Source: an uncultured Pelagibacteraceae bacterium
Lineage (GTDB): Bacteria > Pseudomonadota > Alphaproteobacteria > Pelagibacterales > Pelagibacteraceae
Direction: 5' to 3'
Assembly (NCBI GenBank): GCA_902614125.1
Contig: CACMJW010000002.1
Coordinates: forward strand, 37,244-101,243
Length of the DNA: 64,000 nt
The notes under the pieces were generated by a model. The model worked only from the letters and a program-made list of their open reading frames with translations, did no database searches and had not been told where the DNA came from. The translations under genes were made by a program, and so were the position numbers. Positions 1 to 64,000 of the stretch are shown here, in pieces (the first letter of the stretch is position 1; each line of letters opens with the position of its first letter).

Positions 1-44
1 CGCAAAAATTAGTTGGAATTAGTTTGGAAGGAAGTGTTGGATAA
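1..44 (+). CDS. sufB: Fe-S cluster assembly protein SufB, 3' end (partial)
   Basis: Frame from nt 3 reads QKLVGISLEGSVG*, the typical SufB C-terminus; stop overlaps the sufC start (TAATG). Confidence 0.9.
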   Translation, partial: QKLVGISLEGSVG

Positions 45-775
45 TGTTGGAAATAAACAATTTAGAAGCAGGTATTGATAATAAAGAAATTCTAAAAGGA
101 CTTAGCTTAAAAATAAATCCTGGAGAAGTTCATGCAATAATGGGTCCAAATGGATCAGGAAAAAGTACTTTATCAAATATTTTATCTGGAAAAAAAGGTT
201 ATGAAATCAAAGGGGATGTAAAATTTGAAAATACCAACTTACTCGAACTTGAAATTGAAGAGAGAGCACATAAAGGAATATTTTTAGCATTCCAGTATCC
301 TTTAGAAATTCCAGGTGTAAACACTAACAACTTTTTAAAAACTTCATTAAATGCCGTGAAAAAAGCAAAAGGTGAAAAAGAATTAGATGCAATTGAATTT
401 CTTAAGCTTGTGAAAGAAAAATCTGCACAATTAAAATTTGATCAAAATATTCTGTCACGACAACTAAATGTAGGATTTTCAGGAGGAGAAAAGAAAAAAA
501 ATGAAATTCTTCAAATGTCTATCTTAAATCCAAAATTATCAATATTAGATGAAACAGACTCTGGTTTAGATATTGATGCACTTAAAATAGTTTCCGATGG
601 AGTAAACTCATTAAGAAATACAAATAATTCTTTTTTAATAATAACGCATTATCAAAGATTACTTAATTATATAAAGCCAGATTTCGTTCATGTTTTGAAA
701 GACGGAAAAATAATAAAAACTGGGAATTTTGAACTAGCACTAGAATTAGAAAAACAAGGTTATGAGAGCCTATAA
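44..775 (+). CDS. sufC: Fe-S cluster assembly ATPase SufC
   Basis: Walker A GPNGSGKST; GFSGGEKK signature; LDETDSGLDIDAL. Confidence 0.97.
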   Translation: MLEINNLEAGIDNKEILKGLSLKINPGEVHAIMGPNGSGKSTLSNILSGKKGYEIKGDVKFENTNLLELEIEERAHKGIFLAFQYPLEIPGVNTNNFLKTSLNAVKKAKGEKELDAIEFLKLVKEKSAQLKFDQNILSRQLNVGFSGGEKKKNEILQMSILNPKLSILDETDSGLDIDALKIVSDGVNSLRNTNNSFLIITHYQRLLNYIKPDFVHVLKDGKIIKTGNFELALELEKQGYESL

Positions 776-1996
776 ATGTTAAAAGAAAATTTAGAATTTG
801 AAAGTTTAACTTATAAAACTTTAGGAAACACTAAAGAGCGTAAAGAGCATTTTTTTAAATTTGTAGAAAGTGGGTTTCCCTCAAAAAAATTGGAAGATTG
901 GAAGTTTTCAGATTTAAAATCAATTATAAATAAAAACATAAAAGAAATTAAATTTGGCTTTAATACCATTGAAAATAAAAGTTACAATTTAAAATATATA
1001 AAAAATTTTGAACATTCAAAAATTGTTATTTTAAATGGAGAGTTCCTATCAGCAGATATTTTAGATATAGATAAAAATAAAATAGAGATAAAAAATGAAA
1101 ACTTAATTTTTAGTGAAAGTTTGAATGAACCTTTAAATAATTTGAATAAGGCTTTTGCGAGTCGATTAATTAAAATAAATGTTTTAGAGGATAAAATTGT
1201 AGAAAAACCTTTAGTTATTTATCATATATGTGATTTAGATAACAAAACAAATTTAATTAATACTAGATTTGAGTTAACACTTCATAAAAATTCATCTTTA
1301 TCAACTTTGAATTTATTCGAAGATAAATCAGTTAGTGGTTTTAATAATCATAACTTTAATATTCTTATCAATAAAAATTCAAACCTTAAAAATTATATTT
1401 TTGATTTAAATAAAAATCAAAATCTAAGATACAGCTTCACTAATATTGATATTTATGAAAACAGTAATTCAGAAAACTTTATTTATTCATCTGGATCTAA
1501 ATTTTCAAAATATGAAATAAATACTAATTTAAAAGAAAAATATAGCTCTGCTTTTATTAATGGGATTATAAATTTAGACAAGAACAATCATCATGAAATT
1601 AAAACAAATATTAACCATTTGGCTAAAAATACAAAAAGTTATCAATTAATAAAAAGTGTTTTAAACGATAAGTCTACTGGAGTTTATCAAGGAAAAATTT
1701 TTGTTAACGATCAAGCTCAAAAAACAGACGGATATCAATTAAGTAAAGCCTTACTTTTAAACGAAAATACAGAATTTAATGGTAAACCAGAATTAGAAAT
1801 TTACGCAGATGATGTAAAATGTTCTCATGGTTCTACTTCAGGCAATTTGGATGAAAACTCCATATTTTACCTAATGTCTAGAGGTTTAAATTACGATCAG
1901 GCAAAAAAGTTACTAATAGATGGTTTCATTAATGATGTAATTGAAAAAATAACAAACATCGAAATACAGAAATATCTAAAGGAGGCGATAACTTAA
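776..1996 (+). CDS. sufD: Fe-S cluster assembly protein SufD
   Basis: GFPSKKLEDWKFSD; KPELEIYADDVKCSHG; FYLMSRG; operon position. Confidence 0.93.
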   Translation: MLKENLEFESLTYKTLGNTKERKEHFFKFVESGFPSKKLEDWKFSDLKSIINKNIKEIKFGFNTIENKSYNLKYIKNFEHSKIVILNGEFLSADILDIDKNKIEIKNENLIFSESLNEPLNNLNKAFASRLIKINVLEDKIVEKPLVIYHICDLDNKTNLINTRFELTLHKNSSLSTLNLFEDKSVSGFNNHNFNILINKNSNLKNYIFDLNKNQNLRYSFTNIDIYENSNSENFIYSSGSKFSKYEINTNLKEKYSSAFINGIINLDKNNHHEIKTNINHLAKNTKSYQLIKSVLNDKSTGVYQGKIFVNDQAQKTDGYQLSKALLLNENTEFNGKPELEIYADDVKCSHGSTSGNLDENSIFYLMSRGLNYDQAKKLLIDGFINDVIEKITNIEIQKYLKEAIT

Positions 1997-3213
1997 TGGA
2001 TATAGATAGCATTAAAAAAGAATTTCCAATATTTGATAACAAAGTTCAAAATAATGATCTTGTATATTTAGACAGCGCAAACTCCTCACAAAAACCAAGG
2101 GTTGTAATTGATAGAATATATGATTTTTATTCTAAAGAGTTTTCTAATGTAGGTAGAAGTGTTCATTATTTAGCTGTTGCTGCAACAAATCTTTATGAAA
2201 ATACAAGAACATCAGTTCAAAGATATATTAATGCCAAAGATAAGAATGAAATTGTATTTACCAAAGGTGCTACAGAAGCAATTAATTTGGTAGCAAATAC
2301 CTTTGGGCAAAAGTATCTAGAAGAAGGTGATGAAGTTTTATTAACAGAACTTGAACATCATTCTAATTATGTTCCTTGGCATTTCCTAAGAAATTCAAAA
2401 AAAATTAAAATTGAATTTGCTGAGATTAATGATGCAGGTGAGATAACTATTGAAGCAATAAAAAACAAAATAACTAGTAAAACAAAAATTATAAGCGTCA
2501 CTCATTTATCAAATGTAACTGGAGCAATATTACCGATTAAAGAAATTGTAGAACTTGCGCACTCAAAAAATATTCCTGTTTTAGTGGATGGTTGCCAAGG
2601 AGCACCACATTTAAAATTAGATATGCAGGAATTAGATTGTGATTTTTATGCTATATCAGGACATAAAATGTATGGGCCAACAGGAATTGGGGTTTTATAC
2701 GCAAAAAAGAAATGGTTAGACGATCTACCTCCATACCAAGGTGGTGGAGGAATGATAAATGAAGTTAAAAAAACTGGAATTTCTTATGGTGAACTACCAA
2801 ATAAATATGAGGCAGGTACAATGGCAACAGCCCAAGTGATTGCATTTAACGAATCTATAAAATTTATGGAAAAAGTTGGTATTGAAAATATAGAAAAGCA
2901 CGAGAAAGAGTTATTGGATTATGGATTAGATATTTTGGGGAAAAATAATTCAATAAAAATTGTAGGTAATCCAAAAAATAAAGGCGGAGTGATTTCTTTT
3001 ACCATTGAAGGTGTTCACCCACATGATATTGCAACTATTCTTGATGAAGATGGAGTAGCAATCAGAGCAGGACATCATTGTTGTCAGATATTACATGAAA
3101 AGTTGAAACTCCCGGCCACTGCAAGAGCATCGTTTGGTATATATAATACAAAGGATGATATTGATCAATTAAACCAATCAATAGAAAATTGTAAAAAAAT
3201 ATTTAACATATAA
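1996..3213 (+). CDS. sufS: Cysteine desulfurase SufS
   Basis: YLDSAN; EHHSN; SGHKMYGPTGIG (PLP lysine); RAGHHC. Confidence 0.96.
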   Translation: MDIDSIKKEFPIFDNKVQNNDLVYLDSANSSQKPRVVIDRIYDFYSKEFSNVGRSVHYLAVAATNLYENTRTSVQRYINAKDKNEIVFTKGATEAINLVANTFGQKYLEEGDEVLLTELEHHSNYVPWHFLRNSKKIKIEFAEINDAGEITIEAIKNKITSKTKIISVTHLSNVTGAILPIKEIVELAHSKNIPVLVDGCQGAPHLKLDMQELDCDFYAISGHKMYGPTGIGVLYAKKKWLDDLPPYQGGGGMINEVKKTGISYGELPNKYEAGTMATAQVIAFNESIKFMEKVGIENIEKHEKELLDYGLDILGKNNSIKIVGNPKNKGGVISFTIEGVHPHDIATILDEDGVAIRAGHHCCQILHEKLKLPATARASFGIYNTKDDIDQLNQSIENCKKIFNI

Positions 3214-3677
3214 TGGACCTAAAAGAATTATATCAAGAAATTATTTTGGATCATGGTAAAAATCCTAGAAATTTAAGAAAAACTGAAAACTTTAATAAAG
3301 ACGCTAAAGGGCATAATCCTTTATGCGGAGATAACGTTCATATCTATTTAAAATTAAACGAAAATAAAAAAGTTGAGGATATTTCATTTGAAGGACATGG
3401 GTGCGCTATATCAATGGCATCAGCCTCTATAATGACTGATTTAGTTAAAGGTAAAGAGGAAGCTCAGGTAAAAGAAATTGTAAACGATTTTTTAGATATG
3501 ATTAAAGAAAAAGAGGAACTTCAAAATAAAATCTTAAATGAAGATGAAAAAACTAAATTAATGTGTCTATCAGGTGTAAAACAGTACCCAATGAGAGTAA
3601 AATGTGCTACTCTTTCTTGGCATACTCTAACATCAGCAATTGATGATTTTCAAAAAACAGTAAATACTGAAAGCTAA
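3213..3677 (+). CDS. sufU: SUF system NifU-like sulfur-transfer protein SufU
   Basis: LYQEIILDH; NPLCGD; GCAIS; RVKCATL. Confidence 0.93.
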   Translation: MDLKELYQEIILDHGKNPRNLRKTENFNKDAKGHNPLCGDNVHIYLKLNENKKVEDISFEGHGCAISMASASIMTDLVKGKEEAQVKEIVNDFLDMIKEKEELQNKILNEDEKTKLMCLSGVKQYPMRVKCATLSWHTLTSAIDDFQKTVNTES

Positions 3678-3679
3678 AA

Positions 3680-3976
3680 ATGGATTTAAAAGAAAAAGTA
3701 ATTACAGAAATAAAAAAAATATATGATCCTGAAATTCCGGTAAATATTTATGAACTTGGTTTGATTTATGATATTAAAATTAAAGATAAAGACGTTCAAG
3801 TTAAGATGACGCTTACAACACCTAATTGTCCAGTTGCAGAAAGTTTGCCTAAAGAAGTTAAGGATAGTATAATGGAACTTAAAGAAGTTAATAAAGTTGA
3901 TCTTGATTTGGTTTGGGATCCCCCATGGGACAAATCAATGATGTCAGAGGCAGCAAAATTAGAGCTAAATTTATGA
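3680..3976 (+). CDS. sufT: SufT / DUF59 Fe-S maturation protein
   Basis: DPEIPVNIYELGLIY; MTLTTPNCPVA; WDPPW. Confidence 0.9.
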   Translation: MDLKEKVITEIKKIYDPEIPVNIYELGLIYDIKIKDKDVQVKMTLTTPNCPVAESLPKEVKDSIMELKEVNKVDLDLVWDPPWDKSMMSEAAKLELNL

Positions 3977-4308
3977 CAAAACAAATAATAACTCTAAGCG
4001 ATAATGCAGCAGCAAGAATAAAAGAAATAATGTCTAAAGATCAGCAGAATTCTCTTGGTGTAAGAGTTGGAGTCAAATCAGGCGGATGCGCAGGGATGTC
4101 TTATATTATGGAATACACAAAAGAAATAAATCCTAATGATGAATTAATTGAAGATAAAGGGGTTAAAGTTTTTATTGATTCTGCAGCGGTAATTTATCTG
4201 CTTGGTACAGAAATGGATTATAAAAAAGATCAATTTTCGTCCTCATTTGTGTTCAATAATCCCAATGAAACAGAGCGTTGCGGATGCGGAGAGTCATTTA
4301 AAATCTAG
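3973..4308 (+). CDS. sufA: A-type Fe-S carrier (SufA/IscA, HesB family)
   Basis: GGCAGMSY and CGCGESF motifs; start re-called at ATG 3973 (ATGA-type overlap region with sufT) instead of 3913. Confidence 0.92.
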   Translation: MTKQIITLSDNAAARIKEIMSKDQQNSLGVRVGVKSGGCAGMSYIMEYTKEINPNDELIEDKGVKVFIDSAAVIYLLGTEMDYKKDQFSSSFVFNNPNETERCGCGESFKI

Positions 4309-4366
4309 TATTAGTTTAGTGCATACCAGAGTTGTTAAAAACACATATCTATTGTATAAGCAAGAT

Positions 4367-4537
4367 ATGAATAAATTTGAGTTTAAAAATCTTGTTAAAG
4401 ACCTTAAGGATAACTTGAAGGAAAGATCATTCTTTAAAGTTTTACGTAAAGAAGTTGAGACTGGAGCTAATGGTACTCAAGATTACGTTGTTAAAAAAGG
4501 TATTAACAAAGATTCAATTGCATCAACCAAACAGTAG
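4367..4537 (+). CDS. Small hypothetical protein (56 aa)
   Basis: MNKFEFKNLVKDLKD...ASTKQ; ATG 4367 is the plausible start of the 4202 ORF; fills the gap between sufA and glnA. Confidence 0.6.
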   Translation: MNKFEFKNLVKDLKDNLKERSFFKVLRKEVETGANGTQDYVVKKGINKDSIASTKQ

Positions 4538-4544
4538 TTAATTA

Positions 4545-5951
4545 TTAACTGCTATAATACATCTCAAACTCAACCGGGTGAGGTGCATGCTCAAACTTAT
4601 GAATTTCCTCGAACTTAAGTGCAATATAGGCGTCTATTTGATCGTCACTAAATACTCCACCTTGAGTTAAAAACTCTCTATCTTTATCCAAAGCTTCCAT
4701 TGCTTCTCTTAAAGATCCACAAACTGTTGGAATACTTTTAACCTCTTCCTCAGGTAATTCATACAAATCTTTGTCAAAAGAATCCCCAGGATGAATTTTA
4801 TTTTTAATACCATCTAAACCCGCCATTAACATTGCTGCAAAAGTTAAGTAAGGGTTTCCAGCAGCATCTGGAAATCTAATTTCACACCTTGCACCTTTTT
4901 TGCTTAAAGTAATTGGTATCCTACAAGATGCAGATCTGTTACGTGCTGAATATGCTAATAATACTGGTGCTTCGAAACCAGGAATTAATCTTTTGTAACT
5001 GTTTGTTGTAGAATTAGCAAATGCATTAATTGCTTTAGCATGTTTTAAAATTCCTCCAATATAAAACAATGCTGTTTCAGATAATCCTGAATATGCATCA
5101 CCAGAAAAAACAGGAGTATCACCTTTCCAAACTGATTGGTGTATATGCATACCCGAACCATTATCTCCTGCTACGGGCTTTGGCATAAACGTAGCTGTTT
5201 TTCCAAATGAGTGTGTAACCATTTGAACAACATATTTATATAACTGAACATTATCCGCTTGATTTACTAATGTACCAAAATACATACCTAGCTCGTGTTG
5301 ACTTGGAGCAACTTCATGGTGATGTTTTTCAACTTTAATACCAACATCCTTTAATCCTTTTAAATATTCGCCTCTCATATCTTGAGCACTATCAACTGGT
5401 GGAACTGGAAAATATCCTCCTTTGATACCAGGTCTATGTCCCATGTTTCCATTTTCATACCTTTTTCCAGAATTGTAAGGACCTTCTGTGCTATCAATAG
5501 CAAAACTAGTTTCATTCATATCGTTTTTAATTCTTACATCATCAAAAACAAAAAATTCTGGCTCTGGTCCGAAAAATGCTTTATCACCAATACCTGAAGA
5601 TTTTAAATATTCCTCTGCTCTTTTAGCCGTACCCCTTGGATCACGTTCATAAGGGTTTTTCTTTACAGCATCTAAAATATCACAAAATAAAACTAATGTA
5701 TTATGAGAAGTAAAAGGATCCATAAACATTCTTGATAAATCTGGTTTTAGTATCATGTCAGACTCATTAATTGCTTTCCAACCAGCTATTGACGAACCAT
5801 CAAAAAACACACCTTGATTTAACATGTCTTCATCTACAACAGTAGAGTCTATTGTTAGGTGTTGAAGTTTTCCTCTCGGGTCTGTAAATCTAAGATCTAC
5901 AAATTCAGCTTCTTTGTCTTTGATCATCTTAAGTACATCACTAGCGCTCAT
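4545..5951 (-). CDS. glnA: Glutamine synthetase type I
   Basis: FDGSSI; [10 protein letters not shown]; FMPKP; NGSGMH; NRSASCRIP; DKDLY adenylylation-site tyrosine; GGAG RBS. Confidence 0.98.
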
Positions 5952-6031
5952 AATTCACTCCTATTAATTTTGTAATCTGGGGTGATTAACATTAAAAAAA
6001 TGATAAATAATGCATATAAAATAGATAACAC

Positions 6032-6050
6032 GTATGCATTTTTTACATAT
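6032..6050 (-). promoter_or_regulatory. Candidate operator upstream of glnA, ATATGTA-N5-TGCATAC (shared with amtB)
   Basis: Imperfect palindrome 81-99 nt upstream of the glnA ATG; 12 of 14 half-site bases match the amtB palindrome. Confidence 0.5.
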
Positions 6051-6092
6051 ATATAAGCGAAGTACTATAATTTTAATCAACTATAGATTGAA

Positions 6093-6572
6093 ATGAATAT
6101 TTTAGATAAAGAACCAGTTACAAGAGTTAAAAAAGCTCTTAAAGATTTTGATAGTTCCCTTGATATTGTTGAATTAAAAACTTCAGCTAGAACTGCAATT
6201 GATGCTGCAAATTCACTTAACTGTGAAATTGGTGCAATTGTAAAAAGTCTTCTTTTTAAAACAGAGAAAAACTTCATTTTATGCTTAGTAGCAGGAGATA
6301 AAAAATGCTCTTTAAAGAAATTAAAAAAAATCACAAATTTAAACGATATAAAAATGGCATCGCCTGATGAGGTAAAACAACATACTGGTTATACAATAGG
6401 AGGTGTTTCACCTGTTGGACATCTTACAGACTTACAAATTTATATTGACACAACTTTAGAAAGATTTGTAAAAATTTTTGCAGCAGCGGGTCATCCAAAT
6501 TGTGTATTTGAGATTAGTTTTAATAATTTAAAAAAACTTACTAAAGGAAAAATTGAAAATTTAATAGAATGA
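6093..6572 (+). CDS. YbaK/EbsC-family aminoacyl-tRNA deacylase
   Basis: IVKSLLF; TGYTIGGVSPVGH; AAAGHP. Confidence 0.9.
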   Translation: MNILDKEPVTRVKKALKDFDSSLDIVELKTSARTAIDAANSLNCEIGAIVKSLLFKTEKNFILCLVAGDKKCSLKKLKKITNLNDIKMASPDEVKQHTGYTIGGVSPVGHLTDLQIYIDTTLERFVKIFAAAGHPNCVFEISFNNLKKLTKGKIENLIE

Positions 6573-7456
6573 GACAACCAAATTTAATTGATTATATTTT
6601 ATTAACCCTTCTAGCTTTAATTTGGGCGTCAGCTTTCTTTAATATTAAGATAGCCACATACTCATTTGGACCTGTAACCATTGCTTTATTAAGAGTATTT
6701 TTTGGGGCTATTCCAGTTTTAATTTTATGTTTTTATAAAAAAATTAAAGTAGAGGCATTTTCAAAAGATTGGTATTGGTTTGCAATAATTGGTTTTATAA
6801 ACTTAGTTGTTCCTTTTTTTCTTATTTCTTATGGTGTAAAATCTGTTCAAAGTAATTTAGCTGCAATTCTAATGTCCACAACACCATTATCCTCAACAAT
6901 CTTGGGGCATTATTATACGAAAAATGAAAAATTTAACTTTACAAAAACTATTGGAATTTTAATTGGTTTTGCAGGAATAGTATATTTATTTTCTGATAAC
7001 TTATTAATTAATGAAAGTAATTTTTTCTCTGCAATACTAATTCTAGTTGGGTCTACTTGTTATGTAATTGGCGGTGTACTTACTTTAAAAATAAAAGAAA
7101 AAAAAAATGAGAATGTTACTGGCTCCATATTAATTTGGGCAATTATAATTTTAATACCTTTATCTTTTTTTATTGAAAAACCTTGGACATATAATCCATC
7201 AATTCAGTCAACTGTTTCTGTAATTTATCTTGGATTTGTATCTACAGGTATAGCTTGGTTGTTGAGATTTAAAATTTTAGTAGATAATGGTTTGATTTTC
7301 CAGTCGCAAGTATCTTATTTAATTCCTATATTTGGAATTATGCTTAGTTATATATTTCTAAAAGAATTAATTACCGTAAAAGTATTAATATCTCTAATAG
7401 CCGTTGTAATTGGTATTTACTTTGTAAGACGAGCGGGTGGTAAAAAGGTTATTTAA
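6569..7456 (+). CDS. DMT/EamA-family transporter
   Basis: About 10 TM; LIWASAF; two EamA repeats. Confidence 0.88.
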   Translation: MRQPNLIDYILLTLLALIWASAFFNIKIATYSFGPVTIALLRVFFGAIPVLILCFYKKIKVEAFSKDWYWFAIIGFINLVVPFFLISYGVKSVQSNLAAILMSTTPLSSTILGHYYTKNEKFNFTKTIGILIGFAGIVYLFSDNLLINESNFFSAILILVGSTCYVIGGVLTLKIKEKKNENVTGSILIWAIIILIPLSFFIEKPWTYNPSIQSTVSVIYLGFVSTGIAWLLRFKILVDNGLIFQSQVSYLIPIFGIMLSYIFLKELITVKVLISLIAVVIGIYFVRRAGGKKVI

Positions 7457-8363
7457 GAGTTGAAATTTTTTTTATATGCTCTGGTTTAGTTTCACAACAG
7501 CCTCCTAAAATTCTTGCACCTTTTTCAACCATTCTTTTTGTAAATTTATAAAACTCTTTTGGACTTAGATTTCTTGAACCAAGTGCAATGTTAGGATTTG
7601 TTCCTATTTCATTATGTTTTGCTGAATTAAAAGTTTGCACTGGAGTTGGTTCTTCAATGCCCCATAAATTTACCTTAAATCCGAAAGGAAGTTTTAAATC
7701 AGAAAAAAAAACAGATGTTCTTTCAACTATTTCTGGAGATACACAAGCAAAAACTAGACCAATCCAACTGTTACATTGAAATTTTTCAATTATATTTTGA
7801 ACATTCTCACCCGAAGGTAATTTGCAATTCTTTTTTAAATGTATACCTACAACCACCTTTTTTCCAAGTTTTTCAACAATATTTGAAGCAATTTCGATTT
7901 CTCTACCACTGCTTACAACATCAAGATAAAAAAAATCAACATAAGGACTAATTATTTTAGCCTGTTCCTCAAAATCAGATTGAATTTCTGATGAACTTCT
8001 TTCATCTTCAACATAAGTATCGCTTTGAGATGGCAATGAACCAGCTATCAATATATTTTGTTTAGAAATATCTCTTGCTTTATTTGCTAAAATACCTGCT
8101 TGTTCGTTGGCATATTGGAATTTATCTAAAACTTTATTTTGAATAAATCTAATTTTCCTAGCAGAAAAATTATTTGTTACAATTATATCTGCACCTGCGT
8201 TTATGTAGGAAATATGCGCATCAATTACTAACTTATGAAATTCTTTCCCAATTAATGCACTTGCAGACCACAGTGTACCTTTTGATATCAAACCTTTGCT
8301 CAAAAGTTCCTGACCCATTCCTCCATCGAAAATTCTTATTTTTTCAAAATATTTAGTATCCAT
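7449..8363 (-). CDS. Homocysteine S-methyltransferase family protein (MmuM/BHMT-like)
   Basis: FDGGMGQEL; LWSA; AGADII; Zn-ligand Cys and GGCC; start re-called at MDTKY (8363). Confidence 0.88.
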   Translation of the reverse strand: MDTKYFEKIRIFDGGMGQELLSKGLISKGTLWSASALIGKEFHKLVIDAHISYINAGADIIVTNNFSARKIRFIQNKVLDKFQYANEQAGILANKARDISKQNILIAGSLPSQSDTYVEDERSSSEIQSDFEEQAKIISPYVDFFYLDVVSSGREIEIASNIVEKLGKKVVVGIHLKKNCKLPSGENVQNIIEKFQCNSWIGLVFACVSPEIVERTSVFFSDLKLPFGFKVNLWGIEEPTPVQTFNSAKHNEIGTNPNIALGSRNLSPKEFYKFTKRMVEKGARILGGCCETKPEHIKKISTLK

Positions 8364-8367
8364 AAAA

Positions 8368-9222
8368 TTATTTTTCTGGTCGTGTAGCAATATAAACACC
8401 AATTGAAGCAATTAAAAAACCAATTATGTCAATAAAGTATAAATTTTCGTTCAAAAATAACCAAGCCATCAAAGCAGATACAGATGGTATTAAAAAGAAA
8501 AAAGAGGTGGTTTTACTTGCCGAATTTTCTCTTATCAAGAACATTAGAATTGTAAAAGCACCAAATGAGACTAGCAAAACTTGATGACTCATCGCAGCTA
8601 TGAAAGTGAAAGAAAAATTAATTTGAAATTTTGTAAAAAAAATTATTATTAAGACATGGAACAAACATCCCCCAAGAGCTTGGTAGGTATTACTTGTTTC
8701 TAGCGGTAAATTATTTGATATTTTTTTTTGCCAAATGGTTGCAGATGTAATCGATATAAGAGAAATTATAGTTGCTACCACTCCATCAAAAGGAATATTT
8801 TTTCCTATGTCAAAACCCAAGACTAATACAGCACCTAAAAATCCAAGAAATATTCCAATCCACTGATGATAGGAAACATTCTCTTTAAGAAACGGACCTG
8901 CCAATATGTTTGTTAGAATAGGTTGTAATGTTACAATTAATGCAGCTATACCAGTCGGCATTCCAACAGAAACTGAATAAAAAACTCCTCCAAGATAAAT
9001 TCCATGAAACAAAACTCCACTCACCAATGATTGAATTAAATTTGATTTTGAAACTTTTAGACTAAAATTTTTATATATTGAAAAAATTAAAAAACCTAGA
9101 GATACAAAAAAAAATCTACAAGCTAATGCTGAAAAAGGTTCACTATGATCAACAATTGGTTTTGTTGTGATAAAAGCAGATGACCACAAAACAATAAATA
9201 TCAAAGGAAAAATCTTTGTCAT
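8368..9222 (-). CDS. DMT/EamA-family transporter
   Basis: LWSSAF; LIVTLQPIL; about 10 TM. Confidence 0.88.
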   Translation of the reverse strand: MTKIFPLIFIVLWSSAFITTKPIVDHSEPFSALACRFFFVSLGFLIFSIYKNFSLKVSKSNLIQSLVSGVLFHGIYLGGVFYSVSVGMPTGIAALIVTLQPILTNILAGPFLKENVSYHQWIGIFLGFLGAVLVLGFDIGKNIPFDGVVATIISLISITSATIWQKKISNNLPLETSNTYQALGGCLFHVLIIIFFTKFQINFSFTFIAAMSHQVLLVSFGAFTILMFLIRENSASKTTSFFFLIPSVSALMAWLFLNENLYFIDIIGFLIASIGVYIATRPEK

Positions 9223-9289
9223 TTATAAAAAAACTTATATTAAAATAAGATTTAGAACAATTTAAAGAGGATGTTTTACTCTACCAAGA

Positions 9290-10732
9290 TTAAGTTTTGA
9301 GACCTAAGTGAGTATATTTTATATTTAAGTAATCTTTAATAGCCATAGAACCACCCTCTCGTCCATATCCAGTTTGTTTAATACCTCCAAATGGTGCCTC
9401 TGCTATTGCAACCGTTGGCGTGTTCACAGCCACACATCCAGTCTCCATTAATTCAGAGGCTTTATGTGCTTTTTCCATTGAGTTTGTATAAATATAACTA
9501 CACAATCCTAAATCATTATTATTCGCTCTTTCAACAACTTCATCAAAAGATTTAAAAGATAGCATAGGAACTAGAGGTCCAAATGGTTCTGTTTTCATTA
9601 TAGTAAAATTATCATCAACATCGTCAAATACAGTCGGCTCGTAAAAATATCCTTTGTTGAAGCCTGATGGTCTTTTTCCACCTATTAAAACTTTAGCACC
9701 TTCTTTTTTAGTTGTTTCTACAAGCTCTTCAATTTCGCCTAATCTTTTTAAAGTTGTTATAGGACCCAATTGAACATCTTGCTCCATACCATTTCCTATT
9801 TTTAATTTTTTAGTTTTTTCAATAAATTTGTTAACAAATTCATCTTTCTTACTTTCTTGAATGTAAAATCTATTTGGAGAAATACATACTTGTCCATTAT
9901 TTCTAAATTTTGCAGCAATGGCCATGTCAGCAACTTTTTCAATATTACAATCTTCAAATACAATAAAAGGAGAGTGACCACTTAATTCCATTGTTACTCT
10001 TTGAACTTTATCAGCTGCTTTCTTAAGTATTAATTTTCCAACTCTGGTTGATCCTGTAATTGAAACTTTTTTTACAATATCTGACTCAAGCAATTGCTCA
10101 GAAATTGAGGGAGGATCACCAGACAATAAATTAACAACTCCATCAGGAACACCACATTCTTTGCAGATGTCAACTAATTCCATAACTGTTCCAGGTGTTA
10201 TTACATCTGGCTTACAAATTACCGAGCATCCTGCAGCTAAGGCAGTAGAAATTTTTCTAGACGCTAATATTAGAGGAAAGTTCCATGGTACTAGTGCAGC
10301 AACAACCCCAACAGGCTGGTAGTAAACATGAACTCTAGTATCTGAAAATCTACTTTCAACAGTTTGTCCATATATTCTTTTTGTCTCCTCTGAGTTCCAT
10401 TCAAAAATATCGGCCGCACCACCTGCTTCACCAACCCCCTCTGCCAATGGTTTGCCAACCTCTAAAGTCATCCATTTGGCTAAAATATCTTTTTTCTCCC
10501 TTATCTTATCAGCTATTCTCCTTAAAACTTTAGATCTTTCCCAAGGTGTAGTATTTTTCCATTTTTTGAAACCACTCTCAGATGAGAGTAGTGCCTTTTC
10601 AACGTCTTCACGACAAGCTTTAGATGCATGTCCTAAAATTTCTTCTGTTGCAGGATTTATTACTTCGTATATCTCGTTGTTTTGAGACTTTTGCCACTTA
10701 CCATCAATAAATTGTCCAAACTTTTCATACAT
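9290..10732 (-). CDS. NAD(P)-dependent aldehyde dehydrogenase (SSADH / alpha-ketoglutarate-semialdehyde dehydrogenase-like)
   Basis: PWNFP; ITGST; MELSG; GQVCIS catalytic Cys; EPFGP; PFGG. Confidence 0.92.
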   Translation of the reverse strand: MYEKFGQFIDGKWQKSQNNEIYEVINPATEEILGHASKACREDVEKALLSSESGFKKWKNTTPWERSKVLRRIADKIREKKDILAKWMTLEVGKPLAEGVGEAGGAADIFEWNSEETKRIYGQTVESRFSDTRVHVYYQPVGVVAALVPWNFPLILASRKISTALAAGCSVICKPDVITPGTVMELVDICKECGVPDGVVNLLSGDPPSISEQLLESDIVKKVSITGSTRVGKLILKKAADKVQRVTMELSGHSPFIVFEDCNIEKVADMAIAAKFRNNGQVCISPNRFYIQESKKDEFVNKFIEKTKKLKIGNGMEQDVQLGPITTLKRLGEIEELVETTKKEGAKVLIGGKRPSGFNKGYFYEPTVFDDVDDNFTIMKTEPFGPLVPMLSFKSFDEVVERANNNDLGLCSYIYTNSMEKAHKASELMETGCVAVNTPTVAIAEAPFGGIKQTGYGREGGSMAIKDYLNIKYTHLGLKT

Positions 10733-10737
10733 AATTT

Positions 10738-11913
10738 TTATTCGATTATATTAAAATCTTTTTTATATTCTTCAGTAAGTGATAAACCCAAACCTGGTAT
10801 ATTATCATCTAAATTAATATATCCATCTTTTGGAGAAGGATCACCTTTAAATATATAATAAAAAAGTTCATTACCGACTTCAACATCATTTACAGGAAAA
10901 TATTCTGCTATCGGACAATTGAAGTTTGACATAGTTAGATGATAATTATGCATTTGACCAGCATGCGGTATAACCGGAACTTGATATGCTTCAGCAAGAG
11001 CATTTATTTTCTGTGCAATTGTAAAACCACCTACTCTGTTATTATCATATTGAATATAACTTAAGGCATTTAAATCTAACAATTGCTTAAACCCAAATAA
11101 ATTAAACTCATGCTCACCACCTGATATCGGTATGGCGTTCATATTGTTTAATTCTTTATATCCATTAATATCATCAGCAATTACTGGCTCCTCTAACCAC
11201 CTAGGGTTATATTTCACCAATTTAGGTATCATTCTTTTTGCATAATCTAAATTCCAGCCCATGTAACATTCCAACATTAAATCTGTGTTATAACCAATAA
11301 CTTCTCTTACAGCCTCAACTAACTGTATGTTTTTTTTCATTCCCTCTGACCCATCTTTTGGCCCCCAGCCAAATCTCATTTTAAACATTGTAAAACCCTG
11401 TTTTTTAAAATTCTCAGCTTCTTGCTGTAAATTTTTGATTGGTTGGGAATAAAGCTTAGATGCATAAACTGGTATTTTTTCCTTAGTTCTTCCACCCAAT
11501 AATTTAAATACTGGTTTATTTGTTAATTTTCCTAAAATATCCCATAAAGCTATATCAACTGCAGATATAGCAACCATGCCCAGACCTCTCCTCCCCCATG
11601 CGTGCGTTCTTCTATACATTTTTTCCCAAATATATGAAAAATCAAATGGATCCTCTCCAACAACTAATGGTGCGAGATATGTGTCTATTGTTTTTTTTAC
11701 TAATTGAGGAGCCAGAGCGGCATTTCCAATTCCTATAGTACCTTCGTCTGTTTCTACTTCACAAATTAACCATTCATGAAATCTGAAAGAACCCATTGCA
11801 TCTGATTTTTCATAGAGTAAATCTGAAGCATTTGTGCAAAAATTATTTTGTAGAGGAACTGTTTTACCATTCCATTGATAAACTTTTGTTCTTATTTCTT
11901 TAATTTTTGTCAT
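10738..11913 (-). CDS. lyxD: Enolase-superfamily sugar-acid dehydratase, L-lyxonate dehydratase-like
   Basis: KMR; LECY; WLEEP; GGEHE. The stretches [26 protein letters not shown] and [23 protein letters not shown] match my recollection of the characterised LyxD family. Confidence 0.75.
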
Positions 11914-11932
11914 TTTTTTTTATAAATTCATT

Positions 11933-12925
11933 TTAATTTTTATTTTCAGCCATTCTTAATGCAATTTTAAATGAATTCAAAGTTGGTTCTAATTTTGCCT
12001 GATTTTTTCCAGCGATATCAAACGCGGTTCCATGCGCAGGTGTTGTAATTGGAATTGGAAGACCACCTTGAACTGTTACTCCTCTATCAAATCCAAAAGC
12101 CTTTAGTCCAGATTGGAGAGCATCATGATACATTCCAACAATACAATCATGATTTTTATTTTTAAACGCTGTAATAAAAGAGGTATCACATGGTAAAGGA
12201 CCATCAGCATTAATACCAAGTTTTTTTGCTTCCTCTATTGCTGGGATTATCTCATCTTTTTCTTCATTACCAATTTCTGCATGGGGGTTAAGAGCTTGAA
12301 CTGCAACTCTTGGATTTTCTATACCATTTAACTTCATTGCTTCATTAATCAATTTTATAGGTTCCATTATTTTATCTTTCTTAATGTGTTCTGAAACTTC
12401 CTTTATAGGTATATGTGATGTAACTCGAGCAGTCCAAAAATTATCTACTACATTAAACTCGCAAAAAAAACTTTTAACGTTTAACTTATCAGCCATATGA
12501 TGTAATTCGTCATCAAATTTACACCCACCTAGTTTTAAACTTGTCTTGTTAAAAGGACCAAAATTAATAGCATCAATTTTTTTCTCTTTCGCAAGTTCTA
12601 GTGCTAAATTTAATGCATTTAAAACTGTTTCTCCAGATTCTGCGGAGCACTCAGATAAATTATAATCTTTGTTGTTACCTTTAGAGATATCTAAAAAAAA
12701 TTTATTTTTTTTATCAAAATTTATTTCATCAAAATCAGTAACAATTTCTAGGTCCGAGTTATTTCCTGTAATTTTATCTCCAGAATTTAGAATATTTTTT
12801 TCACCAATTACAGTAATGTTTGCGTTCGCTAGTTCGTTTTGGGCCAAAAGTTTTGATATAAGTTCTGGTCCAATACCGGATGGATCTCCTAGCAATAAAG
12901 CAATATTTTTTTTCTTATTTGTCAT
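11933..12925 (-). CDS. PdxA-family oxidative decarboxylase (2-carboxy-L-lyxonate decarboxylase-like by context)
   Basis: GDPSGIGPE; TSHIP; LNPHA; MYHD; TTPAHGTAFDIAGK; directly upstream of lyxD. Confidence 0.85.
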   Translation of the reverse strand: MTNKKKNIALLLGDPSGIGPELISKLLAQNELANANITVIGEKNILNSGDKITGNNSDLEIVTDFDEINFDKKNKFFLDISKGNNKDYNLSECSAESGETVLNALNLALELAKEKKIDAINFGPFNKTSLKLGGCKFDDELHHMADKLNVKSFFCEFNVVDNFWTARVTSHIPIKEVSEHIKKDKIMEPIKLINEAMKLNGIENPRVAVQALNPHAEIGNEEKDEIIPAIEEAKKLGINADGPLPCDTSFITAFKNKNHDCIVGMYHDALQSGLKAFGFDRGVTVQGGLPIPITTPAHGTAFDIAGKNQAKLEPTLNSFKIALRMAENKN

Positions 12926-12994
12926 CTTTTCTCTTACTGTTTCTAACAGATTATGATTAAATATTTAAATATAAATTAACTTAAGAGGGAAATA

Positions 12995-13969
12995 ATGAAA
13001 AAAAGTTTTAAATTATTCTTAGCTGCAGCTTTTGTAGTAACAGAATTTTTTATTGTTGCTCTTCCATTAATGATTACGTCTGCAAAAGCAGATGGTCATC
13101 CAATACAAGCAATTACTCACGCTGGTTTTGGTGGTGGAACAGATGTTACTACTAGAATGATGTTGTTAAGAGCAAGAAGAGTTTTAAAACAAGACATGCA
13201 ATTAGTTAATAAAAAAGGTGGCGGTGGAGCTGCATCTATGGATTACATGATGTCTTTACCCGCAGATGGTAATCACACTTTAACTTGGACTACTGGTCAC
13301 GCTGTATCAATGGCATTAGGAAAAACGAAAGTTAAATTGAGTGATATGCAGCCTTTAGCAAGAGGAACTGATGATCCTCAGTTATTTGTTGTAAACTGCA
13401 ATAACGACATCAAAGATGCTAAAAAATTTATTAGTACACAAAAATCAAAATCTTTGAAATATGGTACAACGCACACAGGTGGTATTGATGATGTAAGTGC
13501 AATAGCATTTACAAAAAAAGGTGGATTAAAGGATCCAACAATTGTTGCTTACAAAGGCGTGGCTCCTATTAAAACAAACCTAATTAAAGGAGACATAGAT
13601 GTAGGTGTTTTAAACCTAGGAGAAGCTTTGACTGAAATTAATGAAGGTAAACTTTGTGTTTCAGTAGTTCTTGCAAATAATAGAATGGCTAAAATCGGTG
13701 ACTCTCCAACAGCAAAAGAACTCGGTATTCCTGTTTCTTTATCTACTGTTAGAGGTTTTGTAACTAAGAAAGGTGCTCCAGCAGATAGAGTAAAACAATT
13801 AGAAGCAGGAATGTTAAAAGCTATGAGCCACAATTACTATAAAAATTTCTTAACCGAAATTGGATTGGACGACACAAGTGTTGTGGGTGCAGATGAGTGG
13901 GGTAAGCAAATGGAAGAGATGCTTGCTGAAATGACCGCTCAATTAAAAGCTTTGGGTTATATCAACTAA
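12995..13969 (+). CDS. tctC: Tripartite tricarboxylate transporter substrate-binding protein (TctC/Bug)
   Basis: Signal peptide; GGGTD; NKKGGGG; YKG; RGF; followed by TctB and TctA. Confidence 0.9.
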   Translation: MKKSFKLFLAAAFVVTEFFIVALPLMITSAKADGHPIQAITHAGFGGGTDVTTRMMLLRARRVLKQDMQLVNKKGGGGAASMDYMMSLPADGNHTLTWTTGHAVSMALGKTKVKLSDMQPLARGTDDPQLFVVNCNNDIKDAKKFISTQKSKSLKYGTTHTGGIDDVSAIAFTKKGGLKDPTIVAYKGVAPIKTNLIKGDIDVGVLNLGEALTEINEGKLCVSVVLANNRMAKIGDSPTAKELGIPVSLSTVRGFVTKKGAPADRVKQLEAGMLKAMSHNYYKNFLTEIGLDDTSVVGADEWGKQMEEMLAEMTAQLKALGYIN

Positions 13970-13989
13970 AGTAATTAGTACATTTACAA

Positions 13990-14496
13990 ATGAGTAATGT
14001 ACGCAATAAAAAAAGGGCAGGCAGTAGCTTGCCCTTTTTTTTTAAAGATTCAACTATTGTTTCATTTATCATTATTTTAATATCCTCGATACTTTTATAT
14101 ATTACTTTTACTTTTGATATTGTTCCGCCAATTTTAAATCGAGGGATACAACCTGCAACTTTTCCAAAAGCATTATTGTTATTAATAATATCTTTAACTT
14201 TAATAATTTTTTTTCTTTCTATTAAAAAACCTTGGAAAGAAGAAAAGAAACTCCCAACAGAATTCTATATTACACTAGGATGTTTTCTTTTATTTTTATT
14301 TGTTTCAAAATTTTTAGATTTTTTTTTAGGAATTTCATTACTTTCAGCAATTGTCTCCTATTTTTGGGGAGAAAGGAGATTAATATTTATTTTATTTGTA
14401 AGTATTTTATTTCCTATAATTGTGTTTATTTTTTTCGAAACCATTTTAGGATTACGATTCCCTTCTGGAATAATTACAGATTTATATTATAGCTAA
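13990..14496 (+). CDS. tctB: Tripartite tricarboxylate transporter TctB
   Basis: 4-5 TM; PATFP; C-terminal LRFPSG. Confidence 0.85.
   Translation: MSNVRNKKRAGSSLPFFFKDSTIVSFIIILISSILLYITFTFDIVPPILNRGIQPATFPKALLLLIISLTLIIFFLSIKKPWKEEKKLPTEFYITLGCFLLFLFVSKFLDFFLGISLLSAIVSYFWGERRLIFILFVSILFPIIVFIFFETILGLRFPSGIITDLYYS
14008..14043 (+). terminator. Intrinsic terminator-like hairpin inside the 5' end of tctB
   Basis: A7-GGGCAGGC-AGTA-GCTTGCCC-T9. Confidence 0.7.
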
Positions 14497-15962
14497 TGGA
14501 AAACTTATCCTTTATTCTTGCACCTTTATTTAGTTCTAAACTTTTAATAGTTTTATTTCTTGGTACTTTATTTGGATTAGTTTTAGGTGTTTTACCTGGC
14601 TTAGGGCCAACAACGGGAGGAGCATTAATTTTACCTTTTACAATGACACTAGATCCAATATCAGCAATAGTTTTATTAACTGCTATCTATTGTGCTGGGA
14701 CTTATGGTGGTGCAATAACTGCAATTTTAATTAATACCCCTGGAACTCCTGCTGCAGCTGCTACCTGCTTAGATGGTTATCCATTAGCACAAAAAGGAGA
14801 AGCTGGAAGAGCATTAGGAATGGCAACCGTTTCAAGTGTTGTTGGCGGATTAATTAGTGTTTTAGTTCTTATATTTTTTGCGCCACTTTTAGCACAATTA
14901 GCTTATGAATTTGGCCAACCAGAATACTTTGCGTTAGCAATATTTGGTTTAACAATGCTTGCTTCTATTGGTGAAGGTAGCCCAATTAAAAATTTAATTG
15001 CCGGAGCTTTTGGAATCTTAATTTCAACAGTAGGAAAAGATTTTATGACATCAATTGATAGATTTACATTTGGAATAAATGAATTAACTGAGGGGATTGG
15101 TTTTATTCCAGTTGTTGTTGGTTTATTTGCAATTAGCGAGATGCTAACTCAATCTACGCTTTTAAATCAGGTATTTAACAGAGTTGCATTAAAAGCAGTA
15201 AAACTTCCAACAAAAGATGATTATAAAAAGACGTGGAAGACCATTCTTAGGTCGAGTGGAATAGGTTCGTTCATAGGAGTTTTACCTGCTGAAGGTGGAA
15301 CAGTTGCATCTTTAATAGGATATTCTGAAGCTAAAAGATGGTCAAAAAAACCAGAAGATTTTGGAAAAGGATCTATAGAAGGAATTGCTGGAGCTGAAGC
15401 TGCAAATAATGCTGCAACTGGAGGTGCTATGGTACCAACACTTGCATTAGGAATTCCAGGTAGTGCTACAACAGCAGTTATATTAACCGGTTTAATTATT
15501 CATGGAGTAAGACCAGGCCCAGATCTTTTTAGAGAACAACCAGAATTCCTTTATGGAATATTTGGATCAATGTTAATCGCTAACATACTTTTTTTTATAT
15601 TAGGTTTCTTTGGAGCTAAATTATTTGCTAGAATTACTTTAGTACCAAATAAATTATTATGGCCAATGATTTTTGCAATTTCTGTTTGTGGTACTTATTC
15701 TTTAAGCCAGTCTTTGACAGATGTTTGGATAATGTTGCTTTTTGGAGTTATTGGTTTTTTTATGCGAAGATATGGTTTTTCAGTAGTTCCCGTCATTATT
15801 GGATTAATTCTTGGAGAACTTGTCGAGGGAACTTTAAGGCAGTCATTAGTGATATTTGAGGGAAACTGGCTTATGTTTTTCCAAAGACCAATTGTACTAA
15901 TATTTTTTATTTTATCTTTAATTGCTTTAGGTTTTCCGTTAATTAAAAAGAAAAAAATATGA
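14496..15962 (+). CDS. tctA: Tripartite tricarboxylate transporter TctA
   Basis: GVLPGLG; YGGAITAILINTPG; EAANNA; LGIPG; GVRPGP. Confidence 0.95.
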   Translation: MENLSFILAPLFSSKLLIVLFLGTLFGLVLGVLPGLGPTTGGALILPFTMTLDPISAIVLLTAIYCAGTYGGAITAILINTPGTPAAAATCLDGYPLAQKGEAGRALGMATVSSVVGGLISVLVLIFFAPLLAQLAYEFGQPEYFALAIFGLTMLASIGEGSPIKNLIAGAFGILISTVGKDFMTSIDRFTFGINELTEGIGFIPVVVGLFAISEMLTQSTLLNQVFNRVALKAVKLPTKDDYKKTWKTILRSSGIGSFIGVLPAEGGTVASLIGYSEAKRWSKKPEDFGKGSIEGIAGAEAANNAATGGAMVPTLALGIPGSATTAVILTGLIIHGVRPGPDLFREQPEFLYGIFGSMLIANILFFILGFFGAKLFARITLVPNKLLWPMIFAISVCGTYSLSQSLTDVWIMLLFGVIGFFMRRYGFSVVPVIIGLILGELVEGTLRQSLVIFEGNWLMFFQRPIVLIFFILSLIALGFPLIKKKKI

Positions 15963-16708
15963 ATAATTTTGATTTAAAAAATAAAGTTGCAATAGTAACT
16001 GGCGGAGCTCAAGGTTTTGGCTTTGCTATTACTGAAAAATTTTTGACCTCAGGTGCTAAAGTTTTGATTTGGGATATTGATGAGAAGGGAGCTAATGATG
16101 CTTTAAAAAAATTGAATAATGAAAATTGCTCTTATCAAAAGGTAGATGTTAATAATTTTAATGATATTGAAAAAACATTAAAACAAATTGAGAGTTCTCA
16201 TGGCAAAATAGATATTTTTATAAATAACGCTGGAATTACTGGGATGAATGCAACAATTGCTGATTATCCAACAGACGAGTGGGAAAAGGTTATTAATTTA
16301 AATTTGAATGCGGTTTTTTACTGCTGCAAAGCTGTTGTTCCTTACATGATTAAACAAAATTACGGTAGAATTGTAAATATTTCCTCAATTGCTGGAAAAG
16401 AGGGAAACCCTAATGCTGGAGCTTATAGCACATCAAAAGCAGGCGTAATCGGACTAACAAAATCTTTAGGAAAAGAATTAGCTCAAAAAAATATAGCAGT
16501 TAATTGTGTTACCCCTGCAGCTGCAAAGACAAGAATTTTTGATCAAATGACCAAAGAACATATTGATTATATGTTATCAAAAATTCCAAGAAATAAATTT
16601 GCAAAAGTAGAGGAATTAGCATCACTGGTAACGTGGCTCTCAAGCGAGGAAAATTCTTTTTCAACAGCGGCTGTATTTGATTTAAGTGGGGGAAGAGCTA
16701 CTTATTAA
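15959..16708 (+). CDS. SDR oxidoreductase, 2-keto-3-deoxy-sugar-acid 4-dehydrogenase (LRA5-like)
   Basis: TGGAQGFG; NNAG; GKEGNPNAGAYSTSKAGVIGLTKSLGKELA; C-terminal FDLSGGRATY. Confidence 0.8.
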   Translation: MNNFDLKNKVAIVTGGAQGFGFAITEKFLTSGAKVLIWDIDEKGANDALKKLNNENCSYQKVDVNNFNDIEKTLKQIESSHGKIDIFINNAGITGMNATIADYPTDEWEKVINLNLNAVFYCCKAVVPYMIKQNYGRIVNISSIAGKEGNPNAGAYSTSKAGVIGLTKSLGKELAQKNIAVNCVTPAAAKTRIFDQMTKEHIDYMLSKIPRNKFAKVEELASLVTWLSSEENSFSTAAVFDLSGGRATY

Positions 16709-17569
16709 ATGAAAATTGGCTTCATTGGAACTGGATTAATGGGTGTTCCAATGATCAAAAACTTATTAAAATCTAAAAATAAGATAAGTATTTTCAATAG
16801 AACAATAAAAAAAGCTCAAAAACTTAGTAAATATGGAGCAATTGTATCCTTAAGTATTGATCAATTAGTTAAGGACAAAGATGTGATTATAACAATGTTA
16901 ACTGATGATAAAGCAGTAAATCAAATAATCAGTAGCAAAAAATTTCAACAAAACATTAATAAAAAAACAACAGTAATAGACATGAGCTCAACAAAACCAA
17001 TTACAGCTTTAAATAACTATAAAAAATTAAAAAAATTAGGAGTTTATTTCTTAGATGCTCCTGTTTCTGGAGGCACTAAAGGAGCCGAGGATGCTAGCCT
17101 TGCAATAATGGTTGGTGGAGATAAAAGAATATTTAATAAAAACCTAAAAGTTCTACAGATTTTTGGAAATCCAAATTACGTAGGAAAATCATCCTCTGGT
17201 CAGGCTACCAAATTAGCAAACCAAATCATTGTTGGTATCACTATTGGTGCGGTATCAGAAGCAATTATATTATGTAAGAAACTAGGTTTAAATTTAAAAA
17301 ATGTTTTAAAGGCCTTAGAAGGAGGATGGGCTGATAGTAAAATATTGCAAACACATGGATTAAGAATGATAAATAATGATTTTAGACCCAGGGGGAAAGT
17401 ATCATCACAATTGAAAGATATGAAAAATATTTTAATTACAGCAAAAATGAATAAATTAAATCTACCACTTTCTAAGATTATAAGAAATATGTATAAACAA
17501 CTATCAAAAAAAGGTTATAATAATTTAGATCACAGTTACTTATTTAAAGAGATTAAAAACTATTTTTAA
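16709..17569 (+). CDS. Beta-hydroxyacid dehydrogenase (GlxR/GarR/3-hydroxyisobutyrate dehydrogenase family)
   Basis: GFIGTGLMG; DAPVSGG; KLANQ; KD motif. Confidence 0.88.
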   Translation: MKIGFIGTGLMGVPMIKNLLKSKNKISIFNRTIKKAQKLSKYGAIVSLSIDQLVKDKDVIITMLTDDKAVNQIISSKKFQQNINKKTTVIDMSSTKPITALNNYKKLKKLGVYFLDAPVSGGTKGAEDASLAIMVGGDKRIFNKNLKVLQIFGNPNYVGKSSSGQATKLANQIIVGITIGAVSEAIILCKKLGLNLKNVLKALEGGWADSKILQTHGLRMINNDFRPRGKVSSQLKDMKNILITAKMNKLNLPLSKIIRNMYKQLSKKGYNNLDHSYLFKEIKNYF

Positions 17570-17588
17570 TAATATTAATGGAGATAGA

Positions 17589-18431
17589 ATGAAACTACTA
17601 AGAATTGGAAAAAAAGAAAATGAAAAACCAGCCGCAATAGACAAAGATGGCAAGATCAGAGATTTAAGTTCACATATTCAAGATTTAAATCCTGGTCATT
17701 TAAATTTCGATGCTATTTCAAAATTACAAAGTCTAGACTTATCCTCACTACCGGAGCTATCCTCAAACGAAAGAATTGGCTCATGTATTACAAACCCAGG
17801 TAAATTTGTTGCTATTGGATTAAATTTTTCTGATCACGCAGCTGAAACTGGAGCAAAACCTCCTACTGAACCTATAGTATTTATGAAGGCAACTAGTTGT
17901 ATAAACGGACCAAATGACGATATAGAAATTACTAAAGACTCAAAAAAACTTGATTGGGAAGTTGAATTGGGGGTAGTCATTGGAAAACATACCAAACATA
18001 TTTCTGAAAATCAGTCTCAAGATCATATTTTAGGATATTGTTTAGTAAATGATGTCAGCGAAAGAGAATGGCAAATCGAAAAAATGGGACAATGGGTTAA
18101 AGGAAAATCACATGATACCTACGGTCCAATTGGCCCATATTTGGTTACTAAAGATGAGATTTCTGATGTAAATAATTTAAATATGTTTTTGGATTTAAAT
18201 GGTGAAAGAATGCAAACTGGTAACACAAACACCATGATTTTTAATGTGAATATAATTGTTTCATATTTGAGTAAATTTATGTCTTTACATCCAGGGGATA
18301 TTATAACTACTGGAACTCCCCCTGGAGTTGGTATGGGAATGAAGCCACAAAAATTTCTAAAAGCTGGTGATAAAATGAGATTATCAGTTGATAATTTGGG
18401 AGAACAAAACTCCAAAGTTGTACTAATATAG
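17589..18431 (+). CDS. Fumarylacetoacetate hydrolase family protein (LRA6-like 2,4-diketo-acid hydrolase)
   Basis: IGLNFSDHAAE; DWEVELG; NDVSER; KGKS; TGTPPGVG. Confidence 0.88.
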   Translation: MKLLRIGKKENEKPAAIDKDGKIRDLSSHIQDLNPGHLNFDAISKLQSLDLSSLPELSSNERIGSCITNPGKFVAIGLNFSDHAAETGAKPPTEPIVFMKATSCINGPNDDIEITKDSKKLDWEVELGVVIGKHTKHISENQSQDHILGYCLVNDVSEREWQIEKMGQWVKGKSHDTYGPIGPYLVTKDEISDVNNLNMFLDLNGERMQTGNTNTMIFNVNIIVSYLSKFMSLHPGDIITTGTPPGVGMGMKPQKFLKAGDKMRLSVDNLGEQNSKVVLI

Positions 18432-18450
18432 TACGAAAGTATTAATTTTT

Positions 18451-21135
18451 ATGATCAAAAGAGATTTATATTATGAGAGGATTCCAACAAAATCCCTTAG
18501 AGATGATGTAAGACTTCTTGGAAACATACTGGGAAGTGTTATTAAAAAACAAGAGGGACAGACTTTTTTTAATCTTGTTGAAAAAATAAGAAACCTTTCA
18601 AAAGCAAATAGACCTAATATTAAACAAAAAGACTCATACAAGAAAATTTCGAAAACATTAAGTCAAATTAGTCCAAATAATACTTATAAAATTACAAGGG
18701 CATTTTCTCATTTTATGAATTTTATAAATCTTGCGGAATCTATTGATGCTTCAAGAACTTTAGATGAATTCGAGAATAATAAAGCTAAAGCAAACAAAAA
18801 TATTTTTATAGAGGAAATTTTTGAGGAACTTTTTAAGGATAGAAAAATTTCATCTAATAAAATCTACAATACTGCAAAAAATTTAAATATTGGTATTGTG
18901 TTAACAGCACATCCTACAGAGGTAAAAAGACGAACACTTATACAAAAATATCACAATATTACAGCACTCTTAGAACAAAGAGAATTGATGAAAAGTTTCC
19001 CCTCAAAACAAAAAATTATAGATAGAAAATTATATGATGAAATTACAATTATATGGAATACAGATGACTTGAAGAGAACAAAACCTTCTCCATTTGATGA
19101 AGCAAGATGGGGACTTGCTATAATCGAGGATAGTTTGTGGGAAACTATTCCGAAGGTATACAGGAGATTAAATAGCATTTTTGTTAAAAATATGGGCAAG
19201 GGTCTTCCAAAAAATTTTAATCCAATTGAATTTGGATCTTGGATGGGTGGAGATAGAGATGGTAACCCAAATGTAACTGCAGATGTGACTAAAGAAGTAA
19301 TTTTATTATCTCGATGGGAGGCAGCAAAATTGTATGAAAAATCTTTAACAAAATTAATTAGATCTTATTCAATGGGAAAATGCTCAAAAGAGATTAAAAA
19401 AAAAACAGGCGAGTCATTTGAACCCTATAGAGTTTATTTACGTCCGCTCAGAGACAAAATGAGAATTACTCACAGATCCATCGAACAACATTTAGTTTAC
19501 AACAAACCATTGAATGAAGAAATGTTGCTAAATTCACGAGAAGAAATTTTAAAACCATTAAGAGTTGTTAGAAAATCTTTGGAAGAAAACCAAAATGAAA
19601 ATTTAGCGAGTGGTGAATTATTGGATTTAATGAGAAGAGCTAAATGTTTCGGAATAAATCTTGCTAGATTAGATATAAGACAAGAGTCATCCAGACATTC
19701 CCAATTGATAGCAGAATATATAAAAAGAAAATATCAACAAAACTACTATAAATGGAGCGAAAGGAAAAAAATTAATTTTTTAGCAAATCAAATTAAAAAG
19801 AAGAGAAACTTATTAACTAATTTTGAATTTAAAAATAAAGAAAATAAAGAAGTTTGGTCAACTTTCAAAACAATCTCTAAACAACCAGATGAGTGCCTAG
19901 GAGCATATGTCATTTCAATGACCTCGTCTATTTCTGACATAGTAACTGTCTCATTTTTACAAAAAGAAGCGCAAATCAAAAATAAATTAAGAGTTGTTCC
20001 ATTATTTGAAACTTTGGACGATCTAATAAACTCAAAAGCCATTATGCACTCACTTTTTCAAGAAAAATGGTACAGAAAATTGATAAATAACAAACAAGAA
20101 GTGATGATTGGTTACTCAGACTCTAGTAAGGACGCTGGTAAAATATGCGCAAGTTGGCATCAATATAAAGCACAAGAGGAAATAGTTAAACTTGCAAAAA
20201 AATATAAAATCGATGTAACTTTTTTTCATGGTAGGGGTGGCTCTGCTGGTAGAGGAGGTGGTCCAATACAAGCCACACTTAGATCTCAACCTCCATACTC
20301 GGTTAATGGTAAAATAAGAATTACAGATCAGGGAGAAGTTATACAGCAAAAATATGGTTATGAGCCTTTAGCTAAATATAATTTATGTAGTTATATAGGA
20401 GCTGTTACAGAGGCAACCCTCAATCCTCCACCTGTACCAAAAAAGAATTGGAGAGAGTTAATTGAAAAAATGTCAGATATTTCAAAAAGTTCATATAGAA
20501 AAAATATTAATCAAAATTCTGATTTTATTAGGTATTTTAAAACAGTAACACCACATGTATCTTTAGGTAAACTCTTAATTGGATCAAGACCATCTAAGAG
20601 AAAAAATGTAGATAACATAAAAAGCTTAAGAGCAATACCTTGGGTATTTGCATGGACTCAAATAAGACTTATGTTACCAGCGTGGTTAGGTAGCGCAGAG
20701 GCATTAAGATATTCTTCAATTAAAAAATTTAAAAGTACTCTTCTAGACATGGAAAGAAACTGGCCATTTTTTAATTCAATGTTAGATATCTTAGATATGG
20801 TCATTTCAAAAGTTGATCCAGAAATATCAAAAATTTATGAAAAATATTTAGCAGATCATAAACTTATAAGGATTGGTAAAAAATTAAGATACCAATTTGA
20901 AACAATAAAAAAATTAAATAAAAAAATAACTCCTAAAGAAATAATAAATGCCAGAAAACAATTTAGGAATATTATTGTTGCAAGAAATATTTACACAGAG
21001 GTGCTCAATGTTATTCAGCCAATTGTTATATCGAAGCTAAAAATAACCAAAGGAAAAGAAAATAAAAAGAATTTAAATGATGCATTGTTAACTTCGATAG
21101 CCGGTATTTCTGCAGCAATGAAAAATACTGGATAA
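18451..21135 (+). CDS. ppc: Phosphoenolpyruvate carboxylase
   Basis: VLTAHPT; SWMGGDRDGNP; MIGYSDS; FHGRGG; LRAIPWVFAW; C-terminal MKNTG. Confidence 0.98.
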   Translation: MIKRDLYYERIPTKSLRDDVRLLGNILGSVIKKQEGQTFFNLVEKIRNLSKANRPNIKQKDSYKKISKTLSQISPNNTYKITRAFSHFMNFINLAESIDASRTLDEFENNKAKANKNIFIEEIFEELFKDRKISSNKIYNTAKNLNIGIVLTAHPTEVKRRTLIQKYHNITALLEQRELMKSFPSKQKIIDRKLYDEITIIWNTDDLKRTKPSPFDEARWGLAIIEDSLWETIPKVYRRLNSIFVKNMGKGLPKNFNPIEFGSWMGGDRDGNPNVTADVTKEVILLSRWEAAKLYEKSLTKLIRSYSMGKCSKEIKKKTGESFEPYRVYLRPLRDKMRITHRSIEQHLVYNKPLNEEMLLNSREEILKPLRVVRKSLEENQNENLASGELLDLMRRAKCFGINLARLDIRQESSRHSQLIAEYIKRKYQQNYYKWSERKKINFLANQIKKKRNLLTNFEFKNKENKEVWSTFKTISKQPDECLGAYVISMTSSISDIVTVSFLQKEAQIKNKLRVVPLFETLDDLINSKAIMHSLFQEKWYRKLINNKQEVMIGYSDSSKDAGKICASWHQYKAQEEIVKLAKKYKIDVTFFHGRGGSAGRGGGPIQATLRSQPPYSVNGKIRITDQGEVIQQKYGYEPLAKYNLCSYIGAVTEATLNPPPVPKKNWRELIEKMSDISKSSYRKNINQNSDFIRYFKTVTPHVSLGKLLIGSRPSKRKNVDNIKSLRAIPWVFAWTQIRLMLPAWLGSAEALRYSSIKKFKSTLLDMERNWPFFNSMLDILDMVISKVDPEISKIYEKYLADHKLIRIGKKLRYQFETIKKLNKKITPKEIINARKQFRNIIVARNIYTEVLNVIQPIVISKLKITKGKENKKNLNDALLTSIAGISAAMKNTG

Positions 21136-21842
21136 TGTTAGAACTTTTTATTGCATTAAGCGCAGGTTTAATTAGTTTTTTATCACCGTGCGTTTTACCT
21201 TTGATACCAGGCTATGTATCCTATATTTCTGGTAGCTCCTTAAATGAACTTTTGGAAAGTAAGAAAACAAACATTTTTCCAATAATTCTATTTTCATTGG
21301 GTTTCTCAATTGTATTTATCAGTTTTGGAGCAACTGCTACATTTCTGGGATCATTAGTTTTAGACTACTCTTATGAATTAAGAATTATTGCAGGTATATT
21401 TATTATAATTTTCTCTCTTCAGATAATTGGATTAATAAATATTAAATTTTTAAACTATGAAAAAAGAGTGCATTCAAATATCACACCAAGTAATTTTGGA
21501 TCTATTTTAATTGGTATGGCTTTTGGTTTTGGATGGACACCATGCATAGGTCCAATACTTGGATCTATCTTGGCTTTAGCTGCAGTTGAAGATAGTATCA
21601 ACAAAGGAGTATTATTATTATTTTTTTATTCACTTGGTTTAGCAATACCTTTCGTTTTATCTGGATATCTTATTCAAAGATTTATGATTTTTTCAAAAAA
21701 TTTAAAAAATAAGATGCAACTTATTTCCAAAATTGGTGGTGGACTTTTGCTTATTACAGGAATATTGATGATAACCAACCAATTACAGGCATTAGGTTTT
21801 TATCTTTTAGAGTATATCCCTGTACTTGGAAATTTTGGATAA
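21135..21842 (+). CDS. ccdA: Cytochrome c biogenesis protein CcdA
   Basis: SFLSPCVLP and GWTPCIGP motifs; 6 TM. Confidence 0.93.
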   Translation: MLELFIALSAGLISFLSPCVLPLIPGYVSYISGSSLNELLESKKTNIFPIILFSLGFSIVFISFGATATFLGSLVLDYSYELRIIAGIFIIIFSLQIIGLINIKFLNYEKRVHSNITPSNFGSILIGMAFGFGWTPCIGPILGSILALAAVEDSINKGVLLLFFYSLGLAIPFVLSGYLIQRFMIFSKNLKNKMQLISKIGGGLLLITGILMITNQLQALGFYLLEYIPVLGNFG

Positions 21843-21845
21843 TTA

Positions 21846-22436
21846 ATGAGAAAAATTTATCAGATTGATTGTAGCGCTAGAAAAGAAGGGTCAACATCAA
21901 GAAAATTGGCTCAAAAATTACTTCAAAAAATAAAAAAAAAAGATGATCAATTAATCTATAGAGATTTAGATGATGAGATGCTTTTTATTTCTGGTTTAAC
22001 AGAGTCGGGGATGAAAATTCCAGTTGAACAACAAACAGAAGATCATAAAAAAATGTTCGAACTTTCTGATAAATTAGTTATTGAATTAAAAGAAAGTGAT
22101 ATAATTATTATATCTGTACCAATATATAATTTTGGTCCACCCGCAACGTTAAAAGCTTGGGCTGATCTTGCAGCAAGAGTTAAACTTACTTTTAAATATT
22201 CCGAAGACGGTGATAGAATTGGCTTACTCGAGGATAAACAAGTTTATCTAGTAATCACTTCTGGGGGAACCAAAATACAAGGTGATGAAGATTATTTAAC
22301 ACCCTGGTTAATTCATATGTTGAATTTTTTTGGTATTAAAAATATTAAAATCATTGCTGCTGATCAAATGGCATTGGATTATGAAAAATCCATCAAGCAG
22401 GCTGAAAATAAAATAGAGGAATTATTTAAAGGTTAA
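21846..22436 (+). CDS. azoR: FMN-dependent NADH-azoreductase / quinone reductase
   Basis: SAR..STSR; PIYNF; LKAWAD; TSGG. Confidence 0.85.
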   Translation: MRKIYQIDCSARKEGSTSRKLAQKLLQKIKKKDDQLIYRDLDDEMLFISGLTESGMKIPVEQQTEDHKKMFELSDKLVIELKESDIIIISVPIYNFGPPATLKAWADLAARVKLTFKYSEDGDRIGLLEDKQVYLVITSGGTKIQGDEDYLTPWLIHMLNFFGIKNIKIIAADQMALDYEKSIKQAENKIEELFKG

Positions 22437-23532
22437 ATTTCCTTCTCAAATGTAACAATTTACCTTCTGTACTATCAAAGTCTAAATAGCACCCTTGTAA
22501 AAATCTATTACCCTCATTTGGATCAAAAGACGTTCTTCCATGAAGTAATCTATGATTATCCATCATCATTAAATCTCCAGGCATTAATCTAAATTCAATC
22601 CTATACTCATCAGAATTATATAAGTCTGATAAACATTTTCTTGCATTGTAATAAATTTCAAGTTTCTCTCTTTTCATTTGAGGCACATAATCCAATCTTG
22701 GACTAAATCTAACATTTTGAAAATTCCCTTTTTCATCTAAATGTATTAATTCAGCCCAACTTTCTAAAATTGTATCTTTATCTGAAAATTTAAATCTGAC
22801 TTTAGTACTCGTTAAAATATTATAATAATCTTGATTTAATTTTTTCAGATCTTCTGTAACTGTAAATCCATCAACTAAAGTTGAATGACCTCCTTTAACG
22901 TCATTTTCAATACAATGAAGAATTTGTATGCATGGAGGAAAAGGATTTCTGTAAGGATTATCTGTATGAGGAGATAAACTTAGCGCTGTATATGCTAAAT
23001 CATTTGGATTAGGTTTTGATTTTACATTGAAATATTCACCAAAATTAGTTCTTTTAACACTGCCTATCATATTTCCAAATTTCACAAGAAAATTGTTATT
23101 TGTTGGTACATCTTGAATAACAACAAAGCCATATTTGTAAAAATTTGTCAGTAAATTTAGCATTTCATTACTATCAGCAAATTTATCTGAAAATTTGAAA
23201 TTTTTTATATTTTTGAAATCAGATTTCCATTTTACTTTTTCAATATCTATTATTTCGTTTGAATTTAAACTAAGTTCATCTGACAATTTTTTAATTTCAA
23301 ATTTTGAGTCTACACCATCATTAAATTTTACTTTTAAAAACTCTCCATTTATTTCCGCATTTACAATTTCAACTGTTTGCTTCATTGAAGATGGATCAAA
23401 CAATCGTTGCTGAGTACCCTCATCTAGATACTCTTTCTCACTGACACGTTCTCTTAACCAAAAGGGGTGAATTTCTTCTTTATTTGATCCTATGAATGAG
23501 AATATTTTGTTTGAACTTACTTCAAATTTCAT
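22426..23532 (-). CDS. Fe(II)/2-oxoglutarate dioxygenase, gamma-butyrobetaine hydroxylase-like (TauD family)
   Basis: HTD facial-triad motif; DNHRLLHGRTSF; RFLQGCY. Confidence 0.88.
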   Translation of the reverse strand: MKFEVSSNKIFSFIGSNKEEIHPFWLRERVSEKEYLDEGTQQRLFDPSSMKQTVEIVNAEINGEFLKVKFNDGVDSKFEIKKLSDELSLNSNEIIDIEKVKWKSDFKNIKNFKFSDKFADSNEMLNLLTNFYKYGFVVIQDVPTNNNFLVKFGNMIGSVKRTNFGEYFNVKSKPNPNDLAYTALSLSPHTDNPYRNPFPPCIQILHCIENDVKGGHSTLVDGFTVTEDLKKLNQDYYNILTSTKVRFKFSDKDTILESWAELIHLDEKGNFQNVRFSPRLDYVPQMKREKLEIYYNARKCLSDLYNSDEYRIEFRLMPGDLMMMDNHRLLHGRTSFDPNEGNRFLQGCYLDFDSTEGKLLHLRRKFNL

Positions 23533-23618
23533 AACTTATTAAACATTCCTTCAAAAACTCTTCTTTTTCAAGTTAAATTCGTTTGTATTATTAAAATATT
23601 TTATTAATACGTGGTGCA

Positions 23619-24416
23619 ATGAACAAAAACTTTAATTATAAAATTTACTTTAATTTTCTTAATCTTTTAGCAAAACAACTTACAAAATATTATTATTCGA
23701 AATTAGATAAACCTTTTAAGATAAGTAATAAATTAAAAGGAAAAGGCTATGATCCAGTAACAACCTCAGACAAAGCTTTTGAACGATTCATTAGAAAGAA
23801 AATTTTAGATCGATTTCCAGGTCACCAAATCATGGGGGAGGAGTATGGATTCAAGAAATCAAATAGTGATTTTTCATGGGTAATCGATCCAATTGATGGA
23901 ACGAGATCTTTCGTTACCGGTAATCCAACTTGGAGTAATTTAATATCATTAAATTATAAAGGAACTCCTATGGTAGGACTCGCAAATTTTCCTAAACTTA
24001 AAAAGTATTATCTTAACAAAGATGAAAAAAACTCATATTTATTTGAAAATGGAAAAAAAATTAAATTAAATGTTAATTCAAAAGTTTCTTTTAAAAATGC
24101 AAAGATTGCAGCAGCATTCCATGGGTACTTATCTTTTAATAAACAAAAAAAAATTCAAAAATTTATTAATATAGTTAATTTTCCATGTTTTGATGCATTA
24201 ACTTACGCACAATTAGCAGAAGGAAGATTAGATGTTGTAGTTCAATGCGCAAATAAAATCTGGGACGTTCACGCAATCATACCCATTATAAATGCTGCAG
24301 GAGGAATACTTACCACATGGAAAAATGAAAATGGTAAACTTGCTGGAAATATTTTAGCATCAAGTAATAAATTAAATCATAAAAAAATTTTAAAATTGCT
24401 TAAGCCAGCAACATGA
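23619..24416 (+). CDS. hisN: Inositol-monophosphatase family, histidinol-phosphate phosphatase-like
   Basis: DPVT; GEE; WVIDPIDGT; WD. Confidence 0.7.
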   Translation: MNKNFNYKIYFNFLNLLAKQLTKYYYSKLDKPFKISNKLKGKGYDPVTTSDKAFERFIRKKILDRFPGHQIMGEEYGFKKSNSDFSWVIDPIDGTRSFVTGNPTWSNLISLNYKGTPMVGLANFPKLKKYYLNKDEKNSYLFENGKKIKLNVNSKVSFKNAKIAAAFHGYLSFNKQKKIQKFINIVNFPCFDALTYAQLAEGRLDVVVQCANKIWDVHAIIPIINAAGGILTTWKNENGKLAGNILASSNKLNHKKILKLLKPAT

Positions 24417-25135
24417 AAAATATAATTGTTCTTCAACACATTAAAATAGAAGACCCAGGATACATTAAAGATTTAATTATTAGCGATGGAATAAATTTAA
24501 CAACTATAGAATTAGATGAGGGCGAAAAAATTCCAGAAGATCTTGATAAATTTGATGCTATGTTTTGTATGGGTGGACCTATGGATACATGGATGGAAAA
24601 CGAATACCCTTGGCTTATTGAAGAAAAAAAAAAAATTAAAGAATTTGTTATAGATTTAAAAAAACCTTATTTAGGTTTTTGTTTAGGTTGCCAATTGCTA
24701 GGTGAAGTCATTGGAGGCAAAGTTGTAAAATCATCAAAACCTGAAATTGGTATGTTAGATATTGATTTTTTAGAAAATAAAAAAAAAGATCAGTTGTTCA
24801 GTACGTTCCCTGATAAAATTAAATCACTACAGTGGCACTCGTATGAAGTTCAAGATTTAGAAAATATAAAATCTGTCACTCTAATAGCTTCATCACCTGA
24901 AACAAAATATCAAATTTTTAAATTTCAGGAGCATGCTTATGGGATACAATTTCATATTGAAATCAAAGATACCACAGTAAGTGATTGGGGGTGTGTGCCC
25001 GAATATAAATCTGCTCTTGAAAGTCAGTTAGGAAAAGGTGCGCTTGCAAAATTTGATAATGATGCAAAAATTAATATTTCTTCAATGAATAAATATTCAA
25101 CAATTCTCTATGATAATTTTAAGAAATTAGTCTGA
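24413..25135 (+). CDS. Class I glutamine amidotransferase-like protein
   Basis: MGGPM; GFCLGCQ nucleophile elbow; QFHIE. Confidence 0.88.
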   Translation: MKNIIVLQHIKIEDPGYIKDLIISDGINLTTIELDEGEKIPEDLDKFDAMFCMGGPMDTWMENEYPWLIEEKKKIKEFVIDLKKPYLGFCLGCQLLGEVIGGKVVKSSKPEIGMLDIDFLENKKKDQLFSTFPDKIKSLQWHSYEVQDLENIKSVTLIASSPETKYQIFKFQEHAYGIQFHIEIKDTTVSDWGCVPEYKSALESQLGKGALAKFDNDAKINISSMNKYSTILYDNFKKLV

Positions 25136-25198
25136 TAATTAACTTTTTTTTAATCCATTATTGAGCTAGATTTTTGATAATAATTTTTAGGAGGGGAA

Positions 25199-26761
25199 AT
25201 GAAAACTTTTAAGTTTTTCAAGATTTTATTGACTTTTTTATTTGTTTTTGTCTCAACACAATCGTTCGCAAAAACAATTAAATGGTCAATGCAAGGTGAT
25301 AGTTTAACACTTGATCCACATGCTCAGAATGAAGGACCAACTACACAGGTTTCAAGGCAAGTTTATGAGGCTTTAGTTACAAGAGGCTTAGATATGACTA
25401 TCGAACCTCAGTTGGCAACCAAGTGGAGCACAACAGATCCAAACACTTGGATTTTTAAACTAAGAGAGGATGTAAAATTTTCTGATGGTTCTAAAATGAC
25501 ATCAAGAGATGTTGTTTTTAGCATTTTAAGAGCAAAACAAAGAACATCAGATTTTAAAGAGTATATAAGTACAGTGTCAGGAGTTGAGGCAATCGATGAC
25601 TACACTGTAAAAGTAACTACAAGCAAACCAAATCCTATACTTTTAAATCAACTTTCTAACATTTTTGTAATGTCTAGAGATTGGAGTGAAAAGAATTTTG
25701 CGGTTACAGCTCAAAACTGGGATGCTGGACAAGAAACTTTTTCAGCCACAAATGCAATGGGCACAGGTCCTTTCAAAATCACTCTAAGAGAACCAAATAC
25801 AAAAACAGTGTTTAAAAGAAATAAACACTGGTGGGGTGATATGAAAGATAACAAGGTAACTGAAATTCATTTACTACCAATTAAAAATGCAGCTACTAGA
25901 GTGGCAGCACTTTTATCAGGTGAAGTTGATTTAGTTACAGATGCTCCAGTTCAAGACCTAGCAAGAATTGGTAGCTCATCAGCTCATAAAGTAAACAGCA
26001 CTGCACAAATGCGTACAATATTTTTAGGTATGGACCAAGCTGCAGATAAACTGAGAACAGGAAATACTGGCGATAATCCTTTTAAGAAAAAAGAAGTGAG
26101 ACAAGCTCTGTATCAAGCAATTGACATTGAAGCAATTAAGAAGAAAGTAATGAGAGGCTTAAGCGAACCAGCAGGTATTATTACTTTTCCTGGTGTTAAT
26201 GGCTATACTAAAGAACTTGATGCAAGATTACCATACGATGTTGATGCTGCAAAAAAACTTTTAGCAGATGCAGGTTACCCAAATGGTTTCGATGTAGAAT
26301 TAAGATGCCCAAATGACAGATACGTTAATGACGAAGCAATATGTACTGCAGTTGTAGGTATGCTTGGAAAAATTGGAGTTAATGTAAGCTTATTTGCACA
26401 AACAAAATCAAAACATTTCAAAGAGCTTAAAGACAATCAAGGTGATTTTTATATGCTTGGATGGGGTGTTCCAACATTAGATAGCCACTATGTATTCCAC
26501 TACTTATATGAGTCTGGTGCTAGCTGGAATAAGGTAAATTTCAGCAACTCTGAGGTAGACGCAGCTATTAGAGTAATGGAAGGTGAAGTAGATTTAGATA
26601 AAAGAAATGAAGCTATTGCAAAAGCTTGGAAAATTGTAAAAGATGATATTTCTTATTTGCCTCTACATCATCAAGTTATTTCTTGGGCATCAAAAAGTAA
26701 TGTTGATGTTCCAATAAGACCGAATAACGAACCGTTATTCCGTTTTGCTAGTTTTAATTAA
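25199..26761 (+). CDS. Peptide/nickel-type ABC transporter substrate-binding protein (family 5)
   Basis: Signal peptide; TLDPH; PQLATKW; GTGPF; VRQAL; AGGAGG RBS. Confidence 0.93.
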   Translation: MKTFKFFKILLTFLFVFVSTQSFAKTIKWSMQGDSLTLDPHAQNEGPTTQVSRQVYEALVTRGLDMTIEPQLATKWSTTDPNTWIFKLREDVKFSDGSKMTSRDVVFSILRAKQRTSDFKEYISTVSGVEAIDDYTVKVTTSKPNPILLNQLSNIFVMSRDWSEKNFAVTAQNWDAGQETFSATNAMGTGPFKITLREPNTKTVFKRNKHWWGDMKDNKVTEIHLLPIKNAATRVAALLSGEVDLVTDAPVQDLARIGSSSAHKVNSTAQMRTIFLGMDQAADKLRTGNTGDNPFKKKEVRQALYQAIDIEAIKKKVMRGLSEPAGIITFPGVNGYTKELDARLPYDVDAAKKLLADAGYPNGFDVELRCPNDRYVNDEAICTAVVGMLGKIGVNVSLFAQTKSKHFKELKDNQGDFYMLGWGVPTLDSHYVFHYLYESGASWNKVNFSNSEVDAAIRVMEGEVDLDKRNEAIAKAWKIVKDDISYLPLHHQVISWASKSNVDVPIRPNNEPLFRFASFN

Positions 26762-26770
26762 CTAAATTTT

Positions 26771-26800
26771 TTACAGGCCCTTAAAATAAAGGGCCTGTAA
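26771..26800 (+). terminator. Stem-loop between the binding-protein gene and the first permease
   Basis: Perfect 12-bp stem TTACAGGCCCTT-AAAATA-AAGGGCCTGTAA. Confidence 0.75.
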
Positions 26801-26818
26801 CTTCTAAACTTTCTTAAC

Positions 26819-27802
26819 TTGATAAATTATTTCTTCAAACGTCTGTTTCAATCTGCACTAGTAATGCTAGTTGTTGCTTTAGTCTCTTTTTCTCTTTTTA
26901 ATTTTGTTGGCGACCCAATTAATAATATGGTTGGAGAAGAAACCTCAGATGAAGAAAGAGAGGAATTAAGAGAAAGTCTAGGCTTAAATGATGGTATTTA
27001 TGTTCAATTTTCTAGGTTTATAATAAATGCCTCAAAAGGAGAATTTGGTATTTCATACCAATTAAGAAGACCAGTTTCTGATTTAATTATTGAGAGGTTA
27101 CCAGCAACAATTGAATTAGTAGTTGTTTCAGCTTTAATAGCTTTAATCTCGGGAACCTTACTTGGTGTGTACACAGGAATTAATAGAAAGGGATTTTTTA
27201 GTGACATTATTTTAGCAATTTCACTATTGGGAGTTTCACTCCCCACATTTGTAATTGGTATACTTTTTATTTATTTGTTTGCTGTTATTTTAGGAATACT
27301 ACCTTCATTTGGAAGAGGCGAGGTGGTAGATCTAGGTTTTTGGTCTACAGGATTTTTAACAGTCTCCGGATTGAAAGCGATAATTCTTCCATCTGTAACT
27401 TTAAGCTTATTTCAAATGACTTATATCATTCGTTTGGTTCGTGCAGAAATGATGGAGATACTTCAGACTGATTATATAAAATTTGCAAGAGCCAGAGGTA
27501 TTAATGAAAAAAGTATTTATTATAAACATGCTTTAAAAAATGGATTAATCCCAGTCATTACTATTGCAGGGATTAATATTGGAACTTTAATTGCATTTTC
27601 TATTATTACTGAAACAGTTTTTCAATGGCCAGGTATGGGTTTCCTATTTATTCAGGCAGTACAGTTTGTTGATATACCAATAATGTCTGCATATTTAGTT
27701 TTTATAGCATTCGTGTTTGTAATGATAAATTTTATAGTTGATATTTTATATTATTTTATAGATCCAAGAATAAGGGTGAAAGGGGATAACGTTAGTGGAT
27801 AA
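26819..27802 (+). CDS. ABC transporter permease (DppB-like)
   Basis: GDP; RLPATIEL; YIKFARARG; TTG start. Confidence 0.92.
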   Translation: MINYFFKRLFQSALVMLVVALVSFSLFNFVGDPINNMVGEETSDEEREELRESLGLNDGIYVQFSRFIINASKGEFGISYQLRRPVSDLIIERLPATIELVVVSALIALISGTLLGVYTGINRKGFFSDIILAISLLGVSLPTFVIGILFIYLFAVILGILPSFGRGEVVDLGFWSTGFLTVSGLKAIILPSVTLSLFQMTYIIRLVRAEMMEILQTDYIKFARARGINEKSIYYKHALKNGLIPVITIAGINIGTLIAFSIITETVFQWPGMGFLFIQAVQFVDIPIMSAYLVFIAFVFVMINFIVDILYYFIDPRIRVKGDNVSG

Positions 27803-28724
27803 TAAAATACAAACAACATGGGAAAGAATTAAAGATAGTGATATTTATTTTAGTTTTATTAAGTCACCTACAGCAATAATATCATCAATAATTCTATTTA
27901 TTATTTTTTTCTGTTCATTTTTTGTAGAATTTTTATCTCCTTATGATCCTTTTGATCCATCTTCATTATCTTTAATGGAAGCATTCACCCCACCTTCTTG
28001 GACAGAAGAAGGAGTAGCTAAATTTATTTTAGGTACCGATGGACAAGGAAGAGATATGTTATCGACTATACTTTATGGATCTAGAATTTCATTAATTGTT
28101 GGTTTTTCAGCAATTATATTTAGTTTAGTTTTAGGTGTGTTTTTAGGTCTAACAGCAGGATATTTTGGAGGCAAGTATGAAATGATTGTAATGAGATTAA
28201 CAGACGTACAGCTTACAGTTCCAAGTATTTTGATGGCACTACTTGTAGACGGTATAGCTAGAGGAATTATTTCTAGAGAACTTCATGATGAGATGGCAAT
28301 TTATGTTTTAATATTTGCAATTGGAATTTCAGAGTGGCCTCAGTTTGCAAGGGTATCAAGAGCTGCAACTCTAGTTGAAAAAAATAAGGATTATGTTTCA
28401 GCATCTACAATAATAGGTGTTTCTAACATTATAATTATGTTTAAACATATTTTACCAAATATAATGAGACCAGTATTGGTTATAGGCACAATAGGTTTGG
28501 CACTTGCTATAATTGCTGAATCAACTTTAAGTTTTTTGGGTGTAGGTGTCCCACCAACAACACCTTCATTGGGCACACTAATAAGATTAGGCAATGACTT
28601 TTTGTTTTCAGGAGAATGGTGGATAACATTTTTTCCCGCTATCTTTTTAGTAATATTAGCTTTTTCAATAAATTTATTAGGAGATTGGATGAGAGATACT
28701 CTTAATCCAAGACTAAAAAAATGA
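27795..28724 (+). CDS. ABC transporter permease (DppC-like)
   Basis: LGTDGQGRD; HILPN; LSFLGVG; GTG start. Confidence 0.92.
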   Translation: MDNKIQTTWERIKDSDIYFSFIKSPTAIISSIILFIIFFCSFFVEFLSPYDPFDPSSLSLMEAFTPPSWTEEGVAKFILGTDGQGRDMLSTILYGSRISLIVGFSAIIFSLVLGVFLGLTAGYFGGKYEMIVMRLTDVQLTVPSILMALLVDGIARGIISRELHDEMAIYVLIFAIGISEWPQFARVSRAATLVEKNKDYVSASTIIGVSNIIIMFKHILPNIMRPVLVIGTIGLALAIIAESTLSFLGVGVPPTTPSLGTLIRLGNDFLFSGEWWITFFPAIFLVILAFSINLLGDWMRDTLNPRLKK

Positions 28725-30403
28725 GTTTTTTAAAAATACAGAACCTATCAGTAGACTATAAAATGAGAAGAGAGACCGTGTATGCAGCAAAAAATGTAAA
28801 TATAGATGTAAATAAAGGAGAAATTCTAGGTTTAGTTGGAGAGTCTGGATCAGGCAAAAGTACCATAGGTAACGCAATCATTAATCTTATTGATGAGCCA
28901 GGGAGAGTTTCAAATGGGTCTATTATTCTTGGTGATATAAATATTCATCAAGATAATCAAAATTTTACAAATTTTAGAGGAAAAAAAATTGGATTAATAT
29001 TTCAAGATCCTCAAACCTCGTTAAATCCAATAATAACAATTGGAGAACAACTCATTGAAACTATTCAAACTCATATAAAGTTAAGTAACGAGGATGCAAA
29101 AAATAAAGCAATTAAGTTATTAAAAGAAGTAGGAATTCAAGATGCGGAAAAAAGATTTAATAATTACCCACATCAGTTTTCTGGAGGTATGAGACAAAGA
29201 GTTGTTATATCTCTTGCACTTTGTTGTGAGCCCGAACTTCTTATAGCTGACGAACCTACCACAGCTCTAGATGTATCTATACAATCTCAAATTTTAGAAT
29301 TGATAAAGAATTTAACTAAAAATCGAAATCTAGCAGTTATACTTATTACACATGATATGGGTGTAATTGCAGAAACAACAGATCGAGTAGCTGTAATGAA
29401 AAATGGCGAACTTGTAGAAATTGGAGAGACAAAGAAAATCTTAACTAATCCAAAACAATCATATACAAAGAGCTTAGTAAGTTCAGTTCCTCCAACAAAT
29501 AAAAAAATATCTAGATTTATTATACTAGATAAAGAAAATAAAAATAATCAAGAAGCAAATCTTAAAATCTTAAATAGGTGGACTAAAAGAACTATTCAAA
29601 ATAAAAATTTAGTAAGTGTTCAAAATCTTTTAAAAACTTTTGACGATAATTTCTTCACAGAAAATTCGAAAAATAGTGTAATGGCTGTAAACGATGTTTC
29701 TTTTAATATTAAAGAGGGAGAAATATTTGGTTTGGTTGGAGAAAGTGGAAGTGGAAAATCAACAATAGCAAAAATGATTGTTAACTTATTCAAACCAACT
29801 TCTGGAGAGATATATTTTGATGAAAATTGTATTACCAAAATTAAAAATAATCGTGAAATGCTTCAATTCAGAAAACAAATACAAATGATTTTTCAAGATC
29901 CTTATTCCTCCTTAAATAGTAGATTAAAAGTCAAAGATATAATTGCTGAACCTATACTTCTACATAATCCAAAAATTTCTAAACTAGATTTAAAAAACTA
30001 TATTTATGATTTATTAGACTCTGTAGAATTAATTCAAAGTTCAGCAGAAAGATACCCACATGAATTTTCTGGAGGTCAAAGACAAAGAATATCAATTGCA
30101 AGAGCTCTAGCCACTCAACCTAGATTATTAGTATGTGATGAACCAACTTCTGCATTAGATGTAAGTATTCAAGCACAAATATTAAATTTACTTAAGGATC
30201 TACAAGAACAACTTAATCTTACAATATTATTCATTAGTCATGATTTACCAGTTGTTAGACAAATGTGTGATAGGATAGGTGTTTTGAAAGATGGAAAATT
30301 ATGTGAAATTTCAAATACAGAGGAATTATTTGAAAAGCCTAAACATGAATATACAAAAGAACTATTAAGACTAATGCCAAAAATTGAGACTATTTATAAC
30401 TAA
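28721..30403 (+). CDS. ABC transporter ATP-binding protein, fused double domain (DppD/F-like)
   Basis: Two GESGSGKST and two FSGG signatures. Confidence 0.95.
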   Translation: MSFLKIQNLSVDYKMRRETVYAAKNVNIDVNKGEILGLVGESGSGKSTIGNAIINLIDEPGRVSNGSIILGDINIHQDNQNFTNFRGKKIGLIFQDPQTSLNPIITIGEQLIETIQTHIKLSNEDAKNKAIKLLKEVGIQDAEKRFNNYPHQFSGGMRQRVVISLALCCEPELLIADEPTTALDVSIQSQILELIKNLTKNRNLAVILITHDMGVIAETTDRVAVMKNGELVEIGETKKILTNPKQSYTKSLVSSVPPTNKKISRFIILDKENKNNQEANLKILNRWTKRTIQNKNLVSVQNLLKTFDDNFFTENSKNSVMAVNDVSFNIKEGEIFGLVGESGSGKSTIAKMIVNLFKPTSGEIYFDENCITKIKNNREMLQFRKQIQMIFQDPYSSLNSRLKVKDIIAEPILLHNPKISKLDLKNYIYDLLDSVELIQSSAERYPHEFSGGQRQRISIARALATQPRLLVCDEPTSALDVSIQAQILNLLKDLQEQLNLTILFISHDLPVVRQMCDRIGVLKDGKLCEISNTEELFEKPKHEYTKELLRLMPKIETIYN

Positions 30404-30412
30404 GGAGGATAT

Positions 30413-30805
30413 ATGGCGATATTTAATATGATTGAAGAAAACGAAGCTACTGGAAAAGTAAAAGAGATATTTGAAGACATTAAACAAAAAAGAAACATAA
30501 AGTCAGTAAACAATTTTTGGAAAATGTTAGCTAATGAGCCAGAAACTTTAGAGAGAACTTGGAATTCATTGCAGCAAGTAATGAAAAAAGGTGCTTTAGA
30601 TGAGATGACAAAAGAATTAATTTATATTGCTGTTTCAATTACAAATAGCTGTGAGTATTGCATAAAATCTCATAGTTCTGCTGCAATTAAAAAAGGAGCA
30701 TCAAAAGATATGCTTGCTGAACTTAACGCGGTGGTCGGAATGGCAAATGAAACAAATAAATTGGTTGAGTCATACCAGGTTAAAGTAGATGAAATTTATG
30801 AATGA
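30413..30805 (+). CDS. Carboxymuconolactone decarboxylase / AhpD-family protein
   Basis: KELIYIAVS..NSCEYCIKSH (CxxC). Confidence 0.88.
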   Translation: MAIFNMIEENEATGKVKEIFEDIKQKRNIKSVNNFWKMLANEPETLERTWNSLQQVMKKGALDEMTKELIYIAVSITNSCEYCIKSHSSAAIKKGASKDMLAELNAVVGMANETNKLVESYQVKVDEIYE

Positions 30806-31358
30806 TAGAGCTCAAGCAATCCTAGATTTTTGGTTTGATGACCTAATAGTTGAGAAAAGATTTAAAAAAGATGAAAAATTTGATCAGTTAATAAGAGAAA
30901 AATTTGGAGAAGATCACAATAAAGCTACTTCAAATGAATATGATTATTGGCAAGATGAGCCGTTAACTTGTTTAGCTTTAATTATTTTATTGGATCAGTT
31001 TTCGAGAAACCTTTATCGAAATGATAAAAAGTCTTTTGAATATGATTTTAAAGCAAGATTGATTGTAAACGATGCTGTTTATAATGGATATCTTGATCAA
31101 ATGGATGAATATCAAAGATTTTTTATGTTACTTCCATATATTCATAGCGAAGAAATTATCGATCACGAAAGAGCATATAAGTTATTAACAAATTATCTAT
31201 CAAATCATCCAAATTTTTTAGAAATTAAAAAATTTTGGAAAGATCATACGGCGGTAATTAAAAGATTTCATAGATATCCTCACAGAAATAAAATGCTAGG
31301 AAGAAGATCTACAGCTGAAGAAATTGAGTTTTTAGATCAACCCAATTCTTCATGGTAA
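30798..31358 (+). CDS. DUF924 family protein
   Basis: ILDFWF; LDQFSRN; PYIHSE; RYPHRN..LGRRST; start re-called at 30798. Confidence 0.9.
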   Translation: MNDRAQAILDFWFDDLIVEKRFKKDEKFDQLIREKFGEDHNKATSNEYDYWQDEPLTCLALIILLDQFSRNLYRNDKKSFEYDFKARLIVNDAVYNGYLDQMDEYQRFFMLLPYIHSEEIIDHERAYKLLTNYLSNHPNFLEIKKFWKDHTAVIKRFHRYPHRNKMLGRRSTAEEIEFLDQPNSSW

Positions 31359-31694
31359 CTATTTTGTGTTACCTAAAAGATTTACAATTAAAACACCAGC
31401 AATTATTAATAATAAACCAATGATAGTTGTAAAATTTGGAATTTGATTAAATTTTAAAACTCCTACTACACTTGTTGCTATAATACACAATCCTGCAAAT
31501 GATGCATAAGTAACTCCAACAGAAATTGATTTCATTACAAGTGAAAGTGTAAACATACAGCCAACAATTGTAATTGCAGTTAAAATACTTGGAATTAATA
31601 GAGTAAAACCTTGAGCACTTTTTGCAAAAGCATTGGAAGCTGTTCCTAAAATTACAGCTACAATTAAATATACATATGCATTTAAATTACTCAT
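31359..31694 (-). CDS. SMR-family small multidrug/cation transporter
   Basis: 4 TM; KSAQGF; VGVTYA. Confidence 0.82.
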   Translation of the reverse strand: MSNLNAYVYLIVAVILGTASNAFAKSAQGFTLLIPSILTAITIVGCMFTLSLVMKSISVGVTYASFAGLCIIATSVVGVLKFNQIPNFTTIIGLLLIIAGVLIVNLLGNTK

Positions 31695-32283
31695 TATTTT
31701 TTGACCAATTTATTGCATCTTCCATTCTATCATCTCCCCAAAAAATTTCGTTACCCACAACAAAAGAAGGACTTCCGAATATTTTATGTGATCTTGCACT
31801 TTCAGTGTTTTCTAAATATTGTTTTTCTATTTCTTGAGAATTTGCAGTATTTAAAATTTTTTCTTTATCTAAACTAAGCGTATTAAATATCTCAGAAATA
31901 TTTGGTTCTGTAGCAGGTTCTTTTCCATCTTGGAACCATCTCTTGTAAGTCAATCTTACATAATCAATTCCCCAGCCTTCCTTTAATCCTAATATTGCAA
32001 GTTTATTTGCTAAATCAAATTCACTTAATGGGTAAGGCACAGGAGTTTGTGCAAAAAAACCATAACCTTTAGCTCTTCTCTCTATATCTCTCCACATATA
32101 GTCAACTTTATTTTGTTTATCTTTTGGAAAAGGTATGTTGTTCATTTCCTTCATTATTGCTCTTACACTGAATGGAACCCAATTAAATTTTACATTAAAT
32201 TTTTTTTCAATATCTAATATTCTAGTAACTGTTAGATAAGTATAAGTACTTCCAATTGAAAAATAAAAATCAACTTTATTCAT
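31687..32283 (-). CDS. 2-hydroxychromene-2-carboxylate isomerase / kappa-class GST (DsbA-like)
   Basis: VDFYFSIGSTYTY; IFGSPSF; FWGDDR. Confidence 0.88.
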   Translation of the reverse strand: MNKVDFYFSIGSTYTYLTVTRILDIEKKFNVKFNWVPFSVRAIMKEMNNIPFPKDKQNKVDYMWRDIERRAKGYGFFAQTPVPYPLSEFDLANKLAILGLKEGWGIDYVRLTYKRWFQDGKEPATEPNISEIFNTLSLDKEKILNTANSQEIEKQYLENTESARSHKIFGSPSFVVGNEIFWGDDRMEDAINWSKNNE

Positions 32284-32299
32284 TAATTATATTAACCTA

Positions 32300-32521
32300 T
32301 TATTTTGTGATTTTATCTACAATTTTTTTAACTATAGGAGCAACAATTGAGGTTGCTATCATTGCAACTGGAAAACTCACAGACCATGCAGTCATAAATC
32401 TGTTAAAATAATCTTTATCAAAGCCAGTGTTAATATAGGTTATTAGGAGAGTCATCATGAAACTCATCCCACATCCCATTAAAACTATAAATAATAGGTT
32501 TGAGTATTTTTTTGAAAACAA
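32300..32521 (-). CDS. DUF2798-like small membrane protein
   Basis: 2 TM; MSFMMT; AWSVSFPVA; TTG start. Confidence 0.78.
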   Translation of the reverse strand: MFSKKYSNLLFIVLMGCGMSFMMTLLITYINTGFDKDYFNRFMTAWSVSFPVAMIATSIVAPIVKKIVDKITK

Positions 32522-32540
32522 AATTTAAAATTTAAATATT

Positions 32541-32861
32541 TTATTTGTTCATCGGGGTTGCACCAGTTTCAAGTGCAAACACTTTGCCATCCTTAAATTT
32601 AAAAACAGCCATTACAGCCTCTTTATTTCCATCATTAAATGTTACAAATGCATGTTCAACACCAATTTCATCATTTTCATAAATAACTCTAACTTTGTCT
32701 CTATTGATATCCCCACTCATTGCCCATTTTACTACATCGTCTTTTTTTAAAACAGTTCCTGATTTATGCATAGTAAATGTATAATCGTCGTGAATTACAT
32801 CTCTTAATGCTGCCTCATCTTTATCGTTCATCGCTTTATTATATTTAGCTAAAATTGACAT
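32541..32861 (-). CDS. NTF2/SnoaL-like fold protein
   Basis: YNKAMN..D..ALRDVIHDDY; C-terminal FKFKDGKV. Confidence 0.7.
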   Translation of the reverse strand: MSILAKYNKAMNDKDEAALRDVIHDDYTFTMHKSGTVLKKDDVVKWAMSGDINRDKVRVIYENDEIGVEHAFVTFNDGNKEAVMAVFKFKDGKVFALETGATPMNK

Positions 32862-32863
32862 TT

Positions 32864-33151
32864 TTATTCTCCTTTTATTATTATTCCATTTGATAATGCG
32901 TTATCTAAACGGATTTTTTTTATTGGTTTATATTCTTCAGATTTATACCACTCCTGAGCTTTCTCATAACTAGGAAACTTTATCACAATAGTTCTTGGGT
33001 GTTCCCAATTACCTTCAACTAATTCGAATTTTCCACCTCTTACAATATATTCTGCTCCAAATTTCTCTGCGACTGGTTTTACTTTTTCAATATATTCTTT
33101 GTAATTTTCTGGGTTTGTAATTTTAATATTAAAAATTACGTAACCAGTCAT
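32864..33151 (-). CDS. DUF1330 domain protein (dimeric alpha+beta barrel)
   Basis: YIVRGG; VIKFPSYEKAQEWYKSEEY. Confidence 0.9.
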   Translation of the reverse strand: MTGYVIFNIKITNPENYKEYIEKVKPVAEKFGAEYIVRGGKFELVEGNWEHPRTIVIKFPSYEKAQEWYKSEEYKPIKKIRLDNALSNGIIIKGE

Positions 33152-33162
33152 TATCTGAAATT

Positions 33163-33549
33163 TTAATATAAAGTTTGAACAACCTTCTCAACACGTTCTT
33201 TACCATTTGGTATGGTTTTTTCTAAAAAAGCATGGCAATCGTCGGTTAATTCTTTGTTGTACTTTGAACCATAATGTTTATCTACAGCTTTGTTAACTCT
33301 TTCATCCCAATCTGCTTCAGTAATTCCAGTTTCCATTGCATATGTTTTCCAAACTTTAGCTGATGAGATTGATTTTTCTTTCATGCTATATTCAAAAGTT
33401 TCTCCCGATGGTAAAAAATAGTTAGCCATATATATTCCAACACAATCTAAGGCTTTCTCAGTATCTTTCTCACTTAAAACTTCAGCATAAGTATTGTTGA
33501 CTACTGTAAAACTAAAAAATATAAAAATATATTTTTTAATTGATTTCAT
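33163..33549 (-). CDS. Hypothetical secreted protein
   Basis: Signal peptide ending TYA; two Cys; predicted helical. Confidence 0.7.
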   Translation of the reverse strand: MKSIKKYIFIFFSFTVVNNTYAEVLSEKDTEKALDCVGIYMANYFLPSGETFEYSMKEKSISSAKVWKTYAMETGITEADWDERVNKAVDKHYGSKYNKELTDDCHAFLEKTIPNGKERVEKVVQTLY

Positions 33550-33557
33550 AATTACAC

Positions 33558-33848
33558 TTAAAGATTTACTTTAGATAACTCATATAACTGAGCATTCTCT
33601 ACACATTCTGCATATATAGCTTTCGCTGTAGGATTTTTTCCAGTTACAAAATCTTTCATTCCATCTTCATTATGAACAGAAACTTTAAATAGCATTCCAC
33701 TTTTATCTGGTATCATAGCTCCAACAGTTTTTTCTGGATAGGCAACACTTTTTCTAACACCCATACCTTCATCAGATTGCATCCATCCCATGAAAGTTTC
33801 TAATTTACCTTCTTTAATTTTTAAATGTACTAACATTTCTTTTTCCAT
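33558..33848 (-). CDS. Hypothetical protein, possible dimeric alpha+beta barrel (ABM-like)
   Basis: VHLKIKEGKLETF N-terminus; AAGGGG RBS. Confidence 0.65.
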   Translation of the reverse strand: MEKEMLVHLKIKEGKLETFMGWMQSDEGMGVRKSVAYPEKTVGAMIPDKSGMLFKVSVHNEDGMKDFVTGKNPTAKAIYAECVENAQLYELSKVNL

Positions 33849-33870
33849 TTTTTCCCCTTTGTTAAAATTT

Positions 33871-34254
33871 CTATTTTTTCATTGCATTAAACATTGAAAG
33901 CGTATCATCAAACGTCATCATAGTTAGCATTTTTCCATTTTCACCAATTTCAAAATAATGACCAAACATTGTATCCATGCCATCTGCGGTTGCCTTAGCT
34001 CTAACAAATACTTTGTTCCCTTCACCTATCATATCAATAGGAGTTAGATGAAAATTAGACCACAGTGCTGGTATTTTACCCATTGCAGCCATCATCGCTT
34101 GAGGTCCTTTGTGAACTCCTGATAAAGGGTGTACACCTTCTTTTCCTGGAAATGTCCAAGTTGTGTTTTCATCAACCATTTCCTTAAAAAAAGTTTCCAT
34201 GTCACCTTTATTAAAAAGATCATAACCCATTTTTGTTCTTTCTTTTGCGTCCAT
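33871..34254 (-). CDS. NTF2/SnoaL (ketosteroid-isomerase-like) protein
   Basis: YDLFNKGD; WTFPG..HPLSGVHKG; IGEGNKV; C-terminal DT. Confidence 0.8.
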   Translation of the reverse strand: MDAKERTKMGYDLFNKGDMETFFKEMVDENTTWTFPGKEGVHPLSGVHKGPQAMMAAMGKIPALWSNFHLTPIDMIGEGNKVFVRAKATADGMDTMFGHYFEIGENGKMLTMMTFDDTLSMFNAMKK

Positions 34255-34283
34255 TTTATTATCCTTTCATTATTAATTAAAAA

Positions 34284-34760
34284 TTAAAAAGTATATTCAC
34301 CACTCATCTGATTCATTGAGTGAGCCATTCCAGCTTTGCCTTTAAGATTTTGTCTACTTGAAAATCCAGTACCTGAAATGTTTTCATATTTTCCAGTTCC
34401 ACCAATAATAACGAAGTCTCCAGAACCACCAACTCCTCCAGTTCCTTTACCTTTATAATTTATGAATACTTTTTCCCCATCACTCAGATAAAATGTGCAC
34501 ATTCCAGTTTCATCATCAAACTTACCTGCAGTCAAAGTAAGTCCTCCAATGCAATGCATAGTAGATTTATTAAATATACTTCCATCTTCTTTGTCAGAAA
34601 GTCCAGCGTTACCGTCATATGTTATACTCATATTGCCATTACCTGCATCCATAACATTTACTTCCCATGAACCCATACCGCTTGCATTAAACTTTCCCGT
34701 CTCAGCTAACAAGTTAGAGGCAAATAGTGTAAAAAAAGTTAATATTATTATTTTTTTCAT
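34284..34760 (-). CDS. Secreted beta-barrel protein, allene-oxide-cyclase/dirigent-like motif
   Basis: Signal peptide from MKKII (start re-called at 34760, GGAG RBS); IIGGTGKYENISGTG; Cys pair. Confidence 0.65.
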   Translation of the reverse strand: MKKIIILTFFTLFASNLLAETGKFNASGMGSWEVNVMDAGNGNMSITYDGNAGLSDKEDGSIFNKSTMHCIGGLTLTAGKFDDETGMCTFYLSDGEKVFINYKGKGTGGVGGSGDFVIIGGTGKYENISGTGFSSRQNLKGKAGMAHSMNQMSGEYTF

Positions 34761-34770
34761 GGTTATCTCC

Positions 34771-35055
34771 TTACATTTTTGCAAAATCCATTGTTTGTGA
34801 ACATTCTTCAGAGACTGTGTCAAAAAAATTATTCATATCTCCAAGTTGATCAATAATAGCTTGTGGACTTTCAGCTTGCCACTTGCAAAATACCTTCATC
34901 GAGTCGCCTGCACCCATCATTGTCATATGACATACAGCCTTTGCTCCAGTTACTCCTTTTTTTAATTCCTCAGGGGATGTTGAACTTACAACTTCATGAA
35001 ATTTTTTTTTCATCTCCTCAGACTTAAATATATGTGTTGCTAAATAATCTTTCAT
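34771..35055 (-). CDS. Hypothetical protein, DUF4242-like barrel
   Basis: YLATH; KVFCKWQAESPQAI; AGGAG RBS. Confidence 0.65.
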   Translation of the reverse strand: MKDYLATHIFKSEEMKKKFHEVVSSTSPEELKKGVTGAKAVCHMTMMGAGDSMKVFCKWQAESPQAIIDQLGDMNNFFDTVSEECSQTMDFAKM

Positions 35056-35131
35056 TATAATACTCCTGTTAAACTTAGTTAATTATATGGAAAAATTGTA
35101 AACTTTTTATGACAATACTGGTATGTGATTT

Positions 35132-36133
35132 TTAGATCCAACTAGGAGTAGGTAAGCCTTTTTCCTGTAAAAATTTTTTATTAAACATCTTTGAGTTGTA
35201 TTTATCTGATTTGTCGCAGAGAATTGTTACTATAGTTTTCCCTGGACCAATTAATTTCCCAAGTCTAATTGCTCCAGCAATATTAACACCACAGCTAGTG
35301 CCTAAACTTAATCCTTCTTCTTTAATTAAGTTATAAAGTAAAGGTAAAGACTCGTGATCGTCAATTGAAAATGCTCCATCTATTTTTGCTTCAGCAAAAT
35401 TTGCTGTCACTCTACTAGAGCCAATACCTTCAGTTATTGAACCGCCTTCAGATTTTAATTCACCATTTTCAATATAATTAAAAAGAGCGGAACCTGCTGG
35501 ATCAGACAAATAAATTTTTATATCTTTGTTTTTTTCTTTCAAATAACAACTTATTCCACTAATTGTTCCACCTGTACCTGATGCACATACAAAGCCGTCG
35601 ACTTTACCCTCTGTTTGATCCCATATTTCAGGACCAGTCGTTTCATAGTGACCCTTAGCATTTGCAGTGTTGTCGAATTGGTTTGCCCAGACAACTCCAT
35701 AATTATTTGAATTTTTTAATTCCTCAGCAAGTCTACTAGCAAATTTTACATAATTGCCATCATCACTGTAAGGTTTTGGTGGTACTAACCTTAAATCTGC
35801 ACCGATGTTTATTAAAGTATCTTTTTTTTCTTGTGTTTGATTATCGTTCATTACAATTGTTGTTTTATAACCTAAAGAATTTCCTAGAAGACATAAACCT
35901 ATGCCAGTATTACCTGCTGTTCCTTCAACAATCATTCCACCTTTTGAAATTAACTTTTTTTCTTCAGCATCTTTTATAAGTGCCAAAGCCGCTCTGTCTT
36001 TTACAGATCCTCCTGGGTTTAAATATTCTGCTTTTCCATAAATATTACATCCAGTTATCTCTGAGGCTGCTTTTAATTTTATTAAGGGGGTATTACCAAT
36101 TGACTGTAAAAAATTATCTTTGATATTAACCAT
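35132..36133 (-). CDS. cysK: Cysteine synthase (O-acetylserine sulfhydrylase)
   Basis: IGNTPL; [14 protein letters not shown]; GTAGNTG; GTGGT; start re-called at MVNIK. Confidence 0.93.
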
Positions 36134-36707
36134 TGTTTTTTTCTGAATTATCATTTTCTACTGCATAAGGTTTAAATTCTTCTGTAGCAGTTCCAACATT
36201 CTTTGCTGGTATTCCTATCATCACAGCATTCTCCTCAACATTTTTAGTAACAACAGCATTTGCTCCAATTTTTGAATTTTTTCCAACTACTACAGGACCT
36301 AATATTTGTGCGCCAGATCCAACGACTACATTATCCATCAAGGTAGGATGCCTTTTTATATTTCTTTGATTATTAGAATTAATACTTGGAGATATACCTC
36401 CTAAAGTTACCATATGATATATTGTGACATTATCACCAATTTCAGATGTTTCACCTATTACAACTCCCATCCCATGATCTATAAATAAATTTTTACCAAT
36501 CTTTGCGCCAGGATGAATTTCAATACCGGTTAGGAATCTTGAAAACTGGGAAATAATTCTCGCAATTAAATCAAATTTAGCTACCGAAAAAAAATGAGCC
36601 AATCTATGAAAAAATACTGCTTTAACACCTGGATAAGTCAATATTAAACTTAATTTGGATTTCGCTGCTGGATCTCGATCAATAATTGATTGTAAAAACT
36701 CACTCAT
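36126..36707 (-). CDS. cysE: Serine O-acetyltransferase
   Basis: RDPAA; EIHPGAKIG; FIDHG; VTLGG; RHP. Confidence 0.96.
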
Positions 36708-36818
36708 AAGTATTTCTATATAGTTATTAAAAATTGAATTTAAAGTTGATCAATCTCTTAAAAGTTTGCTTCATAAAACAATTTTACATATAATAATTTT
36801 ATAATAAGGAGAGAAACA

Positions 36819-37478
36819 ATGTTAAAAATAAACAGTATGTGTCCTGATTTTCAGGCTAAAACTACAGAGGGAGACATCTCTTTTCACGAATGGTTAGGTG
36901 ACAGCTGGGGTGTATTATTTTCACATCCAAAAGATTTTACGCCAGTATGTACTACAGAACTTGGAGCTTTAGGTTTAATGAAAGATGAGTTCGACAAAAG
37001 AAACGTGAAAGTGATAGGTCTTAGTGTAGACGGAGTTGATGACCACAACAAATGGTTAGAAGACATAAAAGACGTGTCAGGTTCAAAACCAAATTATCCA
37101 ATAATTGCAGACGAAGATCTTAAAGTTGCTAAATTATTTAATATGTTGGAAGGTGATGCAGGAACAACATCAATGGGTAGAACTGCTGTTGATAATGAGA
37201 CAGTTAGAACTATTTTTGTAATAAGACCTGATAAAAGAATTGGTTTATATCTTACTTACCCAATGGCAACAGGAAGAAACTTTTTGGAAATATTGAGAGC
37301 AATAGATTCAATGCAATTAACAGCAAAACATAAAGTAGCTACTCCTGCTAATTGGAAAAAAGGTGAAGATGTAGTTATTTTACCAGCTGTCAAAGATGAG
37401 GAAGCAAAAAAAATATATCCAGATGGATGGGAGACGGTAAAACCTTATTTAAGAAAGGTTCCAGATCCTTCTAAATAA
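36819..37478 (+). CDS. 1-Cys peroxiredoxin (Prx6)
   Basis: FSHPKDFTPVCTTE; GRNF; TPANW. Confidence 0.95.
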   Translation: MLKINSMCPDFQAKTTEGDISFHEWLGDSWGVLFSHPKDFTPVCTTELGALGLMKDEFDKRNVKVIGLSVDGVDDHNKWLEDIKDVSGSKPNYPIIADEDLKVAKLFNMLEGDAGTTSMGRTAVDNETVRTIFVIRPDKRIGLYLTYPMATGRNFLEILRAIDSMQLTAKHKVATPANWKKGEDVVILPAVKDEEAKKIYPDGWETVKPYLRKVPDPSK

Positions 37479-37479
37479 T

Positions 37480-38133
37480 TTGAATAAGAATATATTAAAC
37501 CAACAATCTCAGCATTGGGAGACTAATTTCTCAATTAAGCCTGAGATGTTTGGTTTAGATCACAGTTACTCAGCAGAAAAAACTCTTACCATTTTAAATA
37601 AAAACAATTTATCTAATATTGTTGAACTAGGAGCAGGATTAGGAAGAGACACAATATTTTTTGGTAAAAATTCAATTAATGTTACTGCACTTGATTATAG
37701 TAAAAAAGGCATATCAATTATTGATAAAAAAATAAACGATCAAAATTTGAATTCTTCAATTCGTACATTGAAGTTCGATGTGAGAAAAAAATTACCATTT
37801 AAAGACAATTCAATAGAAGCTTGTTATTCCCACATGCTGTATTGCATGGCATTAACAAATTTAGAGCTAACAAGTTTAAACAGTGAAGTAAAAAGAATAC
37901 TTAAACCTGGAGGTTTAAATATTTATACAGTTAGAAACACTGAAGATGGAGATTTCAAAAAAGGCTTTCATAGAGGAGAAGATTTATACGAAATAGATGG
38001 ATTTATTATTCATTTTTTTTCTAAGGATAAAATAGAAAGTCTTTTAGATGGCTTTAAAAATTTATTTATTGAAAAATTTGATGAGGGTAAATTTCCAAGA
38101 AAACTTTACTTAGTTTGTAACAAAAAAATTTAA
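37480..38133 (+). CDS. Class I SAM-dependent methyltransferase
   Basis: ELGAGLGRD; LKPGG; TTG start. Confidence 0.88.
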   Translation: MNKNILNQQSQHWETNFSIKPEMFGLDHSYSAEKTLTILNKNNLSNIVELGAGLGRDTIFFGKNSINVTALDYSKKGISIIDKKINDQNLNSSIRTLKFDVRKKLPFKDNSIEACYSHMLYCMALTNLELTSLNSEVKRILKPGGLNIYTVRNTEDGDFKKGFHRGEDLYEIDGFIIHFFSKDKIESLLDGFKNLFIEKFDEGKFPRKLYLVCNKKI

Positions 38134-38828
38134 CTATTTTTATATTTCTTCATACATATTTGAGCTAATAGAAGGTTTGGATCAATAAATAATTTAGACT
38201 CTTTAGCTTTTTTAAAAGATTTATATGCAAATAATGCTATGGGAAGCTCCGTGCAACCCAAAATAATTTTTTTACATTTTTTTTTAATTAATTGATTAAC
38301 GGCTGGTCTTAAAACTTTCTCTGCCTCTTTTACTTTACCCATTTTTACGTATTTAATTGATTTGTTTACAGAACTCTTTTGTAAATTTTTTGTAGGACTT
38401 ATAAATTCATATTTTTTATCAAAATATTGATGATAAACTTTTGTTTTCAATGTTGCTTCAGTACAAAGAATTCCAATCTTCGTATTTTTTTTACAATTTT
38501 GTTTTGTATACTTAAATACTTCCTTTGGCATACTTAATAAGGGTATCTTGATTTTTTTTTGAATATCATGATGCCAATAATGAGCAGTATTGCATGGCAT
38601 AACAATAAATTTACATTTATTTTTGGATAACATTTTACAACCTTTGACTAACTCATCGAGAACATTGTAATATTTTTTTAAGTTCTCAGGTCTTTTTGGC
38701 GTATTGGACTTATTATAGAGTATAAACATAGGGTACTGTTGATCCAGTTTTCCTCTATATAGTTTTGCAAGCTTGCTACAAAAATCTAAACCTGCTTGAG
38801 TTCCCATCCCTCCAAGTATTCCGATCAT
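38130..38828 (-). CDS. Aspartate/glutamate racemase family protein
   Basis: IGILGGMG; PCNTAH; LGCTELP (two catalytic Cys). Confidence 0.92.
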   Translation of the reverse strand: MIGILGGMGTQAGLDFCSKLAKLYRGKLDQQYPMFILYNKSNTPKRPENLKKYYNVLDELVKGCKMLSKNKCKFIVMPCNTAHYWHHDIQKKIKIPLLSMPKEVFKYTKQNCKKNTKIGILCTEATLKTKVYHQYFDKKYEFISPTKNLQKSSVNKSIKYVKMGKVKEAEKVLRPAVNQLIKKKCKKIILGCTELPIALFAYKSFKKAKESKLFIDPNLLLAQICMKKYKNS

Positions 38829-38907
38829 AAATGATAATTTCCCTATTTGTATATTAATAAGTAGAACTATATTTTAATTTAATTTATGCAAGAAATATAC
38901 ATTAGAA

Positions 38908-40071
38908 ATGAATAGAAACCTTTTCATACTTATTTTAAGCCAAGTATTTGGTTTTACAGCCGCTACAGTTACAGTTTTTATAAGTGGTATTATTGGATCA
39001 GACTTAAGTTCTATAAAAACACTTTCTACACTTCCTCCATCAATTTATGTTGTTGGAACAGCAGCAGCTACAATCTTTGCCGCTAAGATAATGAGCATTA
39101 TTGGACGAAGGCTTGGATTTATTTTTGCTTCTGTAGCTGGTTCAATTTCTTGTTTGATAGGCGCTTATGCAATAATTATAGAAAGTTTTTTTATTTTTTG
39201 TTTTGCTAAATTTATTTTAGGGGCCACAATGGCATTTACTCATCAATACCGTTTTGCTGCAGCAGAAAGTGTAGAAAAGGAAAAAGCGCCTAAAGCTATT
39301 TCATCATTATTGTTAGCTGGAATAGTTGCTGCTTTTCTTGGAATTGGTTTGGCAAATTATACTAAAAATTTTGTAAGTGATTATTTATATGTAGGTTCAT
39401 ATTTAACTTTAGCAGTTTTAACATTAATACCTTCATTTTTATTATTCTTTTTTAAGGATATTAGAGAAATTTCTTTTGTTTCAAATAAGGAAAATAACTC
39501 AAGAAATTATTCAGAATTTTTTTCAGATCCAAAATTTTTACAAGCAATTACCTCTGCTGCATTTGCATATGCAGTAATGTCTTTTTTAATGACAGCAACT
39601 CCAATAAGTATGCATATTGAGCATCAGTTAAGTTTAGAAAAAACAGGAATAGTTCTTCAATTTCATGTTTTGGCAATGTTTTTACCTTCGCTAGTTACTG
39701 GAAATTTAATCAAAAAGTTTGGTTATAGTAATATGATGTATTTAGGTGTCTTATTCTATTTTTTCACAATTTTATTATCTTTTTTTCAACCATCTTTTTT
39801 AAACTATTTTATAAGTCTAATTTTTTTAGGTATAGGATGGAACTTTTTATTTATATCTGGCACAAGCTTATTAGTCACAACTTATAAACCTGAAGAAAAA
39901 TTTAAAGCTCAAGGATTTAATGATTTATTAGTTTTCACTTCCATGGCTTTAGCAAGTTTATTGGCAGGTATACTAATTTCTATTGCAAGCTGGAAAACAG
40001 TTAACTTATTTTGTATTCCTTTTTTAATTCTCATTATTTTATCGATAGTAAATGCAGATAAAAAAAGATGA
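38908..40071 (+). CDS. MFS transporter
   Basis: 12 TM; IGRRLGF; YRFAAAE; GWNF. Confidence 0.9.
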   Translation: MNRNLFILILSQVFGFTAATVTVFISGIIGSDLSSIKTLSTLPPSIYVVGTAAATIFAAKIMSIIGRRLGFIFASVAGSISCLIGAYAIIIESFFIFCFAKFILGATMAFTHQYRFAAAESVEKEKAPKAISSLLLAGIVAAFLGIGLANYTKNFVSDYLYVGSYLTLAVLTLIPSFLLFFFKDIREISFVSNKENNSRNYSEFFSDPKFLQAITSAAFAYAVMSFLMTATPISMHIEHQLSLEKTGIVLQFHVLAMFLPSLVTGNLIKKFGYSNMMYLGVLFYFFTILLSFFQPSFLNYFISLIFLGIGWNFLFISGTSLLVTTYKPEEKFKAQGFNDLLVFTSMALASLLAGILISIASWKTVNLFCIPFLILIILSIVNADKKR

Positions 40072-40685
40072 GTTTTTTAATTTTAGGTTTTATAACCAGT
40101 TTAAGTTTAATATTAGCAATAGGACCACAAAATATCTTTGTAATAGAGCAGGGCATTAAGAAACAACATATTTTTTTAATATGTTTTATTTGTTCAGTAT
40201 CAGATACAATTTTGATTTTTTTAGGAATTTTTCTTTTTCAGTATCTTGGAACATATTTTAATGAAATAACTGAACTAATCTTCAATATTTTATTATTAAT
40301 TTTTTTAATTTATTTCATTTACACAAAAATTTCTGAAAAATTTAAAAACATAGAAATAGATAAAGATGAGAAACATGATGAGAGAAAAAAAATTATATTT
40401 AAAACACTCGCTTTTACTTATTTAAATCCGCATGTTTATTCTGATACAGTTTTTTTTCTTGGTAATTTTTCAAAAAATTTCCCAATTAATTATAAAATTT
40501 ATTTTGGTATTGGAGGTTCTATTGCTTCTTTTTTATTTTTCTACTTATTGGGATATTTAGCAAATTATTTTTCAAAATATCTTAATAATGTAAGGGCTTG
40601 GGTTGTAATAAAATGGATTATTTCTTTAATAATGAGCTTAATTTCAATTTATGTGATTTTTGAAATTTTAAAATTTTTTAATTAG
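40068..40685 (+). CDS. LysE/ArgO-family amino acid exporter
   Basis: LAIGPQN; TYLNPHVYSDT. Confidence 0.9.
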   Translation: MSFLILGFITSLSLILAIGPQNIFVIEQGIKKQHIFLICFICSVSDTILIFLGIFLFQYLGTYFNEITELIFNILLLIFLIYFIYTKISEKFKNIEIDKDEKHDERKKIIFKTLAFTYLNPHVYSDTVFFLGNFSKNFPINYKIYFGIGGSIASFLFFYLLGYLANYFSKYLNNVRAWVVIKWIISLIMSLISIYVIFEILKFFN

Positions 40686-41964
40686 AAAATCCGTATTTTC
40701 TTAATCTTACATCGCCGGTTCGTGCATGAGCTTCCATACCTTCATATCTAGAAATTCTTGCTGCAGCAGCACCCACAAGTTTTGTTGAGTCTTTTGTCAT
40801 TCTTTGGAAGCTTAATGTTTTTATAAATTTTCCAACGAATAATCCCCCTGTATATTTACCTGCTCCTTTAGTTGGTAAAATATGATTTGTTCCAGAACAT
40901 TTGTCTCCATAAGCTACCGTTGTTTCTTCACCAACAAATAGAGATCCATAATTCGTTAGTCTGTCATGGAACCATTTTAAATTTTTTGTTTGAACCTCAA
41001 GATGCTCTGGAGCATATTCATCACTTATCTTAACCATTTCATCGTCAGTATCGCAAAGAATTACCTCACCATAATCTTTCCATGCAGCCTCCGCACTAGT
41101 TCTTGGTAATTCAGGTAATTCTGAAATTAATTCAGGAACTCTTTTCATCACTTTTTCAGCAAGCTCTTTACTTGTTGTGTATAACCAACAAGGAGAGTTA
41201 TAACCATGTTCAGCTTGCCCAACTAAATCTACTGCAACTATCTCAGGATCAGCAGATTCATCTGCAATAATTCCAATTTCTGTGGGACCAGCAAATAAAT
41301 CTATTCCAACCCTTCCAAATAAAATTCTTTTTGCTTCAGCTACAAACTGATTACCTGGACCAACTAAAATATCTGCTGGAGCATTACCAAATAAACCATA
41401 TGTCATTGCAGCGATTGCAGGAACTCCACCTAAATTTAAAATAACATCTGCACCACACAAATCAGCAGTATATATAATAGTGGGGTGGGCACCCACTTCA
41501 GCTTTTGGTGGACTACAAGCAATTACGTTTTTTACTCCAGCAACTTTTGCAGTCGTCACACTCATAACTGCCGAAGCTATATGAGCATATCTTCCACCTG
41601 GAATATAACAACCCGCAGTATTAACAGGAACTAATTTTTGTCCAGCATACAAACCATCAGATAATTCAACTTCGAAATCTTTTCCATAGTTTTTAAGTTG
41701 AGCCTCAGCAAATTTTCTCACTCTTTCATAAGAAAATTTAATATCATCTTTTGTTTTTTGATCTAAATTTTTTTTTATTTCCTCAATTTTATCTTTGGAT
41801 ACAATTATTTCACCCTCATACTTGTCAAATTTTTTTGTTAATTCTTTACAACCTTCCTCTTTAGATTTCTCTAGGTCATTAAGTAAATTTTGAACTATAC
41901 CCCTTGTTTTATTATCGTCAGTTGAGGATGTTTTAGGAGATTTTTTAAGGTATGTAATTGTCAT
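40678..41964 (-). CDS. hpsN: Sulfopropanediol (DHPS) 3-dehydrogenase HpsN, a HisD paralog
   Basis: MTITYLKK start; PGGRYAHIASA; QAEHGYNSP; YGDK..GTNH; EGMEAHAR..DVRL; matches the HpsN clade rather than HisD as recalled. Confidence 0.8.
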   Translation of the reverse strand: MTITYLKKSPKTSSTDDNKTRGIVQNLLNDLEKSKEEGCKELTKKFDKYEGEIIVSKDKIEEIKKNLDQKTKDDIKFSYERVRKFAEAQLKNYGKDFEVELSDGLYAGQKLVPVNTAGCYIPGGRYAHIASAVMSVTTAKVAGVKNVIACSPPKAEVGAHPTIIYTADLCGADVILNLGGVPAIAAMTYGLFGNAPADILVGPGNQFVAEAKRILFGRVGIDLFAGPTEIGIIADESADPEIVAVDLVGQAEHGYNSPCWLYTTSKELAEKVMKRVPELISELPELPRTSAEAAWKDYGEVILCDTDDEMVKISDEYAPEHLEVQTKNLKWFHDRLTNYGSLFVGEETTVAYGDKCSGTNHILPTKGAGKYTGGLFVGKFIKTLSFQRMTKDSTKLVGAAAARISRYEGMEAHARTGDVRLRKYGFSN

Positions 41965-42046
41965 TGATGAGTATTTTGATCAAGTTATTTAATGTATTAA
42001 AATACTCATTTCAACAAAGATATTTTTTATTAATTCTCTTGATAAT

Positions 42047-42958
42047 TTAATCTAACGCAACTACAGCAGCAGCTATTGAGGCTAATCTAGCTGTTGCATC
42101 GTCTGATCTACTTGTAATTACAACTGGAACTTTACCTCCAACTACGACACCTGCTGCACAGGCTCCCATAAAATAAATCATCATTTTTACAAGCGCATTT
42201 CCAGTCTCAACATTAGGAACTAGCAAAACATCTGCATCTCCAGCAACAATATTTTTTATACCTTTAATACCAGCTGACTTTTTAGATATACTATTATCAA
42301 AAGCCAAAGGACCAAAAATGTCAGCATTAAAACCCTCTTTTTCAGCTAAATTTGTAATCTCTTTTGCATCAAGAGAACTTTGCATACTATCCAATACTTC
42401 TTCAGTTGCTGATAAAATTGATATCTTTGGTTTTGGAATATTTATACGATGACAAAAATCTATTACATTTCTTAAAATGTGCATTTTAGTTTTAACATTT
42501 GGATTAACATTTAATGCTCCATCTGTAATTATAAGTGGCTTATCATCTTTTTCTAATGTCATGTGCCATATATGGCTAAGCCTTTTTTTGCCTAACAAAC
42601 CATGTTCTCGTTTTAAAACTTCTTTCATCAAAACATCTGTATGAATATGTCCTTTAACAATTATTTTAATTTTATCTTCTGAGGCAAGTTTCGCTGCAAT
42701 CTTTGCAGTATTATTTTCTACTGGTTCGTCTATTATTTCGTATTCAGATATATCAAACTTTATATCATCTGAAGTTTTTTTAATTTCAGATTCGTTACCA
42801 ATTAAAACTGGTACAATCAGTTTTTCTTTTACCGCATCCATTACTGAAATCATCGGCAGTGTCTTTCCAGCATTTGCTATTGCAACTTTAATACCCTTTT
42901 TTTGATGAGCAAGGTCTAATAGATTATTTGGACATACTGTTGATTTATCTGAAAGCAT
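42047..42958 (-). CDS. pta: Phosphate acetyl/butyryltransferase
   Basis: VKGHIHT; TDGALN; GPLAFDN; GNALVK; TSRSD. Confidence 0.88.
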   Translation of the reverse strand: MLSDKSTVCPNNLLDLAHQKKGIKVAIANAGKTLPMISVMDAVKEKLIVPVLIGNESEIKKTSDDIKFDISEYEIIDEPVENNTAKIAAKLASEDKIKIIVKGHIHTDVLMKEVLKREHGLLGKKRLSHIWHMTLEKDDKPLIITDGALNVNPNVKTKMHILRNVIDFCHRINIPKPKISILSATEEVLDSMQSSLDAKEITNLAEKEGFNADIFGPLAFDNSISKKSAGIKGIKNIVAGDADVLLVPNVETGNALVKMMIYFMGACAAGVVVGGKVPVVITSRSDDATARLASIAAAVVALD

Positions 42959-43023
42959 CTAAAATCTTATATCAAAATTAAAAAAAACTAACATATCATT
43001 TATTTTTTGATAATGTCAGAAAT

Positions 43024-43872
43024 ATGGAAGTTGTAACAAAAATTGCTCCAATTGCTTTGGCATTAATTATGTTAACGTTGGGCTTAGGGCTTACAACGAG
43101 TGATTTTACAAGAGTAATTAAACGACCAAAAGATTTTTTAATTGGATTGATTTGCCAAGTAATTTTACTTCCTATAATTGCTTTTGTTTTAATCAAAATT
43201 TTAAATGTTCAATCAGCATTAGCTCTAGGAGTAATGATAATCGCTGCTGCACCAGGAGGTGTTACATCTAATATTCTTACAAAATTTGCAAATGGTGATG
43301 TCGCTCTTTCTGTTTCATTGACAGCAATAATAAGTTTACTAAGTATTTTAACTGTTCCATTCATTGTCATTAAATCTGCTGACCTACTTGATATAAATTA
43401 CCTATCTAAGGAAATTTCAATGAGCGGGATATCAATCAAAATGTTTTTGGTAGTAACATTACCTGTAGTAATTGGCATGTTAATTAGGAAGTTTGCGCAA
43501 AATTTTATACTTAATAGGACAGCTTTAATTGAAAAAATTTCATTAACTCTTTTTATGATAGTTTTTATATCAATTTGGTTAGAGGAATGGGACAATATAA
43601 TTATGTATATATCAAGAGCTGGTGTAATAACTCTAATATTAAATGTAACAATGATGGTTTTAGGTTTTTATGTTGCTAAAATTTTTACAAGTGGCATTGA
43701 ACAAAGAAAATGTATTTCACTAGAATGTGGACTTCAAAATGGAACATTAGCAGTATTTGTATCTACTCAAATATTCGATGACATAATTTATTTGATACCA
43801 ACTGCTTCATATGCTTTGATCATGTTTGTCACATCTATAATATTTGTGCTTCTATTAAAAAAGATAAATTAG
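43024..43872 (+). CDS. Bile acid:sodium symporter family transporter
   Basis: APGGVTSN; GDVALSV; ECGLQN. Confidence 0.92.
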   Translation: MEVVTKIAPIALALIMLTLGLGLTTSDFTRVIKRPKDFLIGLICQVILLPIIAFVLIKILNVQSALALGVMIIAAAPGGVTSNILTKFANGDVALSVSLTAIISLLSILTVPFIVIKSADLLDINYLSKEISMSGISIKMFLVVTLPVVIGMLIRKFAQNFILNRTALIEKISLTLFMIVFISIWLEEWDNIIMYISRAGVITLILNVTMMVLGFYVAKIFTSGIEQRKCISLECGLQNGTLAVFVSTQIFDDIIYLIPTASYALIMFVTSIIFVLLLKKIN

Positions 43873-43945
43873 GATCAAAATAATAGATTGCGACCCAAAA
43901 TGAACAGAGGGATTTAAAAAAAACCTAATTTGGTGATGTCATAGA

Positions 43946-43975
43946 TTGAGTACTTCTTAACTTTCAGACTATAAT
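43946..43975 (+). promoter_or_regulatory. Sigma70-like promoter for the 43994 ORF
   Basis: TTGAGT-N18-TATAAT, ending 19 nt before the ATG. Confidence 0.5.
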
Positions 43976-43993
43976 CAATTTATATAAAATAAG

Positions 43994-44272
43994 ATGAGTA
44001 CTGAGACTTTAACAAAATTAAATCCGAAAATTTTAATTAATTCAAAATTTGACCCCAATGGATCAGATGCAAACGTATCTGATCCAAAAACATTAAATGC
44101 TGAACTAAATAAAGTTGAATTAAGTAATAATAAAAAAAGCAAACATAAGACTTGTATAAATAAACTGAATAACAGACTTAAAATTCAAGAAAAAAATAAA
44201 AAAATCGAAAATAGGGTTTTGACTGGTTTATTTCTAAGTGTTGTTGCTGTTTTATTTTTTGTAGCAACTTAA
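43994..44272 (+). CDS. Hypothetical protein with C-terminal membrane anchor
   Basis: 92-aa ORF; hydrophobic C-terminal tail; promoter-like motif upstream. Confidence 0.6.
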   Translation: MSTETLTKLNPKILINSKFDPNGSDANVSDPKTLNAELNKVELSNNKKSKHKTCINKLNNRLKIQEKNKKIENRVLTGLFLSVVAVLFFVAT

Positions 44273-45282
44273 TTCAATAGTTTTTCAATATCTTTTTTAA
44301 TATCATCAGTAATTTTAATCTCTTTATTAAAATTTTTTTTATATCTGTTAAACTTATTTTGTCCTGGATACATAATTTCTTTTATATTTTTGAGTTTCGG
44401 GAGTTTTTTAACTCTTCTGATATTTTCTTTAATTCTTGAGTTAAAATTTTTAACAAATAAATTTGACTTCATGACAATAAATAAATGACCAATGTTTTGA
44501 GGACCTGAAAAATCATCAAATGGATCTTTGACTTTTCCTCCATGATTTCCTCCAGTGAAAACACCACTTAAAATATCAACCATCCAAGCTAAACCTGATC
44601 CTCTAAATCCAGCAATAGGCAACTGCACACCTTTTAGAGCTTTAGCTGCATCTGTGGTTGGTCTTCCATATTTATCTAATGCAACTCCTTTTGGTATTTT
44701 AGTTCCAGTTCTTGCTGCAACTCTTATTTTACCTCTATTTATCATTGATACAGATGTATCTAAAATAAAAGGAACTTTTGAAGAGGTAGGTGTTCCGAAA
44801 CAAATTGGATTTGTTCCAAACAAAGTTTTTAATGCACCATGAGGAGCTATAGCGGGAGGAGCATTAGTAAAAATTAATGTTAATAAATTTTTTTTAACTG
44901 CTTGTTCTGCGTAGTATCCTGATAAACCATAATGACCACTTTTTTTTATACCAACCAAACCTAATCCTGTTTTTTTGGCGCTCTCAATTGCTTTTTTAAT
45001 TCCAATATCAGCAGCCACAAAACCAATACTGTCATCAGCATCGATTTGCATTATTGATTGAGATATTTTTTTAAATTTAAACTTTGGCTTTGGATTAATT
45101 AATTTTTTACTTATTCTATCACAATACATTTTTAACCTAGATACACCATGACCAGTGGCGCCAACTAACTCTGCATTAACTAGTGCATCAGAACAAATCT
45201 TTGCATGTGCTTTGCTTAATTTATATTTTAGAAATACTTTAGTCAGTAATTTTTTTAACTTTTCTTTTTTTATTAAAACCAT
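44269..45282 (-). CDS. Type 2 malate/L-lactate dehydrogenase family (ComC/AllD-like; possible sulfolactate dehydrogenase)
   Basis: GHGVSRL; SGHYG; GTNP; RGSGL; MYPG. Confidence 0.88.
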   Translation of the reverse strand: MVLIKKEKLKKLLTKVFLKYKLSKAHAKICSDALVNAELVGATGHGVSRLKMYCDRISKKLINPKPKFKFKKISQSIMQIDADDSIGFVAADIGIKKAIESAKKTGLGLVGIKKSGHYGLSGYYAEQAVKKNLLTLIFTNAPPAIAPHGALKTLFGTNPICFGTPTSSKVPFILDTSVSMINRGKIRVAARTGTKIPKGVALDKYGRPTTDAAKALKGVQLPIAGFRGSGLAWMVDILSGVFTGGNHGGKVKDPFDDFSGPQNIGHLFIVMKSNLFVKNFNSRIKENIRRVKKLPKLKNIKEIMYPGQNKFNRYKKNFNKEIKITDDIKKDIEKLLN

Positions 45283-45497
45283 CTAAACATTCCAATGATA
45301 CCAGCTGTGGCATAAAAAATTTGAAGTAGTAAAATCCCTCTATGATTTCCTAAATACGCCCACAAACCAATTAAAATTGCAGAAATTAATAATAATGCAA
45401 AACCTAAAAATTCCGCACCAATGTTTAAGGCAACTAGTAGTGAATAAACAATAGCAGTTATAACGCCTGTCCACTCTAATATTTTATTTTTTTTCAT
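45273..45497 (-). CDS. Small membrane protein (3 TM)
   Basis: Hydrophobic 74-aa ORF co-oriented between tauC and the Ldh2 gene. Confidence 0.7.
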   Translation of the reverse strand: MKKNKILEWTGVITAIVYSLLVALNIGAEFLGFALLLISAILIGLWAYLGNHRGILLLQIFYATAGIIGMFRWF

Positions 45498-45515
45498 TAA
45501 GTTTATGATTTGAAA

Positions 45516-47441
45516 TTAGCCTTTACCTCTCCAAGGTATAGTTTTATCGATAATTTTTCTTAGAGTAATATCAAACAAAAGACCTAACATTCCCATTATA
45601 AATATTGTTATCCAAATTACCTCATACTGAAAGTACTTTTTAGCAACGTTTTCAACAAAACCAATACCTGTTGTGCCAGCTAAAAACTCTGCAGCTACTA
45701 AAGTACCCCAACACATACCAACAGCAACTCTTATACCGGTTAATATTTCAGGAAGAGAATTAGGGAAAATAACATGTCTTAAAATTTGTTTTTTAGAAGC
45801 ACCCAAAGAGTGTGCTGCATGAATTTTTGATAACTGAGTACCTGATGCTCCAGCTCTAGCTGATATTATCATTATAGATAATGAAACCATAAATAATAGA
45901 AAAACTTTACCAGTATTATCAATTCCCAAAACTGAAATTATCAAAGGTGCCCAGGCTAAAGGAGGTACAGGTCTATATAATTCAATTAAGGGATCAAAAA
46001 ATCCTTTAGCAAATCTGTTTAGTCCCATAAACAAACCTAAAGGCACTCCTATTATAATTCCAAAAACTAATCCTAAAAATACTCTTAAAAAAGAGTCCCA
46101 AATATGTCCATACGGAACTGGAACTTTAAATAATTTAAAATCACCTGTTACTAGTTTTAATACTTTACTTTTAAAATTTTCCTTTACAATTCCATCTTTA
46201 GTGTGAACTGGATACTCTCCAGGTAAAACATCTGCAATCCAATCTGGTAAGATAAAACCAACCATAGAACTGACATCAACCATTTCAATCCAAAGCAATG
46301 GAATATTTTTATATCCAACACTTGGTTTAGACATAAGAATAAATTTGTTAAAGGTATCAGATGGCTTAGGTAGCCATCTACCTGAACCTTGTTCAGAGCA
46401 ACTTGGACCACTCGCAACTATTGTTCCTGCAGGAAATAAAAGTATGTCAATTAATCTTAATCCACCTTGTTCAGATTTTTGAAGATTGTCAAATTCAATT
46501 ATTGCATCTTTCATCGCATTAAGAGCTGTTGGAGGATAGATGCTAGCAAATTCTATTCTTCTTGCTATTTTTACAATATTTTTTGCATATGTTGATGCTA
46601 TTTCCTCACTATCATCTAAACTTTTCCTGTACGCTTTGATTTCATTTTTTAATTCTTTTATTGAAGTTTTAAAATATGAGTTATGATTTCTTAACTTAAA
46701 AAATTTGTCACTTATCACTTTAAGTTCTGCTGCTGCAGCATGAAATTTTAAACCTCTATTTGTTCCTGGAACTAATGGAACTTCAAGTGTATTTTCTATA
46801 GAGCCAGTTCCAGTTCTAACAGTAGTAATACCCCATCCACCTTGTTCCGATACAGCTTTAAGTCTCTCATTTTTTTCTTCCGCAGTTTCAAATGGATAAT
46901 CTTTTTTTTTAAAATTTGAGCTCAAAATTTTAATTTCCTCAGTCATTTCTTTAATCTTAATTTTTGTATCCATTTCCATTAAATTATTATTTGTAAGCAA
47001 AGGAATGAGCTGGGTTGTTTTATCAATAAAACTAATTAATATCTTTTTTTGCTGATTATTTAGATCATTTGAATTTTGAATTTCATTGGCTGTATTTTTT
47101 AGATTTTTATTTTCGATTTTAATAATTGAAGTACTTTTGAACTCTCTTTCCTCAATGGGAAATTGATATTTTAAACCCATCAATGACTCGTTTATTTTTG
47201 CCACTTGGCATAACTCATTTGCAGATTTTGGATAAAACCCTTTTGCTATATCCCAGGAATAATACAACCAGACTAATAAGATTGCGCTACTACCTACAAC
47301 AATCCAATGTGTGCCACCTTTTGCTCTTTCTGGGTTTCCAAAAACTGCATCAACTTTTTCAGTTTTTATTAATCTTCTTCCGTAAAGAATACATCCAATT
47401 ATCGCTACAAATATTAGTATTGTTGCAAATTGGGTTAACAT
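45516..47441 (-). CDS. tauC: Taurine-type ABC permease TauC with a large N-terminal extension
   Basis: C-terminal SFLRV..RPVPPLAW..AAHSLGA..LVAAE; about 430-aa N-terminal extension. Confidence 0.85.
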   Translation of the reverse strand: MLTQFATILIFVAIIGCILYGRRLIKTEKVDAVFGNPERAKGGTHWIVVGSSAILLVWLYYSWDIAKGFYPKSANELCQVAKINESLMGLKYQFPIEEREFKSTSIIKIENKNLKNTANEIQNSNDLNNQQKKILISFIDKTTQLIPLLTNNNLMEMDTKIKIKEMTEEIKILSSNFKKKDYPFETAEEKNERLKAVSEQGGWGITTVRTGTGSIENTLEVPLVPGTNRGLKFHAAAAELKVISDKFFKLRNHNSYFKTSIKELKNEIKAYRKSLDDSEEIASTYAKNIVKIARRIEFASIYPPTALNAMKDAIIEFDNLQKSEQGGLRLIDILLFPAGTIVASGPSCSEQGSGRWLPKPSDTFNKFILMSKPSVGYKNIPLLWIEMVDVSSMVGFILPDWIADVLPGEYPVHTKDGIVKENFKSKVLKLVTGDFKLFKVPVPYGHIWDSFLRVFLGLVFGIIIGVPLGLFMGLNRFAKGFFDPLIELYRPVPPLAWAPLIISVLGIDNTGKVFLLFMVSLSIMIISARAGASGTQLSKIHAAHSLGASKKQILRHVIFPNSLPEILTGIRVAVGMCWGTLVAAEFLAGTTGIGFVENVAKKYFQYEVIWITIFIMGMLGLLFDITLRKIIDKTIPWRGKG

Positions 47442-48239
47442 TTAATTATCTTTCCCCATAATTTCTTCTTCCATATCCCAAATCATAGATAGGATTTCTT
47501 CTCTTTTAGATGAAAAATCTTTATTTTTTTTAATTTCCCTTAAGTCTTCTCTTAAGCCCATCTCTGCAAAAGGAAGATTGTACTCTTTGTGTATTCTTCC
47601 TGGTCTTGGTGCCATTACATAAAGTCTTTCACCAAGTAATAAAGCCTCTTCAACCGAGTGAGTAATTAAGATAATTGTTTTTCCCGTTTCTTTCCAAATC
47701 TTTAAAACTAAAGACTGCATTTTTTCTCGAGTTAATGCATCTAAAGCGCCTAATGGCTCATCCATTAAAATTAAATCAGGATCATTTATTAAACATCTTG
47801 CTAAAGCAACTCTTTGCTGCATTCCACCTGATAGCTGATAGGTAGGAGTATTTCCAAATCCTTTTAGACCAACTATATCAAGCCATTCGTCAACTTTTTC
47901 TGCAGTAATTTTTGGGTCTTCTTTTTTCATTCTTAAACCAAAGTTCACATTCTCTGCAACTGTTAACCATTCGAATAATGCACCTTGTTGAAAAACCATA
48001 CCTCTTTCAACACCAGGTCCATCTATTTCATTATTATTTAAAGTTATTTTTCCTGAGGTTGGTCTTAAAAATCCAGCGGTAATATTTAATAAAGTTGTTT
48101 TTCCACAACCAGATGGGCCTAAAACAGTAAGAAGTTCTCCTTTTTTTAGAGTAAAACTTACATCCTTTAATGCATGAACAGTTTCTCCTTTTGGAGTTTT
48201 AAAAATCATATTGAGATTTTCAGAAACTAAATCACTCAT
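47442..48239 (-). CDS. tauB: Taurine ABC transporter ATP-binding protein
   Basis: GPSGCGKTT; LSGGMQQR; ALDALTRE. Confidence 0.9.
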   Translation of the reverse strand: MSDLVSENLNMIFKTPKGETVHALKDVSFTLKKGELLTVLGPSGCGKTTLLNITAGFLRPTSGKITLNNNEIDGPGVERGMVFQQGALFEWLTVAENVNFGLRMKKEDPKITAEKVDEWLDIVGLKGFGNTPTYQLSGGMQQRVALARCLINDPDLILMDEPLGALDALTREKMQSLVLKIWKETGKTIILITHSVEEALLLGERLYVMAPRPGRIHKEYNLPFAEMGLREDLREIKKNKDFSSKREEILSMIWDMEEEIMGKDN

Positions 48240-48273
48240 TAAATGGCTTTATATTAGAATTTTTATCAAAAAA

Positions 48274-48304
48274 ATAGGCACCAATTAAAAAATTGGCGCC
48301 TATT
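48274..48304 (-). terminator. Intrinsic terminator/attenuator hairpin after tauA
   Basis: Minus strand AATAGGCGCCAATT-TTT-AATTGGTGCCTATT followed by a T-run. Confidence 0.75.
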
Positions 48305-48323
48305 AAATTTTTTCCCTAAAAAA

Positions 48324-49265
48324 TTATAAAGGTAAGAAACTTGTATCTACTGCTCCGTCTGGTGTTCCCATACCTTTTAAGAAGGCATCAAGATTACCAC
48401 TTTCCATAGATTGTTTAGTTTCTTCTGGAGTTAAAAATTTGAAACCATCTAAAGTTTCTTTCATGTCTGCAACTTTCATCTCAGATGCCTTTGACATAGA
48501 ATTCATATCGCTTTTACCAGCTCTATATCTATCATTAGCTTCATGAGTTACTTCGATGAATGTTCTTAACATTCCAGGGTTCTCTTTCATAAACTTATCT
48601 GTCACTGATGTGATATCTATTCCTAAAATACCAGCATCTCTTGCTTCTTGAACAGTTAAAAGTCTTGATCCAACTGCAGTTGCAGCCTTAATTGAGTTAC
48701 CACCAAATAAACATGCCATTACAACATCACCACTTACTAAAGCAGCAGCACCTTCTTCTGGGTCCATTTGAATGATATCCATTTTACCTCTGTCAGCTCC
48801 AACAACTTTCATACTTTCATCAAAAACATATTCAGCCATTGTTCCAAGTGGAACAGCAACTTTTTTGCCTTCTAGTTCTGTTGCATTTGCTTTTGTAATA
48901 CCTGAAGCGTTCGATGTTACACATGTAGTTCCACCCATTCCATACTCCATTGCAATATCAACAAGCTTAATTGGAGCTTTTGATTTTACAGCATTGATGA
49001 AAGGAACTAATCCCTGTGAATAAGAAATATCAATATCTCCAGCTAACATTGCATCAGTCATTGCACCACCGTTAGTGAAGTTTGTCCATTTAACTGGCAC
49101 TCCAAGAGCTTTTGCAAAATTCTTTTTCTGCATGTCTTCTAAATTAGGACTTGGCCATTCTAAAAAGTATGCAACTCTAACAACATTAGCTGCTGAATTA
49201 GCGGCAGTAATTGTAAGGTTTAGAGCAAAAATACTTCCTAAAATAAAACTAATTATTTTTTTCAT
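48324..49265 (-). CDS. tauA: Taurine ABC transporter substrate-binding protein
   Basis: Signal peptide from MKKII (AGGAG RBS; start re-called at 49265); YFLEWP; SQGLVPF; LEGKKVAVP. Confidence 0.88.
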   Translation of the reverse strand: MKKIISFILGSIFALNLTITAANSAANVVRVAYFLEWPSPNLEDMQKKNFAKALGVPVKWTNFTNGGAMTDAMLAGDIDISYSQGLVPFINAVKSKAPIKLVDIAMEYGMGGTTCVTSNASGITKANATELEGKKVAVPLGTMAEYVFDESMKVVGADRGKMDIIQMDPEEGAAALVSGDVVMACLFGGNSIKAATAVGSRLLTVQEARDAGILGIDITSVTDKFMKENPGMLRTFIEVTHEANDRYRAGKSDMNSMSKASEMKVADMKETLDGFKFLTPEETKQSMESGNLDAFLKGMGTPDGAVDTSFLPL

Positions 49266-49457
49266 TATTTCTCCTGTAATTAAATTTAATTTACGCGGCA
49301 TATTTAAGTTCATTATAAGATTGATGTAAATGATGAATTATGCGTAAGGGGTGACATTAAAAACTTAGACAACTTTGAGTTGTATGGTATATTTATTTTC
49401 TGTCCAATCAAAATGAATTAGTCTAAGAGGATAAAAACTTACTTTTTTAAAAATTTT

Positions 49458-50801
49458 ATGAGTTCAGAAAAACCAAATATTCCAAATTCTTTAAATGAAC
49501 ATTGGATGCCATTTACATCCAATAAAGATTTTAAAGAAAACCCAAGATTAATAGTTGAAGCAAAAGGAGTTTATTTAAAAAATCATCATGGAAAAACTCA
49601 AATTGATGCAAGCTCTGGATTATTTTGCAATCCTTTAGGTCATGGGAGACAAGAAATTATTGATGCAATAACTAAACAATTAAAAACTGTTGATTATGCT
49701 CAACCATTCCAACAAGGTTTTGGAGGTTCATTTGAACTTGCAACAAGAATTGCAAAACATACCCCAGGAAATTTAAATAGAATTTTTTATACGATTTGTG
49801 GATCAACTGCAGTTGAAACGGCAATTAAAATTGCAATAGCGTATCATAAATCTAGAGGAGAAGGTAATCGTTTTAGATTTGTCGGTAGAGAAAGAGGTTA
49901 CCACGGGATGAATATTGGAGCGACATCTGTTGGTGGCATGATCAATAACGTTAAAACATTTGCAAGCGTATTAATGCCAGGTGTTGTTCATATGAGGCAT
50001 ACACATTTACCAGAACATAAATTTATTTCAGGTCAGCCTGAAACAGGTGCAGAATTAGCAGATGATTTAGAAAGAATTTGTACAAACTTTGGAGGAGAAA
50101 ATATTGCAGCATGTATTGTAGAACCAATTGCAGGATCAACTGGAACTTTAGTTCCACCAAAAGGATATTTACAAAGACTAAGAGAAATTTGCGATAAGCA
50201 TGGTATAATTTTAATTTTTGACGAGGTTATTACAGGGTGGGGAAGAACAGGCTCTCCATTTGCATCTCAAGAGTACGGTGTAACACCAGATATAATCACA
50301 ATGGCAAAAGCAACTACGAACGGTATATCGCCATTGGGTGCAGTTGCATGTAAAGAGGAAATTTACGATTCAATAATGGACGGCGCACCCAAAGGAACAA
50401 TAGAATTATTCCATGGATACACATACTCAGGAATACCAATCTCTGTTGCAGCAGGTTTAGCAGTTCAAGATATATTTGAAAAAGAGGATATATTTAATAG
50501 AGCAAAAGAAATGAGTCCCTATTTCCAAGAAGGCTTAATGTCTCTTAAAGATTTAGAAGCAGTAGATAATATAAGAGGCTATGGAATGATGGGCGGTATA
50601 GACATGAAAATGCATAAAAAGCCTGGAGCCGCTGGATTTACATGTTTTAAACATTGTTATGAAGCAGGAGTTAATTTTAAAGCAACAGGAGACTGTTTAA
50701 TTATAGCTCCTATGTTTATTTGTGAAAAAAAACATATAGATGAAATTATCGAAAAACTAAGAACTGGAATTTCAAACTACGCAAAAAGCAAAAAAAATTA
50801 A
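49458..50801 (+). CDS. Class III omega-amino acid:pyruvate aminotransferase (probable taurine transaminase)
   Basis: HWMPFT; GYHG; IVEPIAGS; FDEVITG; TMAK; HGYTYSG; divergent from tauA, upstream of ald. Confidence 0.88.
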   Translation: MSSEKPNIPNSLNEHWMPFTSNKDFKENPRLIVEAKGVYLKNHHGKTQIDASSGLFCNPLGHGRQEIIDAITKQLKTVDYAQPFQQGFGGSFELATRIAKHTPGNLNRIFYTICGSTAVETAIKIAIAYHKSRGEGNRFRFVGRERGYHGMNIGATSVGGMINNVKTFASVLMPGVVHMRHTHLPEHKFISGQPETGAELADDLERICTNFGGENIAACIVEPIAGSTGTLVPPKGYLQRLREICDKHGIILIFDEVITGWGRTGSPFASQEYGVTPDIITMAKATTNGISPLGAVACKEEIYDSIMDGAPKGTIELFHGYTYSGIPISVAAGLAVQDIFEKEDIFNRAKEMSPYFQEGLMSLKDLEAVDNIRGYGMMGGIDMKMHKKPGAAGFTCFKHCYEAGVNFKATGDCLIIAPMFICEKKHIDEIIEKLRTGISNYAKSKKN

Positions 50802-50810
50802 TTCCAATTT

Positions 50811-51926
50811 ATGAAAATCGGTGTTCCTAAGGAAATTAAACCGCAAGAAAATCGTATAGGATTAACTCCCGAAAGTGTAAAAACTTTAACCTCAAATGGT
50901 CATGAGGTTTTAATTGAGAATAATGGTGGTTTTGAAGCTGGTTTTGACAATGATCAATATAAATCAGCTGGAGCTAAAATTATTGATAAGGCAGAGGATA
51001 TTTTTAATGATGCTGAAATAATTGTTAAAGTCAAAGAGCCTTTAGCAAAAGAGGTAAAAATGATTAAAGAAAATCAAATAGTTTTTACTTATTTGCATTT
51101 AGCTGCTGCAAAAGAATTAACTCAAGGATTAATAGATTCAAAATCAGTTTGCATAGCTTATGAAACAGTAACAGATAATAATGGTAGACTTCCATTGCTT
51201 GCACCAATGAGTGCGGTCGCAGGTAGAATGTCTGTTCAAGCTGGAGCACATTGCTTGGAGAAAAATCAAAAAGGAAGAGGGATATTGCTTGGTGGAGCTC
51301 CTGGCGGGGAACCTGGCAATGTAGTTATTTTAGGTGGAGGCGTTGTTGGAGAAAATGCTGCAATTATTGCAACTGGAATGAGAGCAAAAGTTCATATTGT
51401 TGATAAATCAGCTGAGAGACTAAAACAATTAACCGAGATGTTTGGAGATAAAATCATTCCTCAATTAAGTGATGAAACAGACATAGAAAAATTGATTTCA
51501 GAATGTGATTTATTAGTTGGAGGAGTTTTAATTCCAGGCGCTGAAGCACCAAAATTAGTTTCAAAAAATATGCTTAAGAAAATGAAAAGAGGATCTGTAA
51601 TAGTTGATGTTGCAATTGATCAAGGCGGATGTGTTGAAACCAGCAAACCGACAACACACGCAGAACCAACTTATATAGTTGATGATGTAGTTCATTATTG
51701 CGTAGCAAACATGCCAGGAGGGGTTCCTAGAACTTCAACTATAGCATTAAACAATGCCACTTTACCTTTTTTAAGCAAACTAGCAAAAGATGGCTATCAA
51801 AAAGCTTTAAAAGAAGATTTAAATTTTTTAGCCGGATTAAATGTTCACAAAGGTAGCGTTACTTATAAAGCTGTAGCAGATGTTTTTGGTCACCAATACG
51901 CTAATGCTTTTGAAATCTTAAATTAA
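50811..51926 (+). CDS. ald: Alanine dehydrogenase
   Basis: MKIGVPKEIK; KVKEP; YLHLA; DVAIDQGG; VANMPG. Confidence 0.97.
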   Translation: MKIGVPKEIKPQENRIGLTPESVKTLTSNGHEVLIENNGGFEAGFDNDQYKSAGAKIIDKAEDIFNDAEIIVKVKEPLAKEVKMIKENQIVFTYLHLAAAKELTQGLIDSKSVCIAYETVTDNNGRLPLLAPMSAVAGRMSVQAGAHCLEKNQKGRGILLGGAPGGEPGNVVILGGGVVGENAAIIATGMRAKVHIVDKSAERLKQLTEMFGDKIIPQLSDETDIEKLISECDLLVGGVLIPGAEAPKLVSKNMLKKMKRGSVIVDVAIDQGGCVETSKPTTHAEPTYIVDDVVHYCVANMPGGVPRTSTIALNNATLPFLSKLAKDGYQKALKEDLNFLAGLNVHKGSVTYKAVADVFGHQYANAFEILN

Positions 51927-52306
51927 ATACCTTTTTTGAGTAAGTCGTAAATATCCTCTTTTTTGTCCAAACCAATTTCTCTAGCAATTTCTTTCCCATC
52001 TTTATAAATCGCTATAGTCGTCCAAAACTTTATATTTAGCTTTTCACTTATATTTTTATTTTTATCATGTTCATAAAAAAAGAACTCAAAATCTGGAAAA
52101 TCTTTTTTTGCTTGTTCAAATATAGAAGTTTGAGTTGCACAAACTGAACACCATTCGTTCCAAGAATTAATTACAATTGTTTTTCCTTCAGTGTTTAGTT
52201 TATCAAATTCATCTAAAGAAAAACCAGATGATTTTTCAAAACTAAAACCTGAAAATGAAAAAAAAGTAAAACAAACTACAAATATTAAATTTTTTAACCT
52301 AATCAT
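51923..52306 (-). CDS. Periplasmic thioredoxin-like protein
   Basis: Signal peptide; WCSVC. Confidence 0.82.
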   Translation of the reverse strand: MIRLKNLIFVVCFTFFSFSGFSFEKSSGFSLDEFDKLNTEGKTIVINSWNEWCSVCATQTSIFEQAKKDFPDFEFFFYEHDKNKNISEKLNIKFWTTIAIYKDGKEIAREIGLDKKEDIYDLLKKGI

Positions 52307-52830
52307 GTTATTCTTTTGATAACATTATCTTTAAAAACAAAGGTATGTAACAATGCCGCTAAAATATGCAAAGATATTAGAGCAATCAGAGTATAGTTTG
52401 AGTATATATGCACATCATAACTTAAATCAGCATAATCAAAATTCGATTTTAATTTGATCTCAGTAATCCCAAAATTTAATTTTTCACCATTAAACAATTT
52501 TTTTAATATCCCAGAAGAAGTGACTGTTAGAAGTGTTAAATATAATAGAAAATGGTTTAGTTTTGCAATTATCATTTGACCTGGAAATGCTTCAATTGGG
52601 TTTTCTGGAGAATTTATAAAAAGCCTCACCAATAGTCTTAATAAAGTAATATAAAAAATTGTTATTCCAATTAATACGTGAATTTCCTCAATTGTTATTC
52701 TAAAATCAGAAAATTCTTGTCTAACTAAATAAAAACCAAGTGGTATTTGAACTACTAGACCTATGACACTTAGCCAGTGGAAAAATTTAGTTAAAATATT
52801 ATATTTTTGTATTATGTTCACCTCTCTCAT
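52303..52830 (-). CDS. Cytochrome b561 (CybB/YceJ-like)
   Basis: FHW; 4 TM with heme-ligand His residues (IHV, VHI, LHILAALLH). Confidence 0.87.
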   Translation of the reverse strand: MREVNIIQKYNILTKFFHWLSVIGLVVQIPLGFYLVRQEFSDFRITIEEIHVLIGITIFYITLLRLLVRLFINSPENPIEAFPGQMIIAKLNHFLLYLTLLTVTSSGILKKLFNGEKLNFGITEIKLKSNFDYADLSYDVHIYSNYTLIALISLHILAALLHTFVFKDNVIKRIT

Positions 52831-52841
52831 AATTCATACTT

Positions 52842-53291
52842 ATGAAAAATAAATTTTTATTATTTATTTTTGTCGCTGCTTCTTTTTTAAATACCAATTT
52901 TATTGCCCATTCAGAAGAAAGTATAGAGGATATAATTAAAGGTAGAAAAGCAATTTTTAGCAATAATGCGAAATTAGCAAAAAGAGTAAATATTCTACTT
53001 AAGGATTTTGAGTTCGAGGAAGCAGAACCTTACATTCTTGAAATGAGTAAAAATTATGAAAACTTGTTAAACTATTTTCCAGAAAATTCTAAAGAAGGCT
53101 ATGGTACTGAGGCTTTACCAATTATTTGGGAGGAGAAGGATGCATTTAACGCTTTAATGCAAAAAACAGCAGATGACATGTTACAATTAGCTAAAGTTAT
53201 GGAAGAGGTAGATGACATTCAGGCAACTTACAAAAAATTAATGTGGGCAAATTGCAACGCATGTCATAGTAGATATAGAAAACCACATTAA
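52842..53291 (+). CDS. Class II cytochrome c (c'/c556)
   Basis: Signal peptide; TEALPIIW; C-terminal CNACH..YR. Confidence 0.9.
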   Translation: MKNKFLLFIFVAASFLNTNFIAHSEESIEDIIKGRKAIFSNNAKLAKRVNILLKDFEFEEAEPYILEMSKNYENLLNYFPENSKEGYGTEALPIIWEEKDAFNALMQKTADDMLQLAKVMEEVDDIQATYKKLMWANCNACHSRYRKPH

Positions 53292-53299
53292 CATTTTAA

Positions 53300-53734
53300 A
53301 TGTTTAAAAATTTTTTTTTAATAATATTTTTATCTTTTTGTTTCATTAAGTCTGCTAATTCGCATTCCCATTATCCTATAACCAAAGATGATCCATCAAA
53401 AATTGAAGCAGGAAAATTATTATACAATCAATATTGTGCTTCATGTCATCAAGTAAATTTAGCCGGTGCAAAAAACTGGAAAGGATTTGATGAAGACGGA
53501 CATAGAAAAGCGCCACCCTTAAATGGAACAGGACATACGTGGCATCATTCTGATGAGTTGTTGCATAAAATTATAAAGTATGGATTTGTAAAACTGATAA
53601 AAAATTATGAAGGTAAAATGATGGGTTTTGGTGATAATATTGAGGATGAGGGGATTGATAATATTCTCTCTTATATTAAATCATATTGGAATGATGATAT
53701 ATATTTTCATCAGTTGGAAATTAGTAAAAAATGA
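53300..53734 (+). CDS. Class I monoheme cytochrome c
   Basis: Signal peptide; CASCH; APPLNGTGHTWHH; MMGF. Confidence 0.88.
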   Translation: MFKNFFLIIFLSFCFIKSANSHSHYPITKDDPSKIEAGKLLYNQYCASCHQVNLAGAKNWKGFDEDGHRKAPPLNGTGHTWHHSDELLHKIIKYGFVKLIKNYEGKMMGFGDNIEDEGIDNILSYIKSYWNDDIYFHQLEISKK

Positions 53735-54174
53735 GTTCAGAAACTTTAAATTTTAATTGGTCATGTAAACACACTTGGAAAAGAAGTGCAAAAAACACTG
53801 CATGGTGTTTACTTGGATGTTCTATAGGAGATTTTGGAACAATTTTATTTTTTCAATTAACCAAAATTCCTTTTCCCGTCCTCGCCATTATGATTTTAGC
53901 AATCATAAATGGTTTAATAACTAGTATTATTTTAGAGACAATAATTTTGATGAAACAAAATTTTGATTTCAAAAAAGCTTTTCACACAGCTATTGGGATG
54001 AGTTTTATATCTATGATTAGTATGGAAGTTGCAATGAATTTAACTGATTATTTCTTAACAGGTGGTGCAATACTTACCTGGTGGGTTGTTCCAATTATGT
54101 TAGCAGTAGGGTTTGTAACTCCATGGCCTTATAATTATTGGAGACTTAAAAAATTCAATCAAGCTTGTCATTAG
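53731..54174 (+). CDS. DUF4396 membrane protein
   Basis: TAWCLLGCSIGD; MSFISMISME. Confidence 0.82.
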   Translation: MSSETLNFNWSCKHTWKRSAKNTAWCLLGCSIGDFGTILFFQLTKIPFPVLAIMILAIINGLITSIILETIILMKQNFDFKKAFHTAIGMSFISMISMEVAMNLTDYFLTGGAILTWWVVPIMLAVGFVTPWPYNYWRLKKFNQACH

Positions 54175-54258
54175 ATTAGTTAAAAAACCCTATTATTATC
54201 AATTGTAGTTAATAGATGTGTTCTTATAATTTCTTGTAATAATCTTTTTAACAATTAT

Positions 54259-55209
54259 ATGTTTTCAACCCTCATGGAAGAAAATCAAATTATAATTAAA
54301 GACTTATCTAAAGTTTACAGTAATGGATTTAACGCCTTAAAAAATGTCAATCTCACAATTAAAAAAGGAGAAATTTTAGCATTATTAGGTCCTAATGGAG
54401 CTGGAAAAACAACTTTGATAAGTGTAATTTGTGGAATTGTAACTCCCACTTCAGGCAACATCACTGTCGACAATTATGATATAATTGACCAATACCGCGA
54501 AACTAGATCAAGAATTGGATTAGTACCCCAAGAATTAACCTTGGAAGCTTTTGAGACGGTTTTCAATAACGTATCTTACTCGAGAGGCTTGTATGGCAAA
54601 TCTCCAAATCCGAAACATATAGAAAAAGTTTTAAAAGATTTAAGTTTATGGGATAAAAAAGATCTTGGACTCAGACAATTATCAGGTGGAATGAAAAGAA
54701 GAGTTTTAATTGCTAAAGCACTTTCGCATGAACCTTCAATACTTTTTTTGGATGAACCAACAGCAGGTGTAGATGTTGAGTTAAGAAAAGATATGTGGAA
54801 AGTTGTAGATATATTGAGAAAAACTGGAGTAACAATAATTTTGACAACTCATTACATAGAAGAAGCAGAGGCAATTGCAGATAGAGTAGCTGTAATCAAT
54901 CAAGGAGAAATTATTGTTGTAGAAAATAAAAATGATTTACTTAAAAGAATGGGTCAAAAAACTTTATTAATAGAATTACAAGATAAAATAACTGAAATTC
55001 CTGAACGACTTTCAAAATATGAATTAGTAATTGGAAAAGATCAAATGTCGCTTATTTACAATTATAATGTTAGAGCTGAGAGAACTGGAATTACAAATTT
55101 ATTACAAGAATTAAAAGAGGCTGGCTTAAAAATGAGAGACCTTAAAACAGAGCAAAGTTCTTTAGAAAAAATATTTGTCACTTTAGTAAAGGAAAATAAT
55201 GAAATTTAA
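54259..55209 (+). CDS. ABC-2 exporter ATP-binding protein (YadG-like)
   Basis: GPNGAGKTT; LSGGMKRR; DEPTAGVD. Confidence 0.93.
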
Positions 55210-55966
55210 CTTTTATGCTCTAAGAGCTATCTACCTTCATGAAATGGATAGATTTAGAAGAACCTTACTACAATCTTTACTTTCACCAGTGTTATCTACT
55301 TCTCTTTATTTTATTGTTTTTGGATCTGTTATTGGTGATTATGTGGAGAGTATAGATGGTTTAAGTTATGGCTCATACATAGTACCAGGTTTATTGATGC
55401 TAACTTTATTGACACAATCAATAAGTAATACTTCTTTTGGTATATTTTTTCCAAAATTTAATGGAACTATATATGAAATTTTAGCTGCTCCAATTTCTAC
55501 TTTTGAAGTAGTACTTGCATTTGTTGGGGCAGGTGCAACTAAAACATTAATTGTTGGCGTTGTTATATTTATTACATCTTTATTTTTTGTAGATGTAACA
55601 GTTAAATATCCATTACTCATGATATTTTTATTGGTGCTTGTAGCTTTTACATTTGCGCTATTTGGTTTTTTAATTGGATTGATAAGCTCTAATTTTGAAC
55701 AAATGTCAATTGTACCAACATTAGTAATTACACCAATGGTTTTTCTAGGTGGCAGCTTATACTCTTTAGATATGCTTCCTTCTTTTTGGCAAACAGTTAC
55801 ATATTTTAATCCTGTCGTATATCTAATTAATGGAATGAGATACTCCTTTTATGGTGTTTCAGATTTTAACATATGGATAAGTATTGGCTGTATGTTACTT
55901 TTTTTAATAACTTGCATAGCTGTGGTTACGACTTTATTAAAAAAAGGTTATAACATAAAACAGTAA
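55199..55966 (+). CDS. ABC-2 exporter permease (YadH-like)
   Basis: LYFIVFG; IVPGL; FLGG; NPVVY. Confidence 0.92.
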
Positions 55967-55971
55967 ATAGT

Positions 55972-56139
55972 TTGAATTTAGAACAAATAATTCCAGCGAT
56001 ATCTTTAATTGCTGTATTAATATTAGTTTTGCCTGCTTTTCTAAAAACTAATTCAAAATTAAAACAATTTCTAACCAATTTGTCCATTTGGTCTATAATT
56101 GTATTAATCGTAATTTTGATTACTTATTTTATTTTCTAA
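55972..56139 (+). CDS. Small 2-TM membrane protein (55 aa), not in the ORF track
   Basis: TTG start; MNLEQIIPAISLIAVLILVLPAFLKTNSKLKQFLTNLSIWSIIVLIVILITYFIF. Confidence 0.6.
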   Translation: MNLEQIIPAISLIAVLILVLPAFLKTNSKLKQFLTNLSIWSIIVLIVILITYFIF

Positions 56140-57280
56140 TTTTACTTGAGGCAATCTTCTTTTTAGGATCAAAAAATGGCTTTTCCACAATAGTGCAATT
56201 AACTGTTTTATCATCAATTTTAATTTGTAATTTTGTACCTAAATCTGAGTATTTTATATCTACCATTGCTAATGCAATATTCTTTTTAAGTCTTGGTGAG
56301 TAAACAGCTGATGTAACTTTCCCAACTTTTTCACTTTTATTCATTATTGTCCAAAAAGTTGTGTTAGGACCTGACAACGGCTCACAATCTAGTTCAATAC
56401 CAACTTGTTTTCTTTTTATTCCATCGTTTTTGATTTTTCTTAATGCATCTTTGCCAATGAAATTAATGTCACTTTCTAAGTTGACTAACCTATCAAGACC
56501 TAGTTCAAAAGGATTGGTATTTATATCTGCATCTGCATGATAAGATAACATCCCACCTTCAATTCTTCTTATTGATGAAGTATGACCGGGCTGAATACCA
56601 AGATTTTTTCCAGCAGTCATAATTTTTTCATACAAGTCATCACCTTTTGATCCATCTCTTAAATATATTTCATATCCAAGTTCACTTGACCAACCAGTTC
56701 TAGAAACAATTAATGGGATTCCATCTAGCTCGTACTCTTTAAGCCAATAGTATTTTAAATCCTTAATACTTTCACCGAATAGGCTAACCATAATGTCTCC
56801 TGATTTTGGACCTTGTAATTGCAATGGTGAAACATCGGGTTCTGTAATTTTAACGTTCAAACCAGAATTTATTGCAACTCCCTGAGCCCAAAATAATACA
56901 TCACTATCAGCAAGTGACAGCCAAAAATGATTTGTATTAAGTCTTAATAAAACTGGGTCGTTTAAAATTCCACCGTCGTTATTAACTATTAAAACATATT
57001 TGCATTGACCTACTGCAAGTTTAGATAAATCCCTTGGAGTTAATAATTGTATAAACTTGTATGCATCTGGCCCAGTTATCTCAACCTGTCTTTCAACTGC
57101 AACATCACATAAAATGGCATTTTCAATCAAATTCCAAAAATTTTGCTCAGGACTTCCAAAATCTCTTGGAATATACATATGGTTATAAACTGAAAATCCT
57201 TTTGCTCCGTATCTGACTGTTGCATTGAAATAAGGAGATTTTCTAATTTGTGTGCCAAAACCAAAGTTTTTATCTGTCAT
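56129..57280 (-). CDS. GcvT-like THF-dependent aminomethyltransferase/demethylase (DmdA-related paralog)
   Basis: YNHM; DVAVERQVEI; LQGPKS; SRTGWSSELGYE; RIEGGMLSY. Confidence 0.88.
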   Translation of the reverse strand: MTDKNFGFGTQIRKSPYFNATVRYGAKGFSVYNHMYIPRDFGSPEQNFWNLIENAILCDVAVERQVEITGPDAYKFIQLLTPRDLSKLAVGQCKYVLIVNNDGGILNDPVLLRLNTNHFWLSLADSDVLFWAQGVAINSGLNVKITEPDVSPLQLQGPKSGDIMVSLFGESIKDLKYYWLKEYELDGIPLIVSRTGWSSELGYEIYLRDGSKGDDLYEKIMTAGKNLGIQPGHTSSIRRIEGGMLSYHADADINTNPFELGLDRLVNLESDINFIGKDALRKIKNDGIKRKQVGIELDCEPLSGPNTTFWTIMNKSEKVGKVTSAVYSPRLKKNIALAMVDIKYSDLGTKLQIKIDDKTVNCTIVEKPFFDPKKKIASSKIRK

Positions 57281-57378
57281 TGTGAGTGCATAGCAGAAAG
57301 CAAATTTTATGCAAAGAAATTTGTATTTAAGACAATTTAATTAATTTAAAAAATAAACAAATTAGTCTAACTTATTTA

Positions 57379-57543
57379 ATGGTTAAAATTGTATTACCTG
57401 TAATTATTTTATTACTCATAGTTATATTTTGGAAAAAAATTGAGGATTATTTTTATCAAAAATTCAAATTTAAAATTAATTATATAATAGTAACTATTTC
57501 AATTATTGCCTTGTCTATTCTAGGATTATTATTATATGACTGA
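57379..57543 (+). CDS. Small 2-TM membrane protein (54 aa), not in the ORF track
   Basis: MVKIVLPVIILLLIVIFWKKIEDYFYQKFKFKINYIIVTISIIALSILGLLLYD; ends 2 nt before the GNAT start. Confidence 0.55.
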   Translation: MVKIVLPVIILLLIVIFWKKIEDYFYQKFKFKINYIIVTISIIALSILGLLLYD

Positions 57544-57545
57544 TC

Positions 57546-57797
57546 ATGTACAATCTAAATAATTATGAGTGTGTAGAAACTGAAGGTATAATTACCTTCA
57601 AAAATGTTAACACAACACTTGGTTTTGCAAGATATAACGAAAAAGGAGAAATCGAATATATATTCGTAAATCCTATTTTTAGACGAAAAGGCTTAGCTAA
57701 AAAATTAATTAAAATTATCGAAAAAAAAACTGGCAAGAAACCAATGCCTCAAGAACCAATTAGTCCATTAGGTAAAAAATTATTTCAGCTTCAGTAA
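57546..57797 (+). CDS. Minimal GNAT-family acetyltransferase-like protein
   Basis: IFVNPIFRRKGLA acetyl-CoA-binding motif A. Confidence 0.75.
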   Translation: MYNLNNYECVETEGIITFKNVNTTLGFARYNEKGEIEYIFVNPIFRRKGLAKKLIKIIEKKTGKKPMPQEPISPLGKKLFQLQ

Positions 57798-57803
57798 AAC
57801 TGA

Positions 57804-58550
57804 ATGGAGATAAATCTTATTTTCTTAATTTCAACAATTCCAGCAATAATTCTATTCGGAATAGCAAAATCTGGATTAGGAGGTTCTATAGCATTAATTT
57901 CAATTCCATTAATGACACTATCAATGTCATTAACAGAAGCATTAGCAATTATGCTACCAATTTTAATATTTTCAGATTTTATAGCGGTTTATAGATTTAG
58001 AAAAGATTATGACCTTGAAACTTTAAAATTAATTATCCCATCAGCTGCAATTGGAATTATTATTGGCTCATTTACATTTTCATATTTTTCTGAAGATCTT
58101 TTAAAATTTCTAATTGGATTGATGGGTTTTATATTTGTAGGGCATTACTTCATATTTAAAAAAAATAAAATTAAACCTCATAAAAAAAATAATATTAAGG
58201 GTTCAGTTTGTACAATTGTTGCAGGATTTACATCTTTTTGTGTACATGCTGGAGGTACGCCAACAAGTATTTATTTATTACCTTTGAGACTTAAAAAAGA
58301 AATTTATGTTGGCACAAGAGTAGTTTTTTTTACATTTGTAAACTTAATTAAGTTACCATTATATATTCATCTATCTATGATGAATAAGGAAACATTAATT
58401 AATTCTATTATTTTATTCCCACTATCGATATTAGGAATTTATATCGGTTTTAAATTACTTAAAATTATTGAGGAAAACTTATTTTACAACATTATTTATG
58501 CTTTAATTTTTATTAGTAGTTCAAAAATGCTTTATGATTTTCTAATTTAA
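57804..58550 (+). CDS. TauE/SafE-family (sulfite exporter-like) permease
   Basis: GIAKSGLGG; HAGG; 8 TM. Confidence 0.88.
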   Translation: MEINLIFLISTIPAIILFGIAKSGLGGSIALISIPLMTLSMSLTEALAIMLPILIFSDFIAVYRFRKDYDLETLKLIIPSAAIGIIIGSFTFSYFSEDLLKFLIGLMGFIFVGHYFIFKKNKIKPHKKNNIKGSVCTIVAGFTSFCVHAGGTPTSIYLLPLRLKKEIYVGTRVVFFTFVNLIKLPLYIHLSMMNKETLINSIILFPLSILGIYIGFKLLKIIEENLFYNIIYALIFISSSKMLYDFLI

Positions 58551-58587
58551 ATCTTCCATAAATTTGTAAAATATATATAAATAAAAA

Positions 58588-58650
58588 GTAGGGGTGTCCA
58601 AATGGACTGAGAAATACCCTTTGAACCTGTCCGGTAATTCAGAAAGGAAG
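58588..58650 (+). ncRNA. TPP riboswitch-like element (variant)
   Basis: GGGGT-GTCC-AAAT-GGAC-TGAGAAATACCCTTTGAACCTG directly upstream of the thiV-like gene; 3' arm diverges from consensus. Confidence 0.8.
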
Positions 58651-58654
58651 AAAA

Positions 58655-60085
58655 ATGAATAGTATTAATTTATTAAGCCAACAAACTGCAATTTTATTAG
58701 TCCTTGGAATATCAATAATTTTTGTAATAGTTGGAGTAGTTTATTCAAAAAATTTTAAAGGACTAAATAATTATCTTTTAGCAAATAGATCTGTTGAAAC
58801 ATTTTCTTTAACGTCCAGTTTAGTTGCATCAGCAATGGGAGCATGGATATTATTTGGACCTGCATCAGCTGCCACTTGGGGCGGAATTGGTGCAGTTATT
58901 GGATATGCATTAGGAACTGCATTTCCATTATTTATTTTAATATATCTTGGAACACAATTTAGAGAAAATTATCCAAAAGGAAAAACTTTAATAGAAGTAA
59001 TTAGATTAAAATATGGACCAAATTTATTTAAATTAATTTTAGTATTATCCATATTTTATATGACTATTTTTTTAATTGCTGAAGTAACTGCTGTTTCAAT
59101 GTTAATTAATTATATTTCTGGAACTGATTTATGGATTACAGCTTTAATAGTTATTATTAGTTCTCTGATTTACACATTATACGGAGGTTTAAGGGCTTCG
59201 ATTTTTACAGATAACATTCAATTTTTATTCTTGATTGTTTTATTGCTAATTACATTTTCTTATTTATTTAATTTTAATACAAATGAATTTAATTTTGATT
59301 ATATTAAAACAAAACAACCTCAGCTATTAAGCATGAATTATCTACCTAATTTTACAGCTGGACTTACATTTTTTATTGCAGTTGCAGCTACAAATTTATT
59401 CCACCAAGGAAATTGGCAAAGAGTTTACGCTGCAAAGAATACTGAAGTTTTAAAAAAAAGTTTAATTTTTTCTTTTTTAATAATTATTCCGATTGTTTTC
59501 TTTATGGGTTTTACAGGTTTAGTTGCAGTGTCATCTGAAAATCTAGTTGCACCTGATCTTGCTTTTTTTCAATTACTTTTAAAAGATCAGTATTTAATTA
59601 TTTCAGTTATTATTATTTTTTTAGCAATTTCATTAACAGTTAGCAGCATAGATACAATTATAAACGCAATTTCCAGCTTAATAATTGTAGATGGAAAAAA
59701 AATTATAAAAATTAAAAATTATGATTTGTTGTCTAAACAGACAATAATCATACTATCCATCATTGCATTATTTGTAGCCTCAAAGGGATTGAGTATTTTA
59801 TACTTATTTTTGTTAGCTGATCTTTTTTGTTGTGCAGCAGTATTAAGTATTTTTTATGGATTTTATTCGAAAACTTTTTTTGAAAAAAATGCATATGTAT
59901 CAATTATTGTAGGTTTAATCGCTGGTTTACTATTATTTCCAAGTCCAGATTTTTCTAAATCTATTTTAATTGGAATACTTTTTCCAGTTGATCTTTTTCC
60001 AAGTTTTGTCTCTCAATCGTTGTTATTTCTATCATTTTTGACTGCGACTTTTGTTCCTTTGTTGACATGGAATTTAAAAAAATAA
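58655..60085 (+). CDS. thiV: Sodium:solute symporter, ThiV-like (thiamin-precursor/HMP uptake)
   Basis: SSS motifs (YLLANR; GAWILFGP; YGGLRASIFTD; WQR); TPP-type leader. Confidence 0.82.
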   Translation: MNSINLLSQQTAILLVLGISIIFVIVGVVYSKNFKGLNNYLLANRSVETFSLTSSLVASAMGAWILFGPASAATWGGIGAVIGYALGTAFPLFILIYLGTQFRENYPKGKTLIEVIRLKYGPNLFKLILVLSIFYMTIFLIAEVTAVSMLINYISGTDLWITALIVIISSLIYTLYGGLRASIFTDNIQFLFLIVLLLITFSYLFNFNTNEFNFDYIKTKQPQLLSMNYLPNFTAGLTFFIAVAATNLFHQGNWQRVYAAKNTEVLKKSLIFSFLIIIPIVFFMGFTGLVAVSSENLVAPDLAFFQLLLKDQYLIISVIIIFLAISLTVSSIDTIINAISSLIIVDGKKIIKIKNYDLLSKQTIIILSIIALFVASKGLSILYLFLLADLFCCAAVLSIFYGFYSKTFFEKNAYVSIIVGLIAGLLLFPSPDFSKSILIGILFPVDLFPSFVSQSLLFLSFLTATFVPLLTWNLKK

Positions 60086-60150
60086 ACAATTTGAAAGATA
60101 TTTTTAACTATTTAATTTTCTAAATTTATAGATATGATTATTTAAATTAC

Positions 60151-61260
60151 ATGATTACTTATATTATTCCATTTCTTATACTTATTTTAATCGTTGTATT
60201 CATTCACGAGTATGGCCATTATTATTTTGCAAAGAAATACGGTGTTGGAGTAACTGATTTTTCAATTGGATTTGGTAAAGAAATATTTGGATGGAAGGAT
60301 AAATCAGGTACTAGATGGAAAATTTGCTGGATACCTTTAGGTGGATATGTAAAATTTTTTGGTGACAGAAATGTTTTTTCACAAGCAGATCAAGAAGAAT
60401 TATTAAAAAAATATAATAAAGAGGACCAAGAAAAATTATTTGTAACTAAACCTTTATACCAAAGAGCATGGATTGTATTTGGCGGACCTTTAGCTAACTT
60501 TATTTTAGCAATTTTTATATTTCTCTTTATTTATATGTTTATAGGTAAAGATTTTACTCCCGCTGTTATTGATGAAGTTCAAAAAGATAGCCCTGCAGAA
60601 ATAGCAGGTTTAAAGAAAAATGACATTATATTAGAAATAGATAACAATAAAGTAGAGAGTATTTTGGATGTTTCTAAATTTATTGCAATGTCGACATCAG
60701 ATTTTGTTGATTTTAAAGTTTCAAGATTTGAAAATGAAATATTATTAAAAGTAAAACCCAATTTAGTAGAAAGCGAAGATAACTTAGGTAACAAGCTTAA
60801 AAAACGGATGGTGGGTATAAAATTGAGTGCTTATAATGATAAAATAAATCATGTTAAATTAGGCCCTGCACAAGCATTAGTTCAATCATTTAATGAGGTG
60901 TATTTCGTAACCGTTTCATCGTTAAAATATCTTGGTTCTATGATTGTTGGAAAAGGAGACACTTCACAATTGGGGGGTCCAATAAGAATAGCTAAAATAT
61001 CTGGGCAAGTTGCTGAGTTTGGTATTATTCCATTTATTAGTATGATGGCCTATATCTCAATAAGCCTTGGTTTAATTAACTTATTTCCTATCCCAATGTT
61101 AGATGGAGGTCATTTAATGTTTTATGGATTTGAGAAAATTTTAGGACGTCCCTTAAGCCAAAAAACTCAAGAGGGATTTTTTCGAATCGGGATGTTTTTG
61201 TTACTTTCTTTAATGTTTTTTGTGACTTTTAATGATCTAAGAGATTTAGGCTTATTTTAA
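60151..61260 (+). CDS. rseP: Site-2 membrane metalloprotease RseP
   Basis: HEYGH; IPLGGYV; PDZ domain; NLFPIPMLDGG. Confidence 0.95.
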   Translation: MITYIIPFLILILIVVFIHEYGHYYFAKKYGVGVTDFSIGFGKEIFGWKDKSGTRWKICWIPLGGYVKFFGDRNVFSQADQEELLKKYNKEDQEKLFVTKPLYQRAWIVFGGPLANFILAIFIFLFIYMFIGKDFTPAVIDEVQKDSPAEIAGLKKNDIILEIDNNKVESILDVSKFIAMSTSDFVDFKVSRFENEILLKVKPNLVESEDNLGNKLKKRMVGIKLSAYNDKINHVKLGPAQALVQSFNEVYFVTVSSLKYLGSMIVGKGDTSQLGGPIRIAKISGQVAEFGIIPFISMMAYISISLGLINLFPIPMLDGGHLMFYGFEKILGRPLSQKTQEGFFRIGMFLLLSLMFFVTFNDLRDLGLF

Positions 61261-61406
61261 AGGGTTTTTCTAGATTAAAAAAACCAATAAAATCAACGAT
61301 TTTTTATCACTATATATTGTATAATATTTTTTATCACACACTAAAAAAAAGCTTGAATTATCAACGATTTTGTTAAGTATTAAAATTTTAAACCTGGAGC
61401 TAAAAA

Positions 61407-61682
61407 ATGAATAAAAAACAATTAGTCGCTAAATTAGCTGGTTCTTTAAACCAAAGTAAAGCTGATGCAGAGCGTACTTTTGATACCATAACAAACACTA
61501 TTCTGGATGCTTTAAAAAATGATGATTCAGTTAAAATAGCGGGTTTTGGTACATATAAAGTGGCTAAAAGAAAAGCAAGAATTGGAAGAAATCCAAGAAC
61601 TGGAGAGCAAATCCAAATCGCTGCTTCTCAAAAGGTAAAATTTTTACCTGCTAAAGCACTTAAAGAAGTTTTCAATAAATAA
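61407..61682 (+). CDS. hupA: DNA-binding protein HU
   Basis: MNKKQL; GFGTY; GRNPRTG. Confidence 0.95.
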   Translation: MNKKQLVAKLAGSLNQSKADAERTFDTITNTILDALKNDDSVKIAGFGTYKVAKRKARIGRNPRTGEQIQIAASQKVKFLPAKALKEVFNK

Positions 61683-61692
61683 ACTTTTTTTT

Positions 61693-61731
61693 AACAGCCT
61701 TTATTAAGCTTAAAACTTGATAAAGGCTGTT
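61693..61731 (+). terminator. Hairpin after hupA
   Basis: AACAGCCTTTATTAAG-N7-CTTGATAAAGGCTGTT. Confidence 0.7.
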
Positions 61732-61734
61732 TCT

Positions 61735-61753
61735 ATATGCAAATACTGCATAT
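61735..61753 (+). promoter_or_regulatory. Candidate operator upstream of amtB, ATATGCA-N5-TGCATAT
   Basis: Perfect 7-bp inverted repeat 75-93 nt upstream of the amtB ATG; near-copy upstream of glnA. Confidence 0.55.
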
Positions 61754-61827
61754 CTATTTTTAATAACAATCATTAGTTTTTAGTTATTTAGAAACTATAA
61801 GAACCTCTTTTAATTAACGGAGGTAAA

Positions 61828-63126
61828 ATGACTAAATTTTTTAAAAAACTTGTTGGTCCTTTAATAAGTTTGTTTTTCTTATTAAATATGACCAGTACAG
61901 GTTATGCAGAGACAACAGTTTCTGCTGAAGTAGGTTTTATTTTTAACACTCTCCTATTCTTAATTTGTGGTTTCCTAGTCATGTTCATGGCAGCAGGATT
62001 TGCAATGCTAGAATCAGGAATGGTCACATCAAAAAGTGTATCTGTAATTTGTGCAAAAAACATAGGTTTATTCTCAATTGCAGCAATAATGTTTTGGTTG
62101 GTGGGATATAATCTTGCTTATGGAATTCCTGAAGGGGGATACATTGGTAAATTTATACCATGGTCAGATGCTAGTTCAGTAGATACTGGTTATTCTGATG
62201 GTTCCGACTGGTATTTCCAAATGGTATTCTGTGCAACAACAGTATCAATTGTATCTGGAACATTAGCTGAAAGAATTAAATTATGGCCTTTCTTTTTATT
62301 TGCAGCAATTTTAGCTGGAATTATCTATCCAATTGTTATGGGATGGCAATGGGGTGGTGGCTGGTTGGCTGCTGCTGGCTTCTCAGATTTTGCTGGATCA
62401 ACTTTAGTACACTCAACTGGTGGTGCAGCTGCACTTGCAGGTGCGATGATACTTGGTCCAAGACTTGGAAGATTTACGAAAAAAGGTGATCCTGCTCCAG
62501 TAAAACCATTTGCAGCTTCATCTATCCCATTAGTAACACTTGGTATTTTTATTCTATGGTTAGGTTGGTTTGGATTTAACGGTGGATCTCAATTAGCAAT
62601 GGGTACAGCAGATGATGCAATTGCAGTATCAAGTATATTCATAAACACATTGCTTGCAGGAGCTGGTGGTGTAATGGCAGCAGGTGCAGTCACAAGATTA
62701 AGTGGAAAAACAGATGTGGTACAGATGTTAAACGGATGTATAGGTGGTCTTGTAGCAATTACTGCAGAACCATTAATGCCATCTCCAATAGCTGCGATTT
62801 TAATCGGTGCGGTTGGTGGAATAATTGTAGTTTATGGAACTAAATTTTTATTTAGCCTAAAAATTGACGATGTTGTTGGTGCAGTGCCAGCCCATTTATT
62901 TGCAGGAATTTGGGGAACATTAATTGTTCCAGCAACAAATCCTGATGCAAATTTCGGTGCACAAGCATTAGGTGTTGTTTCAATTAATGCATTCGTATTT
63001 GTTGTAGCTTACATCGTATGGTCAATTATGAAAGCAACTATAGGTATCAGATTGAGTAAAGAAGCTGAAATGAAAGGTACAGACGTATCTGAAACTGGAG
63101 TTATAGCTTACTCAATTAGAGACTAA
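61828..63126 (+). CDS. amtB: Ammonium transporter
   Basis: FQMVF; AER; DFAGSTLVH; WFGFNGGS; DDVVGAVPAH (twin His); GGAGG RBS. Confidence 0.97.
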   Translation: MTKFFKKLVGPLISLFFLLNMTSTGYAETTVSAEVGFIFNTLLFLICGFLVMFMAAGFAMLESGMVTSKSVSVICAKNIGLFSIAAIMFWLVGYNLAYGIPEGGYIGKFIPWSDASSVDTGYSDGSDWYFQMVFCATTVSIVSGTLAERIKLWPFFLFAAILAGIIYPIVMGWQWGGGWLAAAGFSDFAGSTLVHSTGGAAALAGAMILGPRLGRFTKKGDPAPVKPFAASSIPLVTLGIFILWLGWFGFNGGSQLAMGTADDAIAVSSIFINTLLAGAGGVMAAGAVTRLSGKTDVVQMLNGCIGGLVAITAEPLMPSPIAAILIGAVGGIIVVYGTKFLFSLKIDDVVGAVPAHLFAGIWGTLIVPATNPDANFGAQALGVVSINAFVFVVAYIVWSIMKATIGIRLSKEAEMKGTDVSETGVIAYSIRD

Positions 63127-63151
63127 ATTAACCTCCCTCAAGTTAGTAACT

Positions 63152-63179
63152 AAAAGGCCCCATTATGGGGCCTTTTTTT
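63152..63179. terminator. Bidirectional intrinsic terminator between amtB and bcp
   Basis: AAAAGGCCCCA-TTA-TGGGGCCTTTTTTT between convergent genes. Confidence 0.85.
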
Positions 63180-63636
63180 AATTGGTGTTTTTAATGAATT
63201 CTAAAACTTCTTTAGCGTGATCTTTAACCTTTACTGATCTCCACTCTTTTATTATTTTATTATTTTTGATCACAAATGTACTTCTAATTACCCCCATAAA
63301 CTCTTTACCCATAAATTTCTTTTTTCCCCACACTTTAAAAGCTTTTAAAGCTTCTTTTTTTTCATCTGATAAAAGATCAAATTTTACTCTATATTTTTCT
63401 TTAAATTTATCATGACTTTTCATGTCATCTTTTGAAACACCAAATACAGCACAGTCCAACTTTTTAAATTTAGATAATAATGTATTAAAATCTTTTGTTT
63501 CTATGGTGCAACCGGGAGTATCATCTTTTGGATAAAAATATAAAACTAAAAATTTATTTTTAATTTTTTTTAGTTCAAATGTTTCTCCATTTGTAGATGG
63601 AATTTTTATATTAGGTGCATTTTTAAATTTGTTCAT
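63178..63636 (-). CDS. bcp: Peroxiredoxin Bcp/PrxQ
   Basis: LYFYPKDDTPGCT; GVSKD; RSTF; start re-called at MNKFK (63636). Confidence 0.93.
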   Translation of the reverse strand: MNKFKNAPNIKIPSTNGETFELKKIKNKFLVLYFYPKDDTPGCTIETKDFNTLLSKFKKLDCAVFGVSKDDMKSHDKFKEKYRVKFDLLSDEKKEALKAFKVWGKKKFMGKEFMGVIRSTFVIKNNKIIKEWRSVKVKDHAKEVLEFIKNTN

Positions 63637-63679
63637 AATGTTTAATTGTAATTTAATTTTTTTAAGGTAAATAACTGAT

Positions 63680-64000
63680 ATGACAATAAAATCAGCACAA
63701 ACTTTGGTCGCAGATGCCTTGAAGGAAATAAAAACAATTTCACCTTCAGAGGCCTTGCAAATGTCAAATGATGGCAAATGCAATCTAATAGATATTAGAG
63801 ATGTAAGAGAACTTGAGAATTTAGGAAGAATTGAAAATTCCAATCATATTCCTAGAGGGATGTTGGAATTTTGGATGGATCCAGACAGTCCTTACTTTAA
63901 AGAGGGCAAGATAGATATGAATAAAGAAATGGTTCTTTTTTGTGCGGGTGGATTAAGGTCAGCTCTTGCAACTAAATCTTTAAAAGATATGGGCTTTAAA
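63680..64000 (+). CDS. Rhodanese-like domain protein (partial, runs off the window)
   Basis: MTIKSAQTL..LIDIRD..HIPRGMLEFW..FCAGGLRS. Confidence 0.88.
   Translation, partial: MTIKSAQTLVADALKEIKTISPSEALQMSNDGKCNLIDIRDVRELENLGRIENSNHIPRGMLEFWMDPDSPYFKEGKIDMNKEMVLFCAGGLRSALATKSLKDMGFK

Follow-up and report, generated by a model that had tools for sequence, protein, structure and literature searches.

A SAR11 gene island with a predicted route from a vitamin C decay acid to pyruvate and glycolate

We analysed a 64,000-nucleotide stretch of DNA (the window) from an uncultured Pelagibacteraceae bacterium whose genome is 81% complete. At positions 9290-18431 the window carries a SAR11 island of nine closely spaced genes. 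ORF listing and Pfam/NCBIfam scans showed that all nine are intact and full length relative to their Pfam/NCBIfam profiles, in agreement with the gene inventory of the initial annotation. The minus strand encodes an aldehyde dehydrogenase (ALDH; 9290-10732), an enolase-superfamily dehydratase of the mandelate-racemase subgroup (10738-11913) and a PdxA-family, NAD-dependent decarboxylase (11933-12925). A divergent spacer of 69 bp separates the PdxA-family gene from the plus-strand genes of a tripartite tricarboxylate transporter (TTT), namely the periplasmic binding protein TctC (12995-13969; PF03401), the small membrane subunit TctB (13990-14496; PF07331) and the large membrane subunit TctA (14496-15962; PF01970, 536 bits). 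A hairpin with a T-run lies within the first codons of tctB (14020-14033). On the same strand follow an SDR (15959-16708), a beta-hydroxyacid dehydrogenase (HAD; 16709-17569) resembling tartronate-semialdehyde reductase and an FAH-family hydrolase (17589-18431), and then a PEP carboxylase gene, which starts at 18451. The SDR gene overlaps tctA by 4 bp and no gap separates it from the HAD gene. Because SAR11 genes are densely packed throughout, such short distances say little in favour of an operon.

The enolase-family protein matched PDB entries 3ssz/3stp/3sqs with 653-686 bits, compared with 203 bits for the next best match, L-rhamnonate dehydratase. It aligned without gaps to roseobacter LyxD (70-72% identity) and kept the catalytic K-x-R, Asp and His residues (K178-x-R180, D290 and H317). 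Judged by homology, the gene is a clear orthologue of LyxD (L-lyxonate dehydratase), as the initial annotation had proposed, and its product would dehydrate L-lyxonate to 2-keto-3-deoxy-L-pentonate (L-KDP).

The PdxA-family protein scored 253 bits against PF04166 and fell below all PdxA/PdxA2 equivalog cut-offs; the other PdxA-family genes of its own genome gave no match to it at E<=1e-20. Of 80 related loci, 79 had a PdxA-family gene adjoining LyxD and one was truncated by a contig end; the pairing spanned Alpha-, Beta- and Gammaproteobacteria. The gene that the initial annotation had singled out is thus the universal partner of LyxD. The window protein shared 43% identity with its LyxD-linked counterpart in Cupriavidus sp. 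EM10 and just 39-44% with LyxD-linked PdxAs from other classes. Given the reported Cupriavidus pathway and this universal linkage, the enzyme would decarboxylate 2-carboxy-L-lyxonate to L-lyxonate. Further, TctCBA lies beside LyxD in 13 non-SAR11 loci, in which TctC proteins of 48-54% identity adjoin LyxD, and Cupriavidus sp. EM10 possesses a TctC-like gene upstream of PdxA-LyxD. The predicted ligand of TctC is 2-carboxy-L-lyxonate and/or L-lyxonate, which TctCBA would import. Both acids arise from the decay of ascorbate (PMC11066805).

The best PDB matches of the SDR were 9jve (310 bits), 9kq1 (301 bits) and 6d9y (284 bits). 6D9Y is a putative L-KDRDH, 51-54% identical to characterised enzymes (PMC11199699), and its Lys209 and Arg247, the two proposed carboxylate ligands, are kept in the window SDR as K208 and R246, together with Y156/K160. 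The motifs YSTSK (at 156) and GGRATY (at 244), which had been quoted in favour of a likeness to LRA5, were present. The SDR falls in the 4(R)-specific L-KDR/L-KDP dehydrogenase class, on sequence the stereo-class that L-KDP requires; the SDR of a neighbouring module in relatives belongs to the opposite class (L-KDFDH/BDH2). SDRs 59-62% identical to the window protein were found on Cereibacter and Martelella plasmids amid peptidase/peptide-ABC genes, yet beside enolase-family genes. Homology, stereo-class and gene linkage suggest that the SDR would oxidise C4 of L-KDP with NAD+, yielding 5-hydroxy-2,4-dioxopentanoate.

The FAH protein matched PDB 8gsr (L-2,4-diketo-3-deoxyrhamnonate hydrolase) over nearly its full length (residues 2-277, 298 bits). 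This match, together with the residues given below, supported the proposed likeness of the FAH to LRA6, just as the matches and residues of the SDR supported its likeness to LRA5. Against NF053535, the NCBIfam equivalog for LRA6, the FAH scored 398 bits, below the 500-bit cut-off. It carries D82-H83-A-A-E86, E124/E126 and D155. His83 and Glu86 are the residues of the dyad named for C785_RS20550 of Herbaspirillum huttiense, an FAH-family hydrolase that forms pyruvate and glycolate on the route from KDP (PMC6336799). By homology and this precedent, the LRA6-type hydrolase would split the 2,4-diketo acid into pyruvate and glycolate. Assignment of the FAH protein as KdlD was rejected, because it is of the LRA6 type with the His83/Glu86 dyad and showed no significant similarity to LyxD-linked KdaD-like 329-aa proteins (E=0.07). 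Within the genus, an FAH of the 80% type was present in 8 of 12 LyxD-positive and 4 of 25 LyxD-negative genomes, which are not independent of one another and are 55-100% complete.

When LyxD loci were compared, those outside SAR11 (n=38) differed from those of SAR11. KdlD lay directly 3' of LyxD in 37 of the 38, as a DHDPS-type protein in 31 and a KdaD-like 329-aa protein in 6; most of these loci added an ALDH of about 500 aa, and none possessed the SDR. This arrangement is the known alpha-ketoglutarate route. Among SAR11 loci with enough flank, 35 of 36 kept the core LyxD-PdxA / TctCBA-SDR in the same order, with the SDR directly after tctA and KdlD missing, and other members of the window's genus had this core as well. 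The sole exception, HIMB1517, carries a 329-aa protein and a 506-aa ALDH and has neither an SDR orthologue (best 38%) nor an FAH orthologue (best 43%). Uisw_127 has orthologues of both (76% and 75%, respectively). In the window's own 81%-complete assembly neither the DHDPS-type nor the 329-aa KdaD-like KdlD was found. Because no KdlD was found in this assembly, an L-KDRDH-type SDR follows tctA and the FAH is of the LRA6 type, L-lyxonate is most likely converted to pyruvate and glycolate. From homology and gene neighbourhood, the most likely reading, which we hold somewhat more probable than all others, is that the cluster imports a vitamin C decay acid and splits it to these two products.

The island had been described as one pathway. 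The types assigned to LyxD, PdxA, SDR and FAH stood, but the unity did not, since the island is a mosaic. G013, a complete relative without LyxD, PdxA and Tct, retains the SDR, FAH, HAD and ALDH; there the SDR, FAH and ALDH are found alongside genes for a lactonase, an IlvD-type dehydratase and sugar ABC transport, so these three enzymes do not serve lyxonate exclusively. In two other relatives (G004 and G018) the FAH belongs to a separate module, in which it and the HAD are accompanied by an L-KDFDH-type SDR, an enolase and a lactonase of their own. PdxA-TctCBA-SDR occurs with LyxD cleanly absent in G018 and G024, so this trio can persist without LyxD. Further, relatives differ in where cassettes for sugars, ribose and inositol-like compounds have been inserted into the island. 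The SDR, FAH, HAD and ALDH thus form a variable sugar-acid island, into which LyxD-PdxA-TctCBA is inserted as a cassette.

Such shuffling could also mean that the genes met by chance. The SDR, HAD, FAH and ALDH would then serve other cassettes for sugars or sugar acids (L-rhamnose/L-fucose-type or pentose), and LyxD-PdxA-TctCBA would act on a different hydroxy-dicarboxylate or be a decaying remnant without a dedicated downstream route. The LyxD-less variants, the separate FAH module and the shifting cassettes are consistent with this explanation, which we nevertheless regard as unlikely. The recurrence of the core order, including tctA-SDR, in 35 of 36 SAR11 loci argues against chance juxtaposition, as do the stereo-class of the SDR and the fact that LyxD would be useless without a downstream enzyme. 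The genes are all intact, with 70-98% identity kept over many single-cell genomes, and the lone SAR11 genome without SDR and FAH carries KdlD and KGSADH-like genes instead.

Two genes of the island probably take no part in the lyxonate route. The HAD scored 243 bits against TIGR01505 (cut-off, 341 bits) and 219 bits against PDB 4dll; it lies within a TRAP-HAD-SDR2-FAH-enolase2-lactonase module in G004 and G018 and is missing from the equivalent loci L059 and L096. It is dispensable and probably carried over from the neighbouring module. The ALDH belongs to an SSADH/KGSADH-like group (PDB 3jz4 SSADH, 401 bits; 5x5t KGSADH, 374 bits) and shares just 21-27% identity with the LyxD-linked ALDHs of other loci. 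It lies opposite an IolD-like gene in L011, L013 and L113, with an HpcH aldolase as neighbour in L013. These low identities and pairings leave the suggested parallel alpha-ketoglutarate branch via the ALDH unsupported; the ALDH is probably a backbone gene of the island rather than a lyxonate-pathway KGSADH.

The ALDH could also act in a Dahms-like Route I with the same end products but other intermediates, in which pyruvate and glycolaldehyde are released from L-KDP by an HpcH/HpaI-family aldolase whose gene lies elsewhere, and the ALDH oxidises the glycolaldehyde to glycolate. The ALDH gene is the immediate neighbour of LyxD here as well as in L059, L060 and L063, its orthologue in G025 lies beside an HpcH aldolase, and the window's own genome holds two HpcH-family genes (C1:175165 and C10:35777). 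However, the cluster and its vicinity lack an aldolase, and in most SAR11 loci the ALDH lies about 8 kb from LyxD behind ribose/inositol-like cassettes, facing an IolD-like gene. Since the ALDH also adjoins the SDR in the LyxD-less G013, and its closest solved relatives are SSADH and KGSADH rather than lactaldehyde/glycolaldehyde dehydrogenase, Route I appears quite improbable. Least probable of all is the canonical Route II, the rule outside SAR11, in which an unrecognised or unassembled KdlD would form alpha-ketoglutarate semialdehyde from L-KDP for oxidation by the KGSADH-like ALDH: the genome is incomplete, but neither KdlD type was found in the assembly, the contiguous cluster leaves no space for a missing gene, the ALDH is distant from LyxD-linked ALDHs and the FAH, with its hydrolase dyad, is unrelated to KdaD-like proteins.

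The predicted cleavage to pyruvate and glycolate can be set against known systems. The L-lyxonate pathway of Pseudomonas aeruginosa PAO1, which Ghasempur et al. 2014 are said to have described, reportedly leads through LyxD, KdlD and alpha-KGSA dehydrogenase to alpha-ketoglutarate. The window shares with it a LyxD orthologue as the first enzyme, L-KDP as the intermediate and a PdxA-family genomic partner; in contrast, KdlD and alpha-KGSA dehydrogenase are replaced by the L-KDRDH-type SDR and the LRA6-type hydrolase, and the transporter is a TTT rather than an MFS protein. In the L-ascorbate pathway of Cupriavidus necator H16, reportedly the work of Stack et al. 2020, a PdxA-family decarboxylase is likewise said to feed LyxD, with alpha-ketoglutarate as the end product and cytochrome b561, a gluconolactonase, a beta-propeller rearrangement enzyme and an amidohydrolase upstream. 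Unlike that pathway, the predicted route would yield pyruvate and glycolate and, as had been noticed, the window lacks the upstream enzymes; further, a search of the 81%-complete genome for Amidohydro_2 and SGL found neither.

[quoted passage not shown] In the window, L-KDP would instead arise from L-lyxonate via the enolase-type LyxD, supplied by the TTT transporter and the PdxA-family decarboxylase. The SKA58 system (Watanabe and Makino, 2009; LRA6 structure 8GSR) likewise has the same enzyme families with the same catalytic residues, but the enzymes of the island would act on a five-carbon acid and release glycolate instead of L-lactate.

C4 oxidation followed by hydrolysis to pyruvate and glycolate had been proposed for the island; the SDR and FAH types agree with it, but Route III is already published (PMC6336799), and what is new here is only its predicted coupling to LyxD/PdxA. 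The glycolate could be oxidised to glyoxylate by a GlcD/E-like oxidase encoded elsewhere in the genome, which has a GlcD-like gene (521 bits) with a GlcE-like neighbour. The pathway is most likely a hybrid, as predicted from its genes, that begins as the L-lyxonate pathway and ends with the later steps of a known sugar-acid route. The nine genes would then represent, with somewhat better than even probability, a condensed version of a SAR11 sugar-acid island of flexible make-up, in which a LyxD-PdxA / TctCBA cassette has joined a resident Route III back-end.

The nine genes at 9290-18431 of the window were all intact in the ORF list and in the Pfam and NCBIfam scans, and they formed the divergent island that the initial annotation had described. 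The minus strand carries genes for an ALDH (9290-10732), an enolase-superfamily dehydratase (10738-11913) and a PdxA-family protein (11933-12925). A divergent spacer of 69 bp separates the last of these from tctC, tctB and tctA (12995-15962, plus strand), which match PF03401, PF07331 and PF01970 on consecutive genes, and the TctC, TctB and TctA components of a tripartite tricarboxylate transporter (TTT) are encoded side by side. They are followed on the plus strand by an SDR gene (15959-16708), which overlaps tctA by 4 bp, a beta-hydroxyacid dehydrogenase (HAD) gene (16709-17569) and an FAH-family gene (17589-18431). The flanking genes, EamA and homocysteine methyltransferase upstream and PEP carboxylase downstream, are unrelated to the cluster. 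The genome that contains the window comprises 1.18 Mb, is 81% complete and has ~30% GC, and the nearest named relatives are Pelagibacteraceae single-cell genomes. At 14020-14033, directly after tctC and within the initial codons of tctB as annotated, a GC-rich hairpin was found with nine T after it; it may reflect attenuation between the gene of the binding protein and those of the membrane subunits, or the start of tctB may be mis-set. A promoter and terminator scan returned 38 sites against 43.6 expected from shuffled sequence and was uninformative on operon structure.

The dehydratase scored 653-686 bits against 3ssz, 3stp and 3sqs and 203 bits against the next family, L-rhamnonate dehydratase. 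We take 3STP to be the Labrenzia L-lyxonate dehydratase (LyxD) of Ghasempur et al. 2014. Further, the window protein was 65-72% identical to the products of LyxD-position genes of roseobacters and Cupriavidus, and its alignment with roseobacter LyxD was gap-free at ~70% identity. In this alignment, the K-x-R motif at the end of strand 2 is present as K178-M-R180, and the His-Asp dyad of strands 7 and 6 is present as H317 and D290. The scores and the conserved residues bear out the LyxD-like identity given in the initial annotation, and we assign the gene by sequence to the LyxD family, well above other acid-sugar dehydratases.

A search for LyxD in species-representative genomes returned 80 loci, in 79 of which a PdxA-family gene adjoins LyxD; the remaining locus is cut by the contig end. 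The two genes are 19 bp apart in the window. With the LyxD-linked PdxA of Cupriavidus sp. EM10, the PdxA-family protein of the window shared 43% identity (E 3e-81), and with its roseobacter counterparts 39-44%; it was nearer to LyxD-linked PdxAs than to solved PdxA or PdxA2 (~140 bits) or to the PdxA-family paralogue of its own genome. TctCBA genes lie beside LyxD in 13 non-SAR11 loci, where TctC is 48-54% identical to that of the window, and a TctC-like gene stands ahead of PdxA-LyxD in Cupriavidus sp. EM10. A PdxA-family enzyme has been reported to convert 2-carboxy-L-lyxonate to L-lyxonate (Stack et al., 2020, as cited in PMC10444878 and PMC11066805), and the linkage of LyxD with PdxA and TctC fits this as the predicted role of the window protein.

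Diketogulonate gives rise to 2-carboxy-L-pentonate and its lactones, with slow decarboxylation to L-lyxonate and L-xylonate (PMC11066805). The Amidohydro_2 and SGL lactonase families had no match in the 81%-complete genome; the initial annotation had noted that the upstream ascorbate enzymes are missing from the window. The absence of the two families is consistent with the uptake of decay products that are already opened. A four-carbon acid-sugar (PdxA2/DUF1537) pathway was rejected because there is no kinase among the nine cluster genes or the flanking genes.

Among solved structures, the best relatives of the SDR were 9jve (310 bits), 9kq1 (301 bits) and 6d9y (284 bits), and every other structure scored 193 bits or less. 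9JVE and 9KQ1 presumably represent L-KDRDH as solved by Akagashi and Watanabe (2025). The Tyr/Lys pair of SDRs is present as Y156/K160. 6D9Y is a putative 4-dehydrogenase of L-KDR; it is 51-54% identical to characterised enzymes, and its Lys209 and Arg247 were proposed to bind the C1 carboxylate (PMC11199699). Their counterparts in the window SDR are K208 (MLSKIP) and R246 (GGRATY). These scores and residues uphold the noted resemblance to LRA5 and place the SDR, as a prediction, in the 4-dehydrogenase class of L-KDR and 2-keto-3-deoxy-L-pentonate (L-KDP) (LRA5, L-KDRDH) and not in the L-KDFDH/BDH2 or FabG class. A homologue search with the SDR returned only near-identical metagenome proteins, none with a functional name. 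The product of LyxD is the same compound as the L-KDP derived from L-arabinonate, because the two acids have a common C4 configuration; therefore, the L-KDRDH class is the stereo-class needed. In Herbaspirillum, the class member C785_RS20555 oxidises L-KDP and L-KDR, and the FAH-family hydrolase C785_RS20550, with a His83/Glu86 dyad, then yields glycolate from KDP (PMC6336799).

Outside the window, at G000:C2:136456-141845 (L020:5456-10849), the genes of a TRAP transporter and of a cytosine/purine-permease family member precede a paralogue that shares 61% identity with the SDR, and no FAH partner lies nearby. SDRs 59-62% identical to that of the window also follow an MR/MLE-family gene on plasmid pA of Cereibacter sphaeroides (L104:6798-8747) and in Martelella sp. 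NC18 (L105), in clusters that contain an M81 peptidase, a succinylglutamate desuccinylase-like gene and a peptide-type ABC transporter.

The FAH protein matched the LRA6 structure 8gsr with 298 bits over residues 2-277. Its dyad H83/E86 (in DHAAE) and its metal ligands E124, E126 and D155 align with those of 8gsr, and the numbering of the dyad is identical to that of C785_RS20550 (PMC6336799). The protein thus resembles LRA6, as had been proposed, though it missed the threshold of the NCBIfam LRA6 equivalog NF053535 (398 bits against a cut-off of 500 bits); even so, no other family came close to NF053535, the runner-up scoring 175 bits. That the FAH gene might instead encode a dehydratase of the KdlD/KdaD type, which would act on 2-keto-3-deoxypentonate, was rejected: the 2-keto-3-deoxy-D-arabinonate dehydratase (KdaD) 2q18 was not among the matches at E<=1e-20, and BLASTP against a LyxD-linked, KdaD-like protein of 329 aa gave E=0.07. 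An oxaloacetate decarboxylase or acylpyruvase tied to the neighbouring PEP carboxylase gene (ppc) was also rejected, since the score was 298 bits for LRA6 but 115 for FAHD1, and in relatives FAH and ppc are separated by lactonase or enolase genes. With 131 bits against a cut-off of 350 bits, the HAD protein does not qualify as an L-threonate dehydrogenase orthologue.

In the canonical L-lyxonate pathway, LyxD, KdlD and alpha-ketoglutarate semialdehyde dehydrogenase (KGSADH) lead to alpha-ketoglutarate. A KdlD candidate directly follows LyxD in 37 of the 38 non-SAR11 loci. It is a DHDPS-family protein in 31 of them (verified with Pfam in L080 and L089, and called in the others from 59-92% identity to the L080 protein) and a 329-aa protein with no Pfam match in 6. 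The only solved relative of the 329-aa family is the FAH-superfamily KdaD 2q18 (E 9e-5), and the family is probably a divergent FAH-superfamily 2-keto-3-deoxy-L-pentonate dehydratase. A ~500-aa ALDH also occurs in most non-SAR11 LyxD loci, and LyxD, KdlD and this ALDH make up the known alpha-ketoglutarate route; an SDR of the window type was found in none of these loci. In Ruegeria sp. Alg231-54 (L080:6092-16083), a TctCBA-LyxD-KdlD-GntR-PdxA-ALDH block has IS240/IS6-type DDE transposase genes on both sides and looks like a composite transposon bearing a self-contained lyxonate module.

In SAR11, the SDR directly follows tctA, and KdlD is absent, in 35 of the 36 loci with enough flank. In HIMB1517, the sole exception, a 506-aa ALDH and the 329-aa protein lie beside TctCBA-PdxA-LyxD, and orthologues of the SDR and the FAH are missing from the genome (best matches 38% and 43%, respectively). 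The 329-aa gene of HIMB1517 is at L062:4915-5904, and the protein occupies the KdlD position likewise in L064, L065, L068, L078, L085 and L093. Uisw_127 has both the SDR (76%) and the FAH (75%), ~9 kb apart in one island. Unlike the loci of the canonical pathway, in which KdlD and its cognate ALDH accompany LyxD, the window lacks both, and KdlD of either type was found neither in the cluster nor in the 81%-complete genome.

The initial annotation had also allowed for a parallel alpha-ketoglutarate branch through the ALDH of the window. This ALDH is only 21-27% identical to LyxD-linked ALDHs; its orthologue in relatives faces an IolD-like gene and adjoins an HpcH aldolase in the relative G025. 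The side branch is therefore unsupported, given this low identity, the other partners and the distance of the ALDH from LyxD in relatives. Ribose and inositol-like cassettes lie between LyxD and ALDH in most SAR11 loci. At L011:783-9104 (genome G004) and its equivalents in most SAR11 loci, the insert comprises an IolD-like TPP enzyme, a GFO/IDH/MocA oxidoreductase, a 2-hydroxyacid dehydrogenase, a ribose-type ABC transporter, RbsD and a PfkB kinase; all of these genes are missing from the window.

Neighbourhood comparison showed that the region is a mosaic in relatives. In G013, a complete genome devoid of LyxD, PdxA and Tct genes, the order is ALDH-SDR-ROK-sugar ABC ... IlvD-type dehydratase-SDR-FAH-lactonase-ppc. 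Because SDR, FAH and ALDH are kept in this LyxD-less genome, they are backbone genes of the island, and LyxD-PdxA-TctCBA is a cassette between ALDH and SDR. The genes of the proposed pathway island are present as claimed, but they comprise a backbone and a cassette. G004 and G018 carry a second module beside ppc (TRAP-HAD-SDR2-FAH-enolase2-SMP30 lactonase), whose SDR2 is of the opposite class, L-KDFDH/BDH2 (311 bits to 2ag5, 267 bits to 8xwk). The window retains only HAD and FAH of this module, and SDR2, enolase2 and the lactonase have no orthologue in its genome. The equivalent loci L059 and L096 have no HAD gene, and in L059 a different FAH (56% identical) directly follows the SDR. In G018 and G024, PdxA (72-74% identical), TctCBA and the SDR are present and LyxD is cleanly absent; a ribokinase gene abuts PdxA in these loci (L022:9727-15477 and L113:4871-10575, respectively). 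TctC of G024 is 98.8% identical to that of the window whereas PdxA is only 74% identical, which suggests recombination within the cassette.

Within the genus, LyxD turned up in 11 of 36 further genomes; from other families of the order, 24 genomes were searched and it turned up in none. The counts for PdxA were the same (11/36 and 0/24). The 80%-type FAH was present in 8 of 12 LyxD-positive and 4 of 25 LyxD-negative genomes, which are interrelated and incomplete. In the genome of the window, a GlcD-like gene (521 bits against a cut-off of 568) also lies beside a GlcE-like one, and glycolate could therefore be oxidised to glyoxylate.

Taken together, homology and neighbourhood favour conversion of an L-lyxonate-type acid to pyruvate and glycolate as the best-supported reading, and we consider it reasonably probable. 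The chemistry proposed earlier for this outcome is itself not new, as Route III, in which KDP is oxidised at C4 and hydrolysed, was already described for pentoses (PMC6336799). The LyxD and PdxA steps are also published, and the cassette is a variant assembled from known parts. Among the papers searched, none joins Route III to LyxD/PdxA or assigns the cassette in SAR11, and of those pairing "L-lyxonate" with "dehydratase" none was on SAR11. The terms PdxA, enolase and "sugar acid" are absent from a study of nine TTT versions in the SAR11 flexible genome (PMC11796062). The core TTT binding protein of HTCC1062 is a citrate binder and a different paralogue.

A broader reading, which we regard as possible but tentative, is that about a third of the genus takes up non-enzymatic decay products of vitamin C, namely 2-carboxy-L-pentonates and L-lyxonate, and converts them to pyruvate and glycolate, the same front-end being joined to strain-specific back-ends that yield alpha-ketoglutarate in HIMB1517 and pyruvate and glycolate in the window and Uisw_127. 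SAR11 bacteria dominate the surface ocean and are unusual in needing both pyruvate and a precursor of glycine; cultured strains reportedly require pyruvate as a source of alanine and central carbon, and glycolate as the glycine precursor (Carini et al., 2013). To our knowledge, few of the flexible-genome TTT transporters of SAR11 have an assigned substrate. Interest in the cassette comes from its wide occurrence in SAR11 and from the direct testability of the prediction, strains with each back-end (Uisw_127 and HIMB1517) being in culture. If the prediction is true, a ligand class would be named for one widespread TTT paralogue, ascorbate decay products would join the labile DOM pool used by SAR11, and a streamlined genome would have re-routed a known pathway by a two-gene swap. 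The broader reading, if true, would be a natural case of the swapping of pathway branches inside a flexible genomic island.

Follow-up and report, generated by a model that had tools for sequence, protein, structure and literature searches.

The closest described system is the TPP riboswitch class (Rfam RF00059), represented here by the E. coli thiM aptamer (PDB 2GDI). In thiM, the T-loop U39-A43 recognises the pyrimidine moiety of TPP (PMC3764141), and G60, C77 and G78 are placed at the metal ions holding the pyrophosphate, with G78 contacting the pyrophosphate directly and A61 supporting C77 (PMC3764141; bioRxiv 10.1101/2025.01.21.634073). The SAR11 element examined in this study has carried the name of a TPP riboswitch in annotations from 2009 onwards (Meyer et al. 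2009, PMC2704228), and a 2024 study of HMP uptake stated that the riboswitch's specificity for a ligand, and its activity, still need confirmation (PMC11452348). The literature searched, of which Carini 2014 (PMC4817611) and Weinberg 2017 (PMC5358364) were not part, holds no description of a lost pyrophosphate pocket, and no validated specificity variant class of the TPP riboswitch was found in the literature searched.

Comparison of the element with RF00059 and thiM showed that it shares with them the P2-J3/2-P3 sensor with CUGAGA, an alignment over the full model, an ACCUG...AGG P4 with G60, the L5 sequence UAAU, and a position in the leader of a thiamin-related transporter. It differs in scoring below the gathering threshold, in lacking P1 and P3a, in having a core of only 60 nt, in a J4/5-J5/4 loop that consists of one pair and a G.purine mismatch and is devoid of C77 and G78, and in a Shine-Dalgarno inside P4 with no separate expression platform. 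The SAM-II and SAM-V riboswitches of Pelagibacter, and SAM-III, are translational switches which, like the variant, have the Shine-Dalgarno in the aptamer and no separate expression platform, although their folds and ligands differ from those of the variant.

The HMP-PP riboswitch (thiS motif) is also a thiamin-pathway riboswitch and shows that pyrimidine precursors are sensed in nature (Atilho et al. 2019, PMC6478431), but it is an unrelated, terminator-embedded aptamer that acts as a transcriptional ON switch for thiS (PMC6478431). Cmscan found no match to it in the element studied here, the leader of which lacks a terminator and precedes thiV. Natural variants of other classes (guanine riboswitches turned to 2′-dG, xanthine or 8-oxoG, FMN riboswitch variants, and a change from SAM to spermidine) resemble the SAR11 element in retaining the fold of the parent class while a few of the positions that touch the ligand differ within a coherent, conserved sub-lineage; their new ligands were proven at the bench, whereas any new ligand of the SAR11 variant would be a prediction from sequence.

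The variant aptamer in the thiV leader

The DNA under study, hereafter the window, is a stretch of 64,000 nt of contig CACMJW010000002.1 (GCA_902614125.1) from an uncultured Pelagibacteraceae bacterium, whose draft genome comprises 1.18 Mb in 31 contigs and is 81% complete. The element lies in an intergenic gap of 104 nt between a TauE-family gene (57804-58550) and the symporter gene thiV (58655-60085), and the 3′ end of its core is 5 nt from the thiV start codon (ATG at 58655). An earlier note, made from the sequence only, had placed the element in a thiV leader, in agreement with the 476-aa symporter found directly 3′ of it. The features are as follows.

58590-58649, + strand: aptamer core of the TPP-derived variant riboswitch, 60 nt (matches to RF00059 and to the variant-specific model R1, conservation)
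58590-58595, + strand: P2 5′ strand, with the pairs A58590-U58620, G58591-C58619, G58592-C58618, G58593-C58617 and U58595-A58614, and G58594 bulged (pairing across leaders, RNAalifold)
58596-58607, + strand: minimal P3 hairpin GUCC-AAAU-GGAC, without P3a (pairing; P3a positions deleted in cmscan)
58607-58613, + strand: J3/2 pyrimidine (HMP-ring) sensor CUGAGAA, equivalent to thiM U39-A43 (invariant in alignment A2)
58614-58620, + strand: P2 3′ strand, A..ACCCU (pairing across leaders, RNAalifold)
58626-58634, + strand: P4/P5 5′ strand CCUGUCCGG, in which G58629 is the G60 equivalent and U58630 the former J4/5 nucleotide (161 leaders)
58635-58638, + strand: L5 loop UAAU, the canonical L5 core (invariant in A2)
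58639-58647, + strand: P4/P5 3′ strand UCAGAAAGG, in which A58643 pairs with U58630, A58644 lies opposite G58629 and A58641 opposite C58632 (161 leaders, RNAalifold)
58645-58650, + strand: Shine-Dalgarno AGGAAG, overlapping the P4 3′ strand (sequence)
58655-60085, + strand: thiV, sodium:solute symporter of 476 aa and proposed HMP importer (Pfam SSF PF00474, E 1.2e-18)

Scanning of the entire 64-kb window with cmscan at the Rfam gathering thresholds gave zero matches. In a permissive scan, TPP, SL2 and caiA were the sole Rfam matches with E values up to 10. In the permissive scan, the Infernal alignment to RF00059 that the earlier note had proposed as a check was obtained for 58580-58666; it spans the full model with 42.7 bits (E 2.4e-7), which is short of the gathering score of 54.3. 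The variant-specific model R1 gave 75 bits (E 7.8e-18) for the same element, which is the only TPP-like element in the 1.18-Mb genome. In the cmscan alignment, P2, P3 and the CUGAGA junction agree with the consensus and P3a is deleted. Non-standard pairs occur at one position of P5 (C.A) and at four out of five in P1, and the AU and CG of the consensus, which make up the 2-nt bulges of the pyrophosphate arm, are both deleted.

The pyrimidine-sensing half was analysed in two alignments, A1 with 65 distinct variant leaders and A2 with 56 rows. The results showed that P2 is paired in 95% of the cells of A1 and P3 in 93%, and RNAalifold returned the same P2 helix. The outer P2 pair covaries (A-U 38, C-G 7, G-U 4 and G-C 2), P3 shows U-A to C-G changes on both sides, and CUGAGAA is constant in all 56 rows of A2. 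The letters of the window (AGGGGUG, GUCC-AAAU-GGAC in P3, CUGAGAA and ACCC, followed by the arm and AGGAAG) bear out the earlier description of a canonical P2/P3 and TGAGAA with a minimal P3; the pyrimidine sensor features of RF00059, namely P2, P3 and the J3/2 T-loop U39-G40-A41-G42-A43, are all present in the variant. A P1 helix was also sought in the 65 leaders. Only 40.6% of its cells are paired, about the level of slid controls, and P1 was therefore rejected for the variant, as the earlier note had suspected.

An exact-pattern scan over one genome per prokaryotic species returned at least 120 loci. Among the 120 matches listed, a ThiV homologue stands directly behind the element in 116, with 43-79% identity (47-79% where the match covers 100 residues or more); another listed locus carries a 29-residue contig-end fragment with a ThiV-like N-terminus, and an NMT1/THI5-like gene stands behind the element in three. 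The gene context is thus that of RF00059, the leader of genes for thiamin synthesis or transport. Taken together, what stands in the thiV leader is a streamlined descendant of the TPP riboswitch, conserved throughout the lineage. In score, in the absence of C77/G78 and in the absence of P1 it departs from RF00059, yet its descent from that class is clear, and it probably works like members of that class.

The P4/P5 arm and the lost canonical pyrophosphate pocket

The arm of the window reads ACCUG-U-CCGG-UAAU-UCAG-AA-AGG, exactly as first described. The canonical CG is missing from its 3′ strand, and the cmscan alignment likewise deletes CG, so that C77 and G78 are gone and the earlier reading of a J5/4 in which AA replaces CG holds. 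To follow the arm across the lineage, 161 distinct Pelagibacterales leaders were collected with a pattern that leaves the pair and mismatch positions free. The result showed that the J4/5-J5/4 internal loop (A61/U62 and C77/G78) is now one Watson-Crick pair plus a G.purine mismatch. The new pair (61:77) is U-A in 107 leaders, A-U in 50 and G-U in 4 and is never broken, which supplies the covariation across SAR11 thiV leaders that had been called for. It is also paired in every sequence of A1 (A-U 36, U-A 25, G-U 4), and RNAalifold with no structure supplied predicted the same helices including the new pair. The independent events behind this covariation are few, since on the ThiV tree about two changes apiece account for V1 and V2. 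In the V2 form, a G stands at the place where G78 would be.

The base opposite the invariant G60 is A in 122 leaders, G in 38, U in one and C in none of the 161, and in A1 this position is non-Watson-Crick in 64 of 65 leaders. The P5 mismatch pointed out in the earlier note is a C.A (150 of 161 leaders, with U-A in the remaining 11), and L5 UAAU is constant in 56 of 56 rows of A2. Since the former J4/5 nucleotide pairs with the first J5/4 nucleotide and the pair covaries, P4 and P5 form one helix of nine positions with two conserved mismatches, capped by the invariant UAAU. By analogy with the thiM structures, L5 UAAU would dock on P3. With regard to the pyrophosphate sensor of RF00059, G60 is kept, C77 and G78 are gone, and the loop is shut by a covarying pair.

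The missing J4/5 A, which had been listed among the peculiarities of the arm, is indeed absent here but is not distinctive: a single-nucleotide J4/5 is present in ordinary alphaproteobacterial TPP riboswitches that keep CG (L234, L239). The distinctive change is therefore the loss of C77/G78, and what is special to the variant is the loss of CG and of P1.

The 3′ end of the arm had been proposed to double as the ribosome-binding site. AGGAAG in the window, and AGGGA in most relatives, is the P4 3′ strand and the Shine-Dalgarno at once, and the start codon lies 4-8 nt past AGG in 160 of 161 leaders. At 58648, the window reads AGGAA where 158 of 161 relatives read AGGGA, i.e., the G83 equivalent is changed to A; the change gives a closer Shine-Dalgarno match (AGGA) and the A56.G83 junction pair of thiM is lost.

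Distribution, origin and gene partners

RF00059 had matches in 123 of 151 Pelagibacteraceae genomes, roughly one element in each, and only 25 of them pass the cut-off; CG-less relatives score 35-60 bits and canonical SAR11 forms 65-72 bits. The V1 and V2 forms are below the cut-off, and the form of genus g14 reaches it in some genomes. From the elements matched in the 151 genomes, 110 leaders were compared. The results showed that a CG-less arm is present in 14 of 19 genera and that V1 and V2 together account for 66 of the 110 leaders, with the consensus ACCUG-N-C(C/U)GG-UAAU-UCAG-NN-AGG(G/A). Canonical arms occur in genera g10 and g12, e.g., ACCUG-AU-CCAG-AUAAUG-CUGG-CG-G-AGG with a 6-bp P1. 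These canonical riboswitches (L003-L020) belong to organisms of the same family as those with the variant and share its compact layout, with AGGAAG adjoining ATG, and all but L008 and L017 precede a ThiV-like SSF protein. Unlike the variant, they have P1 (6 bp, GUUUUC/GAAAAC), CG and the AU bulge intact, and their P5 covaries freely.

Two further CG-less arms were observed. In genus g14 (L022-L030, L093-L095) the arm reads ACCUG-G-AUUG-GUAAUU-CAAU-U-AGG with a single bulged G, and in one genome of genus g15 (L090) it reads AUCCG-CAUG-GUAAUG-CAUG-AGG with one G.A mismatch and zero bulges. The pyrophosphate arm is remodelled in several ways within the family.

Among the matches listed from the exact-pattern scan, 79 of 80 belong to Pelagibacteraceae or Pelagibacterales, the exception being one short contig, and they include HIMB058, HIMB2226, Ca. 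P. communis and a Lake Baikal MAG. The exceptional contig, of 2948 bp and binned as ‘uncultured Flavobacteriaceae’ (L166, CAYTIE010000064.1), carries a SAR11 variant leader and a ThiV 77% identical to that of the window, and is most likely a binning error. Outside SAR11, R1 was run on 150 other Alphaproteobacteria and matched there more weakly throughout, the best match having 49.8 bits compared to 75 for the window; the six best of these matches all keep CG, some with a single-nucleotide J4/5. One element (L047, 786499-786587) coincides in coordinates with the HTCC1062 intergenic region 786467-786574 listed as ‘TPP riboswitch’ (Meyer et al. 2009, PMC2704228), so the type strain HTCC1062 probably carries the same variant.

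Conservation is concentrated in the core. Of 61 scored core columns, 35 are invariant; mean identity is 90% in the core columns compared to 53% in 17 upstream columns, and the core is 60-61 nt long in nearly all leaders. On the CG-less side, the ThiV behind the element falls to about 47-54% identity with CCGGUAAUUCAG unchanged. From the draft state of the window genome one might suspect that the assembly or the sequencing is at fault, or that a pseudo-riboswitch is decaying in this genome only, but this is scarcely credible, as the identical arm is present in 107 other distinct V1-type leaders, complete genomes included. The earlier note had kept open both decay towards constitutive expression and substitutions unique to this assembly. 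An identical or near-identical arm is common to all 161 distinct leaders, the core is largely invariant and the new pair covaries while the flanks and ThiV diverge freely; decay and assembly error are therefore ruled out.

A FastTree phylogeny of 58 ThiV proteins showed a fully supported branch that splits the proteins behind CG-less leaders (V1, V2 and g14 form) from all those behind CG-keeping leaders, the canonical g10 and g12 forms among the latter. Such a tree fits a single loss of CG followed by retention of the CG-less form.

A third arm type, ACCUG-UUGU-AUAAUC-ACAA-CG-AAGG, keeps CG, has no J4/5 nucleotides and scores about 53 bits; it was observed at L031, L036, L039, L043 and L052 (4 of 20 other genomes sampled from the same genus). 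The ThiV behind it is only 49% identical to that of the window and groups with the ThiV of canonical leaders, which points to an exchange of entire cassettes, leader plus thiV, within Pelagibacter.

In genus g2, the variant riboswitch of some genomes stands before an NMT1/THI5-like gene instead of thiV. The protein at L168:2182-3097 is cytoplasmic, 289 aa long and matches Pfam PF09084 (E 4e-25), and further such loci are L209, L220, L053, L054, L056, L057, L060, L061 and L107. In five of these genomes (80-92% complete), thiV was not found at E ≤ 1e-20. These g2 genomes may have replaced the import of HMP by a THI5-type route that makes or salvages HMP-P. Canonical-type TPP riboswitches were also seen before other genes, namely a 254-aa short-chain dehydrogenase (SDR, adh_short_C2; L008, L017), which possibly resembles the OarX thiamin-salvage protein of PMC11223231, and a secreted Gcw_chp (PF09694) protein of about 223 aa (L021, L032); the SDR and Gcw_chp cases come from genera g17 and g12.

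The canonical SAR11 aptamers, with P1 and CG kept, also stand before ThiV-like symporters (45-48% identity). As to pathway content, thiE was found in 142 of the 151 genomes, among them all 57 high-quality ones, and in every genus regardless of riboswitch class; thiC was found in none of the 151 Pelagibacteraceae genomes of any genus, and riboswitch class and thiamin pathway content showed zero correlation across the 151 genomes. With canonical aptamers before thiV homologues in sister genera and the same pathway content, physiology does not demand a new ligand.

Expression control and the ligand question

Scanning of the leader detected no intrinsic terminator. A sigma-70 scan of the leader detected one promoter-like site, located within the upstream gene; shuffled sequences would be expected to give more such sites. 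When the 70 nt preceding the aptamer were scanned separately in 158 variant leaders, -10-like hexamers (at least 5/6 matches to TATAAT) end at -7/-8 in 36 and at -19 to -21 in 41 leaders (about 58572-58583 in the window), as a raw count that ignores relatedness and AT richness. Should these hexamers be real promoters, transcripts would begin at P2 or no more than about 13 nt away, and the absence of P1 would be explained; the hexamers hint at transcription starting at P2 or shortly ahead of it, but they are given no weight as evidence here.

The predicted stability of the arm is -3.4 to -6.3 kcal/mol in the variant and -8.2 kcal/mol in canonical SAR11 forms, and the variant arm with both mismatches repaired is predicted at -14.8 kcal/mol. 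In an AT-rich genome, where a single C-to-U transition would make a pair, 93% of the leaders (150/161) nevertheless retain the C at the C.A mismatch. On this basis, the leader would be a translational OFF switch. The two conserved mismatches would keep the Shine-Dalgarno hairpin weak, so that ribosomes could open it in the free RNA; ligand in the pyrimidine pocket, together with L5-P3 docking, would lock the arms side by side and hide the Shine-Dalgarno. The passage of the signal from one arm to the Shine-Dalgarno is a step that we infer.

It is conceivable that small-molecule sensing has been lost and that the structured leader sets a fixed level of translation or mRNA stability, or binds a protein. 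The absence of P1 fits such a role, as does a minimum-free-energy fold no more stable than shuffled sequences (z -0.07), a value that is not informative, and HMP uptake in HTCC7211 has been described as constitutively expressed (PMC11452348). However, the pocket bases (CUGAGA, GGGGUG/ACCC) are invariant in 56 distinct leaders although a plain hairpin has no need of them, and the same study found HMP uptake attenuated within an hour of HMP exposure and deemed the riboswitch a plausible cause (PMC11452348). We consider this explanation improbable.

Our best reading, which is tentative, is that the leader may be a relaxed translational OFF switch that reads the HMP ring, with TPP still the main effector. 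The ligand would be a thiamin-pathway compound recognised chiefly via its HMP ring; with pyrophosphate discrimination weakened, TPP, TMP, thiamin and HMP phosphates may all bind. Of these compounds TPP is the most abundant, and for that reason alone it would probably still be the main effector in the cell. The lost canonical pyrophosphate bases, the weak Shine-Dalgarno helix and the gene partners (thiV and NMT1/THI5-like), which are specific to the pyrimidine moiety, speak for such a switch; the G60 that is invariant and never Watson-Crick paired, and the invariant L5, speak against it, as they would fit a rebuilt Mg-pyrophosphate site equally.

Such a site is the core of the explanation that the element is still a selective TPP riboswitch, with a rebuilt pocket in which metal ions sit at the invariant G60.purine mismatch, and that genome streamlining changed the RNA and left the ligand unchanged. 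The counts opposite G60, with C in none of the leaders, are what this explanation expects; the invariance of L5 UAAU indicates that the two arms probably still dock; sister genera have thiV homologues behind canonical aptamers of 65-72 bits, and pathway content is equal in both groups. Moreover, P. ubique RNAs tend to shortness (Meyer 2009, PMC2704228), and the element is treated as a TPP riboswitch in the literature. However, A61 and the beta-phosphate hydrogen-bonders C77 and G78, at positions highly conserved in the class, are lost, and the base opposite G60 swaps freely between A and G even in near-identical leaders (L074 vs L075), which is not expected of a specific-contact base; both observations argue against a canonical reading of the pyrophosphate. 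In engineered thiM-based switches, A61U alone abolished the thiamine response (bioRxiv 10.1101/2025.01.21.634073). An unchanged selectivity for TPP is possible but doubtful.

The earlier proposal of an unphosphorylated ligand (HMP, AmMP or thiamin) leads to a more radical alternative, a switched specificity in which an HMP-ring precursor (HMP, HMP-P, HMP-PP or AmMP) is sensed and TPP is rejected, so that the imported compound feeds back directly. The canonical pyrophosphate contacts are lost and P5 is more constrained in sequence than in canonical SAR11 aptamers, which suggests a new contact surface, and both types of controlled gene, the thiV importer and the NMT1/THI5-like gene, concern only the pyrimidine moiety. 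Close variants with changed ligands exist in other classes (guanine and FMN variants, SAM to spermidine), and the ligand specificity of the riboswitch still needed confirmation in 2024 (PMC11452348). On the other hand, the pyrimidine pocket is unchanged, so nothing in the sequence indicates how TPP would be excluded; genera with the canonical and the variant form show no pathway difference, and cmscan found zero similarity to the known HMP-PP (thiS-motif) riboswitch. A switch of this kind is rather unlikely. It is unlikely, though slightly less so, that most SAR11 use the thiV leader to sense the imported precursor (HMP, HMP-P or HMP-PP) and not TPP, which would make the element the first TPP-riboswitch variant in nature whose ligand has switched.

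SAR11 bacteria cannot synthesise HMP, and they shape the marine vitamin B1 cycle. To our knowledge, thiV encodes the sole recognised, if proposed, HMP importer of SAR11, and an RNA of the type found in the window is the sole recognised regulator of thiV. The so-called TPP riboswitch of most SAR11 lineages has neither P1 nor the bases that give pyrophosphate specificity; 60 nt long and with its ribosome-binding site within the aptamer, it also offers a natural scaffold of very small size. If the HMP ring alone, or a precursor, is read, the most widespread riboswitch class would have its first specificity variant, and thiV expression in metatranscriptomes would need a different reading as a marker of B1 stress. 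If precursor sensing is true, the most abundant heterotroph of the ocean would control the uptake of a B1 precursor via a previously unrecognised riboswitch subclass.
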